Source: Octopus vulgaris (lineage: Eukaryota). From it: a DNA stretch of 64,000 nucleotides. Each line of letters starts with the position of its first letter. Position 1 is the first letter of the stretch. The position numbers and the translations under genes are program-made. Of this stretch, positions 1 to 64,000 are shown piece by piece. Location: positions 34,224,001 through 34,288,000 of the forward strand of contig OX597826.1 of the NCBI GenBank assembly GCA_951406725.2, in the 5' to 3' direction. A model generated the notes under the pieces. The model searched no databases. It had not been told where the DNA came from and saw only the letters and a list, made by a program, of their open reading frames with translations.

Positions 1-308
1 AACCTAGTACTTACTCTATCGTCTCTTTTGCCGAACCGCTAAATTACGGGGACAAACACAGACACAAATACACACACACACACGCATATATATATATATA
101 TATATATATACGACGGGCTTCTTTCAGTTTTATCTACCAAACCCACTGAGAAGGCTTTGGTCAGTAGAAGACTATTGCCCAAGAGTCTTACCACGCAGCC
201 ACACCTGCACCTATAAAAGACACTTATCCAGGGTGCCACGCAAAGTGACTGAACCGGAAATCATGTGATTGTAGAGCGAGCTTCTTAACCACGCAGCCAG
301 ACATGCGC
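1..308 (-). mobile_element. SINE family A (tRNA-derived, internal microsatellite), cut by window edge
   Basis: Reverse complement of the family body (aagaagcccgtcg, (TA)(TG) linker, cggttcggcaaaagagacgatagagtaagtactagg) shared with copies at 588, 17938 and 49160. Confidence 0.85.
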
Positions 309-587
309 ACAAAGCAAGGAACTTTTTAGAAACCCTTCGTATATCCTTGTAATGGATGTTGTACTTGCTTCCAGATAAACAACAAAAATATGCTCAGACG
401 AATTTGACTCGGTTGATTATGGTGCTAAAATGTTACAATGCTGCATTTGGAGTCAGTTTCTCATTGCATTGGCAATGAATCGAGATGTTTTCCAAGTAGC
501 ATATTACTGACAAATCAATTAACGAATATTTGCAATTGGAAACTTACTCTCCAGCACAGAGAAAAAAAAAGAATAAATTTTAAAAAA

Positions 588-801
588 GGCGTAGGCGTGG
601 CTGAGTGGTAAGAAGCTTGCTTCCCAACCAAATGGTTCTGGGTTCAATCCCACTTTGTAGCCCCTTGAGCAAGTGTCCTCTAATGTAGCCTCGGGCCGAC
701 CAAATCCTTGTGAGTACAATTGCTAGACGGAAACTGGAAGAAGCCCGACATATATATATAAATGTATATATATATATATATATGTATATATATACATATG
801 C

Positions 802-871
<70 letters not shown>

Positions 872-1114
872 GTGTGTGTGTATGTGTGTGTGTGTGTGTG
901 TGTGTATATATTTGTATGTGTGTTTGGGTTTGTTCCCCCGCCATCGCTTGATGGCGTGTTTATGTCCCTGCGATTAACGGTTCGGCGAAAAAGATCGATA
1001 GAATAAGCACTGGGCTTACAAAGAATAAGTCCTGGGGACGATTTCTTCGACCAACACCCTTTAAGGCGGTGTTTCAGTATGAAGCAATCATACTAACAGT
1101 AAAATGAAAAGAAT
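588..1114 (+). mobile_element. SINE family A, full length, with expanded internal (TA)n/(TG)n
   Basis: Head ggcgtaggcgtggctgagtggtaag (A box) and gggttcaatccc (B box); body gcctcgggccgaccaaa...gacggaaactggaagaagcccg; microsatellite at ~750-920; 3' half and aaagaat tail. Confidence 0.9.
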
Positions 1115-2029
1115 ATAATTTGCATCCATAATCTGTTTTTGTGGATCATAAACTGAACATGAGGATTATCTCTACTAGAGAAGATTAAAAAGTTATTTTA
1201 CTCAGGATATATTCTGAATATATCACCACATATATATATATACTAACGCGTGCACAAGCGCGCACATAAACATAAGCACACACGCACACACACTTCCATA
1301 AATATTCATATACACACATATATATGTATTCATACTTATATATGCATATATGGACATATCTATCCTTAGATACGTATACATGTATGTATAAACAGGCAGA
1401 ATCGTTCACTTCAAACGCAAAAACATCCTATTTAATGCAATTCTTGCTCTATAGTAGTTATTAATAACTATGTTGTGGTTGAAAGAAAATCTTGTTGAGT
1501 CTGTTAGCATCCATTATTTGTAATCTGCCAAATTTCTAATTAAAACAAAGTTCAAACAAGGATTATTTTTGTTTTTTTCGCAAAAATAATTAATGTTACA
1601 TGGATATTAATGTTTCATGGATGTTTCTTTATCATAACATTTATGCCATCAAGTTTAAATCTACTCTCATAAATTTTCAATTATAACCATGTAGATTGGT
1701 TAGTTGTCTCTAACCAATCGCATGATGTTCCTAAGAGATCTGACACTTTTTTTCCTATTAACGCAGCGAAAACACTCCAGAATTAATTATATTTTACATT
1801 CTACCAATTTGTTTTCTATGGAAACTTTATTGCTCTTCTACATAGAAAACATGTGTTCTCATGAACCAATGCCACAATTCTTAACTTCGTGGAATTTAGT
1901 CATTGCATTAAAGAAGTTATAGAAATTGTTGCAAGATTCATAATTATTCTCTTTGTCATAGATATTTCCCTTAATGAGGATTTGAAATATGTTGGTGTTA
2001 AATTAACATAGCTTAGTTTATAATAAACT

Positions 2030-2250
2030 AAGGTAGCTAACTGGTAGAATCATAAACACACCGGACAAAACGTTTAGTGGCGTTTCGTCCATCGTTACTT
2101 TCCGAGTTCTAGTTCAGCCGGGGTTGAGTTTTGCCTTTCATCTTTTCGAGGTCGATGAAATAATTACCAGTTGAATATTAGGGGTCAATGTAATCGACTT
2201 ACTCTCTTGCTCTTAAATTGCTGACCTTGTGGCAAAACTGGAAATCAGTA
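2030..2250 (+). mobile_element. SINE family B (tRNA-derived)
   Basis: ctggtagaatc...gagttctagttc...gcctttcatcttttcgaggtcgatgaaataattaccag...ttgctgaccttgtggcaaaa, homologous to many copies in the window. Confidence 0.85.
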
Positions 2251-2265
2251 ATATGTAATGAACTA

Positions 2266-2475
2266 AGGCAGAGAACTGGTTGAATAAAACACGCAGAGCA
2301 AAATGCTTAGCGGTATTTCGTCCGTCATTACGTTCTGAGTTCAAATCCCGACGAGTTCGATTTTACTTAATATCCTTTCTGGCTCGATGAAATAAATACC
2401 AGTTGAGTACTGGGGTCGATGTAATTGACTTACCCTTCCAGTAAAACTTCGCCTTGTGTCAAAATTTTAAACTAA
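2266..2475 (+). mobile_element. SINE family B, tandem with the previous copy
   Basis: atgcttagcggtatttcgtccgtcattacgttctgagttcaaatcc...aaataccagttgagtactggggtcgat. Confidence 0.85.
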
Positions 2476-3278
2476 TATCAATATCATGTAATAAGCTATT
2501 ATGTATAAACTACTGGACTTTGTTTTATATTCTGACGCCTTAGGGTTAAACTGGAAAAGCGAGGGAAAGAGGTTAAAGTTTAAAAATCATTGTATTTTCA
2601 GGTTACGTATGACTTCATATAACATTGATACATTCTTCAAATAAATCTTTGAATGATAGAATCTTAAATTATTGTGTATTTTTAAAAACTTTTTATTTCT
2701 CCTTTTACTAAATCTAACCTCATTTTCTGTAAGATCTCAACATTTGCTATTAGTACGTCTTTATTCTTCATTTCTTCCTGCATGCAGTTACACCCCACCC
2801 CCACGCAACGAAATCATTCCTTCTCTCTCATTATATATCTCTCTTTATACTTATGTATTTATCTGTGTGTGTGTGTGTGTGTGTATATGTATGTGTGTAT
2901 GTGCGTTATCTATATGAACGCAGGTGTATGTGAATACGTTTTTAAATGTGTGAGCTTATATCATACATGTACAATATTTGAATTTTCTTTGCCTAAATGT
3001 CTTTGTCATGACCCTTTCACTATCAACTGAAAGGCACAGTCGTAACTACTCGAGCACAAACGCATGTACACAAGTACACACATACACACATACTCACACA
3101 CACACACATACACACACACACACACAAACTAGCATCTTCATACATGTATTGTTTAGAATCCTATATTTTGGTTCGTATATAGCCTAATATATATACATAC
3201 ACATAAATATATATATACAGGCAGAAGCATACATACGAATACATACATACATGCATACGCACATACATACACACATAC

Positions 3279-3347
<69 letters not shown>

Positions 3348-3651
3348 CATATTTTTATATATAAATACTTATACATATATGCACATATGTATGCTTTATG
3401 TGTATGAGTGTAAGTATACCAAAGGATGTGTGTGAGTGTGTGCATGTGTGCGTGCGTGTGTGTGTGTATGTGTACACATGCTGTTCCTTTCTTCATATAT
3501 TTCTCATCTGATGACGTCAGTGAAGTCATGAATTAGCAAAACTTAAAAAAACATAAATAAATAACTGTCTTTTAACTGAAAAAATTCAAAGGAAAATTAG
3601 AAATTATAATTACCACTTTCTACCTTTTCTTTGAGAAAATGACGACGGCGA

Positions 3652-3653
3652 AT

Positions 3654-3724
<71 letters not shown>

Positions 3725-3800
3725 GATGATCATAATAACGATGATGATAATGATGATGTTGGTAATGATACTGATTGTGGGAACGGTGATGATAATTATG
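3652..3800. repeat. (ATG)n microsatellite with degenerate extension
   Basis: Direct inspection; explains the poly-M and poly-H ORFs. Confidence 0.95.
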
Positions 3801-5133
3801 AATCACTTTCTTTTTTCCTTTCCCATCGTAACTGACAATCTTGCCAAGAATAATATAGACAACTGTTTAATGAATGTATGGAATAATAGATGGAAAGATA
3901 GCCTGATGGATAGACCAGATAGATAGATAGGTATGTAGATGTACATAGAGAAACACACACACAGAAGCAGGTACACACGCACACACATATATGTATATGT
4001 ATGTGCATATACATAGGGATGTATTTAGAGGGGTGAGTGAGACAATCCATTGCTAGGGGAATTAATATGTATAATAGTATGATAAATGCATCTCTGCCGT
4101 TTCTTCAACTTGTGAAACTATTTTTTTGTAGTTGCGTTTGTTTCACTCGGAGTTTGTTCTGATTCAGTTGTCCCCAATTTGCAAAACAAAAAAAAGTTAA
4201 ACGGTATGGACAATACATTTTATGGAGCAGCATACAGGACTATATAATCTGTGATATCCTTCAAATATCTAATCCATTATGATGTAATCTGATAGATATT
4301 TGTCGTCTTATTTTTAGCTATTCGAATAATCCTGTTACTGTAATCTCACGCTGACTCGTGCGCGAATTGTTTTTCTCACGTTCGTTTGATAGGCATCTTA
4401 CAGATTAGGTTGTAAACTCATTCATTGTCTACCTTCTTATGAACATTGTGATTATATCAATAGATCTTAACTCTAACACCATCTCTTTCACTGCAAACAG
4501 CTTTCATCCTAACTAAATATATGCAGGTGTTCAAGTGAAGAAGGTGCATATCTCTTTAGCATTCATGGAGTTATAACCTTGTAAAGAATATGAGAGAATT
4601 TCGATTCAACCATGCTGCGCTTCAGTTTATAAGAGATAATAATACGTTATAACAATTGATAGCAAACTTGAGTTCTAATTAACAGTGACATTCAGTTGGC
4701 TATAGATGTTTCTTGGATTTCTTTTGTGCAGTAGAGATCCACAAGGACATGTTTTCTAATTTTGAAAGGTGATTCAACTTGTTCAAGCTAATTTATATCC
4801 GTACATACGTGCTTACGCAAGCATAAATGTACACAAAAACACACTCACAAACACATATATACATGTGTGCGCATGTGTGTATATATATATATATATATAT
4901 AAAATCATAAGATTGTACATACATACATTCATACATACATACATACATACATACATACATACATACATACATACATACATAATTTAATAATTATACATGC
5001 ATATAATTATATTAAGAGAACAAACGACCTTTCTCCAACATTCTTGAAGATACCGCGGCATTTTCAGGCATGCTAGAGATAGGTGAGTGTTCGCCCTTGT
5101 TCCTTTAATATAATTATATACATATACGCATAG

Positions 5134-5238
5134 AGTGACCATGTGGTAAGTAGCTTGCTTACGAACCACATGGTTCCGGGTTTAGTCCTACTACGTGGCA
5201 CCTCGGGCCGACCAAAGCCTTGTGTGTGAATTTGCTAG
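5134..5238 (+). mobile_element. SINE family A 5' fragment with internal deletion
   Basis: tgtggtaagtagcttgcttacgaaccacatggttccgggtttagtcc joined directly to cctcgggccgaccaaagccttgtg. Confidence 0.8.
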
Positions 5239-5574
5239 ATTTGCACTTTACTTGTTTCTGGTCTTCTTAGTTTCGCTTGTGAGATCGTTGTAGTTTTGTA
5301 CAAGCCGTACTCGACTAAAACCCCTTGCAAGGACATAGCCGAGAGCTCTGTCAGCAATGGTCATGCTCGTTTAACGAGTAGACATCCATCATACACAGAC
5401 ATATGGATATATAGATGGATGGATAGATAGAGATATAGATGGCTAAATAAACAGATAAATATAGATAGACAGATACGTAGACAGACTGAAAGACAGACAG
5501 ATGAATATATATTTACACACACACACACGTACACACATACACACACAAACGCAGACACACGCACACATACACAT

Positions 5575-5589
5575 ATAGATAGATAGATT

Positions 5590-5659
<70 letters not shown>

Positions 5660-5751
5660 TAGATAGATAAATAGATAAAGCGAGAAAGACAGAAAAGTAG
5701 ACAGATAGATAGATGAATAGATAGATAGAGAGATAGATAGATAGATGATAG

Positions 5752-5838
<87 letters not shown>

Positions 5839-5842
5839 CAGA
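5575..5842. repeat. (AGAT)n/(AGAC)n microsatellite
   Basis: Direct inspection. Confidence 0.95.
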
Positions 5843-8689
5843 CATGTTAGCCATTCAAAAAGGCACAAAGACTGCTAACTTCATTTAAACATGTCTTTGT
5901 AGTATGGAGTCAAATGGTTCGTCTCTAGAAGTTGCGACCTGGTCAATCTGAAGATTTCATTGCATTTCAGTTCAACACTGTTTGTGACTGGGTCACTATT
6001 TTGAGCGGAAAAGTATTGAGAATGTTTGAGAAACGTTCACAGCTTTTGTGCGTTCTTGAATATTTAACGTGTGTCTTCCACGCTGCGATTGTGTCATTCG
6101 TCTGCTGCAGCTGTAGACAAAATATGTTGGTATGGGTTGTTCGACCATCCGAAATGAACTCGAGGGTAAGCCATTCCCTCATACGTCCACCAGACGCAGA
6201 GCATGGAAACGCCTATGTTTGGCCACATGTCCTGGAAGCCGGTCCTTGCTAAACCATTGCTTATGCACATAAAGACTGCGTAAAAATATCTCTCTCGGAT
6301 TATGACGTTATTACGCTCGTGAAGATTCATCAACCAAGGAGGGAAGGTGGTAGTTTCAGAGAAGGAATTCTTCCCCTAGAAGGACAATAAATGGTATCTG
6401 CGTGCGTTTAAAACAAAATTGACAGGAATATGGCTCCAGACTGTGCGACACAATGGTTTTTACTTCGACTGCTAAGCTGCTTTTGTTGTAGCTTAACGAG
6501 TAAAGCAAATATGTTACCGAAATACTGTGAAACTTTTGACTCAACACAATAGTTTCAAGACAGCGTCATATCAAATTGCTCGCCCAGCATCTATACCTCC
6601 GTGATATATTTATATAATTGAAATAGAAAATGTCAGATTCACTTACGTAGATTACATCATTATAGTTTACTGTCTTACCTATGTGTAAACCTAAAGCATG
6701 TGACTAACTCTGAAATTAATTCGAATCTTGCCTTTTTTTGACAGGAGTCAATAGAAGTTGATGGAATTTTCGCCAAGCATCTACTACCATAAGCTCGACC
6801 TGATAAGTATCCATTTATATACTTACATATATATCTATTATCACACACTCTCCGTTATATGAGCACAACTCACCGCATACTCTTCTCTTCTTAACTCCTT
6901 CCCACCTGATCTCTAATCCTCATCTTACGCCTCTACCCTCCTTTCGATCACGCTTTTCAATTTTCTTTCCTTTTCTCCCAATGAAACGTCAAAGTCCCTC
7001 TTCTGTTTTCTGTTTCCTTTCCAAGTGTGAAACCAATAACACCTTTATGAAAACTTGTCCCTTTTGTTCTGCTTGTCTTCCTTTTGTTCATTCATGTTAT
7101 ACATGCATAAATACATACATATATAAAAACATCAGTGTAAATATATTTTACTGATAAATATTATCACAGCAGGATATGACATCTGCAAGATGAGCAAAAT
7201 TCAGTGTTTTACAGACTAAGTACCTTTCATTTCACATCAAGTTAGAAACTAAAGGCCACTTTTATCATTAAAAATGCAGTGACCAAGTGAATGGAGAAGT
7301 AGAGCTCGATAAACAACAGAGCGCTCTTTTTTACAAGTTGCCTTAATAGCACCAACAAGTTAGAACCCATGAAAACCTCGAAGAATTAAATTAATGCTTT
7401 ATAATCACTTTTATGCTCTTTCGTATTATCAAGTGAAAACCTGGTATTAATAGACATACACCAGAAGGTACCCTTCTTTATTTGCTTCTCAATTTAAAAA
7501 TGACATCTTTCTTATGCTGTCATCGATATTGTTTTTATCCAAGGGCCTTCAATTCCCTTATGTATGGATATCCACAACAAGTCTAGACTTTGCATAAAAA
7601 AATATATTCATGCATTTTGATTACACAGTAGATTTTATATACAGACATACATGTGTTTATGCGTGTCATTCAAAGGTCAGTTTACGTTTTTCTATTTCAT
7701 ACTTTAATATTTATAATTACATTTTCACAATAAATGTAATTATATCTGTTCGTGTATTTAATAAAGTTTTCTTTAATGTGATCTGATTAGATTACAATGC
7801 GGTCTTATTAGATTAGACTGAATTCAACGCCACCTTAACTCTGTTCCTGAAGAAAAAATAGATAAGTCTATCGTAATATATCGTAATATAATGAACCAAA
7901 CGAGTTTAGACGAATAAAATTACACATGAAATATAAAACAGTAAATATTAGAAAAATATACAAAAGACAAATCTAAATAAGATATGACAATAACAGAATG
8001 ACGTATACTAAAAGTTGGTTTGTGTATCGTATTGTTGGTTAATACTTGTTTGAATACACTAATGGTGATGATTTTAACTGTTCCATGTTGACACGATGAT
8101 ATTAGTTACAAGTGACAGTTTAGCAGACAATAGATTCGCAAAGAATATTTTCAGTATCAATGTTGCACCTGAGTAAGCAATATTTCTTCATATTTAATGA
8201 AGAAAACTATTTTGTATTGAATATTGTAATTAATAGTATTCAAAATTTTGACTACAAATGTACATCGAAAGTTAAGCACTGATTGCTTTACATTTACGTA
8301 AGATGTACTGCTATTTGCTGAACTTTATTTTGAAAAAGTTAATGAGACGGAAAACATGCATACAACGAGTACTAGCATCGCATTTTCACGCGCTCAGTTT
8401 GTAAAATCACTGAACTCTTAAGATTCCAGTTACTAACTAATGGGCAATGATAGGCCGTGACTCGGTTATACAACTGCAAGTACATACAATGCAATGCGCA
8501 GTGATTCGAGTACGCTACTGGGAGATGAAATTATCGCACTAAATGTTGATACGTTAGAATTATATAGAATGGGTGCAAATTTGTTTGCAGTAGTATATGA
8601 AATATTAGCATCGTTTTTGTTGAGAACTGGATTATTCTTGGTGTTCTTGTGTGAAATGATGAAGAACTGATACATAATTTGGTTGTATA

Positions 8690-9300
8690 GCCGGATACTA
8701 ACTACTTGAATGGGGAACTATACCTAGTCAGTGATCGCTTCTTCCGGTGTATATAGGCTATAATTTACAACTAAGTTGATTCATTGGTACAAGTGAAGGA
8801 GGCCCAACAATGCCAAGTTGCTAGTATTTTAAATGTTAGGAGCTTTATGACATATTCATACATACATTAAATATCGAAAGGCATTCCTTGACCAAGATTG
8901 TATACATGAGGCTGATAAAATCTTAAGACTTGGAAGGTAGCTCCTTGAGTAACATTCTTTGTCTGATAACCTGGAACACTTGACCAAAGAAGTCGCACGA
9001 CTCTACCGCAACGTATTATCAGATGAAAAGATGAGCCTATATGAACAGAAGACTATGCATGGATATACTACTAGAAAGCTCTGTGATGATAGTAGCATTG
9101 ATCATCAAAGCAGTCTGTCATGGACCAATGGCCGGATTACTACATCCCACTCTGAAGGGTATGCGTTTACATTCCAGGAACAGGAAATATTAACCAAAAA
9201 CCTGATGTCAACCGATGCAGACTTTGTGGAGTTAACACCAGAGATATCACCTGCATCATAAGCAGTTGTCCAAATATATTATCATGATGTTATTTACCAA
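8690..9300 (+). mobile_element. Decayed RLE non-LTR retrotransposon (R4/Dong-like), post-RT region and zinc knuckle
   Basis: ORF 8959-9261 KTMHGY...IDHQSSLSW...TSHSEGYAFTFQEQEI; a shifted frame gives CRLCGVNTRDITCIISSCP (degenerate CCHC) then YLP. Confidence 0.85.
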
Positions 9301-10178
9301 CTAGAGCACCTAGAAAGCGCAAGCCGCCGCCAAGGCAATACCAACGACCTCCCAACGATTAGCCAGAGATGATTTTTAAAATGAGAATATCTGAAATAAA
9401 CTCGACTGCTCTCGCAAACGAGAATACTAAAAATGATCCCGAGCGCTCTCAAAAATTAAGTAAAAAAATAAAAACAGGAAAAATAATCCAGAATCCTTGT
9501 CCGGTACCTGATCGATCCCAGTGTAGTCATGGAATGTGAAGGTGGCTGTAGAAAATTTAGTTAACAAATTCACCATTCAAAATAGTTTGAAAGGCGGGGG
9601 TAATAATAATAAGTTCTACTCAGGAATTTTTAAATGAATAGCATGAGACCTTTTGGCTTTCTCTTCTCTTCCAGCCTTCCTTTAGTATTCCTGTTGTTTT
9701 AGATCACTGTATAGATGTATGTATATATGTAAGTACTGCAAAGTATTAACATGGATAATATATAATATATATATTATAAAAATATGTTCGTGTTAAATAT
9801 TGAACGGTTTTGCTGCCGTTTCCTTATGTAGTTTGATTTCTTTATCCATCAGTTTCTACTGAAATAGAGACGGGAGTAAAATTAAGAATAGAGGAACGAA
9901 AATAAAACTTTGAAAACAGCCTAAAGGGAGATAATTGAGAAAGACGTGAAAGTCAACGTAAGATCGTAATCATGTAAAGTAAAGTAAATATAACAAATGA
10001 TCCAGAATCCGTGACCGATACCGGATCGATCGCAAAATCTAATGAATTTGTGCCAGTCACGAGTTCAAACATGCCTGAAAGTTTAATCCGAATCCATCCC
10101 GCGGTTCTTGAGATATCTTGTCCACGGACAAACAAACAAACACGCCTGGAAACAATACCTTTGCCAAGGCGGAGTTAA
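9301..10178. mobile_element. Non-autonomous insertion, Helentron/HINE-like, interrupting the LINE
   Basis: Begins (aa)ctagagcac...ccgccaagg and ends gaaacaatacctttgccaaggcggagttaa; internal repeat atccagaatcc...gatcgatc at ~9486 and ~9999; removing it restores LINE codons YLP-I-RHD. Confidence 0.6.
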
Positions 10179-10848
10179 TAAGGCATGATATTGTAGCAAG
10201 GACACTCTATAATGGAATCAGTCGGAACAATAACCAGGAGGACAAATAAATAAGGACCAACAGTATGGTAGAAGCCCCATCCACTCATGACAAGAATGAG
10301 TACTGTTGGGGTGTCCTCGATAAAATGCAGAGACAAAATGCCTGATATAATGATTTGGGATAGAGAAGAGAAACTGTGTACGGTTGTAGAGACTAGTTGC
10401 CCAGCAGATGTTAACATATAGCTGAAGATCAGTGAAAAAGTGAATATCTAGGCTGAACTATTGAAAAATTTGAAGTTACTCTATGCAGATTACAAGTTCA
10501 GGTTTATACCCGTAATTATTGGAGCCTTGAAATATGTAACACACTGCGTAAATACCAATCTTGGGAAAGCTAATTTGAAGACTACAGATTCAATCCTCCA
10601 CAGAAACTGAAAAATATCTGTAAAGCTTTCCAGATGTTTATTGTGTAAATATGTATGAGCATGTCTAGATATGCAACTATATGCATGAAAATACATGCAT
10701 AAAGCAAAACATACAAATCTGCACATATACACACATAAAAACATACCTACCTGCAAACAAAATTACCCTGTTGTTGATGTTGAAATTCCAATGAAGGGTA
10801 GAAATCGGCTCTTTCTCTATTGGCAAGAAATCTTGAAATAAAACTGGA
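10179..10848 (+). mobile_element. R4/Dong-like LINE 3' part: RHD motif, PD-(D/E)xK restriction-like endonuclease and 3' UTR
   Basis: Translates to RHDIVARTLYNG, then KMPDIMIWDREEKLCTVVETSCPADVNI*...FIPVIIGALKYV, with stops and frameshifts. Confidence 0.88.
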
Positions 10849-11099
10849 AAATGACATAGAAATATACTTATACACATAAAACTATGTTAAAATTAGCTCT
10901 ATTCTTGAATCAGATGCATAATTATCAAGGTGTCGCATACAAAATCCGGCAACATTCGAAACAAATATACTGGTAGTTGATGAAAATTACATCAATCTTA
11001 ATCATTCACCAGATTTTATACCAGTTTCGTAAGTAAAGCAAGAAAACACACAAAGGCGCATGTGGAAAGTGTGCCATACTTTTATGCTGCGTAAGTTTT

Positions 11100-12250
11100 C
11101 AGTGACACTCTGTGAAATACAAACAGAAAGGAAAACAGATCCTACGACAATCAGCTGTAATAAAAATTTGGAGAGGAAAATCCAGAAGAAAATATGTTAA
11201 AGACAGGTCAAACGAATAACAGAAATTGAAATAGAAATGGAACAGAAGAAGAAAAATACAAAGGAGAATCTGAAAAGAAGTGGTAAAAAAAACAAAAAAA
11301 AACAAAAACAAAACATGGGAAGCATAAATGACAAGGATCAATCTATGAAAGAAACCCAGCAAGTCCAAACTGTAGCGCAACTAAGGAACAGAGACTAACG
11401 AAAACTTGCTGCAAAACAACACAAACTTATAAAGAAAAGGAAATATAAGGATGATTTCGGAATAGGAAACCCTAAAGTTGTAAGTTATGACTAGGATAGC
11501 CTGAAGCTAAAAATGTTTGAAGATTTGCAAGCAATAAAAGAATTTCCTGTGAGCCAACGAAAGTACGTGCTATGGGAAAATAAAACCCGCAAAAACAAAT
11601 TGACACAGCGGTAAAAAAAAACAAACAAAAAAAACATCCACAATCCTGTTGTTACACTATATTAAAACAAATATAAACCTGAATATCTCAGCAGAAATGA
11701 AATAATATATGGAACAGCTAGTGCGATATATATATCTAACAGCTGTTACATAGGTATTCTTTTTGGTGCTTTCTCAGGGTAACATTAAAACACAGTAGCA
11801 AATCAAAACCCTGACACAAAACCCGGAATATACAGGAGTTATAAAAATGTGAAAATATATTTAATTCTTTGAAGAAATCAACAAGGAAAAGAAGCAACTG
11901 CAAAATGTAGGAACGTATATGTCAGGAATATGGCATAAACTAAAACACAAGTACGCCAAAAAGAAAAGAGAAACTGAAATAAAAACCTGCAATAGATCGC
12001 ATAGAAACCATCAATGTAGGAAATTTTAACAATTAATGGAATAAAAAACGCAGTTATACTCTAACTTGAAATCATTTTCTCAAGAACCGGATAAAAATGA
12101 AAGAAGAAATCAATTTCGAAACCAAACAAATAGAGAAATAGAAGGATTTTTGGAAGGCATGAACAGGAAAGGAAGAACAAGGTTATAACTACAGGAGCTA
12201 AAAAAGTGCTCTTGTAACCTACAAGGCTTTAAAGTCTCGTGCTTTACTTC
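11100..12250 (+). mobile_element. Possible highly decayed LINE ORF remnant (pre-RT region)
   Basis: Strong A/purine strand bias and DFWKA-like remnant near 12144; no clean motif. Confidence 0.35.
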
Positions 12251-14639
12251 GATGGAGTCTATAATTAATACTAACTTAAAACTAATGATTTTCTTTTCCT
12301 CCCAGGTATAATATTAATTAGGAAATATTTCTTGCGAGCTGACGACATCAAATACGTTGATTCCCACTTAACTATGTTTTTCAAGCAGAAACATACCCTT
12401 GGAAATATTCCCCTCTCATGCATCCTAAAGCTGTCACACGGTTCTGTTAAAGCATATTTTTAAAAATTACATTGTCATATTGTCACCCCTTTTAAAGATT
12501 TTAAGATGTAATTTTGAGAGTGATTTAGCTATTATTTCTAGCAATTTCAGCGATGTATTGGGAACACTCAGTGTCAAGACTGTAGCAAAATTGTGTTATG
12601 TACAGACTGTCACATTCATTTTGATGCATTAATGCACGGCATGATAAAAATATGATCTGTTGTTGTACTGAACGAGAGAGAGCGAGAGAAGGAGATGGAG
12701 AGTAAGTAAGGGAGAGAAATAAATAGAGAGAGTACGGCACAATATATTTGAGGCACTGAAGTGAGAGTTTGCTTTTAGGAACTTTGCATCAAAGAGCACC
12801 GGACATATATTTAAAAGACAAACGCACCCAAATTCTTAGATTTGCAACAGCAGCAGTCAAATTTCCTTCAGATCTTCCCCAGACTACGGTGAAGAATGCA
12901 AACCAGTCGATTTGGTTAAAAAGAGACGGTGAGCAATGACCAGAAGAATATTGAGTGAAACCTCATCTTGAGGATGGAGCCGGTGTATAATAATGTTGTC
13001 GAGAGGAAGGCCTCCAGAATGCACCATAAGCTTCTGGTATGTAGAGCTTTCAACTAGAAATGTATTTAATCGTAGAAGTAAACAGCAGCAACAGCACAAC
13101 AACAAAAACAATATCAAAGAAACAACAGCCAGTTACTTACGTGTCCCTGCCGGATCAACAAAGGGAGAAAGCAATAAAATAGAGTTCAATTGAAAAAAGG
13201 GATTTTAATCGTTTATCATTTCAGCTACTCTTTGCAAAGGCACTTATAATAGCTTAGCAATGTCACGAAGTTCCTTCTAAAAGGAACCAATAAATACATT
13301 TCTGTCAGAATTCCGTAAAAAAGAGGACAATTAAAAAGTAATTCAATGAGACTATGTTGAGAACTTGTAATCTTGTTAAGAGAGCGAGTCAAATCTTATT
13401 ATGTATATCTTGTTGCGAATTGAAAAGACTGCAGAGAGATTTGATTGCATCTTATCTGTATTTTTAGTTAAAATTACATAATCTGTGCTACAAAAAATTA
13501 CATTACTTAAACAAATCACATTTCTATTCACATTAACTGCTACTGAATATTTTCAAATACTACTTGGGCACAATATATTGGAGTAGAATGATTTGATGTG
13601 GGAAAATGCAACGTGTATGTGAGTGTGTATATATATATACATACATACACGCATACATGACTGTATGTATGTGTGTACGTATGTATTTATTGGCGTTTTA
13701 CGGAAATGGAATGGTTTAATCAAGAATGAGATGACTTAGGTATCTCTAGAAGCTTAGGGCAGACGCCATTCGTATAGCAATTCAAGATTTGTCTATTAAA
13801 TAGAACCATTTTCAAATGCCATATAGACAATTCTAGATTCACCATAAATCTTCATTTCATCAAGTATATCGTTTGTTTATTTTAGTGCACGGAAAAAGAA
13901 TGAAGACAAAAATCTACATATTTACGAAACATCTGTGATGAACTGCACATCATTTCCGCACACTATCATATTGATACGCAGATACACAAGCGAATATATA
14001 TTCATATATACGCGAAAACTATTAATACTTATTCAGTTAAAAGATACAAAACATATTCTTAACGTTGATTCTATTAATTCTTAGTTCTAAATTCAAATAG
14101 AGAGAGAACAGATTTAAATATCGTAAAACTATAATAAACCTTATTTCCAGATTAAACAGGTAATAAAAAGACAAGCTGGCTAGAAATGTCCAACAACAAT
14201 ATGCACGATCATATAAAACGAAGAAACAAAAGAATATTTCTTCTAGGCTATTTTCGCAAATAACTAATCTCTTTCACTTCATGTGGGAGTAGATTAGATC
14301 AAATTCAGAAAACGACCTTACCATTTTTCTTATAACAAACTAAATAAACAGAAATGCTCGCTAGAACTTATCAACTTCCAGGTTTTTATAGCATTTTGCT
14401 TTCTGTCGTATAAATTTGCACCACAGAGTTGGTAAAAAGGACAGCGAAGTTAGAAGTTTGACGTCAGTTCAAATATCGCCTCCCATATATACCACTACAT
14501 ACACACACACACTACCACCACACACGAATACACACACATACACACACAAACACACACATGTGACTTAACTTGTCAATAATATTCTTTTTTAAAGTATATA
14601 TATGTATGTACATGTATATATATACATATATACATATAC

Positions 14640-14814
14640 AGGAGTGGGTGCGTGGTGAGTAGCTTGCTTCCCAACCGCATTGTTCTGGGTTCAGTCCCAC
14701 TGTGTGGCAGCTTGGGAAAGTGTCTTCTGCTATTCTCTCCAGCCGACCAAAGCCTTTGTTAGTGGATTGCATAGACGGAATCTGTGCATGTATATGTGTA
14801 TATATACATATGTG

Positions 14815-14907
<93 letters not shown>

Positions 14908-14958
14908 CATATATACATATACATGTGTACTTGTCCCCACCATCGCTTGACAACCGAT
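14640..14958 (+). mobile_element. SINE family A, 3' truncated, internal (TA)n expansion
   Basis: ggagtgggtgcgtggtgagtagcttgcttcccaacc...gccgaccaaagcc...(TA)n...tgtccccaccatcgcttgacaaccgat. Confidence 0.88.
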
Positions 14959-15001
14959 CTATGCAGGTGTGTGTGTGTGTGTGTGAGTGTGTATGAATGC
15001 A

Positions 15002-15200
15002 TGTGTCCTAATGGTTAGGTAAGTTATTCTTAAGATTCGTGGTTTCGATTTCCAGACCGGCCGCGCGTTCTTTTCTTGAGCTGAAACACATCATTTCACG
15101 TTGCTCCACTCCACTCAGCAGTAAACGGCCTACCCCGTGATGGATTAGCCTTCCGATCAAGGCGGAATGTTGTTCTCAATATGCAAGGCAACCATAAATC
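15002..15200 (+). mobile_element. SINE family C, degenerate
   Basis: cctaatggttagg...ggtttcgatttccagaccgg...tgagctgaaacacatcatttcacgttgctcc, homologous to 30822-31103. Confidence 0.7.
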
Positions 15201-15502
15201 CACGACTTAGTACGATAACAAAGACTAACTGATTTTGTTTAGTCAATCGCACATCTGAAGTGTATGAAGAGCAATTGAATTAGCGAAAGCAGTGTTTCTT
15301 TGCTAAATCATTAAATTTCTAACACATATATGTCTCCTTATGTATATGCGTATGTATGTATTTATGTATATGTGTATGTGTGTGTTGAGTGTGTAATGTT
15401 TCAACGACTCTACAACCACTACTGCCAACACTGGTATTACTATCCCTACTATTAAAACGACTACTACTACATCCCCATCACCATGTTCCCAGCTAGAATC
15501 AG

Positions 15503-15544
<42 letters not shown>

Positions 15545-16060
15545 CAGAACGATTAATGGCGCTGGCATCATTGGAAAACTGCCACTAGTACAAATAATTA
15601 TGTCTGTGGTACCATCACCATGACTACCGCTTCAAATAGTGTCAATACCTTCATCACGGCCATCCCTCACCTCTTCCTTCTCATCATCATCATCGTCGCC
15701 GTCATCATCATCATCATCTTCTTTTTCTTTTTTCTTTTTCTTTTTCTTCTTCTTATTCGTCGTTGTCGTCGTCGTTATTATTATGACTATCATCAGAATG
15801 ACCCCCAACCAATTCTACCACCCCTAAACTCAACTCCACCACCACCACGACTGCCAGCAACTACATCGTTATTGGAATCGTTATCACCAATATTTTCACT
15901 ATCGTTAACTGAACCCTTCTGCCCAGGAATTTCCAGCACCAACCAAATTCTCAAACTAACAATGCCGACAACTACCCTCAACAACAGCAGCAACAGCAGC
16001 AGCACTAGCAACAGCAGCAGCAACACTAGCAACAGCAGCAACATTAGCAACAATAGCAAC
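15503..16060. repeat. Cluster of trinucleotide low-complexity tracts (TAC, CAT, CTT, CAG/CAA)
   Basis: Direct inspection; explains ORFs 15620-16138 and 15793-16104. Confidence 0.85.
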
Positions 16061-16429
16061 AAATGGTCGCCACCCACATACCCCTTAACAATGGAAGTAA
16101 GCATCTATAGAATGTTAACTTTGATAAGTTATAATTAATTGAATTTTTTTTATATTTCTTCAATAATTAAGCGTGACTAAGATGAAAATGTCGACTATTT
16201 CAGCCGGAACACTTTCATATTCTACCTGAGGTGCTGAAGACAGGTGAAATCTTTAATTAGTTGTCTCATTACTATAATTGGACTTTAGTTAAAGAAATAA
16301 CACATGTCAACTGAGTACTGCTTACAGATAGATGGCGTCACTGTATTAGATATTCACAAAGATATAATATAGCAATGCTGTTACTAATTCGGTTACTGCA
16401 AGCATACAACGCTATTGCTGTTGCTAAAG

Positions 16430-16660
16430 CTGCACTGTAGCCTAGAGGTTACGGCATGGGTTTTACAGTCGTGAGATCGTGTGCTCGAGTCCTGAGCTCT
16501 GCAAGCACATTTTGCCGATAAGGAAGGCGCAACATTACATATTGCTCCGATCTTCTCAGCTGTAAAATTATTAGCAACTGACTGCAGGTAGACATATCTC
16601 TCTCCTCCAACAGCCACAGCTCCGAGGTTCCGTTGCATCGAGCATGACAGGTCTTAGATT
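16430..16660 (+). mobile_element. SINE family C-related, old copy
   Basis: tRNA-like tagcctagaggtta...gtgctcgagtcc, then aacattacatattgctccgatcttctcagctgtaaa resembling the 15002 copy. Confidence 0.55.
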
Positions 16661-16744
16661 GCATAGCTGAAAACAAAATACAGTATACTGCATTATTATA
16701 CGCTATACAGACAGAAGCAATCTGAAGTATTCTTTTCTACTCTA

Positions 16745-16944
16745 AGCACAGGGCCCGACATTTTTGGGGAGGGGACCAGTCAACTGGATCGACCCCAGTA
16801 CTCAACTGGTACTTAATTTAGCGACCCCGAAAGGAGGAAAAGCAGTCGTCGACCTCGGAGGAATTTGAACTCAGAACGTAAAAGCAGACAAAATACCGCT
16901 AAGCATTTCGCCCGGCGTGCTAACGTTTCTGCCAGCTCGCCACT
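16745..16944 (-). mobile_element. SINE family B
   Basis: Reverse complement of ggcgagctggcagaaacgttagcacgccgggcgaaatgcttagcggtattt...gagttcaaattcc. Confidence 0.92.
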
Positions 16945-16983
16945 TTAAGCAATGTGTAATATTACACATTCATAAGATGCTGA

Positions 16984-17370
16984 GATGGCAGAAACGTTAG
17001 CACGCCGGGCGAAATTTGTAGCCGTATTTCGTCTGCCGTTACGTTCTGAGTTCAAATTCCGCCGAGGTCGACTTTGCCTTTCATCCTTTCGGGGTCGATT
17101 AAATAAGTACCAGTTACGCACTGGGGCCGATATAATAGACTTAATCCGTTTGTCTGTCCTTGTTTGTCCTTTCTGTGTTTATCCCCTTGTGGGTAGTAAA
17201 GAAATAGGTATTACATCCGTTCTTAAGTTCTGAGTTCAAATTCTGCCAAATTGGACATTGCCTCTCATCCTTTCAGCGTCGATAAAACAAATACCGGTTG
17301 AGCACTCATGTTGATATAATCGGCTTTCTCTTTGTCTCTGAAATTTCTGGCCTTGTGCTAAAACTTGAAG
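16984..17370 (+). mobile_element. SINE family B composite: well-preserved copy with alternative tail, then a headless older-type body
   Basis: 16984-17208 ends ccccttgtgggtagtaaagaaatagg; the sequence then resumes at gtatt...gttctgagttcaaatt and ends with the usual tggccttgtgctaaaa tail. Confidence 0.88.
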
Positions 17371-17735
17371 CTGGAATTACGTGTACATACACGCACACAC
17401 AAATTTATGTCACGTCCTTATAATATTTTGATTATCTTTAAAGATGACTTCACTTATGCAGCATTTCCTAAAAAGAACCGCAGAACTGATTTTCCTCGTT
17501 TTAAGCAGAGATATACACTTGTCCATTATAAGCTGAACCTTTGCAAAGCCATTGAATAAGCTCAGATAAGTGGAATGGAACTGTTCATGAGAGCAGGCAT
17601 AAATATATATAACGTAATTTTTCCCTAGAAGCACGGGCCAACAAATGCGCTGTTTATTTCTTAAAACTCTCCTCTTTATCCTACTTTCTGATACTGCTGC
17701 TGCTGCTGTTACTACTACTACTACTACTACTACTG

Positions 17736-17771
<36 letters not shown>

Positions 17772-17854
17772 TTCCAGCTTGATACATAACAGATATTGAT
17801 CATTATAGACATAAACGTGGCTCTGTGTTCGTCTCTCTCTCTCTCTCTCTCTCT

Positions 17855-17937
<83 letters not shown>

Positions 17938-17938
<1 letters not shown>

Positions 17939-18187
17939 GCAGGAGTGGCTGTGTGGTAAGTAGCTTGCATACCAACCACATGGTTCCGGGTTTAGTCCTA
18001 CTGTGTGGCACTTTGGGCAAGTGTCTTCTACGATAGCCTCGGGCAGACGAAAGCCTTGTGAGTGGATTTGTAGACGGAAACTGAAAGAAGCGCGTCGTAT
18101 ATATACCTATATGTGTGTGTATGTGTGTGTGCGTGTGTGTTTGTGTGCCGGTGTTTGTCCCCACACCCACGATTGAAACAAATAAAA

Positions 18188-18190
<3 letters not shown>
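17938..18190 (+). mobile_element. SINE family A with 3' internal deletion, flanked by (TA)n
   Basis: ggcaggagtggctgtgtggtaagtagcttgc...gacggaaactgaaagaagc...tgaaacaaataaaagaat. Confidence 0.9.
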
Positions 18191-18227
<37 letters not shown>

Positions 18228-18770
18228 TTTCATAAATGAGGGCAAAGAAAAAATTTCTAATGCCAAATATGCCGAAAAATTGGACATATTGTCCATTAAC
18301 CATATAATTTTTTCACAATACGCACGCTACTCGAAAAAAGGTCGACAGAAATTTCTAAAAAATTCCATTATTACCATATCGGACCGATTTCAGAGTTAGC
18401 TACTAAGAGCCCTCTCTTCGTCAGTGATACATGTGGCAAAACAAATAAATGAGATACTTACTCATACCCATGGAAGAAGCAAATACTAAGTCATGGGCAC
18501 AACTAAGTACCCCAAATACATCCAAAATAGAAATACTCCAGCCCATTCGAGGCACGTGCGATTTGAACTGAGGCTCTCACAGAGTGAGTTAGTTAGTTCG
18601 GAAGTGAACGCTTAAATTTATATCAAATGTGAGGATAAAATTCTTTTCGAAAAAAAATATTTTCTCGAAAAAATTTTATCAATGGCCAGCATATTAAAAA
18701 ATACCTTTAACGGTTAAATTTATAAACAATTCATAAATGAGGGCAAAGGAAAAAAATTCTAATGCCAAAT
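18228..18770 (-). mobile_element. Non-coding HHR-bearing element (Penelope pLTR/retrozyme-like) with terminal direct repeat, period ~501 bp
   Basis: cataaatgagggcaaag...ttctaatgccaaat occurs at 18231 and 18732; contains HHR 18372-18429; homologous to 20101-20806; abuts (TA)n. Confidence 0.8.
18372..18429 (-). ncRNA. Type I hammerhead ribozyme
   Basis: Minus strand: tatca CTGACGA agag...ctct GAAA tcgg-t-ccga TA tggta; intact core, stems I, II and III all pair. Confidence 0.88.
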
Positions 18771-18777
18771 GTGTGTG

Positions 18778-18985
18778 TGATATGATCAATAAGTATCCAG
18801 ATTGTTGCCATAGTAACGAAACCAAAGCATGCAGTGTGAAGCTGCTTGGTACACATTGACCTTTAACTCTGCTGTGCATGCACACCAGGTTTTCCAGCTC
18901 ACTTCCGCTGTTTACGACACTGTTTATAAGGAAGGTGAGTAGTGTGTGAAACAGCAACATTTTGGACTTACGACTCTCACTTTCT
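18778..18985 (+). mobile_element. Probable mariner-type 5' end fragment
   Basis: gatatgatcaataagtatccagattg resembles mariner TIR starts; truncates the HHR element; no partner TIR found. Confidence 0.4.
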
Positions 18986-18994
18986 CCATGCATA

Positions 18995-19180
18995 CCTACT
19001 CATATATACACGTACACACTCTTGACAACCAGTGTTGTGTTTACGACCCTGGAACTTAGCGTTTCGGCAAAGAACTTGGTAAAATAAGTAACCAATTAAA
19101 ACAATTCTTTCGACTACAATTCTCCAAAATGGTTCTCCGTGATGACAGTAGTCCGATGATTTGATAAGTAAAAAGTAAGA
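18995..19180 (-). mobile_element. SINE family A 3' half, degenerate (body reads on + strand; orientation uncertain)
   Basis: cttgacaaccagtgttgtgtttacgaccctggaacttagcgtttcggcaaag matches the family A 3' half as written on the + strand at 49358-49412. Confidence 0.4.
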
Positions 19181-19231
19181 CATATATATATCAATATAAA
19201 TGCATGTACATGCGTAAGTACGTATACATAC

Positions 19232-19282
<51 letters not shown>

Positions 19283-19342
19283 CATACATACATACATACA
19301 TACATACATGTATACATACATATATGTATGATTATACACACA

Positions 19343-19498
19343 CAAGGAGTTGCTAAAAAAATTCCAGGCTTTGCGTAAAAGAAAATGCAGGCGGATCATT
19401 CCAGCGGTCCTTCAGTTTCCTAAGGAACTTGTAAGATTTACCCTCCAACCAGGCTTTTCGTGATAGTCTTGAAGCCAGAAGTTTTCAACACCCCCTCG
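19343..19498. mobile_element. Mariner-derived MITE/deletion derivative
   Basis: Imperfect TIRs caaggagttgctaaaaaaattccaggctt / aagccagaagttttcaacaccccctcg, followed by TA. Confidence 0.65.
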
Positions 19499-19558
19499 TA
19501 TATATACATATGCTTGTGTGTCTGTATGTGCACGTATGTATGTATGTATGTATGTATA

Positions 19559-19936
19559 CACTACCGTCAGAAATTAATTAGCACCCTTGATTTGCTCTTC
19601 ACTCAAGGTATGTGCTGTCACCTAGTGGCCATATCTCGAACTATTGCTTTGTTGCGAGTTCACTGTTGCGCAGAACGATGACGTAACTTTGTTTGCAGAG
19701 CAGTTTGAGAGTCTACAGCCTTATGATGTTGACATAGCAGTGCAACAAATTGGAGTGCAGATGCAGACAAATCTTCCTTTGTTTAATAGATATAGGTAGC
19801 GCCTCGCAAGGACCGAAATCACACCATACTAAGTTTTCTCATCGCGTAAGACGTTTTGAACAGCTCATAAGGTTAATTGATTTAACATATTTAATGTAGA
19901 AATTTGAGAAGTGCTAATTAATTTCTGACGCAAGTG
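19559..19936. mobile_element. Tc1/mariner-superfamily MITE
   Basis: 26-bp TIRs cactaccgtcagaaattaattagcac / gtgctaattaatttctgacgcaagtg with TA on both sides. Confidence 0.88.
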
Positions 19937-19954
19937 TATATATATGTATGTATG

Positions 19955-20007
<53 letters not shown>

Positions 20008-20072
20008 GTTTAAATATTTGTTGTGCAAGATTTTTTATTGGCTAAACTGGCAATATGACCATTCCGAAATAT

Positions 20073-20104
<32 letters not shown>

Positions 20105-20231
20105 CTTATAAGCAAGGGCTAAAGAAAGTTTTCTAAAGCCAATATACTGAAATCCACGTTTAATCTACTTGCTACAGAAAGTTGAACTGAAATGCAGGCA
20201 ACTCTACCTTTGGAACATTTAAATTTCGTTA

Positions 20232-20292
20232 TCTTAATATTGAATCAATTTCGGAATCAACACTATAAGTGTTCGTTCGTCTTCAGTTAAAC
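20232..20292 (-). ncRNA. Type I hammerhead ribozyme (left arm)
   Basis: Minus strand: tttaa CTGAAGA cgaacg-aacac-ttata-gtgtt-gattcc GAAA ttga-t-tcaa TA ttaag; first stem II pair is a C-C mismatch. Confidence 0.75.
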
Positions 20293-20517
20293 TTACGAGA
20301 GAATATAAGTGAGATACTCACACGTGCCTCTGGAAAACAGCGGAAGCGAATAACACAAGCACATCTGAGTAACCCCGTTATATGCAAAAATAAAAGTTCG
20401 TAGGTTAAGTCTCAGAACAACCTGTTGACTTGCCGCCGCTACATATTGTAGTGGTTACAAGTCCCCCTGCAGCAAGCAGTAATTAGTTTACTACTATTAA
20501 AAGGGATGTAGCCTTTT

Positions 20518-20578
20518 TCTTAACTGAAGACGAACGAACACTTATAGTGTTGATTCCGAAATTGATTCGATATCAAGA
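20518..20578 (+). ncRNA. Type I hammerhead ribozyme (right arm)
   Basis: tcttaa CTGAAGA (stem II 20531-20557) GAAA ttga-t-tcga TA tcaaga; predicted cleavage after 20572. Confidence 0.75.
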
Positions 20579-20808
20579 TAACGAAATTTAAATGTTCCAA
20601 AGGTAGAGTTGCCCGCATTTCAGTTCAACTTTCTGTAGCAAGTAGATTAAACGTGGATTTCAGTATATTGGCTTTAGAAAACTTTCATTAGCCCTTGCTT
20701 ATAAGATATTTATAATTTTAACCGTAAAGGTTCTTTTAATATACTGCCACAATTCCTGATGGAGTTTTTTTCTGTAGAGAAAAAGGCTACATCCCTTTTA
20801 ATAGTATA

Positions 20809-21187
20809 CTAGCAGTATCGCCCGGCGTTGCTCGGGTTTGTAAGGGAAATAACTATAAAGCATGTTTAGAGTTATAGCCAAAAAATAGCAAAAAAATGGG
20901 AAAAAAATGATGGTAAATTTTTTTAGAGTTAAAAAGGTCGAGTTGCGTCGCCTAGACAGTCTGTGGTTTGTCTTTCTGATTCTCGACCCCTTGTCGAATT
21001 TATCGATTTTTTTCAGAACTGGGGGGACTTTTCAAAATTTTCGCTGCGTTAGTTTTGAATTATGACATTGGGCTATGTGTGTGTCAAGTTTCATCAGAAT
21101 CGGTTGAAAGCCGTGGTCAGGGTGAGGGTACAACCTGACAGACACACAGACACACAGACAGACAAACTGCCGTTTATATAGAGAGAG

Positions 21188-21188
<1 letters not shown>
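20809..21188 (-). mobile_element. Non-autonomous Helitron
   Basis: Minus strand starts TCtctctatataaa, has a (CTGT/GT) microsatellite, and ends with hairpin cccgagcaacgccggg followed by CTAG; inserted between A and T with no TSD. Confidence 0.85.
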
Positions 21189-21219
<31 letters not shown>

Positions 21220-21393
21220 CTACATTGGTATCTATGCAACAGGAAAAATAGAACTGAAATATGAGTAAATGTATATCTTTATTAATATTTAGCAGAAGGA
21301 ACTGCTGGCTCAATGTCCATGAGTTTGATACGTACCATCGCATAAAACTTTCGGAATTTGAGTGGCTGTTTAAGTTCTGTTAAATATTAATAA

Positions 21394-21439
<46 letters not shown>

Positions 21440-21616
21440 CTCCCTAATATTATTATTATAATATATATATTCACGCACTATACTTGATAAATCCCATTGG
21501 ACTAGACAACTCTACAAAAAGTAAATCTTACTTGTATAAATACAACTAGATATGCACATGTAAACACACGCATATATATATGTGTGTGTATGCATATATA
21601 TATACATACGGACATA

Positions 21617-21696
<80 letters not shown>

Positions 21697-22729
21697 CGTA
21701 TATATAAATTCATACAACATGAGTACGTAGATAATTACTTCGGTAGGAAAATTGAAAAAGATAAAAATGTCTTGATGACTTCCTAATTCTTAGAATACAC
21801 TCACACGTTGCCGATACGATAGTTATATGGCTTTTTCATTCTGCATAACCTTTCAGTTTAAGATCGACTTTTAGATTTCCTGCCATACTTAACCATATAT
21901 TTCAGAATCTCAAGAGGCTCCGTTCCATTATAGAAAAATATGAAAAACATTATTTTTATTTACGTATGCTTTACGTGTTTTTCTTGTTTTCTATGTCTTC
22001 GGTAAAATGTTTTCTTGGTTCTATGCGGCCACTGTTTTGTTAAATGATATTTTACCTTATCATTGTCGATTTGCTTGTATCCAATCAGAATTCTAATGGC
22101 CTTCTCCCACTAGAATATAGTTTGAGCTTCAAGAGGGGGAAAAATCTGTCTTGCAGTATTAACCATTATCCTAATAAAAACCTTTTAAATATTTTTTTCC
22201 CCTTTTCCTCTATTTTTATCTCTCTGTTTTGCTATTGTGCTCTCTGTCTTTTTATCACCCGTTCTCTGCTTTGCTTTCTCGCTTGCTATTCTTCTGTTGG
22301 TCAACTATTCATAGAAACAATGCAATAATCTTCGACAATGAAAAAAATAGTCGTGAAAATATCTTTGTGCTATTTTTATGTAGTAAGAAAGACAAGAAGT
22401 AGACGGCTGAATATAAAGACACATGAAACTAGTAAAAGAATAGGGGGAAAAACTATTGTTACAGTTTAGCAGGAAGGTGTAAATGTTACTTTTTAGGCCG
22501 ACCACTCATAGATTCTCAACTAATGTTGGTCAACGAAAATTTTGAAGCAAAGAGACAGGGATTTCTTGTGGTAATTTTTGTACCTATACAAAATGATTTT
22601 TTGTGTTACTTTTAATTTTCATAATGTTGTTGGTGGGATTAGAAATCATTTTACCTTGTGCGGAAGAGGAGATAGTTTCAGTAACTCAACAATTTACCTT
22701 ATAATGATATTTAACATTACTCTTTCCGT

Positions 22730-22942
22730 AAGGCGGTGAGCTGGAAGAATAGATAGCAGCCCGGATAAAATGTCTAGCAGAATTTTGTCCGTATTTACAT
22801 TCTGAGTTCACATTCTACAGAGGTCGAATTTGTTTTTCATACTTTCGGGTTCGATAAAATAAGTACCAGTTGGTGACGCGAATCGATGTAATCCATTTAT
22901 CTCTCCTGAAATGTCCGGCCTTGTGCCAAAATTTCGAAACAA
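22730..22942 (+). mobile_element. SINE family B
   Basis: ggcggtgagctggaagaat...ttctgagttcac...gataaaataagtaccagtt...ggccttgtgccaaaatttcgaaac. Confidence 0.88.
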
Positions 22943-22959
22943 TATTACTTTACTCGCTA

Positions 22960-23160
22960 AGGTGGCGAGCAGGCAGAATCATTAGCATACTGGAGAACAT
23001 AGTTTGCGGAATTTGGTCAAGTGTTTACGATCTGAGTTCAAATTACGCCGAGGTCGACTTTCGGGGCCGATTAAATAATTACCATTTGATCACTGAGCTT
23101 TATGTAATTGAATTACCCCTCCCCTGAACATGCTAATACTGTGCAAAATTTGAAATCAGT
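22960..23160 (+). mobile_element. SINE family B, tandem copy
   Basis: ggtggcgagcaggcagaatcattagc...ctgagttcaaattacgccgaggtcgacttt. Confidence 0.85.
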
Positions 23161-23339
23161 ATTTCTTTATCCGTCTCTGTTGTTCAAACGCAGGCCAGCA
23201 GTTAACTGTCTCATATCATTTTCTTTTATTTAAATGTATCCTGCAGAACAAGAGTGTATTTCAGTGAATGCCTACAAAACGAATATAATGTCCCAGACAG
23301 AATGAGAATAGCTAACTAGGTGTTCCGTATCCACACTTA

Positions 23340-23803
23340 ATTGCTTCTGGATCAAGAGGGTGATTGCTGGAAGACAGTATGTCTGGCAACAGGACTCTGC
23401 ACCATGCCACACAAGCAGGAGAGCCCAGTTATGGCTGTCAGGCAATTTTTGCGACCACATCACCCCTAACCTCTGGACACCTAACTCCCCACGCTGCAAC
23501 CCCACCTTGATTATTATGTGTGGGGCGCCGTTGAGCGAGAGACGAACAAAACTACTTTTAACACCAAAGATGAACTGAAGGCAAGGATTATGGCAGCATT
23601 CACCAACTTAAACAAGAAGACCGTTCAGAATAGCTGCAGGAAATCTCGAAGTTGTCTCTAAGTCATGGAGATTTTATTGATTAAATTTACTCTATTTCAA
23701 GATATTTTTATGTAATTTTGGTAAATTTATATGTTGAAATGAGACGTCAGTGTTATTTTCATTTTTGTGTAATTTAAACGACAATATATTCACAGCACGT
23801 TGT
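23340..23803 (+). mobile_element. Tc1/mariner-superfamily transposase 3' remnant, DD37D (maT)-like
   Basis: YVWQQDSAPCHTS...WTPNSPRCNP (frameshift) LDYYVWGAVERETNK...DELKARIMAAF; 37 residues between the two Asp after frameshift repair. Confidence 0.85.
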
Positions 23804-24805
23804 ACATACATAGATCCATACATATATTATGTTATTTTGTAGTAAAGTTTATATTACCATATTAAATTCGTGTACTCAAGCTACCGTTAAGCTTAGCACC
23901 GAAATAAACTCATGTTGGTTTATGAAAAACTATTTATTATTATACATAGCTCCGTTTCAAAGTTTTATGTGTTACTTTCAGGTTATATAGTGTACTCTGA
24001 TGACAAGCATTTAGTTTTACGACCCAAGAATTCGTTTACTAATTTCACACCATTTCAGATTAATTAACGTTGTATCAAAGTTTCTGTAAGATATGCGACT
24101 ATATAAACAATTTATAATTAGAAAATTTATTTTAATATATATATATCACGTTTGATTTTTTCTTATTTCCGTTCTTTCAATTATATTTTATTGTGTTAAC
24201 ATTTTAGATTCTTCTCTTGGGCGCTTTTATAGATGTTTACACAGCCGAATATATACTACACTGTTTCATTTGAAGAAATTTATTGTCACATTGCTCCTAT
24301 TCTGTATTTGGCACCAAAATGTCCCTCTTTTGTGTTTATTCTTATTAGACAGAATTAGTCACCTATATTGATATAAAATTTTTACATGTCAAATTTCTGC
24401 GATCGTATGTCTTGGTCTTCTTTTCAAGACCTACGAATCTTTAAAACTTGCTGAAAAAAGTAATAGATTTAAAATGTATTTTTCTCCATGTATGTCTATC
24501 AAAAGCAATATTCTCTCAAGCGTAAACAAGCACACACTACACACATATCCTGCACACATACCCGTATATAAATAAATAATAAATATCTACTTGTAACCTA
24601 TTAAACTATAAAACCCAAACAAACTCGAGCAATAATACGAATCTCCTTTGCAGTTTTCTTCTTGAATATATAAGGATGCACACGGAGCCCTCACTGCTGG
24701 TTATTGGACACCAGATGCCAAATTTAATCAAACTATGTAACACATAAATACATACATACATAACAAACACATACTTACATACATACATACATGCATACAT
24801 ATATA

Positions 24806-25000
24806 CTGTTTTACTTGCTTAAGTCATTTGACTGCGGCCATAATGAAGCACCGCATTCAGTTGAACAAATCGACCCATGGGCTTATTCTTTGTGAACCCA
24901 GTACTTATTTTATCGGTTTATTTTCTCGAACCGCTAGGTTACAGGGGCGTAAATACACCAACATCGGTTGTCAAGCGATGATTGAAGGACAAACACAGAC
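24806..25000 (-). mobile_element. SINE family A 3' half
   Basis: agtcatttgactgcggcca...cagtacttattttatcggt...cgaaccgctag...acatcggttgtcaagcgatg. Confidence 0.85.
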
Positions 25001-25249
25001 ATACATACACAAATATAATATATGTATGCTATGAAGATATAGAGGGTAGATAATTTAGAGGATTGTTCTACCAGTGGTCAGCATGCGTAACAGAGTCAAT
25101 AGACAACATATTTTTCATATAAATTAGAGTACATTTCTATATACAAAATTTCATATTAAAAGTTTTCGTAATTTTGAAGAACGTTGGTACGTAATATTTA
25201 TTTGCTGCCGATTGTAGCTGCGCTTGCGCGGTGGATTTGAAAAATTATA

Positions 25250-25900
25250 ATGTATATAGATGGAACATGTGTGACTTCAGTGTTCCACAAATATACATGA
25301 ATTATAGCACCCATGCTGGTGAGACACGGATGGAAATTATTTTATTTGTTCATTGATGTCAAAAATCGTGTACATGTGGTACTCTCTTCTCGGTTACCCC
25401 TGCACACTATGTTCTTAGACACCATATGCTTATATACCTTACCTTATCCTAAAGCCAATCCGTCAATTCCCTCATTACTCTACCTCTCTATCTATTTACT
25501 TTTCTTTCCTTTTACCACTTAATAGCGACCTGTGCTACCATGCTACCATTCTGTTATTGAACGTCTTTTTTCTGGATGTTTACAATATCAAGACTTTAAC
25601 CCACATGGATCTACGCAGGAATGCACCTAAGGACTAATGCACTTATTTTTACAACATCAGAGATTTGAACTATGAATTTTATGCTTCTTTTTTTCTTCTC
25701 TTTCTCTCTTCATCTCCTTCATTAATCTATAGCCTTCTCATTGTCCCTATTTGTCACTGATGACAGAATATCCCATACTCCTGGATATCTTAGAAACAGC
25801 TGTAAGATATTGACATTTTTTTCCAATAATAATCATGTATATGACTTGAGATGCTTGCCTTGCCTTAACGTTTGTTGTCCTCTTTAACAATTATATATCC
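25250..25900 (+). mobile_element. Possible decayed Penelope-like element 3' end
   Basis: HHR at 25752-25815, preceded by a pyrimidine-rich tract and aagactttaacccacatgga, a frameshifted KTL.P.G motif like PLE GIY-YIG C-termini. Confidence 0.5.
25752..25815 (+). ncRNA. Minimal type I hammerhead ribozyme with palindromic stem III
   Basis: CTGATGA (25757), stem II atatcc/ggatat, GAAA (25793), cagctg, TA, aga; stem I imperfect. Confidence 0.7.
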
Positions 25901-26650
25901 GCTATATCGGAAATCTACAATGGCCCCATGACTACCGTCTCGGCAACAACTTTGAAGCCCTAGTAATCCGTTACAGCACTCACCTAACGCACCTAATCGT
26001 TCAGATCACCTGTGAACTAAACTCCCATGCTTTGCATATATACATACATACACTCATACACACATACACACACACACACATACATACACACACACAAACA
26101 CACATATGTATATATAGTCAAAGATTCTGACATCTGACCTCACAATTTTAATCAATGTTTAGTGTATTTTTCGGTATTTCTGTTTAATGATTATCTTCCA
26201 TTTTCCTCACACACACCGTATCCTTGCACCCGTCACACGTAATGAATCTATTTTATATAGCAATAACCGTTATATATCCGTAGCTATACGCTTTATTATA
26301 CAAATGTGTTTGGGTTTACATACATACACGCCTACACATACAGTTATACATTCATACATACATACACATATAACTATATATGTACACACGCACACTGACA
26401 CATGCGCACGTGCACACACACAAATTTAAATACAAATATACATACATAGATTTATATATATTGTATGTATAGATTTAGACGTAAATATACTGTTGTCTTC
26501 AAACACACACACACATATATACACGCTACAACCATGATATCAACCATGATATCAACAGGCAAGCAGGATAAAGAATAAAGGACAGACACACAGAAAAAGT
26601 ATTAGATGGAGTGATAAAGAGATATTCAGTTAGTTATTTATTTATTCATT

Positions 26651-26850
<200 letters not shown>

Positions 26851-28171
26851 TAGAAAGAAAAATGTATGTTACGTGTATTTATGCTTATATTTCATTATAT
26901 ATATTTTCAGACAGGTTTTTTACTGCTGTCATTATTTTTCCTATCAATTTACTTTCTACATTATTCATTGTCAATAGAAAAACAAATTTATTGAATTAAA
27001 ACTTCAATCAATTGAAAATAACAAGATGTTATGTCTCAGGTGTTAAATGGTATTTATTTGATTATTTTGTAAAGATCTGTCTCATAATTTTTAATTAAAG
27101 ATGTTTTATTTGCCGACATAAAATACACTTTTGTTATTCAATTACAACCTTTAATCAGAGTATTAAACATGCCTGTGAATAGCAACAATGTTTAAGGTGT
27201 CTGTGCACATAAGTAAAATCATTGATTACTGTAAATAAATGTGATGTGCAGGAGTATGTGTTAGTGTGTAATTTATCAAATTATACATCAATATTTTCAT
27301 CTTTTGACATTGGAAACTGAGAGAGCAGTTAAAAATTCGATTGCTTTGCTTAAATGTTTGCAAATCTTTCAGAGACTTGCACGAAAGGAAATCACGTAGG
27401 TATTTAGAACTACAAAAAACAAAGAAGATGAAAAAGAAGGTAAACCGAGTGATGTCTTCCGTTTGCAAAAATGCTGGTAGATTAAATGACAAAAGATTTG
27501 TTTTAACTTTTAATCTTACAAAACTTATTGTTGGTCAACTTTTTGGAATTACTCTGAAATATTTATGAATCAAGTCAATCGTTGCTTCTGTAAAAAGTAG
27601 ACACTAACTAATCATTTATTGCAAATAGTACTCCAGTAATACTGTCGTTAAAACTGTGACATTTTGAAGAAGTAAGATAGGCTTGTAGCGCTCTTGTAGC
27701 TCATAACTAATTCAAAGAAGTATTGAAAAATTTCAAATACTTGATGTTATGATGTAGTTTAATAATACATTAACAGGATTCAGCTGTATATAAGAATAAA
27801 TATTTCATAGTAATAGATAGATTGAGGACGTAGGTGTGAGTATGAAAAGCAACACTTTGCTTCGTAACAACGAGATTTCGTGTTCCATGCGATTGCTCTG
27901 TATCTGGGTCAGGTGTGTTCTTAATTATTTGAGAATTAATAGCCTTGTGAAAGAAAATTAGATGGACGAAGACTTTGTAAAACCTCACATAGAAATCCCA
28001 CTCATATATTTAGAACGTTCATTTTTAAATGTATAGGAAAGATGTTTCTGTGTCTAGCTGTCGATGAAGAACATCCAATGCATCCGATGTGTAGTAGTTA
28101 CAGAGGAACTTTGCCCAGAATGAAGCCTAGCTCAAAATTTCATTCTTAGAGAAGAATGTCTGATGACTCTA

Positions 28172-28380
28172 AGACTGGCAGAATCGTTAGCACGCTGGAG
28201 GAAGTGCTTAGCTGCATTTCGTCCGTATTTACATTCTGAGTTCAAATTCCGCCAAGCTAGACTTAGACTTACATCATTTTGTGGTCAATAAAATGAATAC
28301 CAACTAAATATTGGGGGCCAAGTAATCGACTCTCTCCCAGCCTCCAAATTGCTGGCCTTGAGCCAGAATTTGAAGCAAAT
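28172..28380 (+). mobile_element. SINE family B
   Basis: ctggcagaatcgttagcacgc...ttctgagttcaaattccgcc...aaattgctggccttgagccagaatttgaa. Confidence 0.88.
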
Positions 28381-30227
28381 TATTCAGATGGCTGCTACAA
28401 GAATACAATTCTTGAATTTTCTGGAGAATTTGATGTACAACTATTCTCCCAATTCAAGACCTCTGCGCAGCTCCATGTCACGTTAAAACCAATGAATATA
28501 TTTGAAATACTGGAAGTTCGAAACTGATGAGAGTAGGTCAAATTGTCAGAAGGATTTGTATTGCAAATGTTGTGTTTTTACTGACATTACTGCCACATTT
28601 AATTATATGAAATTCTTGTCAATCATACTTCTTAAATTTAAAATTGTTTATTTCCTCAAATTACCTAAGCTTCACGCTCTCTGCATCAAAAACAGATATT
28701 CTATAAACATTTTTTGACTCATTGAAGATGTTGTGGGAAGAGAAACGTATGAAGTCTTTTAAACAAACATATTTAGATCATAATCAAAAATTAAAAACTT
28801 CAAAATGTTAATGTTTGTCCGGCTTGTTTCACTGGTTTTCTCTGTATATATTCATCTTTGATATCATCTAAACTTTCTCTTTTAATTGTGTTTGTACACA
28901 ACAAAGTAACAGATTCTTGTGCGTATATATGATATGAAACACAAATAAAAAATTCATCAAAGCATTTAATGAATGTACTCAATCTTATTTACGCTAGTGT
29001 AGTAATTCTACTACACACCTACCTACACACACCAGCACACATATATATGTATGTGTATAGGTTAGGCATATATACATTCACACACACATATATATACACG
29101 TACACACGCACACACATACACACACAAACATACATACATATATATATATAACATACATATACATATTGTGTATGTAGGCATATATGTATATGAATAAATA
29201 CAGATATTTCTGTACATAAGAATATACAAAAAATAAAAATATAGATAGAGATATGCTTTGGATTTAAAGAATATTAAACATTTTATCTGTAACTCGTGAA
29301 TGACTAAGCTTTAGATGCAAAGAAGGTTGTTTTTTCAGTTTTTGAAGACTTATAAACTACTGGCTGGAAATTATAGTTCTAAACATATGTTTCGAATACA
29401 CATAAAAGTCTTTGATAGCAGTCTTAAACCTCTAATTTGATTAAGATTATTTTCTAGATTTTCTAAATCTCACATAAATCATGGCAAACAAAATTAAAAC
29501 GTAATTGAGCTGCCGTAGTTCTAGTATTAAAAGAAGTTCTTGAAAACTTTTCGCATTTCTTAACGAAATTAGTCTCTTCACTCTTTCTCTTCCCCTCTCT
29601 CTCTTTCATACATACAATGCAGAGTTCAGACGTAAAAAAGTAAATGATGAAAATTATTGCAATGCGTCGAATTAGCAATTTTACTTTTTAAAACCTAGAA
29701 TCATATTATACATGATGTTAATGTGAATAAGATTTAACAGTTTAATAAGTTCTGAGAAATTTTAAACAATTTCTTTTTTACGTTACATTTATTTTATACA
29801 CAAGAACTACGAACATATGTTTCGGAGAGGAACATATAATATGGAGCTAATTCAAATATATTACTGCGGCCAGCTTTATTAAATCTTTTACAACTAGATT
29901 TGAACTAAAAAATAAAAGGAATGAATCCCATTAAATTGTGCTAGCAATTTAAATCATTTGCGGTCTTTCATTAATGTATCTCTTATGTTACAAATTATAA
30001 TGGTATGTGTTTTGCTTGAGAGTCATATGTAAGGTTGATTACTCTTTCACTTTTTAAAATGTAAAAATATAAAATAACAATATGGACTTATATTTGTAAT
30101 GAGAGTGAAAAAATTAGATGACCTATGTACAACAGTTAAACACAGCTGGGAACGGCTAAAATCTCAGTATGTTTTAGTCAGAAGATACAATCTACAGCCT
30201 CGACATTGTTAGATAAAATTTATTCCA

Positions 30228-30625
30228 TTTTCTTTTTTCAGTCGTTATATTGCGGCCATGCTGGGGCACTACCTTGAAGAATGTTAGCCGAACTAATGAA
30301 CTTATTTTGTTTTTCTAAATACTGGTAATAATTCTAGATAATTATTTTGCCGAACCACTAATGTTACGGGGGACATAAACACACCAACATCGGTTGTCAA
30401 GCGGTGGTGGGGGACAATCACAGAAAGAAATACACGCGCGCACTGAACCTTCTCCTACTATATACAACAGGCTTCTTTCAGTTTCCGTCTACCAAATCCA
30501 CTTACAATGCTTTGGTCTATCCGAGGCTATAGCAGAAGATAATTGCTCAAGATGCTACGCAGTGGGATCGAAACCGGAAACATGTGGTTGAGAATCAACT
30601 TTCTTATCACACAGTCAAGCCAGCT
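30228..30625 (-). mobile_element. SINE family A, microsatellite linker not expanded
   Basis: tgcggccatgctggggcac...ttttgccgaacc...ggcttctttcagtttccgtctaccaaatccac...cttatcacacag. Confidence 0.88.
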
Positions 30626-30784
30626 ACGTTAACGATACATTTATAATATCTAACAAGAAGCGAAATTGAATAGAAACTCAATCAGACTCTGTAGTCTAGT
30701 AGTTAAATCAGCGACACTACCTATTAACTGTATCACAATGCAAGTGGCTGAGAATTCCGCAGAGACGTGAACCTTTAATGCAAT

Positions 30785-31292
30785 ATTGGTTACAAATTTT
30801 GGTACAACCCAGCAGGTTAGTTGTTTGTTCCTTCTCGAGCCATGCCTTGTTTCCTTGGGATATAGGTTCCCCACCTGGACGGGACGCCGGTCTGTCGCAG
30901 GTGAACTGCAAGATGCAGGAGAAAAGAGTGAGAGAAAGTTGTGGCGAAAGAGTCAGCAGAAGTTCGTCATTACCTTCTGCCGGAGCCGCGTGGAGCTTAG
31001 GTGTTTCGCTCATAAATACACACATCGCCCGGTCTGAGATTCGAACCTGCGATTCCTCGACCTCGAGTCCGCTGCTCAAGCTACTAGGCCATGTGACTCC
31101 ACTGCAGGTTAGTAGGACGTGGTTAGTTGGTTACATCAAGCCAAGTACTCAACAGATACTTATTTTATCGACTCCGAAAAATATATAAGGCAAAGTCGAG
31201 CTCAGCGGAATTTGAAATCAGAACGTGAAGACGGACGAAACTTTGCAAAGCATTTTACTCGGCGTGCCAAAGATTCTGCCAGCTCGCCGGCT
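30785..31292 (-). mobile_element. SINE family B interrupted by family C SINE
   Basis: Tail acaaattttggtacaacccagca (30792-30814) and body 31114-31292 (cggaatttgaaatcagaacg...attctgccagctcgcc). Confidence 0.8.
30822..31103 (-). mobile_element. SINE family C, well preserved, with 10-bp TSD, nested in a family B SINE
   Basis: tRNA-like head tggcctagtagc...ggactcgag...ggttcgaatctc; TSD gcaggttagt at 30812-30821 and 31104-31113. Confidence 0.9.
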
Positions 31293-33479
31293 CACCGTGT
31301 GATGAAACAGTAAAATGGAAACGATTTACCAATTCTCATTTTTACAGAATCATGGAATGAAGCACATAAATATTATAGCTCCTTTTGGATACATCAGTAT
31401 TTGAAGAACCATTGCCTATTTCAGTGACATTAGCTGTGAAGAGCGTATGATCCTAGCCTCTGTAGCAGTCGGTCAGTTCAACATTAACTGTGAGCTGTTA
31501 ACTGGATTCTAATGTACAGGGAAATAAAATACGTAAGGATGATGATGGTGGTGAGCTTGATGTAGATTATGGTAATGGTAATGGTATTGATGGTGACGAT
31601 ATTGCTCTTGTTAACGGGTGGTGAAGACGATAATAATGGTCATGGGATTGGGAATATGGTAATGCGGATACTGATGCTGATGATACTGCTGCTTATGTGA
31701 CATTGACTGTACTAGAGATGACAGTTATAAATGTGGTGGTGATGACGACGGCGACGACGGCGACGATCTTGATGACGATGACAACGACGATATTGATGGT
31801 ATTGATGATGAAGATAATAACAATGAAGATGGTGATCAGGATGATGATGAGAACAACAACGATGACGATGACGATGACTAAAACATCATTTACACGTTAT
31901 CTGCCGTTCGATCTGGTGTTGTCCGCATTAATATGGGAGAGAGACAACAGAGTCGATGATATGAATTTGACGTTAGTTTACAGTTGAACTTGAGGAGTTT
32001 TCAAAGACTTTGCCATTCCTGATTTTTATTTATTTATTTTTTTTGGAGGACCTCAAATTTATGACTGTAAAAGAACTTATATATTACCCCAATCCTTGTT
32101 TGGCGTAACAGCTAAATATCTGTCAGTGATATACCCTCTCCTCTTTGACACAGTCTCTGTGCTTTATCTAAAACTTTCAACAACAGAATAACCCATAATA
32201 TAAACTCTAATATCTGTGGTTTCAAATAAAAAAAGAACAAAAAAAGAGAAAAAGCTGATTAGACATTCTGCCTTATCCTATGTCACTATGCTAAAGGTCT
32301 ATTCAGCTTCAGCAACAACTACATCAATAATAAAAACAAGAACAACGACATCAAAGACAATATTGATGATAATCTTTTCTCCAAATGTCTGTTTATGTAT
32401 GGCAGTAAATTGCTGTGGTTTCCCGAATAACTTGAGTGTAGTATCAATTATGATTAACTTAAATAGGTTACAGGCTTAACATATTTCAGTAAGATTTGGA
32501 AATCGATAATTGGAAAACTCACTCCGTATATAATGTACGAGATATTTGTTGCCAAGTCATATAATCTGCAATATATGCATTATGTTTCTTTTGTCCGGTT
32601 TTACGCTACATACGATAACTGATAGCTTATCTATCGGATAATCACCGACCATCACATCGGACATTGTGTAATTGTCTTTCATGTTGAAACGCGTTTCTTA
32701 CAAATGTCTAACAAGACCAGACTTTACCAAGCTTCCATCCAAACACACTTTCAGAGATGCTTTTGGTTACATTTCAACTTTTCTGTGACAATAAAAAACG
32801 TCGTTTTCAGCTAAACCTAAGCAAATTGAATATTATAAGCTTCAACTTTAGTCTTGCCAAAATTTAGGTTATTAATAGAAATAACAGATATCTGTTATAG
32901 TCTGATTTACAATGTGAATGTATTTATTCAGAGCAATGGTTCTAAAGTGATCTACAGAACAAATGTGTACCTCAAACAATAGCTGTTCAAAATATAATTT
33001 AAGGATGTAGAAAAAAATCAATATTAAATCTTGAAAATCTTGGAAGACATGCCTGTGCAGTTAAAATGGTTTTGATTTAAATACTACTGTAACTAAATTT
33101 GGTAGATATAAACAGACAGATATCCACGAAGAAAACAATTAAAAGTATGCAAACGGGGAAAACACCTTGCTAAACACAAAAATAGTATCGCCCTTGAGTT
33201 GGTCAACGTGTGGCAAGGCTTGCATTTCTCAGGCTGGTTTCACTTCACGTCTCAGAATTCATCTTTATGTTGTTGGCCCAAGAACACAAAGATTATTCTA
33301 CTAGACATGCTCATACACTATATTTCTAATAAACATGAGTCATGTTATGATCAAAAACGGCATTTAGATATCCATGTATCATGCTAGACAAACAACACTG
33401 TGTCAATTAATGTGGCACTATTTGTAATGCAATTTCCCACCACACTCGGAAGGTAAAAGTCACATGACAACAAATGGGC

Positions 33480-33740
33480 AAAGCATATCTAAGAAGAAGT
33501 GGTCAAGTTTCGAACTGGAGCGGACTAGGTTCATATATACAGGTTCGTGTCTTTATACGTACGCCCTCATCGCATGGTAACCCACATGGGTTTGTTTACG
33601 TTCCCCTAAATTAGTAGTTCGGCAAAATGTCTGATAAAATAAGTGACAGATTTAAAATTAACAATTCAGGTCCATTTGTTGCACAAAACCCTTCAATGTG
33701 GTTTAGTATGGCAGCAGTCCAACGTGTTAAGCCAATAAAA
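33480..33740 (+). mobile_element. Old SINE family A remnant
   Basis: gtttgtttacgttcccctaaattagtagttcggcaaaatgtctgataaaataagt...tatggcagcagtcc. Confidence 0.55.
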
Positions 33741-34179
33741 TCACAACATATTGTAACTATTTAACATTTTGACATCAGATTTTCAAGTTTACCATCTGAA
33801 GTTCATCATTGTTTTTCTGATCTGAAGAAGTTCACGGAATGAAAAAAAAAGACCAAGCATCTATGGCTTCGGAGGAGATAAAAATGAAAGCAATAATAAT
33901 TAGTTTGTTGTGAAATAACTGTGAAACTTCGAATATTCTGACAAAAGCAACAAAGTTTGTGCAATGCATTTTGGCAATGTTTTCTTTTCCAAAAACATGA
34001 TGTCAAAGTCAACCGAAACTGCTGTATACAGGAGGGAATGTGATCTTTGGTACTCAGGAAATATTATTGAATGGAAACGGAAATAACAAAGAGAACGTTG
34101 ATGAGATGATATACCAGAGGTGGAGTGGAAATAATAGCATTCACAATAGTATTAGTGCACAGTTAAAAGCCAAAAACAG

Positions 34180-34266
34180 TGGTAGTAACAGTAGCAGCAG
34201 CAGCGGCGAAAGTAGTAATGGCAGTACTAGTTGTAGCAGCAGCAGCGGCAGCAGCAGTAGTAGTAA

Positions 34267-34320
<54 letters not shown>

Positions 34321-34396
34321 CAGCAACAGTAGTAGTAGTAGCAGCAGCAACAGCGGCGAAAGTAGTATTGGTGGCAGTACTAGTTGTAGTAGTAGC

Positions 34397-34473
<77 letters not shown>

Positions 34474-34490
34474 CAGCAGCAGTAGCAGCC
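34180..34490. repeat. Compound (AGT)n/(AGC)n repeat with ~150-bp higher-order duplication
   Basis: gcggcgaaagtagta...ggcagtactagttgtag occurs at ~34203 and ~34353. Confidence 0.9.
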
Positions 34491-34804
34491 GCAGGAATAA
34501 CAGCAATAACTTTTATCGTCATTATGAGCGTCATGATAATCATTATTAGACATGTGTTAATGGCGGTGAAAATTTGTTTGATTTTGTAGAATTTCAGAAG
34601 CCAACCAGTGTGCGAATTTGTTGGAGCAGAGAACCAAATGACGTGGACTAATTGTTCCGGTTTTCTGTTCTCTGAGTTCAAATGTTGCCGAAAACAAATT
34701 TGCTTTCATCCTTTCTAGGTCAATAAAAGAATAAGTTAATATATTATTAGTTTGACAGAACTGTCTGTCTGTTACACAAAAGCTATTACAATGTTTGTTG
34801 TTGA

Positions 34805-35010
34805 AGGCGGCGAGTTGGCAGAATAGTTAGCACTCGGGGCAAACTGCTTAGCAGCGTTTCGTCTGTCGTCACGTTCTGAGTTCGAATTGCGCGGAGGTCT
34901 ACCTTGCCTTTCATCCCTTCGGGGTCGATAACATAAGAACCAGTTCAACATAGGTGTTGATGCAATAGACTGAACCCCTTCCCTGAAACTGGAACCCACG
35001 TGCCAGAATA
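34805..35010 (+). mobile_element. SINE family B (preceded by an older fragment at ~34620-34735)
   Basis: ggcggcgagttggcagaatagttagcac...gttctgagttcgaatt...gcctttcatcccttcggggtcgata. Confidence 0.88.
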
Positions 35011-35957
35011 ATAAAGATGTTTCCGTTCTTCGTGTGCTATAGTAATGGGTGGTAGACTTATCCCACAGCCGAATCATCAAAACCGTTTGGTCCTTGGGTG
35101 ATTCCATGAGAATACGTCGTCTCATAAGCATTTGGGCATCTTTGGTTTGAGAATAACTGATTTCCAGCATCACAGAAACCCTAAAAAATATAAGCAAACG
35201 GTAAAATATTATAAACGGAACTTAAAACATTTCTGAGATTGGTTAAATTGCAAGATCAAGAGTGACCTGGCAAGAGGAATGGTATATAGTAACTTTAATT
35301 GTTCTCTGTCAGGAAAGGTATCAATCTGATATTTAAAGCTGCAAGACACTTGTCAAGGAAGAGAAAATAAAATCATGTAAGCATTTTGGCATCTCTTGAT
35401 ATATACATTTTCATTGTAACTCCATTCATATAAATATACACATCTTGTACACATCATTCTAGATAACTTCTCTATAAGCAACTTATCTACAATGATATAT
35501 ACAGGTTTCAGAAATTTTCAATTCTAAATTTTATTATAAGAAGAATCTATATATTTACAAAGAACTGAAATTATAAGTAAGAATATATGCTGCGGGATTC
35601 CTGTAGAAATTAAGTATTGTGATAGTCACAGAATATTGTCTTCTCCACAAATCTCTTACTATATAAGTAATATATTTATTACTCACCAAGAAATTATGAT
35701 TTGGAAATGGAACTCGTTGCCGTAACAATATTAAAAATTCGTCAAATTGTATCAATATAAGTATTTATATATGACTGTGAATGTGTTGGAGTTTGTGTGC
35801 GAGCTGTAGGAGAGAACATGATCAAAGCCAAAGGGCGGTCTAACGAAAATAGACGTGGAATTATGTTCATGTTTGAAAATATGTCTGCGAGAGTATACAT
35901 ATATGCAAACGCATATATACTCACACAAATATACATATAACATATGTCTAGATATGT

Positions 35958-36007
<50 letters not shown>

Positions 36008-36670
36008 TGTGTGTGTTTATACGCATACTCACACGCACAGAGGCATATATTCACTAACACACGTGATTATATAAATATATGTGAGCAATATGTTGAAATG
36101 CAGTAATGAATTTATATTCGCATTTTATATATTTAGTAACAAATTCGTATATATGCATGTAGTATATTTATATCTATCTATATGTGTATATATATTTATA
36201 TATCTGTTTATCTATTTATATGCATACACACACACAAACACACTCACACATATATATATAAGGATATATGTATATGTTAGTATATGTGTGTAGCAGTGTG
36301 GAAATGAGAGCATGGTTTATATAAACTTGTTTAAGTTACGATAGAATGTAAATATGGCTGTCTATATAATAGATAAGCGAGAAATATGAAATAAATTATA
36401 TGAAAGGTTTAAAAAAAAAGGAATCGTGCAGTAATTTTTTTTTTAATCGATCAAAATTTTTTAATGTTAATATTTTAACTGGAACATCAGTCGGAATAAC
36501 AATCTCGTTGCAAAAGGAAAATTGAACTCATCACCGCCAGAAAAAAAAAAAATATATTTATATATATAAATATATAGGCATACATACGTTAATATGCATC
36601 CATTCGCGCATGCACACAAACACAAAGCATATATATATATATACTTTATTTAAAGCAGCAGAAAATTCAA

Positions 36671-36720
36671 CAAAACCTGTTACTCTGAGTTTCCCGTTGC
36701 CGTTCGTCGGACAGTTTTTG
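36671..36720 (-). ncRNA. Minimal hammerhead ribozyme variant (U4C core), left arm
   Basis: Minus strand: caaaaactgt CCGACGA a-cg-gcaa-cg-g GAAA ctc-a-gag TA acaggttttg. Confidence 0.7.
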
Positions 36721-36729
36721 GTAGAATGG

Positions 36730-36779
36730 CAAAAACTGTCCGACGAACGGCAACGGGAAACTCAGAGTAACAGGTCTTG
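36730..36779 (+). ncRNA. Minimal hammerhead ribozyme variant (U4C core), right arm
   Basis: ctgt CCGACGA acg-gcaa-cgg GAAA ctc-a-gag TA acag; predicted cleavage after 36769. Confidence 0.7.
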
Positions 36780-38702
36780 TTGAATTTTCTGCTGCTTTAA
36801 ATAAAGCATATTACTCTACCACTGGTATTTGAGTACTCTTTTTTCCACCTTGTTTCACATTTATGTTTACTCCGGTATATATATATATATATATATATGA
36901 TGTAAATTTATAAAGAAATATTTTAATTTCGAATTGAAGAATCAGTCAGTACTTATTTTGATATGAACAAGGAAAATATTGACTGTGATATCGAAGTTTT
37001 GGCTTACTTGCCATTGCTGACTTTGTTTAATTTTTCAAACTTAATCATCTTTTTGCGTGGGGTTTGTATTCGTTGTATGGAGCTATCGGTATCAAAATTA
37101 CGTATGCTGTAAATATTTTATGTATGGTGACAGAAGTGGTTGTAGATATATATATATACTGTTTGAATGAAGCAGAGAAGATGGAAGTACATATATGTAA
37201 TGTTTGAATGGAAAGGAGAGAAGAGATATATATTTTAGACTTAACAGAAATTTATGTCCTTTGTTAGCAGCTGGCAGTGTGTATAGCATAATTTTATTTA
37301 TAACCATGTCAGCTGCTGCAGTATCTTTTGTGCAACATCTAAAACAATTGTTATAATATTGCTACAGCTCACACTGCAACTTCATACAGCTTCGTGGTGC
37401 TCTCCTTAACTGAAGGCGCATTTTGGCTTATGGATGTCTCTGTATGACTTTCTCCTTCCTTGTTGGCTGAGAGGAGATTGATTATTACTACGAGTTCTGC
37501 TCTGCCTGAGATTTGGATGCATAAAGCGCCAGTTACTCTATATTTCTGCATACAAGCAGACATTTTATGTAGAATTTGGAGAGGGTTCGCATTTCATGTT
37601 CTGTTTTTGTTGCTTATGCATTTAGTAGTTTTAAAGTTAAATTCCGTTTCATTAGTCTTTCGGGGTTTTTTTCCCCTCCGATCCGAGAGGCTGTGTTGGG
37701 GCTGGATCTCTTTGGTGCTTCCGTTTCCTTTTCTCATCTTACACCTTTCTGGATATTTTCGTTAACAGATAATGAACTGGTTTCATTGTTTTTGTTGTTG
37801 TTGTTGTTGCCTTCATTTCTCTGAATTTTGCTTGGAACTTCAATATTAGTACGTCTGTGTGTGTGTGTGTGTGTACTCACACACACACACGCACACACAA
37901 AAACACACACATCCATTGGTGGGTGTGCGTGCCTTTGTGGATGTGTGTGTGTATGTGTAAGTGTGTGTGATCGCCATTTCGCGTCTTTTTATCCCAGCTT
38001 ACATGGATCGAAAGGAATTACCTGATTCCAAATAAAATATTTCCCCATGACCAGTCATGCTCTGCTCACGAACAGGCTCTGCTTGCATTACGGTGAGACT
38101 CGTTTACCACTATCACGCGATGCCAAATCAAAAAGACAGTAACACATGCGCACACATATACACACGCTTGCATACACCCACCCACACACCCACAACAACT
38201 GTAAGGCTTATATCAATATCATACACAAAGACAAAAAAAAAACACACTTGGTGCTAATTTTATCCAACACAGGATTACACCGTTAAATATTGATTGCTTG
38301 GAACATGGCAAATACCTTAAGGATGGTGAAGAAATATTTAAAAAGAAATATATTGGAGCGAATTTCTATACTTTTGTTTTTGCATAATTTTTGTCATTTG
38401 GTTGGAAGGGAAAATCAAAAATACATTTAACTTCCTTTTCATGCTATTTTCAACGAAGTCATTTTTACACACAACACCGTTTACACTGCTGCTTTAGAGG
38501 ATGGTTTATCCCAAAGCAACAGGTTTTACGCTTAAAATTTAAGTAAGCCACAAGTATATTTAATACCCTATCTGCAGTTTGCATTTATTCCTGCATATAT
38601 ATATATATATATATTTATGTGTGTATGTGTGTGTGTGTATATGTATGTGTGTGTGTGTGTGTGCGTTTGTGTGTGAATGTGTGTGTGTGAGTAGATGGGC
38701 AT

Positions 38703-38765
<63 letters not shown>

Positions 38766-38849
38766 TGTAACCCAACGATAAGGATGAACATATTAGTATA
38801 GCATAAATTTAACGTGTATTTGTCTGAGTACTCCACAGACACGCATATC

Positions 38850-39035
38850 CTTATTCAGCGTGACACAGAATATGACAAAAACTGGCCCCCTTTGAACTAT
38901 AGATAAAACTCATTTTGCCGTCTAAGTGGATAAGAGTAACATGAAATGAAAGGACTTGCTCAGAAAACAACGCGCCACTGGGAATCCAACCGACGTTCGT
39001 GAGCCGAATGCCCAAACCACTAACCCACGTACCTT
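38850..39035 (-). mobile_element. SINE family C-related remnant
   Basis: actcattttgcc...gagtaacatgaaatgaaaggacttgctcagaaaacaacgcgccactgggaatccaacc...accactaacc. Confidence 0.65.
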
Positions 39036-40682
39036 TGCATGTATATGTGTGTGTATGTGTGTATGTGTGTGTATGTGTGTGTGTATGTGTGTGTGTGTAT
39101 GTGTATGTGTGTATGTGTGTGTATGCATATATTTATGTACAATGACAAACTTGTTCATAGAAATGAACACAGTAAAAAATATCAATGGCGAATAATAGTA
39201 GAAATATCACAAGTCAGATATCCTGTTACAACAATGCTACGTTTCAGAGAAAGAAGAAGCAAAAGAAAATATATTGAATCTGCTTCTAGCAATTACACAA
39301 AAAGAAAAGTGAATGAAACAATAGTGGACGTGCATATTATTAACGTTTCTTTCACAGAAAATTTTCTTTATAATATCAAATATTTCGTTAAATCATATGA
39401 TTAACAAATGGGTGACAAATATGCTGAGTCATGTTAAAATCATCATTAGAGTAACACAGTACATGCATATGGATAATCACGTTGGAAGTTCATTGCTACA
39501 ATTAATAAACTAACAATTAAATTCATGTTGTTCACATCATTTATAATTAAAATTCCGTTCTGATGTTGCATTATTAACATTATTAAGTGAATTCCAAAGA
39601 TTTTACATCTATCACTCAATCAATGAAGCATTTTGAAATGTTCCTTGTTTGGGCCATATTCTGACAATTCTGATTTGTGGTTAAATTTAACATATTTAAG
39701 TTTATGCATTTGTTTTGCAAGATATGAAATTGTGTGTGATGAGGGACTGCTTTGCCTGGATAGAGTTGGCAGGCTGTCTACCAACATTTTGCCCGACTTG
39801 TCTGTGGGGAAGCACACAGCCTTCCTAATTTTTGTGCGATATATGAGTTTGTGCAGGCCACTTGCTGTACCTCTTTCCTACTCTGTCTTCTCGTATACTG
39901 TTTCAAAATCTGTCTACGTTTTGTTCCAGCTGCGGTGAACTGTGTTTCACTTTCGTCCTTTGTCTGTTGCGGGATACAAACCCATTTGTTGAAAGGTAGG
40001 GTTGTCGATTAAATGCGACTGATATCGTGCGACTTAACACATGGATTTAAAAATAGAGTATGTTGTTTTACGGACTCTTTAAAGGTTCAAAAGGAAAAAA
40101 ATATCTATTTTTGTTTTGGATTATATTTGGATAATTTTCGTTTTGTTACCTCTTTATATGATGGCTGCGCTTGAAAATATTGAAAATATGATGTAATTAT
40201 ATTCTAATGTTCCGCATATGTATTAAAACATATTTATATATAAACATTACCCGTTGTACAGATATAGAGTGTGTGATTGGTTTATACGTTAAATTTGCTG
40301 CAGAACTTCGTCCTGTACAATGCTCCCCAAGTGACGCAGAGTTTCAAAGAACAGCTGAGTGCTAAAAACTAGTCGAGACCACTTGCCTTGGAATCATCGA
40401 GAGAGCTTTCCTCGCAGGTAAACCTCAGTAAATTTGGCATATAAACTAAACACATACACTATATATGTGCGAATGATAATGTTAACAATACTAGAGCAGT
40501 TTTTAATTCGTAACACACACGCACACTTTTTATAAGAAACAGGTTTATATTATGATGAAGTAGCCGAAAATTGGAAATATCTGTTACTATTTTCCATATA
40601 ACTACAGTAAATATATTACACTACTGTAAAGCAATTAGAGCTTCTTTGATTTACTACTGAACAATTGAATTTTTCATACATA

Positions 40683-41565
40683 CAAGGTGGTGTCAAAAAA
40701 TTCCCGGATTGGTTCTGTAATGCGTCAACAGATGGCAGCACACGGTTGCATGTGCAGTGATAGCAAGCAGTGATATTCATGAGATAATATTCCGAATGAC
40801 ATCGCAGTGTTTACTTCGCTACTTGTGAAATTTGTGTTTTTGTGATCCCATGTATGCCGTAGACTGCGATTTTTACCATGGACAAGAAGTTGGAATACAG
40901 AGTCAACGAGAAATTTTGCGGTAAACTTGGGACATCTGCTACAGAGCCAATAAGCATACTTCCGCAAGTATATCGCGACGAGGCAAAGGGTCGTAGGCAA
41001 TGTATTGAGTGGCACTGGCGCTTTAAAAGGCACTACAGAACCGCAGCTCAACCAGGCCCACTGCTATTTTCGGCATCCTAAGTATTATGCATCAACAATT
41101 CGTCCGTCATTGCCAGACCGCTACACCGAGAGTTCTACTGCGACGTTTTGATGTGTTTCAGGGAGGACAGTCGTCAAAAGTGGTCTGATCTGTGAAGCGT
41201 AAAGAATTGAATTTTTAACGACGACAATACAGAACTCTCTTCATTCGTGAGTTTCTCACCGAAAACAACATGGTATCACCTCTGCACCCACCCTGTTCGC
41301 CAAATTTAGCAACTGTGGACTTCCATCTCTTACTCAAAATGAAAATGCAGTTCCAAGATCACTGTTTCACGAATCGCAGAAGGTCCTCGACTCACTGACG
41401 GAAAGCAACTTCCAGGCCAGATTCAATATGTAGCAGGAAGGCTGGGACCGGTGTATTGATGTAGAAGGTGACTTTTTCGAAAAAAGTGATTCTAAAACTT
41501 AGATAAATAAGTTATTTTTTATTAAACATAACTAGCCCGTCCGGAAAACTTATGATACCTCCTCG
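40683..41565 (+). mobile_element. Mariner (DD34D-type) element, internally deleted and decayed
   Basis: Imperfect TIRs caaggtggtgtcaaaaaattcccgga / tccggaaaacttatgatacctcctcg with TA on both sides; N-term MDKKLEYRVNEKFCGKLGTSATE...EWHWRFK; C-term FLTENNMVSPLHPPCSPNLATVDFHLLLKMK. Confidence 0.9.
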
Positions 41566-41609
41566 TAACTATGCATATATATAAATATATGCATCTCTCT
41601 CTCTCCCCC

Positions 41610-41641
<32 letters not shown>

Positions 41642-41745
41642 ACGTTAAACCCTCCTTCTTCCCTTCTTTCCTGAGCGTCCGATAATACTATATTTGTTCC
41701 ACGTCCTCGCGTTGTTGTGTTATTTTTGTGTTTTCTTGCTTGGAT

Positions 41746-41797
<52 letters not shown>

Positions 41798-42984
41798 TTT
41801 ATAATATATTTAAATTGTACACGTATATATGTGTTACGAAAAATGTTTTTTATGAATAATGTCGGCGGAGATAGTAGGATCAACAATTTAGGGTCGACAG
41901 TGTAAACTTTATCGCTACTACTGTGTATTTTTTTTCGATATTTTGATAAAACTCTTCACTCACAAATGAGCTATTCTACCCATTCAGAAAACAAAGAATA
42001 CATACATTCTAAGAACTATCTTCTGCAAAAGACATCGTCTGATGATCGGTTGATGGTGTTTAACCATGTCGCATATCTACCACTGAAAGCGCAGCACTAT
42101 GCTTGAGTATCAAATACAATATTTAATTAAATATCCTGCTGATATCTATAACTACTTTTGGTGCTTATCGGCAGCGTCAATACTTTTGATACTTTTAAAT
42201 CATCTTGCTTTCCTCTGCTATTTAATTTTTACTTGATTTTGAATCTATTTAGCATCTTAATACATCAGTTGCTACGCAAAGAACAATTCCCTTTCAACTT
42301 ATCACAGACAATATCTTATTCTGCGATGAAGCCTCGTGCACTTACCACCTGAGGTACTGATTTTTGTGTTTTTCATTTTGATTCCCTGCTATTTCTAATT
42401 TCTTTATGTAGATATGAAGACGCGGAAAGGAATTTCAATATATTCCTAATTGCAAATTTTACAATTAGAATATTTTGTCTGCTGCTGTTTCAAGGCTGAG
42501 ATTCTTGTGATATGAAAATATTCTAAAATAGAACAGAATTAGACCACACACAAAGCAGAATATATGATAGAAAACATTCAGTGATTTATAAAATTACTTT
42601 CTCTATAAAACAAACCTTATGAAAACGATGCAGGTTTTCTGGTTTGCCGGGAGTATATGGAATATCAAACACGGCTGAGAGAGACCTTCGATGAATGAAA
42701 AGTGAAAATTATGAAATTAATTGTAATAATTGAATGAAATGCCTAGAACATTTAAAGATGTAATATAATATTTGTTGATATAAAATTAATAATTTGACAT
42801 ATGTAGCAGAAATGTATCAGTAATAGCAAATAATATAGATTTTCGTAGATTTCAAAGAACTAATGCCATGTATTATTCCCATCTTTTTTGTTTTTTTAAG
42901 ATATTTTGCTCTAATACGTATCATTCTAACTTTTAGAATTCAGATGTTAAAATCACGATGACTAAATATAATCCTTTGTGTTAT

Positions 42985-43190
42985 AGGCATATGTGTTATG
43001 AAATTTTGATGGAGGTGTCTGGTTAATTACATCGACCCCAGTCTTTGACTGGTACTTATTTCATCGATCACCGGAAGAATGAAACAAATGTCGAGCTCGG
43101 CGGCATTTGAATTCAGAACGTAAAGACGAGCGAAATGTCGCTAAACATTCTGTTCGGAGTGCTTAACCATTCTACCAGCTCACTGCCTTG
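42985..43190 (-). mobile_element. SINE family B
   Basis: acatcgaccccagt...ctggtacttatttcatcga...ctcggcggcatttgaattcagaacg...ttctaccagctcactgcc. Confidence 0.88.
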
Positions 43191-44232
43191 CGATGGCTAG
43201 AAATAATGAGATCACCAACACGCAACGTAATTAACCTTAAAACAATAAAAACAATACCTTGGCACCAATATTAATATTTGAAAATATTTCTAAAATAAAT
43301 CCAACGGAAACATGAAGAATCTGAAATTCGCAATTGCGCATTTTGTGAAAATCTGAATTTCATGGGACGGAGATGGTTAATTTTATGTACTTAAGATTAG
43401 TTAACCGGTTAATTACATGTTAATGAAGGTTGCATTTGATTTGAGGGAGTTTTAGATACTATTCCGAAATGATTGCATTACTAGTTAAGCACTACAACAA
43501 TAGGTGTGGTTCATAGCTAACAAATTTCGAGAGAATGCTCGTTACATTAGAGTCGGTCCCAATCCAAGCGTCGTGGAAATACTGCCACCTTAAAATGTCC
43601 AACCATCAAAGAAATTTTAAGCATGCATCCTCTTAGATGGTGGTGGAATTCGAGCGAGAAGAGAGGATGTATATTCGAGTGGAAGAGTGAGTATGTGTGT
43701 GGTTGAATGTGGATGTCATTCGTGAGCGTCTATATGTGTAGGATGTGTGCGTCTGTGGGAGTGTGTGACTAAGTTCGTGTGTGGGAGTGTGTATTTGACT
43801 GAGTGTGTGACTAAGTCAGTGAGTGAATGTATATCTTTGTGAATATTGGTGTGAAGCTGCTTGCATGTGTGTTTGAGAATGCATCTATGACTGTGTATTA
43901 TGCAAGCGAATGTATGCATGTTTCTGTAATATTTTGTGTCTTTTTTATGCTCAGACATTAGAGGCAATGTATTTGTGAGTGCATGACTGAGTTTGTGTGG
44001 GTGTGAGTATATTTCTATGTGAGTATGCATATATTTCTGCATGTGTGTGTGTACACCTTTTTTTTATTTTCTGCATGACTTAAGTTCTACTTTTCTGTCT
44101 TCTTCCTTTGAAAAAGTTTATTCATAAATTTCTCTTATCCTTATCATATAAATTATTTTTTCTTCTTTTATTTCAAACTATTGTTAATTCTCCTACTCCT
44201 TTACTCTCACACGTAATCCAGAATTAGATAAT

Positions 44233-44233
<1 letters not shown>

Positions 44234-44280
<47 letters not shown>

Positions 44281-44322
44281 TGCTGCTGCTGCTGCTGCTG
44301 CTACTACTACTACTACTACTAC
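44234..44322. repeat. (CTA)n/(CTG)n microsatellite
   Basis: Direct inspection. Confidence 0.95.
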
Positions 44323-46197
44323 TCCTGGCTTTAGTATTAGTATTACTACTGCTATCACTTCTTCATGTTGTTTTAGCCTAATATTTCTTTCTTTTTCCTT
44401 CTTTCACACATCTTGTCTATATAGTCATGTCTATAATTACATGCCATCTATTGAAAATATCCTCAGACAAAAGTCTGAGATTTCTTCTTGTTATTATTTT
44501 ATGTCTTTTTTTTAATTTTGTTATTTATGTTGTGGTTTTAGTTTCACTACCTTTCTATATTTTGTTGTCTGATTCACTTTTCTAGAAAGAACTTAACACT
44601 TGGGAATTACACGATGCATTATATACCGACTGACTGTTTAATTGTAATCATACCATGACATGGTTGGCTTTTCTTTTTTTTATTTTCTACTTTTATTTGA
44701 TGAATACACATATTTTTATTTGTTAATTCATTCTCTGCCTAGAATTATCTTAGAATTAACCGTGTACTATTTTGTTTATTTCCTCGTCATACTTCCCAAT
44801 CTTCATCTCCTCACTCTAGTTCTGTTGTTGTTCATAGTCTGTTCACATATACTTTAATATTAATAATTTTAGCTTTACTTCTGCAACTTTGTACAAGATG
44901 CTATTACGCTTGGTTTTTTAAAATTCTTTTTCGCAGTAGCACTTCTTTTGTGAACATGATTTGTATCTTAATGAGCGTCATTTTAAGTTTTGCTTTACCA
45001 TTTCCACATTGGCACAGATTAAACACATTACAGTACAGCATCTAATATTTATGTTATAGTTGCTCATCAACTCAGTTAAGAGACTTAAACAGTTTAGTCT
45101 AATCTCTATAGAATTCACATGATTTTTTTAACAGCTTACAAATCGAACAATGTACGGAACATGTGTAAATTGCAAAAATACATGATTACATGAAATTGAT
45201 GCTAGATGTGAAAATCATAAACATTGCAATCAGGAAGCTTGAGAATACTAACAAGAAATGATTGGAGTATTATGCGTCAGAATTGCTAAATTAGCATGCA
45301 TGGATATTTGACTCCCTGCGATTTGAAATTGAGTTTAAGCATTAAAGGCATCTGGCAATATCTGACATAGAACAGAGAATTTGGATGGTAAGGACATGTA
45401 AAATAAATAGCAAGACCAGAAATATATATTTATATGTATGTGTATGTTTGTTATATCAATAGCTTTGGCAGTAAACAAAAATTTGTATATATGAGTGCGT
45501 CAATATTGAATATGTGGTGTATATATATATATGTATGTATGTAGGTAAGTAGTATGCCTATGTGTAAATTTTCAGTGTATATCTGTTTATATATGCCTGT
45601 GTACAAGAATCAGTGTATGTAAGAAAATAAGTGAGCTGGTCATCTGATTTTAGACCAAATGATGAAGCATTAGAAGCACAAAGCTCATATCCGACTGATG
45701 GAGACACTATATACAGAAATTGATTCAGATGCTGATGATCATGATACCGATTCTAATATTCATGACAATGACGACGACGATAACGATGACGATGACAATG
45801 CTGTAAAAGAAAATATTTAAAAAAATGATTTTTTGAATTTCCTTTTGTTGAATATACATTCATTATATTTTTAACATTAACACGAGAAGAGCTAGTTCTG
45901 TTTTTTATATTTGGTAAAATTTATTTCATTGATGCTTTTGATGTTAGCATTAAATGTCTTCTTACCCAAACCCACTCAATCATGAATTAGTAGAGCAGAT
46001 TACTTTTGTCAGAAATGAAAATAAAGGAAGTACGTTAATGTAGGTTGCCAAGGAATAAAATGTAACGGTTCTATTAATATTTAACTTTATAATAAGCGTG
46101 TGATCACTAATCGGATGCTTTTACTTCCTATATATTGTTAGTCTGCATGTATTCAATTACATTCTCATAAATGTAAATATCTATCTATCCATCTATC

Positions 46198-46228
<31 letters not shown>

Positions 46229-46281
46229 CTGTACATACATATGCATAATTACATGTATATATATATATATGTACATATATA

Positions 46282-46638
46282 TTCTTTTATTCTTTTATTC
46301 TTTTATTTGTTTCAGTCATTTGACTGTGGCCATGCTGGAACACCGCCCTTAGTCGAACAAATCAACCCCAGGACTTATTGTTTGTAAGCCTGGTACTTGT
46401 TCTATCAGTCTTTTTTGCCAAACGTAAATACATCGGTTGTAATGCAATGCTGGTGGGGACAAACATAGACACACGCGCACACACACGCGCACACACACAT
46501 ATATGACAGGCTTCTTTCAGTTTCTGTCTACCAAATCCATTCACAAGGCTTTGGACAGCCCAAGAGTAGAAGACACCTGACAATATACCACTAAGTGGGA
46601 CTGAACCAGAAAACATGTGCTTGGTAAGCAAGCTACTT
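46282..46638 (-). mobile_element. SINE family A, 3' part (head displaced to 48907-48944 by an insertion)
   Basis: (ttctttta)3 tail, cagtcatttgactgtggccatgctgg...ggcttctttcagtttc...gggactgaacc. Confidence 0.9.
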
Positions 46639-48906
46639 TATTTTATAAATTTGTCATATAGACAGTACAGAGAGCTTTGCGAGCTGGACAAACACATTAA
46701 TGAATGAAAATGAATTATAATGAATAAATGAGAGACGAAACCCAACACCCACCGATTGGATTTTTCTCGAAAACATATTTTCTTATTTTTTTAAAAATCA
46801 ATATAAGGTTTCGAACCTTTTACAAGGAGGAGGCACTAAAACCTCTTACTTAACATATTTTCTTTTTTCTTTCTTAAAACACAAAATTGAGGTTATAAAC
46901 CACTACAGAATAGTCCAATAAGGTGAGGTTTCAAAGTCTGTAACGAGGGTCTTTCCCCTCCTACTCTTCGGTATTTTCATCATTATCTTCACCACCTACT
47001 CATCGATATATTCATCATTATCTTCAATGCCGCTTGAGTTCCTGTATCCCGCCATTTCCTATGCCTCACTTATGTAGGACATGTAAGTCGTGTAAGGGCC
47101 ACCCGGCCATATGCGACACTCCTCCCCAAATCCTTTAATCCTTTCCCACAAGGGAAACCTTATGACTTCCACAGCTATCTGCGGAGGCCATTCGGGATCC
47201 CGTGTGAAGGGCATATCTACGGTTTCTTTAAGTTCTTCTACTATTTTTCCACCTCCCCGCCCTTGTAGAAAAATATAATTAATTGATCATCTTTTAAGGG
47301 TGGGGGTGGTTTCTTCCACCGTGGGTGGCACAACTTCGGGACATGCAGTCGGCACATCATCTCCCTGCTGAGATGACCCGTTCTTCTTCTTGCCTTTTTT
47401 CCTTTTCTTCCTGGCTTCGGGAGAGTGGAGCCCTTCCGCTTTGTCCGGAGACTCTCTCCCGCCTCCCGAAGCCTTAGGTTCCTTCGGCGGGCAACTATTG
47501 TTGCCCGCCTTCTTCCTTTTTAATCCTTTTTGAGTTGAGGAGGCTGAAGCTTCCTCAACCACATCCACCTCTCCCTTTGACGGGGTAGGGGAGGTGGCAT
47601 CTGGTGACTGTTCCAGGACCTTACCATGGTCCTGGGGGCAGTTCCTTTTAATGTATACTGGCTGCAGGCACGAGTGACACTTTGGGGGGACGTCCCTCAA
47701 GTATCACCGGATACATGCAGCCAGTCATTTTCAAGAAATCTGGAAAAACCAGTTCTGTTGCGGCCGATGGGGTCCTCAGTGTCAAAATCGCTTTTGACCC
47801 TTCCCAATCGACCGCCGGCAATACTCTTACATTTAAGAGCCTGGGCCCGCCATCTGCCAGTCCCCGTCGGATGGTATCTTCAATCCAATCCGCTTCTGTG
47901 CCCGGGGGAAGCCCACATATCCAGGTTCGTATTAATTTTCTTCCACAATATGACGGGAGAAACAGGATTTCCTTGCCTTCTAAAGGCTGACTCGCAAACT
48001 GGCGAGCCTTTTCCCCGTTGTCAAACAGCAACCATACGGTTGCATGTTTGACACCACTGGATTTTACAGAGGACAAATGTTCTTTAAGTTCATTTTTTAT
48101 GACTTGTTTTGGGAAGACGGTGATGGAATTAAGAACTTTAGAATATATTCTAAGTACCACCGTCTTCTCTTCCATATCTTTTAACCATTGCTTAGGCGGG
48201 TTAATTACCCACTCTAAGACATGTCAAAAAAACAGTTCAAAAGTAGTTCAAAAGACAGACTGCCAAAAAATTAAACCGAATAAAAATAAAACAATATAAA
48301 GGGGAGGGGAGGAAACTGAAATTAAAGTAATGAAAAGAATGAACCAAAACTTTTTAGAGAGAAAGAAATAATAGAAGGGAAAAGTAAAACAAAAATCTCA
48401 CAAATAGCACAGACAGGGAATACTTTGTATAATACTCCAAAATGGTAATCCAAATGGCTTATTTCATTCTATTTTTTTTTGGCGAGATACGCCCACTAGA
48501 ATTCACAAGAAGAATTTTCCAAAAAATTCTCAATTCACCGTTACGGCCAAAATTTAACACAACTGTAAGACAGTTAAAAAATCATTCTAAATTTCTTCTA
48601 GGTACTCCTTAACAGGAACAACATTATTTTCAAACAAAAGTTTGGCAGGATACGCCTACCAAACCAATAATTTTCACAATTAAGTGAATAATGTTTTCAC
48701 TCAGTCTCCAGCAGACTAGAGCCTAGTGAGGACTTGTTGCTTGTAAACAATAATTTGCAACATACAACAGGTCCCCATTAGACCCCCAAATTCTTACCTT
48801 ACGGCTGAGCATTCAAAAGTCTTCAATTTAAGACGGCTTTCAAAAACACGTCTTACATCTTCGGTGTCAAGTACAACACTGACTTGCACATACGCAGAAA
48901 CAACCT
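46639..48906 (-). mobile_element. ORF1-only non-LTR retroelement (half-L1/Tx1-like), 2268 bp, 15-bp TSD
   Basis: TSD gtaagcaagctactt at 46624-46638 and 48907-48921; single gag/ORF1-like frame; A-rich 3' end; no EN or RT recognisable. Confidence 0.85.
46996..48175 (-). pseudogene. L1/Tx1-like ORF1 (gag-like) with CCHC-type knuckle; one frameshift, in-frame stops
   Basis: ORFs 47648-48175 and 47287-47700 join by removing one base of the G6 run 47684-47689, giving YPVILEGRPPKCHSCLQPVYIKRNCP; a K/S/P-rich linker follows; the frame stays open past TGA 47287 to TAG 47059 and TAG 46996. Confidence 0.8.
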
Positions 48907-48944
48907 GTAAGCAAGCTACTTACCACACAGCCACTCCTGCGCCT
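48907..48944 (-). mobile_element. SINE family A 5' head, separated from its body
   Basis: Reverse complement reads aggcgcaggagtggctgtgtggtaagtagcttgcttac. Confidence 0.9.
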
Positions 48945-49159
48945 ATATGTATAAATATACATATGTGTGTGTGTGTGTGTTTGTGTGTGTGTGTATAAAT
49001 ACAATTATATATATGGTTAACTATTGTATATTTATCTGTCTCACTCCATATACACAAAGATAGATATAGATAGAGAGAGAGAGAGAGTAAGAGAGAAAGA
49101 GAAAAAGATAGATTGTTATGGACATAGATATATATAACTAATACATACTGGGTTAAATA

Positions 49160-49546
49160 GGCGCAGGAGTGGCTTGCTTACAAACCATATGGTTCTCGAT
49201 TCAGCTCCACTGTTTGGCACTTTGGGCCAGTGTCTCCTACTCTAACCTCGGGCCGACCAAAGCCTTGTGAGTGGATTTGGTGGACGGAAACTGAAAGAAG
49301 CATGTCGTATATATATATGTGTGTGTGTGTGTTTGTGTCTTTGTCCCCCCATCATCGCTTGACATCCGATGCTGGTGTGTTTACGTCCCCGTAACTTAGC
49401 GGTTCGGCAAAAGAGTCCTGATTGAATAGGGACTAGGCTTATAAAGCATAATTCCTGGCGTCGTTGTGCTCGACTAAAAGGTGGTGCTCCAGCATGACCG
49501 TATTCAAATGACTGAAACAATATATATAAAAAGAATATATATAAAA

Positions 49547-49548
<2 letters not shown>
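49160..49548 (+). mobile_element. SINE family A, near full length
   Basis: ggcgcaggagtggc...cctcgggccgaccaaagccttgtgagtggatttgg...aacttagcggttcggcaaaagag...tcaaatgactgaaac. Confidence 0.92.
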
Positions 49549-49608
<60 letters not shown>

Positions 49609-50327
49609 GCATGTTTGTGTCAGTTTGTGCTCTGCTGGAGGCAATGAATACAGAGTACATTGACACAATCGGCAAGCAATCAGTTCAGTAATTGGCCTCT
49701 GATTAAATATAACAAAATATATATATATAAATTATAAATAGGCTTAAAAGAGTAAATTCTATTTCCTGTGCAGGGTTTAAGAATTATAATTTTTATATTA
49801 TAAATCAAATCACGCAAGCACTTTCTAATTAAGTATTAAATAAATATGTCTATTGTTCAATCCTAAATTTATATTTCCCCTTTCCCCGATCCTAACTCTA
49901 CCTTTCTTGTTTCGCTTTTTAGCTGTCTCACTTAACATGCTTTCGCGTTTTCTGTTTTTTTCTTTTTACTTACCCCTAGCATCTTCTTCCTTCTTTCTTT
50001 TTCGCACTCTCCTTCTCTCTCTATCTCTTCTGCAACATCACTTTCTCAATAAATTTCAAGTATTTTATTCTACTTCTTTTTCTTCACGATCTGTTTCTCT
50101 TCTATTTGTTCAAATTCTATGACGATTCTTTCTCTTTCCATTCCTTCTTTTTCGTCCTCTGCTTTTCTGTCTCTTACTCATTCTTGTCATTTCACTTATA
50201 TTCTTCCTTCTCATATTCTCGAGTCCTTTCTTTTGTATTTCTTTGTTTCTTATATTCCTTTGCTTTATTCATTAGAACTACAATGCCCACATCATCACCC
50301 CAGATCGTCCCCTACTTCTCTACCTAC

Positions 50328-50421
50328 TCATCATCTACATAATCATCATCATCATCATCATCCACAACCACATCATCATCATCATCAGCAGCAGCAGCAG
50401 CAGCAACGGCAGCAGCAGCAG
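50328..50421. repeat. (CAT)n/(CAG)n microsatellite
   Basis: Direct inspection. Confidence 0.9.
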
Positions 50422-52507
50422 TAAAAACAATTACAAACCAAATGACAATATAGTCATCATTTTCACCTATGCACAACACTGTATTAATGCATCTCGGTAA
50501 TTTATCCATCGTAATTAACATTTAGTACGAAAATTATTCCATATATGTAATTTACGATTTTCTGTAAAACAAACAAAAAAGCAAACAAAGCAAAGCAAAA
50601 CAAAACAATGCAGTATGTAAACATTTTGGATTAATTTACTATAATACTTGAATACATATTTAAATAAATTCCAAACAATATTCCATATTATTGTATGAAA
50701 CAGAATGAGATATTTTGATGAGGAGTTGTAGAATGATACGAATGGTTCTGTCTGATTCCATAAACACGCAAAAGAAGCAAAACAACTTGCTGAATATTCC
50801 GATATGAAATTGAATCATACTTTAGAACTATAAATTCTACATAAATTCTACATATTGTGACACCTATTTTAAATGGATGCGACATTAGCCATATTAAGCA
50901 GTTATTTATGATATATTTTTAATTCCATTTTGAAACAGTGTAAACATAATTTTCTTTTTTATTGTTTGCAAAAATAAATTCCTTTAAAACATCAACTGAA
51001 GAACATTTAGATTTTACAAGTGTCAATTTTGTACAAAGCATATAATTGTGTATTTTTTTTACTGAAGCAGTAGCAAACATCAGCACTTTGAAAATTCCTA
51101 AGGAAAGAAAGAACGATAGATAACAGTTGTTAGATTGACATGAAGTAATATATAAAACTGGAAGCAAAATAATTGGACAATAATGACAAGAATTCACAGT
51201 AAATTCTCTGTGAATCTAACGTAAGGATGCATATTTGTCAAAGTTAGAGGTGTGAAATGTTATTTAAGTGACAACCATAAGAAATACTGTGACAGTCGAT
51301 ACAGCAAATCTATTTTCATTCGAAATATCCACGAAGATAAGCAGTTATCTATGAGAAAAGCGTTTTACAGGATAATGTTCCTTCTCTGCTGATTATTGAG
51401 AAATTACATGTTTACCTCTACCATGTAATCATGAAGTATATTAAAGCAGAGACAATGGCTCCTATTATATCACGTGTTTGTCTAATTTATGTAGCACGAT
51501 GGCAACAAATCTATTTGCTTTTATACAGCATTCTCACGCAAGTACACACGCATATATGGATATTCGTGTTTAAAAGCGCACACATATATGAAAGCATACA
51601 TAAATGTTCACATACACAGTGAGATATATATGTACAGACATATACACATCTGTATGACCTCATGCCCAAATAGAAGCATATGGATACATTCTGGAAAACA
51701 AACATATGGAATCAGTAAATCACTTACGCACACAGACACACATATTAATACATGCAACAACCACATATTAACAAAATCATGCACATAAGATAGCACAAAC
51801 ACATATATATATATACGCACACACACAGATAATTGTGAAGATATGTATATAAATTGTGTGTGTGTATAAATATATATATTTATATTTATATATATATATG
51901 TAATGTATATATATATATATATGTTTATATATATATCCATCTATATCTACCTATATATGTATATCTCTCAATCTATCTGTCTGTCTGTGTCTAACTTTAT
52001 ATATCATAACACAAGTATAGATGAACTAATGCTTGAATTACATACACACACATGCACAAATACCCATACGCAGAAATATGATGCTCCTTCAAAACATTTA
52101 AAAATGGTGACTGTATTCTATATACTTACATGCTCCATTGTAAGGTAGCAGGTAACACTTCACTCTAAGTTTCCCCTCACTAATTAGGATTAGAATTGCA
52201 CATATACCATTATTAATCGAATAGAATTTCTTCTCAAAGTTTGTAAGAACATTCTGACATTGGAGCAATCAAGTAGAAAAGCGATGATGTCTTCAATATA
52301 TTTTATATCACAATTGTTGCTGCTTAACACAAGGAATAACATTGTTCAGTAAAGACATAATAAAACGCATCCTGGCTGAAACTAACGCCATTGCTTCAAT
52401 ATGAGTAACTGTTTACTTGAAATATCCTCCTCTGTGTGAAGATGACGTAAACATTACTTTATTTAAGACGAATAAATATTCTCAGAGTCCTGAAATTGTT
52501 CCAATTA

Positions 52508-52712
52508 AGGCGGCGAGAAGACGGAATCGTTAGCACGTCGGGCAAAATGTTTAGCGGTATTGTCTGTCTTTAATTTCTGAATCCAAATTTCACCGGGGTT
52601 GACTTTGCCATTCCTCCTTTCGGGGTCAATAAAATAGACACTAGTTGAAAACTGGGATCGATGGATTTGACTTAATTCGTCTCTGAAATTACTGTCCTTT
52701 TGCCAAAATTGT
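52508..52712 (+). mobile_element. SINE family B
   Basis: ggcggcgagaagacggaatcgttagcacg...gactttgccattcctcctttcggggtcaataaaata. Confidence 0.85.
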
Positions 52713-52814
52713 TACGCCCTAAGTCGATTTGCTTAACATAATTTCGACCGTCAATAAATAAAATAGCAGTTTAGGACCATTGACCTGCAGAAATGGTACT
52801 GTTTTTTTTTTACT

Positions 52815-53018
52815 CTAGGCACATGGCCCGAAATTTTGGAGGAGGATTCCAGTCGATTAGATCGACCCCAGTATGCAACTGGTACTTAATTTATCGACCC
52901 GGTAGGGATGAAAGGCAAAGTCGACCTCGGCGGAATTTGAACTCAGAATGTGAAGCCAGACGAAATAATGCTAAGCATTTCGCCCGGCGTGCTGATATTT
53001 CTGCCAGCTCGCCACCTT
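52815..53018 (-). mobile_element. SINE family B
   Basis: atcgaccccagtatgcaactggtacttaatttatcgaccc...ggatgaaaggcaaagtcgacctcggcggaatttgaactcag...ctgccagctcgccacc. Confidence 0.92.
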
Positions 53019-53238
53019 CAGAAATGTTAATGTTGCGAGACGAGATATTTTGTATTATCTATTCTAGTTATTATCCCTGCTTTTGGGATTTTTTTTTGCA
53101 TTCTGTTTCAAATCACTCGTAGATGCTAATGTCACCGAGTAATCTCACGAACATGAGACATCCCAGTTCAACCCACAATTCACTAACTTGGTCACGTAGC
53201 TATGTATATATCAGAAAACTCATATACATACAAACGCA

Positions 53239-53246
53239 TCTATCTG

Positions 53247-53328
<82 letters not shown>
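53239..53328. repeat. (TATC)n microsatellite
   Basis: Direct inspection. Confidence 0.95.
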
Positions 53329-53426
53329 GCTCTCTCTATATATATGTGAGTGTGTTTTAGCATGTACTTATATGTGGCGTCATACATCTTTTTAACATCT
53401 CTCCATTTATAAATTCATACGTGCAA

Positions 53427-53472
<46 letters not shown>

Positions 53473-54683
53473 TCAGTCCTGTACTCACGTACACTCATAC
53501 ATATGTATACAGAAACGTACATGTCTTTCCATCGATTGACAAGCAAATGGCGTTATAAACGAATAACATTGTTTAATTTATACATTTATGTACTTTGATT
53601 TACAAGCCCCATATATACATACATGTTGTTGAAATTTATAGAAAAACAAAAACCGAAGACAGGTCTATGAACAACAAGCAGCTGTATTGGTTTGACCCTC
53701 GGGAAAATGAAAAAGTCTTGTACGTTTCGAGCCTACCCACTGCAACGGAAAGAAATAAGAGAAAAGAAACAGAGACAGTGGGAAAAAATACAACTTGTGG
53801 ATTTTTGCGGGCAAGCATGGCACATATATATATATGTGTGTGTGCGCGCTCGTTCGTGTTTACGTGTGTATACATGCATATACATACATACATGCAAGCG
53901 CACCAAAAACGTAACTCCATATACATGGATATGCACATGCAGACAAAAATAAATTATAAATTGTTGGAATATATAGCTGTAAGATTCGTATTCAATAGCC
54001 AGGGTTCTCTTCGTCCATTGAGATGGACACACGGGGTGGAGAGATAGTTATGATTCCTATGGTAACGGAAATTCCATACCATTACTACATTAGTATTTAA
54101 CGCAGTAGATTTGGTTGGGTATACTACAAAACTTTCTGATACCTATAACATGGCGTACAAGTTGTTAATCTTTGTCAGTCAATCTCTGAACAGATGACGA
54201 TGTAATGTGCTTATGGTTTCCTTTTGCAAAAAGTTTTATTGTTGATGAAATATGTGTTAGGTGGATGGTAAGATGCATAGAATAGCCGTAAAAATATATT
54301 TCAATGCTTATATATATATATATATATATGTATAATTTCATCAGATGGGAAAGGTAACTCTGGGTATGTTTTAGTCGTATTAGAACTCATCAGCAACGTT
54401 TAGAACTCATCACTGTAAAATCCAAACCAAAGAAGAGATAATCAGTAACTGGATTTGCAATATTATAGAGGTGTAGGTGTGATAAATTATTACAAATCAC
54501 AAGGGTTAATATCCCATAGAGTAATTAGCATTCAAGCATTTAACCTCATTGATTTATATTTCTAGAGGAATGTACAAGATTGGCTGTCTTCCATGCAGCT
54601 ATTCATTTTCAATCTGAAATGTCATGTGAATCTCAGAATCATTTAGGTTTGCAATTCTAAAGATTGTTATAGAATTCCCTATC

Positions 54684-54969
<286 letters not shown>

Positions 54970-56265
54970 CGCTCTCAACTGAATGAGGAGAATCACATTG
55001 TTTCCAACACTTTGAATGAAATTACGAAATTACTGATTTTACATAATTTTATGCACATTAAGAAATCAATTGGATAATTTCAGACATATCTTTTCCTACA
55101 TCAATCCTTATCAAAATTAGCAATATTCTATTTAAAATTAATTTTCTATTTTAGAATAATCACTTATACATTATTACGATATGTTTATACGTGGCTTAAG
55201 AGTTAAGCATATAAGGAAGACGTAGAACTTTTGCTCGTAGTCACCTTTGTGACAAAGAATTAACCACAGGTGAGCCGTGCAATGACTTCGAACAATATGC
55301 TCTTCGTAAGGTTGAGCTTAAATATGCAAAACGTCATGTAAGTGATGGGTATTTTAGGGGGTCAGCAACAGCGACATACAATAGGGGTAGAAACGATAGG
55401 AAAAATACCATAAAAAGAAAAGTATACGGAAGCAATTATCACGTCTACAATCATCCACCTCTGCTAGGAATCTCATGAAATTACAATGCAAAGGAATTGC
55501 AATCGATCATTTTTCCATAGGACTTTGTAAATTGAAGCATGCTTATGAGATGGACCGTCAGAAAAATGGAGTGTGTATATAATACGTTGCTAGTGAGCAT
55601 CACCTCACCGGAATATAAGATGCTGTAAATTTACTAGCACATGAACGTTGGCCATTCTCAAACACAATAACTCCCATGTTTCTTACCAGAGCTTCGAGAA
55701 CCCGAGAGGTCTTGCATTTTAACGCAGAGGTCATGGAAACAAGCAGAAGCCAAGTTCATGTGATTCCTTGAACAAATACAGATAAGGGATATCATCCGTG
55801 AATTGTTAGGATGGATTAAGAGATTTGTCTACACACAAACACACAAACACAACACACACTCGCACACACACAAACACACACATACACACACACACGCAAA
55901 TTTATAAAAAAAAAATACTCGGTAATGTTTAGTACATTGCGTTAATGCTTATGTTTTCCAATGTTTTAAAGTAACTTTACATATTCCTTGCATATTTTTG
56001 AATTAGCAATAGGAAAGGCATTTTTTTCTTGTACAACATCACATATTTGTCAGGATGCAATATCACCAATTTCTTGGAATCCACTACGTACCCATTAATT
56101 ATTTCATCCCGCATTCATTTGATCCAATATATCACCATTTTCACCATTAATGATTATTTTGACGTTACTCAAGAACAACGACCAAGCGTAGAAATGTCTG
56201 CTCGGTTCAGTGACCAGATATAATTGGCAGTCGAATCTTCTTCAAATAATAACCCTACCCAGTTG

Positions 56266-56301
<36 letters not shown>

Positions 56302-56894
56302 CTATCTCTGTCACGCACATACAAACACACACACAATTTCAAAGCGGAAGATACATATTTGCTATCCAAGAACAAGGAGGAATGATTTTTGTCTTCGCTT
56401 TCGCATTCATTATTTCATGTATAACTTATGCTTTCTCCGTTGAATTTCTTTTTTTTATTTTCAAGTGTATCTGATGAAATCATTTGCCTGGTAAACGTCC
56501 AATATGTGTGTGAGTGTATGTATGTAGTATATATTTATTTTCATATCTGTCAATCTGTATATGTACATTAGGAATTAAAGGTGTATATGTCCATGAATTT
56601 CTTAACAACACAGTAATAGATGCATAGGACATATTCATGGCATCATGATTCGAAGAAAACTATATGTTGATGAAGTGAAGAACTTACGACTTCAGGGACA
56701 ATTTTAGTGTGAAAAATGTATGAAATTCCATAAATAATTATATGCACATATTCCAAAATGATGGAAATACCTTACAGGTGCATGTGTGTGTGTTTGTATA
56801 CATATATTTATGCTAATGTATGTATGTGTACATATAAATATACATACACACACACACATATATATATATACCTATCTATCTATCTATCTATCTA

Positions 56895-56982
<88 letters not shown>

Positions 56983-57338
56983 GAGATACACAAACACATA
57001 TTCATAAACATGGGCATGCACGATCGTTCTGGCATAAGATAATTGAAGTAATGATCAATCTATGGTATATCGCAAGGTCTTGCAAAACTCCAGGGCTAAT
57101 GCAAGGGAGATAACCAATAAAATATACTCATCAGCAAACACCTCTGATCTGCGAAATAATTTTGAAATACCGTTCAGTAATGTGTAACCTCAAGTATTCT
57201 CGTCCAAAATGGAAACGTGTACCAACACTTCCTTCTTTAATCAAAATGTAAAAAATATAATTATAGTATTTATCAACCAATACTATGTTAAGCACTCATT
57301 CTCACTAATCGATATTAGCGCGTATATATATATATATA

Positions 57339-57655
57339 TTATATAATTAGGGCTTAGTAAAATAAAATAAATTACTTTGCCACATACTGAACTTAGTAGA
57401 AATAGCAGCCCCAAAAATTTTTTTTAGCCGTTTCTACTACTTAAAGAAAATTTCTCTCTTTTCTTTAAGTAGTAGAAACGGCTAAAAAAATTTTTTTTGG
57501 CTGCTATTTCTACTAAGTTCAGTATGTGGCAAAGTAATTTATTTTAATTTACTAAGCCCTAATTATATAATGTAATATTTTGAATTCGCCTTAAATGGTC
57601 CTTTTACATACTGAACACTTGGTGAAATTGATTAATTAATTTTACCCTCAATTGT

Positions 57656-57658
<3 letters not shown>
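57339..57658. mobile_element. Fold-back element related to the 18.2/20.1-kb family, no HHR retained
   Basis: 112-bp arms 57339-57450 / 57459-57570 with an 8-nt loop, then a tail; ttcagtatgtggc...taagccct...ggtccttttacatactg parallels ttcagtatattggc...ttagccct...ggttcttttaatatactg at 20659-20746; TA tracts on both sides. Confidence 0.85.
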
Positions 57659-57692
<34 letters not shown>

Positions 57693-57719
57693 TAGATAGA
57701 TAGACAGACAGAGACCAGA

Positions 57720-57720
57720 C

Positions 57721-57798
<78 letters not shown>

Positions 57799-57812
57799 AT
57801 AAATAGATAGAT
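57720..57812. repeat. (AGAT)n microsatellite
   Basis: Direct inspection. Confidence 0.95.
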
Positions 57813-60800
57813 AGGCGTGTTGTGTTAATTTTATATGTCGCAATAAAATATTTTACAAAATACATGTCGATAAAAATGTGCAAGAATGATATCTGCACTG
57901 CACTGGATATGATTAAGCATTTCGATTGTCGAGATGTGCTCCAGTATGCCTTCCCTCTAATAATAGAAAACTGCCAAATATATAAAATCACAAACACGCA
58001 CACACACACATACCCATACCCATACATACACACACACATATATACCTACCTGTGTGTTTATGTGTGCCTGCATGTGCGTGTGCATGTGTTCGTGTTCGAG
58101 CGAGAGTGCATGTGACCGTGCGTATGGGGGGGGGGCGTGACCTTATATATTTTGGGCAAAGGAAACGTACGTAACTTTAGACAAGTGGGTGGATATGATA
58201 AATATACGATCAAAGGAAATATTTGTTACTGTTTAAAAGTATATATGTTATTATATTACTATTAAATTTTATATTTTATTATCATATTATGTACAAATAT
58301 ACGTCGCTGTACATTTTACCTCTCTTTGATTACATTTCTTATTGATTTTACTAAAATTATTGAACCACAAGTAATAATTTTTCTGGACTTCCAAATTTTA
58401 TTGTAATCAATAATTGCAAACCTATAATCAGTTACAAAAATACAATTTACAAAGGTTTTGAAATTACTATTTACCAATCAGTATCCTTTTTTTTTTTTGC
58501 ACTCACGGTTCCACATAACTCTGTAAGTGATTAATGCCTTCACTTCAATTGATCCCAGATTGTGCCGAATAATTGCTTTTGCCGTCTTCTACTTGATCCT
58601 GTGTTCCGCTATTTCCGTCATATATAAATTATACTTAGGTTAACTACAGTAACGAAGAAATATCTACACGGGGGACGATGTGTTCGATTAAATTCTACAA
58701 GGTCTACTCCAGCCTGACAGCAGTCAAACAACAAACTAAAGTAAAAGATAAATGATAGGAGGTCCGTTTTTTGACGACCCCGAAGTCTACGTGAATATAT
58801 CTATTTAGTATCAGTTTTTATCTAATTCCAAGTCTTTTAATACCTGCAAGTTGGACCGCCATGGTGATATGTAAGGAGTCGTAATCTATTAAGATTATCT
58901 ATCAACAATGTATTAAAGATTATCTCTTGGGAAAAGAAACCTATATATCAAGCACATTCATCAGCAAACAACCAGATTCTTAAGCCTGGCTAAAAAGATT
59001 AATAGAATAACAATGAGATGAGAATAATCGTGGCCTTAATACTATGTGCCGTTTTCTTATTATCTGCAACTCACTGTTGCAATTATATTTCCAGTTTACA
59101 TTGACGAGTAAAGCAAATAATTGAAGTTTCAAACGTTAAAGGATTGTTTACAGCTGGCTTGTTGCTGTTCGGAAATAGAGTCGACTCTGCATAAGCATAT
59201 ATTTATAAAAACAACAGCGTTGCAAAAAAGATAAATACAGAAGAAAGTGTAGAGAATTGCCGACAGCGAATTTATTAAACAATGAAAGCAATGACTTTTA
59301 TGTGACTCTGTCAGGTAAAATTGGTGAAGGAATAACATATAGCAGAAGACCTCTAGCAGGTGGAGACAGATGCTAAAACAAACTTTCAAGAAAGCTGAGT
59401 TGTTATTGTAGGTGTTATCTTTAGCATTATTACAAACGTAGAGAAGAGGACGACTAAAATACATTATGCTGTTCGCTTCTCATTGTTAAACTAGAATGTT
59501 GGAGTGAACGTGGCTCGAGAATGTTTAAATAATTTCGAAAGAAAACAGAAGAATATGTCTTTCTTATTATATCTTACATACGTCCTAGAAATAACAAACC
59601 GCCAGAACAAGTTCTACAATCAATCTTCACATCCAGACAAATTCTGTACGTTTCTCTTTTTCCCTGGTAATAGTTTCTCATCGATGTATTAGTGAGTTCT
59701 TTGTCCTCAGTGTTATAGACTAAATCCTGAATGTTCTTTCTAATTGTAAGTATTCAGTTGAAAAAAATGTTACATGTTTTATCAAGTTTAAAGAGTAATA
59801 ATTCTGTTGTTGTTGTCTGCCCCCAAACTCAGCCGCCGTTAGTAGTCCTTCGATGAATGGTGTATATAATAAATAAAGTCTGAAATATTAGTCGTGTTTG
59901 GTATTTGGGTATATATTCAGGATAATATCATGACAATAATATTATTCCTTGATCATCTATGAATGACACAGTACTATGACTGAAAGAGCTTTAAATGAAA
60001 CTCACTCACTGAAAGACATATTGTATTATATACATGAATATAGTGTGTCATGCTTGCTCTCATCAAATACATACAGTTCAAAGACATTTTACTCGTGATC
60101 TTCCAGTGTATACTTTCTAACAGCATCTACTTTAAAAAGTTTAGACATAATTTAAAGGCGATTCGGCTTCCATATTTGTCAGGCTCTCTAAGTGTCTGCT
60201 AGATATGGAATATATGTAAAAGCTCAAGAGATCTTGGATTAAGTGTAAAAATTCGAAAGATGTATCTCTAACAAGAAGAATGACTTACCAAAATCACATT
60301 TGTCACTGGACTGATTTTAATGACATTATTCCGCCAATGATATATTGCCAAGTTTTGTGTTTGAGTTGTGGATGAATAAGCATAACACTTTATTTCTGTT
60401 ACATATTGATAATATTCTCATGTAATTCATCTATATTTTAATCCCACGCAATTACGAAAACCAAACACTGAAAACCCCTGTAACGGTGCCCAACTACCAG
60501 ATGCTTTTAAAACCCTAAGTACAGTCGGTTTTCTCATAGTCTTAACTTCTGTTGTTCCACAGGTTTTGTAATTGATTGCGTTTAAATGTGGGGTCCGTGT
60601 TGTGCAAAAATTAATCCACTACAAACAAATGCATGGGCAGACTTTTTCGACTCAGAACCCTACTGAGTTTAGGAAGTTGACCCCCACCGTATATATTTAT
60701 ATATATCCGTATGATAATGTAGAAACGCACGTACATACATTGAGACACAAATGGAGAACCACGTGTACGTGCACACACATGAATATTAAAGTTTTTAGTG

Positions 60801-62377
60801 CAACATTTGAAAATATTTTGCTGCAAACGTGTGAATATCATCTAGACGTCTTTGGAATATAATTTGGTTTATATGCATACAAAATTCGAATTGCATGATA
60901 TTCGTAGTATATGCAAAGTGGATTCCAAACATATAATTTGAGAGTAAAAAGTAGACATGCATTTAATCTGAAATTTGAAAAATAGCTTCACGTAAATGTG
61001 TGTATGTCATAAACTCTAGTGGAATACAACTGTATCAGCATTTAGTTCCTCTTCTTCACCGGCTGTAAGGAAATTTGAGCAAATGGATGGCAATGTACGA
61101 AAAAAGCGATGTATTATAGACAACATTCTCAACGTCCAGAAGTGAGCTGCACCCAGTGTATCGTAAATAGCAGGAAAATAAAACTAGTTTTGTCATTTCT
61201 TTCTAGTTTTATAAATACAGCAATTTAACGATAGGAATTGGAAAAGACTTTAAAAAGGAAATATTTTCTACTCAACTAGATATATTTGATAAAGAGGTTG
61301 TTTTTATTGTTGAAAAACAAATGAATTTTAACATAATTTGCAGTTGTTTTAAAGAAACAAAAAAAAAATGAGTACAATGAAAGTACAAAAGAAAAACAAA
61401 GTAAATTTGCATGTAATTTTATTATAGTGAAATATTTCCGCAATTATGTTAGCATTTTCTTTCAAAACTTTATTGATATCTTCAGACATTTTAAAACAAA
61501 CGAAATATAAATATTAGTTGAAGCAAAATCTAAGAAAACGAAATGAATATTCAAATAATTTCACCATCTAATAATATATTACTTTCCATTCTAGTGTGAA
61601 TTTATTGTCATTTGGAAATAACAATTATCTCTGTTATATAGTTATACGTTACAATTCTACTCTAAATTTGTATATTCAGAGAAAAACTAATTTTATTCAA
61701 AGACCCATACATCCCGTCACAGCAGACAGACAATCACACACCAAGTCCATACCATTCTTGCTTATGATGCTAGTACTTTTCTTTCTCCATCCTTTTCACT
61801 AAAAATCTATAATACTTTCTCTCTTCCTCTCCACCTCATATACCTTCTTTTATGTATTATATTTCTCCGGGCTATCTGTTTTCTTATATTTCTCAAAAAT
61901 AGTCTTTATGCTAATTTATATTCTTAGAGGAAACCAAGCATGAACATTTTGAATTATTTCTTTTTTTGGCATATTTTGCTTATTTTTTGTCGACATTTTA
62001 AATTGATCCCCCATTTTACAGCCATAATTATAAAGCAATAAAAATTGTGATTTAGTTGAAAAATGAATTATTCAGAAGAATTACGTTTTCCAATTTAAAA
62101 CACAAACAAACGAAAAACAAAACAAAACAAATGAATAAGAGTAAATGTTATGACAACAATAACAAAAACAACAACGACAGAAATTGTTATAACAGTAAAC
62201 AGACAACAGTAACAATAAAACGGAACGTAAGAATAGTATGAACACCAAATACGGCAGCAGCGAAAACAACAACAAATGCCATAACAAGAACACAAAAACA
62301 AAAAAACAATAACAAGAAGAGTATAAAGAAGAAGAACAACAATAACAACATCAACGATAATGATGATGATGATAGTA

Positions 62378-62385
62378 ACAATAAC

Positions 62386-62448
<63 letters not shown>
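62378..62448. repeat. (AAT)n microsatellite
   Basis: Direct inspection. Confidence 0.95.
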
Positions 62449-62451
<3 letters not shown>

Positions 62452-64000
62452 GGATCTACGTGACTAGAACTGAATTATACTAAATATAATGAAACTGGAA
62501 TATGTTTTAGGACTTATTTCAGGAACATACCATCGTACTTAAGAATATTACGAATATTTAATGCAACAATTTAGAAACAAAAAAAAATCTTCCAAGGCAG
62601 AATGACAGAAAAGGAAATAATTTTAGAAAATATCTTGCGTTAATTTAATGGCTTCAACTATATTTTGCATTCCAAGAGAAATTTTGGTAGTCTGACCAAT
62701 TATATAAGATATCACATTATTGGAATTACGGGTCACTAGTATATTTCTATTGCTGACATTCCATTGCATTTTAGCGCAGGCAACTTAATGCTATATGATG
62801 CTTTATACATTATTTCCAAATAGAAATGATAAATTCAACGAAGTGATTTAATTCTGACAAACTATCAACTTAACTTGAAGGACATTCCAATGTCGTTTCC
62901 ATCACAGCCTTATCAAATCCTGAATTAAATTATAGATTGCTGAAGCTTTGAGAATGATCAAGGTGACATGTTTAACATACGACATAGTCAGTTTGGTTTT
63001 AAATCCAATTCCGTAACAGATTTGACAAAAGACTACAAATGATTTTAAAGTAATTTTAGTTTAGTTGAAACAAGATATTTCTTTTGTATTCCTGACACAG
63101 AGAAAGAAGGGCCGGAATTGTAATTCTTTATAATTTTATATTTCATACATTTACATATATATTCGGACCATCATGTCCTCGTGAACGGTATTAAGAGACG
63201 AGAAAATTCCCTTCAAACTGGAGAACTGGAGTAAATGCCTACAAATAACTGGACTCTACTAAAGGTGTCCAATAACCAGGTAAATCTGCTGAATCGAAGA
63301 ACAGATTAATCATATTACTCAATAATCAGAGAATAAATCCTACAAAACATCTCATCTCCAAGCATCTTTGAATTGGAAAGCAGAAAGGAGAATGAATAGC
63401 AAAGTTGGTTTCCGTGCGATTTGCATAAAATACACGAAAAGTGAGACCGAAATATACGAGTTACTTTTTGCCTTGTCTGACTCCATTTATGTCACATACT
63501 CTCTTATTCTGTGACTGTTGTTTCATCTAATTTTATCCTTCTTCATTTGTAGCCGTTTCCATTGCCCAATCTTATATGGATATAATATGGGAATTGAGGA
63601 AATTTGACAAAATCATTAACATTCGACTAGATTGCGAAAACGGGCAACAGCAGTCCAATATTTGGCAGTGAGATCCTGACCAGCCGTGAGTTTCTACTGT
63701 CTGGACCTGTGCTAAATTAATATAATCTATGAGTGCTCTAGTGACAAGAGGTTGTAAATCAATGATTAAGTTGTTGGCGTTTTGTACAAGCAAGTTTCAG
63801 TCAGAGACATGCACCATATGAACAAGATTTGCCACTTAGCTACTGCGTAATATAAACATAAATAAAACTAAGCAGAAATGTAGCCGAGTAAGAGTTACAT
63901 GGAAAAAACTGATGATAAGACTTGACCTCAGCCCTGAAATGTGCCAAAAGTTCAAACCAATATCAATGATAATAGTTACCAAATGGATTTCATTCCAGAA

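Follow-up and report, generated by a model that had tools for sequence, protein, structure and literature searches.

The window, that is, the whole 64,000-nucleotide stretch of Octopus vulgaris DNA analysed (contig OX597826.1), carried between 18,190 and 18,771 on its minus strand a short non-coding unit with a hammerhead ribozyme, and two related insertions further along. Unit positions are numbered u1 to u501 on the minus strand, u1 being 18729 and u501 being 18229. The features were:

18229 to 18729, minus strand: full 501-nt unit, differing from the family majority at no more than 4 sites
18730 to 18771, minus strand: stub left of the upstream unit by 5' truncation (about u460-501), the apparent direct repeat, adjoining a (TG)n run
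18190 to 18229, minus strand: fixed 3' end A (u501), beyond which the (TA)n target tract follows
18622 to 18729, minus strand: 108-nt tail segment (u1-108); the fixed 3' end B of other copies is equivalent to 18622
18372 to 18429, minus strand: type I hammerhead, from the motif scan and subfamily covariation
18429-18425 with 18376-18372, 18424-18418 and 18417-18392, minus strand: stem I, core CUGACGA and stem II, respectively
18391-18388 and 18387-18379, minus strand: GAAA and palindromic stem III
between 18377 and 18376, minus strand: predicted cut (u353/354), cleavage triplet AUA
18686 to 18695, minus strand: 3' strand of predicted helix P1, the conserved tail motif (u35-44); truncation of the upstream stub has removed the pairing strand
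18266 to 18275, minus strand: 5' strand of P1 (u455-464); its partner would be in the next unit, missing here
18633 to 18683, minus strand: long predicted hairpin directly before end B
20105 to 20804, no single strand: insertion with two arms, from a related family (the 20.1-kb element), the inverted arm ending at its own end A and the forward arm at its own end B
57340 to 57660, no single strand: distant relative with two arms, lying in (TA)n and sharing the junction fold, from the junction model

The repeat of about 40 bp that had been predicted at a distance of about 500 bp was real: its copies began at 18229 and 18730 (spacing 501 bp), were 42 to 44 bp long and were 93% identical over 44 nt, with a single indel. 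Its reading as a terminal direct repeat, a structural feature, did not hold. Repeat length varied among family copies, and the outer edge was an arbitrary 5' truncation point; 145 mapped 5' ends were scattered from u35 to u490. The repeat is the stub of a second unit, broken off where reverse transcription stopped, and the window copy is a single, 5'-truncated end-A arm of 543 nt (1.08 units). The unit had a GC content of about 33% (base counts) and no LTR; as predicted it was non-coding, the longest ATG frame in the tripled unit being 41 aa, and it contained no RT or GIY-YIG frame. The window copy had one ribozyme and cannot itself release a monomer for that reason; two consecutive complete ribozymes, taken to mark an active copy (Li et al.), were present at 10 other family loci. 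Having a single ribozyme and no complete junction fold (the upstream junction had its 5' strand cut, and the downstream junction was without its 3' strand), the copy is well formed yet likely a dead end.

The flanks were common repeats, which we take to be SINE-like on the left (17936-18100) and DNA-transposon-like on the right (18780-18960). A tRNA scan of 17500-21500 gave no match. Broken frames on the minus strand at 47287-48223 resembled by eye a LINE ORF1 with a cysteine knuckle.

The single minus-strand hammerhead (CUGACGA/GAAA) of the original prediction was recovered by a motif scan as the sole match within the window (none in 200 triplet shuffles, both strands), with 5, 4 and 4 pairs in stems I, II and III. 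The palindrome proposed for stem III (tcgg-t-ccga) was present, but its closure on a 1-nt loop is impossible. It formed no stable hairpin alone and was stable as a self-duplex (-13.9 kcal/mol), so that the predicted active form of the ribozyme is likely a dimer; such a stem III is described for dimer-dependent animal ribozymes (PMC4209133). The basal pair of stem II, usually G-C according to the same source, was A-U in this subfamily and G-C in one sister subfamily. Rfam did not detect the hammerhead at the gathering threshold or at E ≤ 10, and the matches that it returned at E ≤ 10 were microsatellite artefacts. Among 17 variants representing subfamilies, picked from 53 distinct ones, 7 of 17 pairs had two-sided change, and 96.9% of cells paired compared with 26 to 45% in slid controls. 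Judged by this covariation, the ribozyme is preserved across subfamilies via compensatory change.

A DNA search of the 2.8-Gb genome gave 3,134 candidates, sister subfamilies included, of which the best 40 scored were 95 to 100% identical and dispersed over many contigs. The conserved tail motif had 2,604 + 674 exact matches (controls 0), and arms sampled by this motif differed from the majority by a median of 2.4% (n = 89 arms). The family is young, dispersed and inserted in (TA)n, and its copies bore out the predicted retrozyme-like unit with a periodicity of about 500 bp. Partial tandems were common, the maximum being 3 full units plus partials at one locus (L014), and 13 adjacent ribozyme pairs occurred in 10 of 147 family loci (duplicates included, in a sample partly chosen for full units). 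Target-site duplications, which exceed 4 bp when present in metazoan non-LTR retrozymes, were unreadable because the targets were (TA)n tracts.

Two fixed 3' ends, 108 nt apart, adjoined (TA)n: A at u501 and B at position u108 in the unit that follows. The tail, as had been suggested, is the beginning of the next unit. End B followed by (TA)n had 203 exact matches (control 0), and the sample consisted of 95 of the first 100 listed among them, five not having been fetched. Two arms, the second inverted and head-to-head with the first, were present in 61/95 of these insertions, and single arms in 34/95. The outer end of the opposite arm (n = 61) was A in 55, B in 0 and elsewhere in 6; the far end carried (TA)n in 81/95. 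Among distinct end-A loci (n = 23), 17 had an opposite tail-bearing arm and 6 were single. This pairing of A opposite B would fit one RT start site per target strand. In 9/53 two-armed insertions, against 3.7 expected (p = 0.009), the two arms broke at almost the same unit position, so that some insertions may have been joined by folding back.

The pair of fixed 3' ends, together with the arrangement in two arms, links the family to Penelope-like elements (PLEs). Partial tandems, an inverted, 5'-truncated, head-to-head arm and an optional tail at one end are described as PLE marks (PMC8557442, PMC3846280), and in vitro the PLE tail extends from one RT start site to the other, both target strands being cut and extended (PMC11167929).

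The noted similarity to the 20.1-kb element was confirmed (77% over 82 nt, E 9e-9); hammerhead stem III of that element was damaged in the window and intact in its family copies. The junction model also found another distant two-armed relative in (TA)n (L105:7150-7330). A relative of about 450 nt, family D (L111-L140, L103:900-996), had 674 motif matches; it carried a hammerhead of its own and shared the junction fold.

Single-sequence folds of five families (that of the window unit, the 20.1-kb family, two sister subfamilies and family D) shared a predicted arrangement spanning the unit junction: a closing helix P1 (9-13 bp), inner hairpins, then a long hairpin, then end B; end A coincided with the loop of the central inner hairpin. 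The arrangement was not seen in the single fold of one sister sequence without flank (L117). RNAalifold recovered P1 and two inner helices from 21 sequences. Two-sided change was present in 3/9 pairs of P1, and 96.6% of its cells paired compared with 35 to 43% in slid controls, most of its 3' strand being set by the search pattern; the inner helices had no two-sided changes among the 21 aligned sequences. A model built from the junction folds found two families outside its training set (57515-57625 and L105), both with P1 in different letters. The predicted fold is likely a docking signal for the enzyme that spreads the family.

Contigs of seven runs presumed to be RNA covered the unit; some had (TA)n flanks, and may represent read-through or DNA. 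Read-through by Pol III is disfavoured because the ribozyme strand had seven runs of at least 5 T. A word at about u158-166, which we take to be B-box-like, was not seen by eye in family D. An RNA-editing footprint was not supported: A>G and T>C changes on the ribozyme strand numbered 185 and 207 (p = 0.016 after base composition), and 106 and 127 without common sites (p = 0.18).

The genome also contains two very young PLE families that are coding and insert into the same target. Young Neptune-type PLEs had a 781-aa RT-GIY-YIG frame and a 479-aa frame upstream. Several young families of this type (L094:768-4471, the G000:C6:133343000 region; L368-L378) had such a separate upstream frame of 446-495 aa, without a convincing Pfam match in the one tested; many of their copies were intact. 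A young Hydra-type family (L201-L203, L388-L392) was inserted in (TA)n, and the first 27 of its 150 scored matches were 100% identical over 150 aa. Its protein was about 713 aa long, its type I hammerhead, canonical in the core, lay about 55 nt upstream of the element end, and it had little TA homology at end A. Copies of both types ended in (TA)n at two fixed sites, with a tail of about 70-80 nt in Hydra-type and about 30-40 nt in Neptune-type elements; an old Poseidon-type family was also present. The clade labels Neptune, Hydra and Poseidon rest on motif likeness and are partly presumed. One PLE locus (L212) closely matched the ends of Hydra-1_Obim (supplement of PMC8557442).

The search for a coding partner covered part of 6,136 GIY-YIG candidates, using GIY-YIG family and ORF1 searches for Neptune-type elements and motifs for Hydra- and Poseidon-type elements. 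Among the loci sampled, none of the three types had sequence similarity to the unit and no pLTR matched it, and the junction model R1 matched no PLE junction in 69 PLE loci. PLE fragments beside 7 family loci were rejected as partners, being separate insertions that lay downstream, distant, reversed or behind a (TA)n run. Near 60 tail-motif loci there was one RT match, downstream of a (TA)n run.

In Neptune-type elements a GCAU word upstream of end A paired with the ORF1 start codon region in 7/9 single folds, and in two lineages of P1 a matching GCAU/AUGC core was present. In the single folds the ORF1 start codon is predicted to be hidden within a helix that it forms with sequence preceding the 3' end; the helix was missing from the consensus fold of a 7-sequence alignment, which was out of register. 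End B lay inside the helix in Neptune and outside it in the retrozyme families. It is a tentative and rather doubtful proposal that the covarying, junction-only fold would act as a recruitment and dual-priming signal with which animal retrozymes hijack a Penelope-type enzyme, and would descend from the Neptune start-codon helix. If true, this would identify the partner and account for the mobility of tandem or circular RNA alone; it would also supply an RNA handle of about 200 nt for an in vitro test.

The best explanation (probability about 0.8) is a young, non-coding, 501-nt hammerhead family with a PLE insertion footprint, likely pasted into (TA)n by a borrowed Penelope-type RT-endonuclease. 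Because of that footprint, two arms and two fixed 3' ends, the family is a non-LTR retrozyme and a non-autonomous PLE, a known class. The anatomy, ends, arms and covariation of the copies are observed. In the cycle that we infer, a locus with at least two units would be transcribed, and hammerheads, likely dimeric, would cleave the transcript and excise a monomer, which would probably be closed into a circle. The enzyme would bind at the folded unit junction and nick the palindromic (TA)n target on either strand. Priming would occur at two fixed template sites, A on one strand and B, 108 nt on, for the other; each cDNA would run back a variable distance, sometimes over more than one lap, and the two cDNAs would be joined head to head. 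Counting against this explanation are the lack of an autonomous PLE similar to the unit among the loci sampled, the lack of a junction-model match in the 69 PLE loci, and the tail of 108 nt, which exceeds the published 30-40 bp.

The nature of the template separates this reading from its nearest rival. A cut linear monomer would limit the B arm to 256 nt and the A arm to 148 nt, and is ruled out by the arms that extended past the cleavage site (58/95 B arms and 29/61 A arms). The 5' ends were not piled at that site (5 of 44 local ends within 5 nt compared with 4.4 expected). Since arms crossed it without a pile-up, the template was circular or an uncleaved multimer. Minor alleles were shared within an insertion by opposite arms in 32/50 and by tandem units in 25/43 comparisons, against 6.9% between insertions (all variants: 24% within, 2.9% between), and both arms therefore came from one source. 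Folded as a circle, the unit had z = -5.2 on the ribozyme strand (60 shuffles), in favour of the best explanation; against it, the opposite strand also folded better than shuffles (z = -3.9). A circle step in the cycle is favoured, with moderate confidence. The same family and enzyme could instead use an uncleaved read-through multimer, or jump between linear RNAs, with no circle; the hammerhead would then be a retained part of the pLTR, dispensable for each round. This is a plausible alternative of lower probability, which the passage of arms through the cleavage site fits equally. At one locus on a small contig (L014, G000:C55:34436-37979), a private 28-nt deletion was carried by the first and third units of one arm but not by the second, an alternation that suggests a two-unit template and that one monomeric circle cannot yield. 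Mosaic haplotypes across copies also favour the multimer, as does the sole PLE tested in vitro (anole), which did not need ribozyme cleavage and used mainly unprocessed RNA as its substrate (PMC11167929). Counting against the cycle proposed above, 8/9 Xenopus retrozyme dimers failed to cleave (10.64898/2026.07.22.740005). Against the multimer, long donors were rare, as the adjacent ribozyme pairs above indicate, and 5' truncation would erode them; the compensatory change that holds the ribozyme across subfamilies also speaks against its being dispensable.

Two further readings concern what the copies are. If they were the 3' ends (pseudo-LTRs) of a long coding PLE so far unfound, they would resemble the 5'-truncated PLE copies that are common, with hammerheads near the 3' end, and the partial partner search leaves room for such an element. 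That homologues would all be ends of long coding elements, the outcome named beforehand as refuting the retrozyme-like unit, was not observed: 0/95 end-B and 0/23 end-A insertions reached upstream PLE coding sequence. Arms passing u1 always entered u501 of the same unit and never coding sequence, and the position of the PLE protein matches near 7 loci and of the one RT match near the 60 tail-motif loci likewise speaks against it; for this family the pseudo-LTR reading is largely refuted and very improbable. Single copies also resemble direct- or inverted-repeat elements, as expected for an LTR-type element or MITE with the 42-bp terminal repeat or the inverted arms as fixed termini and with mobility either as DNA or through an LTR retrotransposon. 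Yet repeat and arm lengths varied continuously among copies, the outer ends of two-armed copies differed (A and B), and the ribozyme was of type I, not type III. The end maps refute this last reading, which retains a negligible probability, and the borrowed-enzyme explanation is kept.

The copy itself is ordinary and its class is published; the value lies in the family, whose ends, arms and covarying junction fold are mapped. Together with the young PLEs, these make the partner and the choice between circle and multimer testable with a published in vitro assay. Literature searches found no paper on octopus retrozymes or on the junction fold; the covarying multi-helix junction fold and its possible Neptune origin are new with respect to the literature searched. 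The words hammerhead, ribozyme and retrozyme had 0 occurrences in the main text of the octopus repeat annotation PMC13282606, and the motif was absent from the supplement of PMC8557442, in which long sequence runs are abridged.

Among known systems, plant LTR retrozymes, as outlined in the introductions of PMC7229834 and 10.64898/2026.07.22.740005, share with the unit a non-coding body, a hammerhead and a circle-based model, but have a type III ribozyme in true LTRs and a 4-bp target duplication, whereas the unit has a type I ribozyme once per unit. Chlamys non-autonomous elements such as MRC1 (PMC8557442) are likewise non-coding PLE derivatives, with pLTRs and head-to-tail copies; they resemble their autonomous partner at the 3' end, whereas the counterpart of the unit was not found among the loci sampled. 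Endonuclease-positive PLEs, as described in PMC8557442, PMC3846280 and PMC11167929, share (TA)n targeting, a hammerhead a short distance upstream of the 3' end, a pair of start sites and the arm layout. They differ in that the unit has no RT/GIY-YIG frame and a tail of 108 nt as opposed to 30-40 bp. The unit also has a canonical core and a long stem II, whereas the local Neptune-type elements have degenerate motifs.

The closest likeness is to metazoan non-LTR retrozymes, of which the unit has the marks: a conserved-core type I hammerhead and a head-to-tail, non-coding unit of a few hundred bp with GC below 50% and no LTR. It has been proposed that animal retrozymes are non-autonomous PLEs, and their mobilisation is presented as a hypothesis (PMC7229834; 10.64898/2026.07.22.740005); the two fixed ends and the junction fold are not mapped in the accessible text of these sources. 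As described there, the type I hammerhead and the short, low-GC, non-coding unit are shared, as are tandem and solo copies, coexisting PLEs and a strongly self-paired predicted circle. The unit of 501 nt is longer than the tested invertebrate retrozyme circles (170-400 nt) and within the vertebrate range (51-972 bp). Metazoan retrozymes form long arrays, whereas the octopus copies are mostly dispersed, shorter than 2 units and two-armed.

Follow-up and report, generated by a model that had tools for sequence, protein, structure and literature searches.

Structure of the Element and Its Locus

The window analyzed here is a stretch of 64,000 nucleotides from Octopus vulgaris (assembly GCA_951406725.2, contig OX597826.1, positions 34,224,001 to 34,288,000). 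Within it, a perfect 15-bp direct repeat at 46624-46638 and 48907-48921 encloses 2,268 bp of an ORF1-only retroelement lying on the minus strand, and the element and its repeats in turn interrupt a SINE. The features at the locus, in window coordinates, are as follows:

46291..46623, minus strand: rest of the host SINE, presumably comprising a B-box-like motif, a CORE-like middle, a CA repeat and an A-rich tail
46624..46638, minus strand: downstream 15-bp copy of the SINE target
46639..46675, minus strand: ~35-nt 3' tail common to the short element and a two-ORF LINE, with a 4-bp hairpin at 46652-46664
46639..48906, minus strand: full-length ORF1-only non-LTR retroelement with a type A 5' UTR, 4.7% from the family majority
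46996..48226, minus strand: broken ORF1 (family length 424 codons) with its start deleted, frameshifts and an in-frame stop; ends approximate
47638..47679, minus strand: CCHC zinc knuckle, in which the window copy has Y for H
47690..48223, minus strand: two predicted RRM-fold domains, placed from a model of the L004 copy
48547..48906, minus strand: type A 5' head
48907..48921, minus strand: upstream 15-bp copy of the SINE target, of which positions 1-11 act as the duplicated target and the last ~4 bases are likely element-supplied
48922..48943, minus strand: 5' head of the host SINE, severed by the insertion, which we take to be its A-box-like part
about 49157-49520: second, inverted copy of the same SINE

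In the window copy, a 27-nt deletion near 48226 removed the start of ORF1, and the ORF further shows a deletion of 6 nt, two insertions of one base each and an in-frame stop. ORF1 is preceded by a 5' region of ~680 bp and followed by a 3' region of ~350 bp, both shorter than the ~730 bp and ~360-420 bp of the original prediction. That prediction was right in giving the element one ORF, but its length is 424 codons in the family, or 338 in the majority frame, rather than ~370-390. The zinc knuckle was also described correctly, as GRPPKC..C....(H>Y)....C: the window copy reads GRPPK-C-x2-C-x4-(Y)-x4-C, and its relatives have H at the Y position. Searches of the element and of the whole window by tblastn with the ORF2 of the partner LINE described below found no EN or RT match, in agreement with the earlier view that there was no room for either. 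Three ORF fragments from the window had zero matches in Pfam, and relatives gave just weak matches to the knuckle. Elsewhere in the window, GC-richer stretches at 30703-31185 and 34775-35221 were noted to contain open frames of 137-161 codons.

Copies, Heads and Reading Frames of the Family

A DNA search of the 2.8-Gb genome, in which 40 of 2,076 candidates were scored, gave at least 46 matches to the element, and most of the matches listed stop at one identical 3' base. Full-length copies numbered 42. Nine of these have the type A head of the window element and 33 have an unrelated type B head of ~140 bp, with a body identical in kind. The expectation of further ~2.3-kb copies with the same ends was thereby confirmed, as the copies share both ends and none runs into an ORF2. 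The median distance of the full-length copies from the family majority is 3.0%, and that of the window copy is 4.7%. An Rfam search gave only sub-threshold miRNA matches on simple repeats and no tRNA match.

No intact ORF was present in any of the 42 full-length copies, and the window copy is a dead, decayed member of this multi-copy family. The majority frame has 338 codons, and 14 copies with a run of six A near 47243 have a frame of 424 codons, which adds a C-terminal domain likewise kept in frame by diverged families. In 17 of the 42 copies the run has five A, and the frame then stops at 338 codons; together with the lack of an intact ORF, this indicates that source copies without a full-length ORF1 may sometimes have moved. 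Both the five- and the six-base forms of the run at 47243 also occur in short-read contigs from three runs. At 85% likeness, contigs of two runs, which we tentatively take to be RNA, covered 27 bins of 30 in one run and 23 in the other, a coverage that is not proof of transcription.

Target Site and Host SINE

The apparent TSD is one fixed sequence, located 22 bases into an abundant SINE, at every locus examined. This was assessed with 24 bases from the family 3' end, flanks left out, for which there were 67 exact matches, all of them used. The 15-mer target, within four edits, followed 65 of these 67 ends, with its first six bases exact in 57, and other DNA followed the remaining two. The original prediction of 2268 bp bounded by a perfect 15-bp TSD was thus exact in repeat and length, but the repeat is not a random TSD, as the same SINE sequence is found at nearly every locus. 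The A-rich end that had been described is not a variable poly(A): the terminus of the copies is a fixed ...GAAATA that abuts the target directly. Exact junctions between tail and target occur 717 and 363 times genome-wide for two variants of the target (reversed controls, 0), and exact empty sites 26,278 and 27,671 times.

The host SINE is abundant and putatively of tRNA type, with a presumed tRNA-derived head and CORE domain. Octopus OR1, to which it may be comparable, has been classed as a CORE-SINE (PMC4824008). A third SINE variant flanks, on both sides, another group of short families (L224, L226, L228, L231-L233, L244), and the short families may be tracking successive SINE subfamilies.

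A Two-ORF LINE That Shares the Target and 3' Tail

The tail-target junction pattern also led to a LINE with two ORFs. Its reference copy (L093) is 5,444 bp long and lies between two copies of the same SINE target, as expected for sequence-specific insertion, and its family has endonuclease (PF03372), RT (PF00078) and zf-RVT (PF13966) domains, with intact ORF2 frames in L128, L131 and L132. The nearest solved relative of the ORF2 is human L1 ORF2 (E 3e-67), and among 120 homologues listed, one (37%) bears the name "Transposon TX1 uncharacterized protein". The LINE has two ORFs, an APE endonuclease, an RT, a C-terminal zinc finger and an L1-group ORF2, as expected of the Tx1 clade, to which it may belong. 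Its 40 best matches are 99-100% identical over 1.5 kb and all reach the target, though the query itself contained the target. The ORF2-bearing relative that the original prediction proposed to look for thus exists, with the target and 3' tail of the short element. LINE families from a zf-RVT search were set aside as helpers, their targets being different.

Similarity between the short elements and this LINE is confined to the last ~35 nt, which blastn misses (best E 0.44), and there is no DNA similarity outside this tail. The 4-bp hairpin in the tail pairs in 93% of cells, with eight two-sided changes and a two-sided change in the window's family, evidence that is modest, as there are just four pairs and related rows inflate the statistics. 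The end of L113, a LINE with another target, is partly similar to the shared tail.

We examined 30 junctions, which comprised 17 with a short-clade ORF1, four with a short-type 3' end, five with an ORF2, one with a LINE-type end and three that could not be resolved. A second co-targeting LINE lineage was absent from these 30 junctions, and the older relatives L095-L097 resemble L093. At several sites, the elements are stacked. One SINE (L274-L276, G000:C1:223689300-223708800) holds seven head-to-tail short units of ~2.0 kb followed by a full LINE, with nine target copies in all; the seven units may have arisen by repeated insertion or by tandem duplication. Another SINE holds short element, LINE and short element in that order, and diverged families are also stacked at single SINE sites. 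A separate arrangement was seen at L088, where a short fragment, bearing the 3' tail on each of its strands, lies in inverted arrangement between two target copies.

Based on the shared target, the shared tail and the mixed arrays, the short elements appear to borrow their ORF2 from the LINE, and the two-ORF L1/Tx1-type LINE is likely their helper. Divergence is 3% in the window's family but about 1% in the youngest LINE family, so the former is the older of the two and was probably served by an earlier subfamily of that LINE. We are largely confident that the window copy is a dead HAL1-like ORF1-only element at a fixed site in the SINE head, where it was likely copied in trans by the ORF2 of a co-targeting LINE.

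Selection on ORF1 and Origin of the Short Clade

A protein search of the genome with ORF1 gave 138 scored matches, and the loci of 50 of these were fetched. In none of the 50 does an ORF2 follow the short-clade ORF1. The original prediction had allowed that all other copies might continue into ORF2; the loci examined instead support its proposal of an ORF1-only, non-autonomous family whose copies share the same two ends. A tail-target junction was found downstream of ORF1 in 24 of 30 and 22 of 23 matches in two fetched sets, and most elements of the clade are 1.9-2.3 kb long. A young sister family has intact ORFs of 414 codons, and 17 of 20 compared copies of it are 95.5-99.5% identical to L251.

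Purifying selection acts on ORF1 between the short families, as the original prediction had proposed checking. Among eight ORF1s, dN/dS of the core was 0.06-0.23 in 26 of 28 pairs, the other two being a saturated pair and a near-identical pair with 0.55. Within the window's family, dN/dS was 0.76 for variants present in one or two copies, versus 0.27 for variants present in at least five copies, the latter comprising 21 changes only. Such selection is most simply explained by a benefit in cis to the RNA that encodes the protein. This bears on the possibility that the elements are indeed non-autonomous and site-specific, but that their ORF1 serves the helper or the host over its own RNA, by co-assembly with the helper ORF1, which has been proposed for elements of the HeT-A type, or by damping the helper, or that the true helper is an unsampled LINE. 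In favor of a role in the helper's service are the excess of short elements over the LINE among the 30 junctions at the target and the frame-ending A-run shared by many copies of the window's family; multimerization of the proteins of ORF1-only elements with that of the autonomous partner has also been proposed (PMC5786205). With selection pointing to a cis benefit, and a single co-targeting lineage seen at the junctions, we consider these alternatives unlikely.

The short ORF1 is only 26% identical to that of the partner LINE (E 9e-18), so the short elements did not arise from that LINE by a recent deletion, and it is no closer to the partner than to other LINE ORF1s of the genome. In an unrooted ORF1 tree of 17 rows (L125 was dropped), the eight short rows form one side of a branch with 100/100 support, and the partner LINE sits with the other LINEs among nine two-ORF rows. 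None of these nine sampled LINE ORF1s is a parent of the short clade, whose long branch may reflect fast change. It is therefore very improbable that the short elements are repeated, recent products of internal deletion or early polyadenylation of the LINE, with ORF1 as a mere passenger. Such an origin would account for the identical target and the similar last 35 nt, and an array does contain a LINE copy with an internal deletion, but it conflicts with the divergence of the ORF1s, the branch that parts them, the lack of DNA similarity beyond the tail and the purifying selection between short families.

Predicted Fold of ORF1

An AlphaFold model of ORF1, built for the L004 copy from a 15-row alignment, is confident for residues ~25-200 and disordered past that. 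Every Foldseek match listed is an RRM-containing protein (best E 1e-4). Each half of the confident region fits RRMs when aligned with VIA-align (best Z 9.1, rmsd 2.9 over 83 residues; Z 8.3, rmsd 2.6 over 75 residues). ORF1 is thus predicted to consist of two RRMs and a CCHC knuckle, and it may bind RNA. Two RRM folds plus a knuckle correspond to the RRM+CCHC type of ORF1 (type I in the scheme quoted there) that PMC5203782 ties to Tx1 elements. Mammalian L1 ORF1 architecture (Transposase_22) had no match in the Pfam search, and L1 ORF1 structures were absent from the fold-match lists, which is evidence neither way.

The large protein collections held only one close relative, an uncharacterized 281-aa protein of Octopus sinensis (XP_029652367.1, 69% identity). 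This annotated gene is itself the ORF1 of a short-clade element. Such sites will be mis-annotated wherever a pipeline registers a "TSD" or an "uncharacterized protein" of 281 aa.

Independent Insertions and the 5' Junction

Left and right copies of the target often disagree with one another, but they also have 11 variant bases in common versus 3.8 expected (0 of 20,000 shuffles; 42 of 48 pairs were usable, having no indels), sharing above chance that indicates independent insertions. Divergence is 5.8% in the host SINE halves versus 3.0% in the elements, though mutation rates may differ between the two. Common descent of the constant flanks, with a single SINE insertion amplified as a SINE-plus-passenger composite, would fit the SINE head upstream and SINE body downstream of nearly all copies, but is largely refuted by these shared variants, by host halves about twice as diverged as their passengers, by occupied SINEs that belong to different variants, and by the fact that elements with unrelated 5' heads, numerous diverged families and even a 5.4-kb LINE use the same base and stack there in mixed arrays.

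In its final bases, the upstream "TSD" goes with the element family rather than with the target. Target position 13 is T or A in two SINE variants, and in all 16 pairs whose left and right copies are mismatched for T versus A the left copy carries the base typical of the element family. By family, they divide into five among the 49 pairs of the window's family, eight among the 22 of the young short family and three among the 13 of the LINE. Both sides match the target at this position in one pair. Of the variants of the right copy, the left copy also has 10 of 29 at positions 1-11 but 2 of 25 at positions 12-15 (75 of 89 pairs). The simplest reading is that the true duplication is ~11 bp and that a few target-like bases would come from the 5' end of the RNA. 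In one family (L237, L263, L265, L266, L269), the upstream target copy is always 14 bases, whatever the downstream copy reads, a constancy that fits an element-supplied leader. Four loci (L021, L029, L030, L238) have ~10 extra bases between the target and the type B head.

Proposed Mechanism and Relation to Known Elements

We hypothesize that the short element would be transcribed from its own 5' UTR and that its ORF1, with the predicted RRM-RRM-CCHC organization, would coat the element's own RNA, possibly as an RNA chaperone. The helper ORF2 would then bind the 3' hairpin tail, nick the SINE site and prime reverse transcription, and the few bases of target-like sequence with which the RNA begins would anneal to the upstream cut and finish the junction. 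Every insertion leaves a full target on either side, so that later elements can stack in tandem. We regard as possible, if rather doubtful, a further arrangement in three tiers, in which an old, independent ORF1-only clade parasitizes a SINE-targeting LINE that itself parasitizes the SINE, with each family's RNA bearing a short leader, matched to the target, by which it would put its own form of the landing site into the genome. If that were true, targeting would be partly RNA-templated and could track SINE subfamilies through turnover.

ORF1-only derivatives of LINEs are known, and HAL1, HeT-A and Ag-Sponge are described in PMC5786205 and PMC5753468. Like mammalian HAL1, which depends on a two-ORF LINE, the octopus element is a non-autonomous member of the L1 group with ORF1 only, and it likely needs such a LINE as well. 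It differs in that its ORF1 is predicted to be RRM-RRM-CCHC rather than the coiled-coil/RRM/CTD of mammalian HAL1, in its site specificity, in its lack of a variable poly(A) tail and in the distance of its ORF1 from that of the sampled helper. HeT-A (Jockey) and Ag-Sponge (CR1), as described in PMC5786205, likewise accompany an RT-bearing partner; unlike the octopus element they belong to other LINE clades, and HeT-A adds to chromosome ends rather than to an internal sequence target.

In HeT-A, as at the octopus SINE, mixed head-to-tail arrays are formed with the RT-bearing partner. Among target-specific Tx1 LINEs, PMC4494074 lists Tx1L in Tx1D, Tx1-Mar in the DNA transposon Mariner-N4_AMi, with SINEU riding Tx1-Mar into it, and Keno in U2 genes. 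There too, a LINE and its dependants favor one site in another repeat, and a TSD parts tandem insertions. The octopus system differs in having a tRNA-like SINE head as its target, and its dependant, instead of being a non-coding SINE, is an ORF1-only clade that encodes a protein. Drosophila R2 and the R2/R1 SIDEs (PMC3414825) similarly show use of the helper's exact site and TSD via a shared 3' end, but the SIDEs encode no protein, originated by internal deletion and target 28S rDNA.

Repeat annotation of Octopus vulgaris includes 13 recently active L1-Tx1 families, according to the main text of PMC13282606, in which a term search gave no mention of HAL1, ORF1, nesting or target. No ORF1-only or SINE-targeting Tx1 element has been reported in cephalopods in the literature we searched; Repbase/Dfam or the repeat library of PMC13282606 may list these families as L1-Tx1. 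The octopus system joins ORF1-only LINEs to target-specific Tx1 LINEs, as a protein-coding dependant clade homing to a SINE whose promoter region is split by each insertion. The existence of intact, young short elements and a helper ORF2 makes the question of why HAL1-type elements retain ORF1 directly testable, and the LINE endonuclease offers a new candidate for a site-specific integrase, its target being 15 bp long. A further intact two-ORF LINE of L1/Tx1 type, with a 1,140-codon frame (L116, L117, L118; G000:C2:114466400-114473600 and others), occupies a fixed site in a different repeat and forms tandem arrays of ~5.4 kb.
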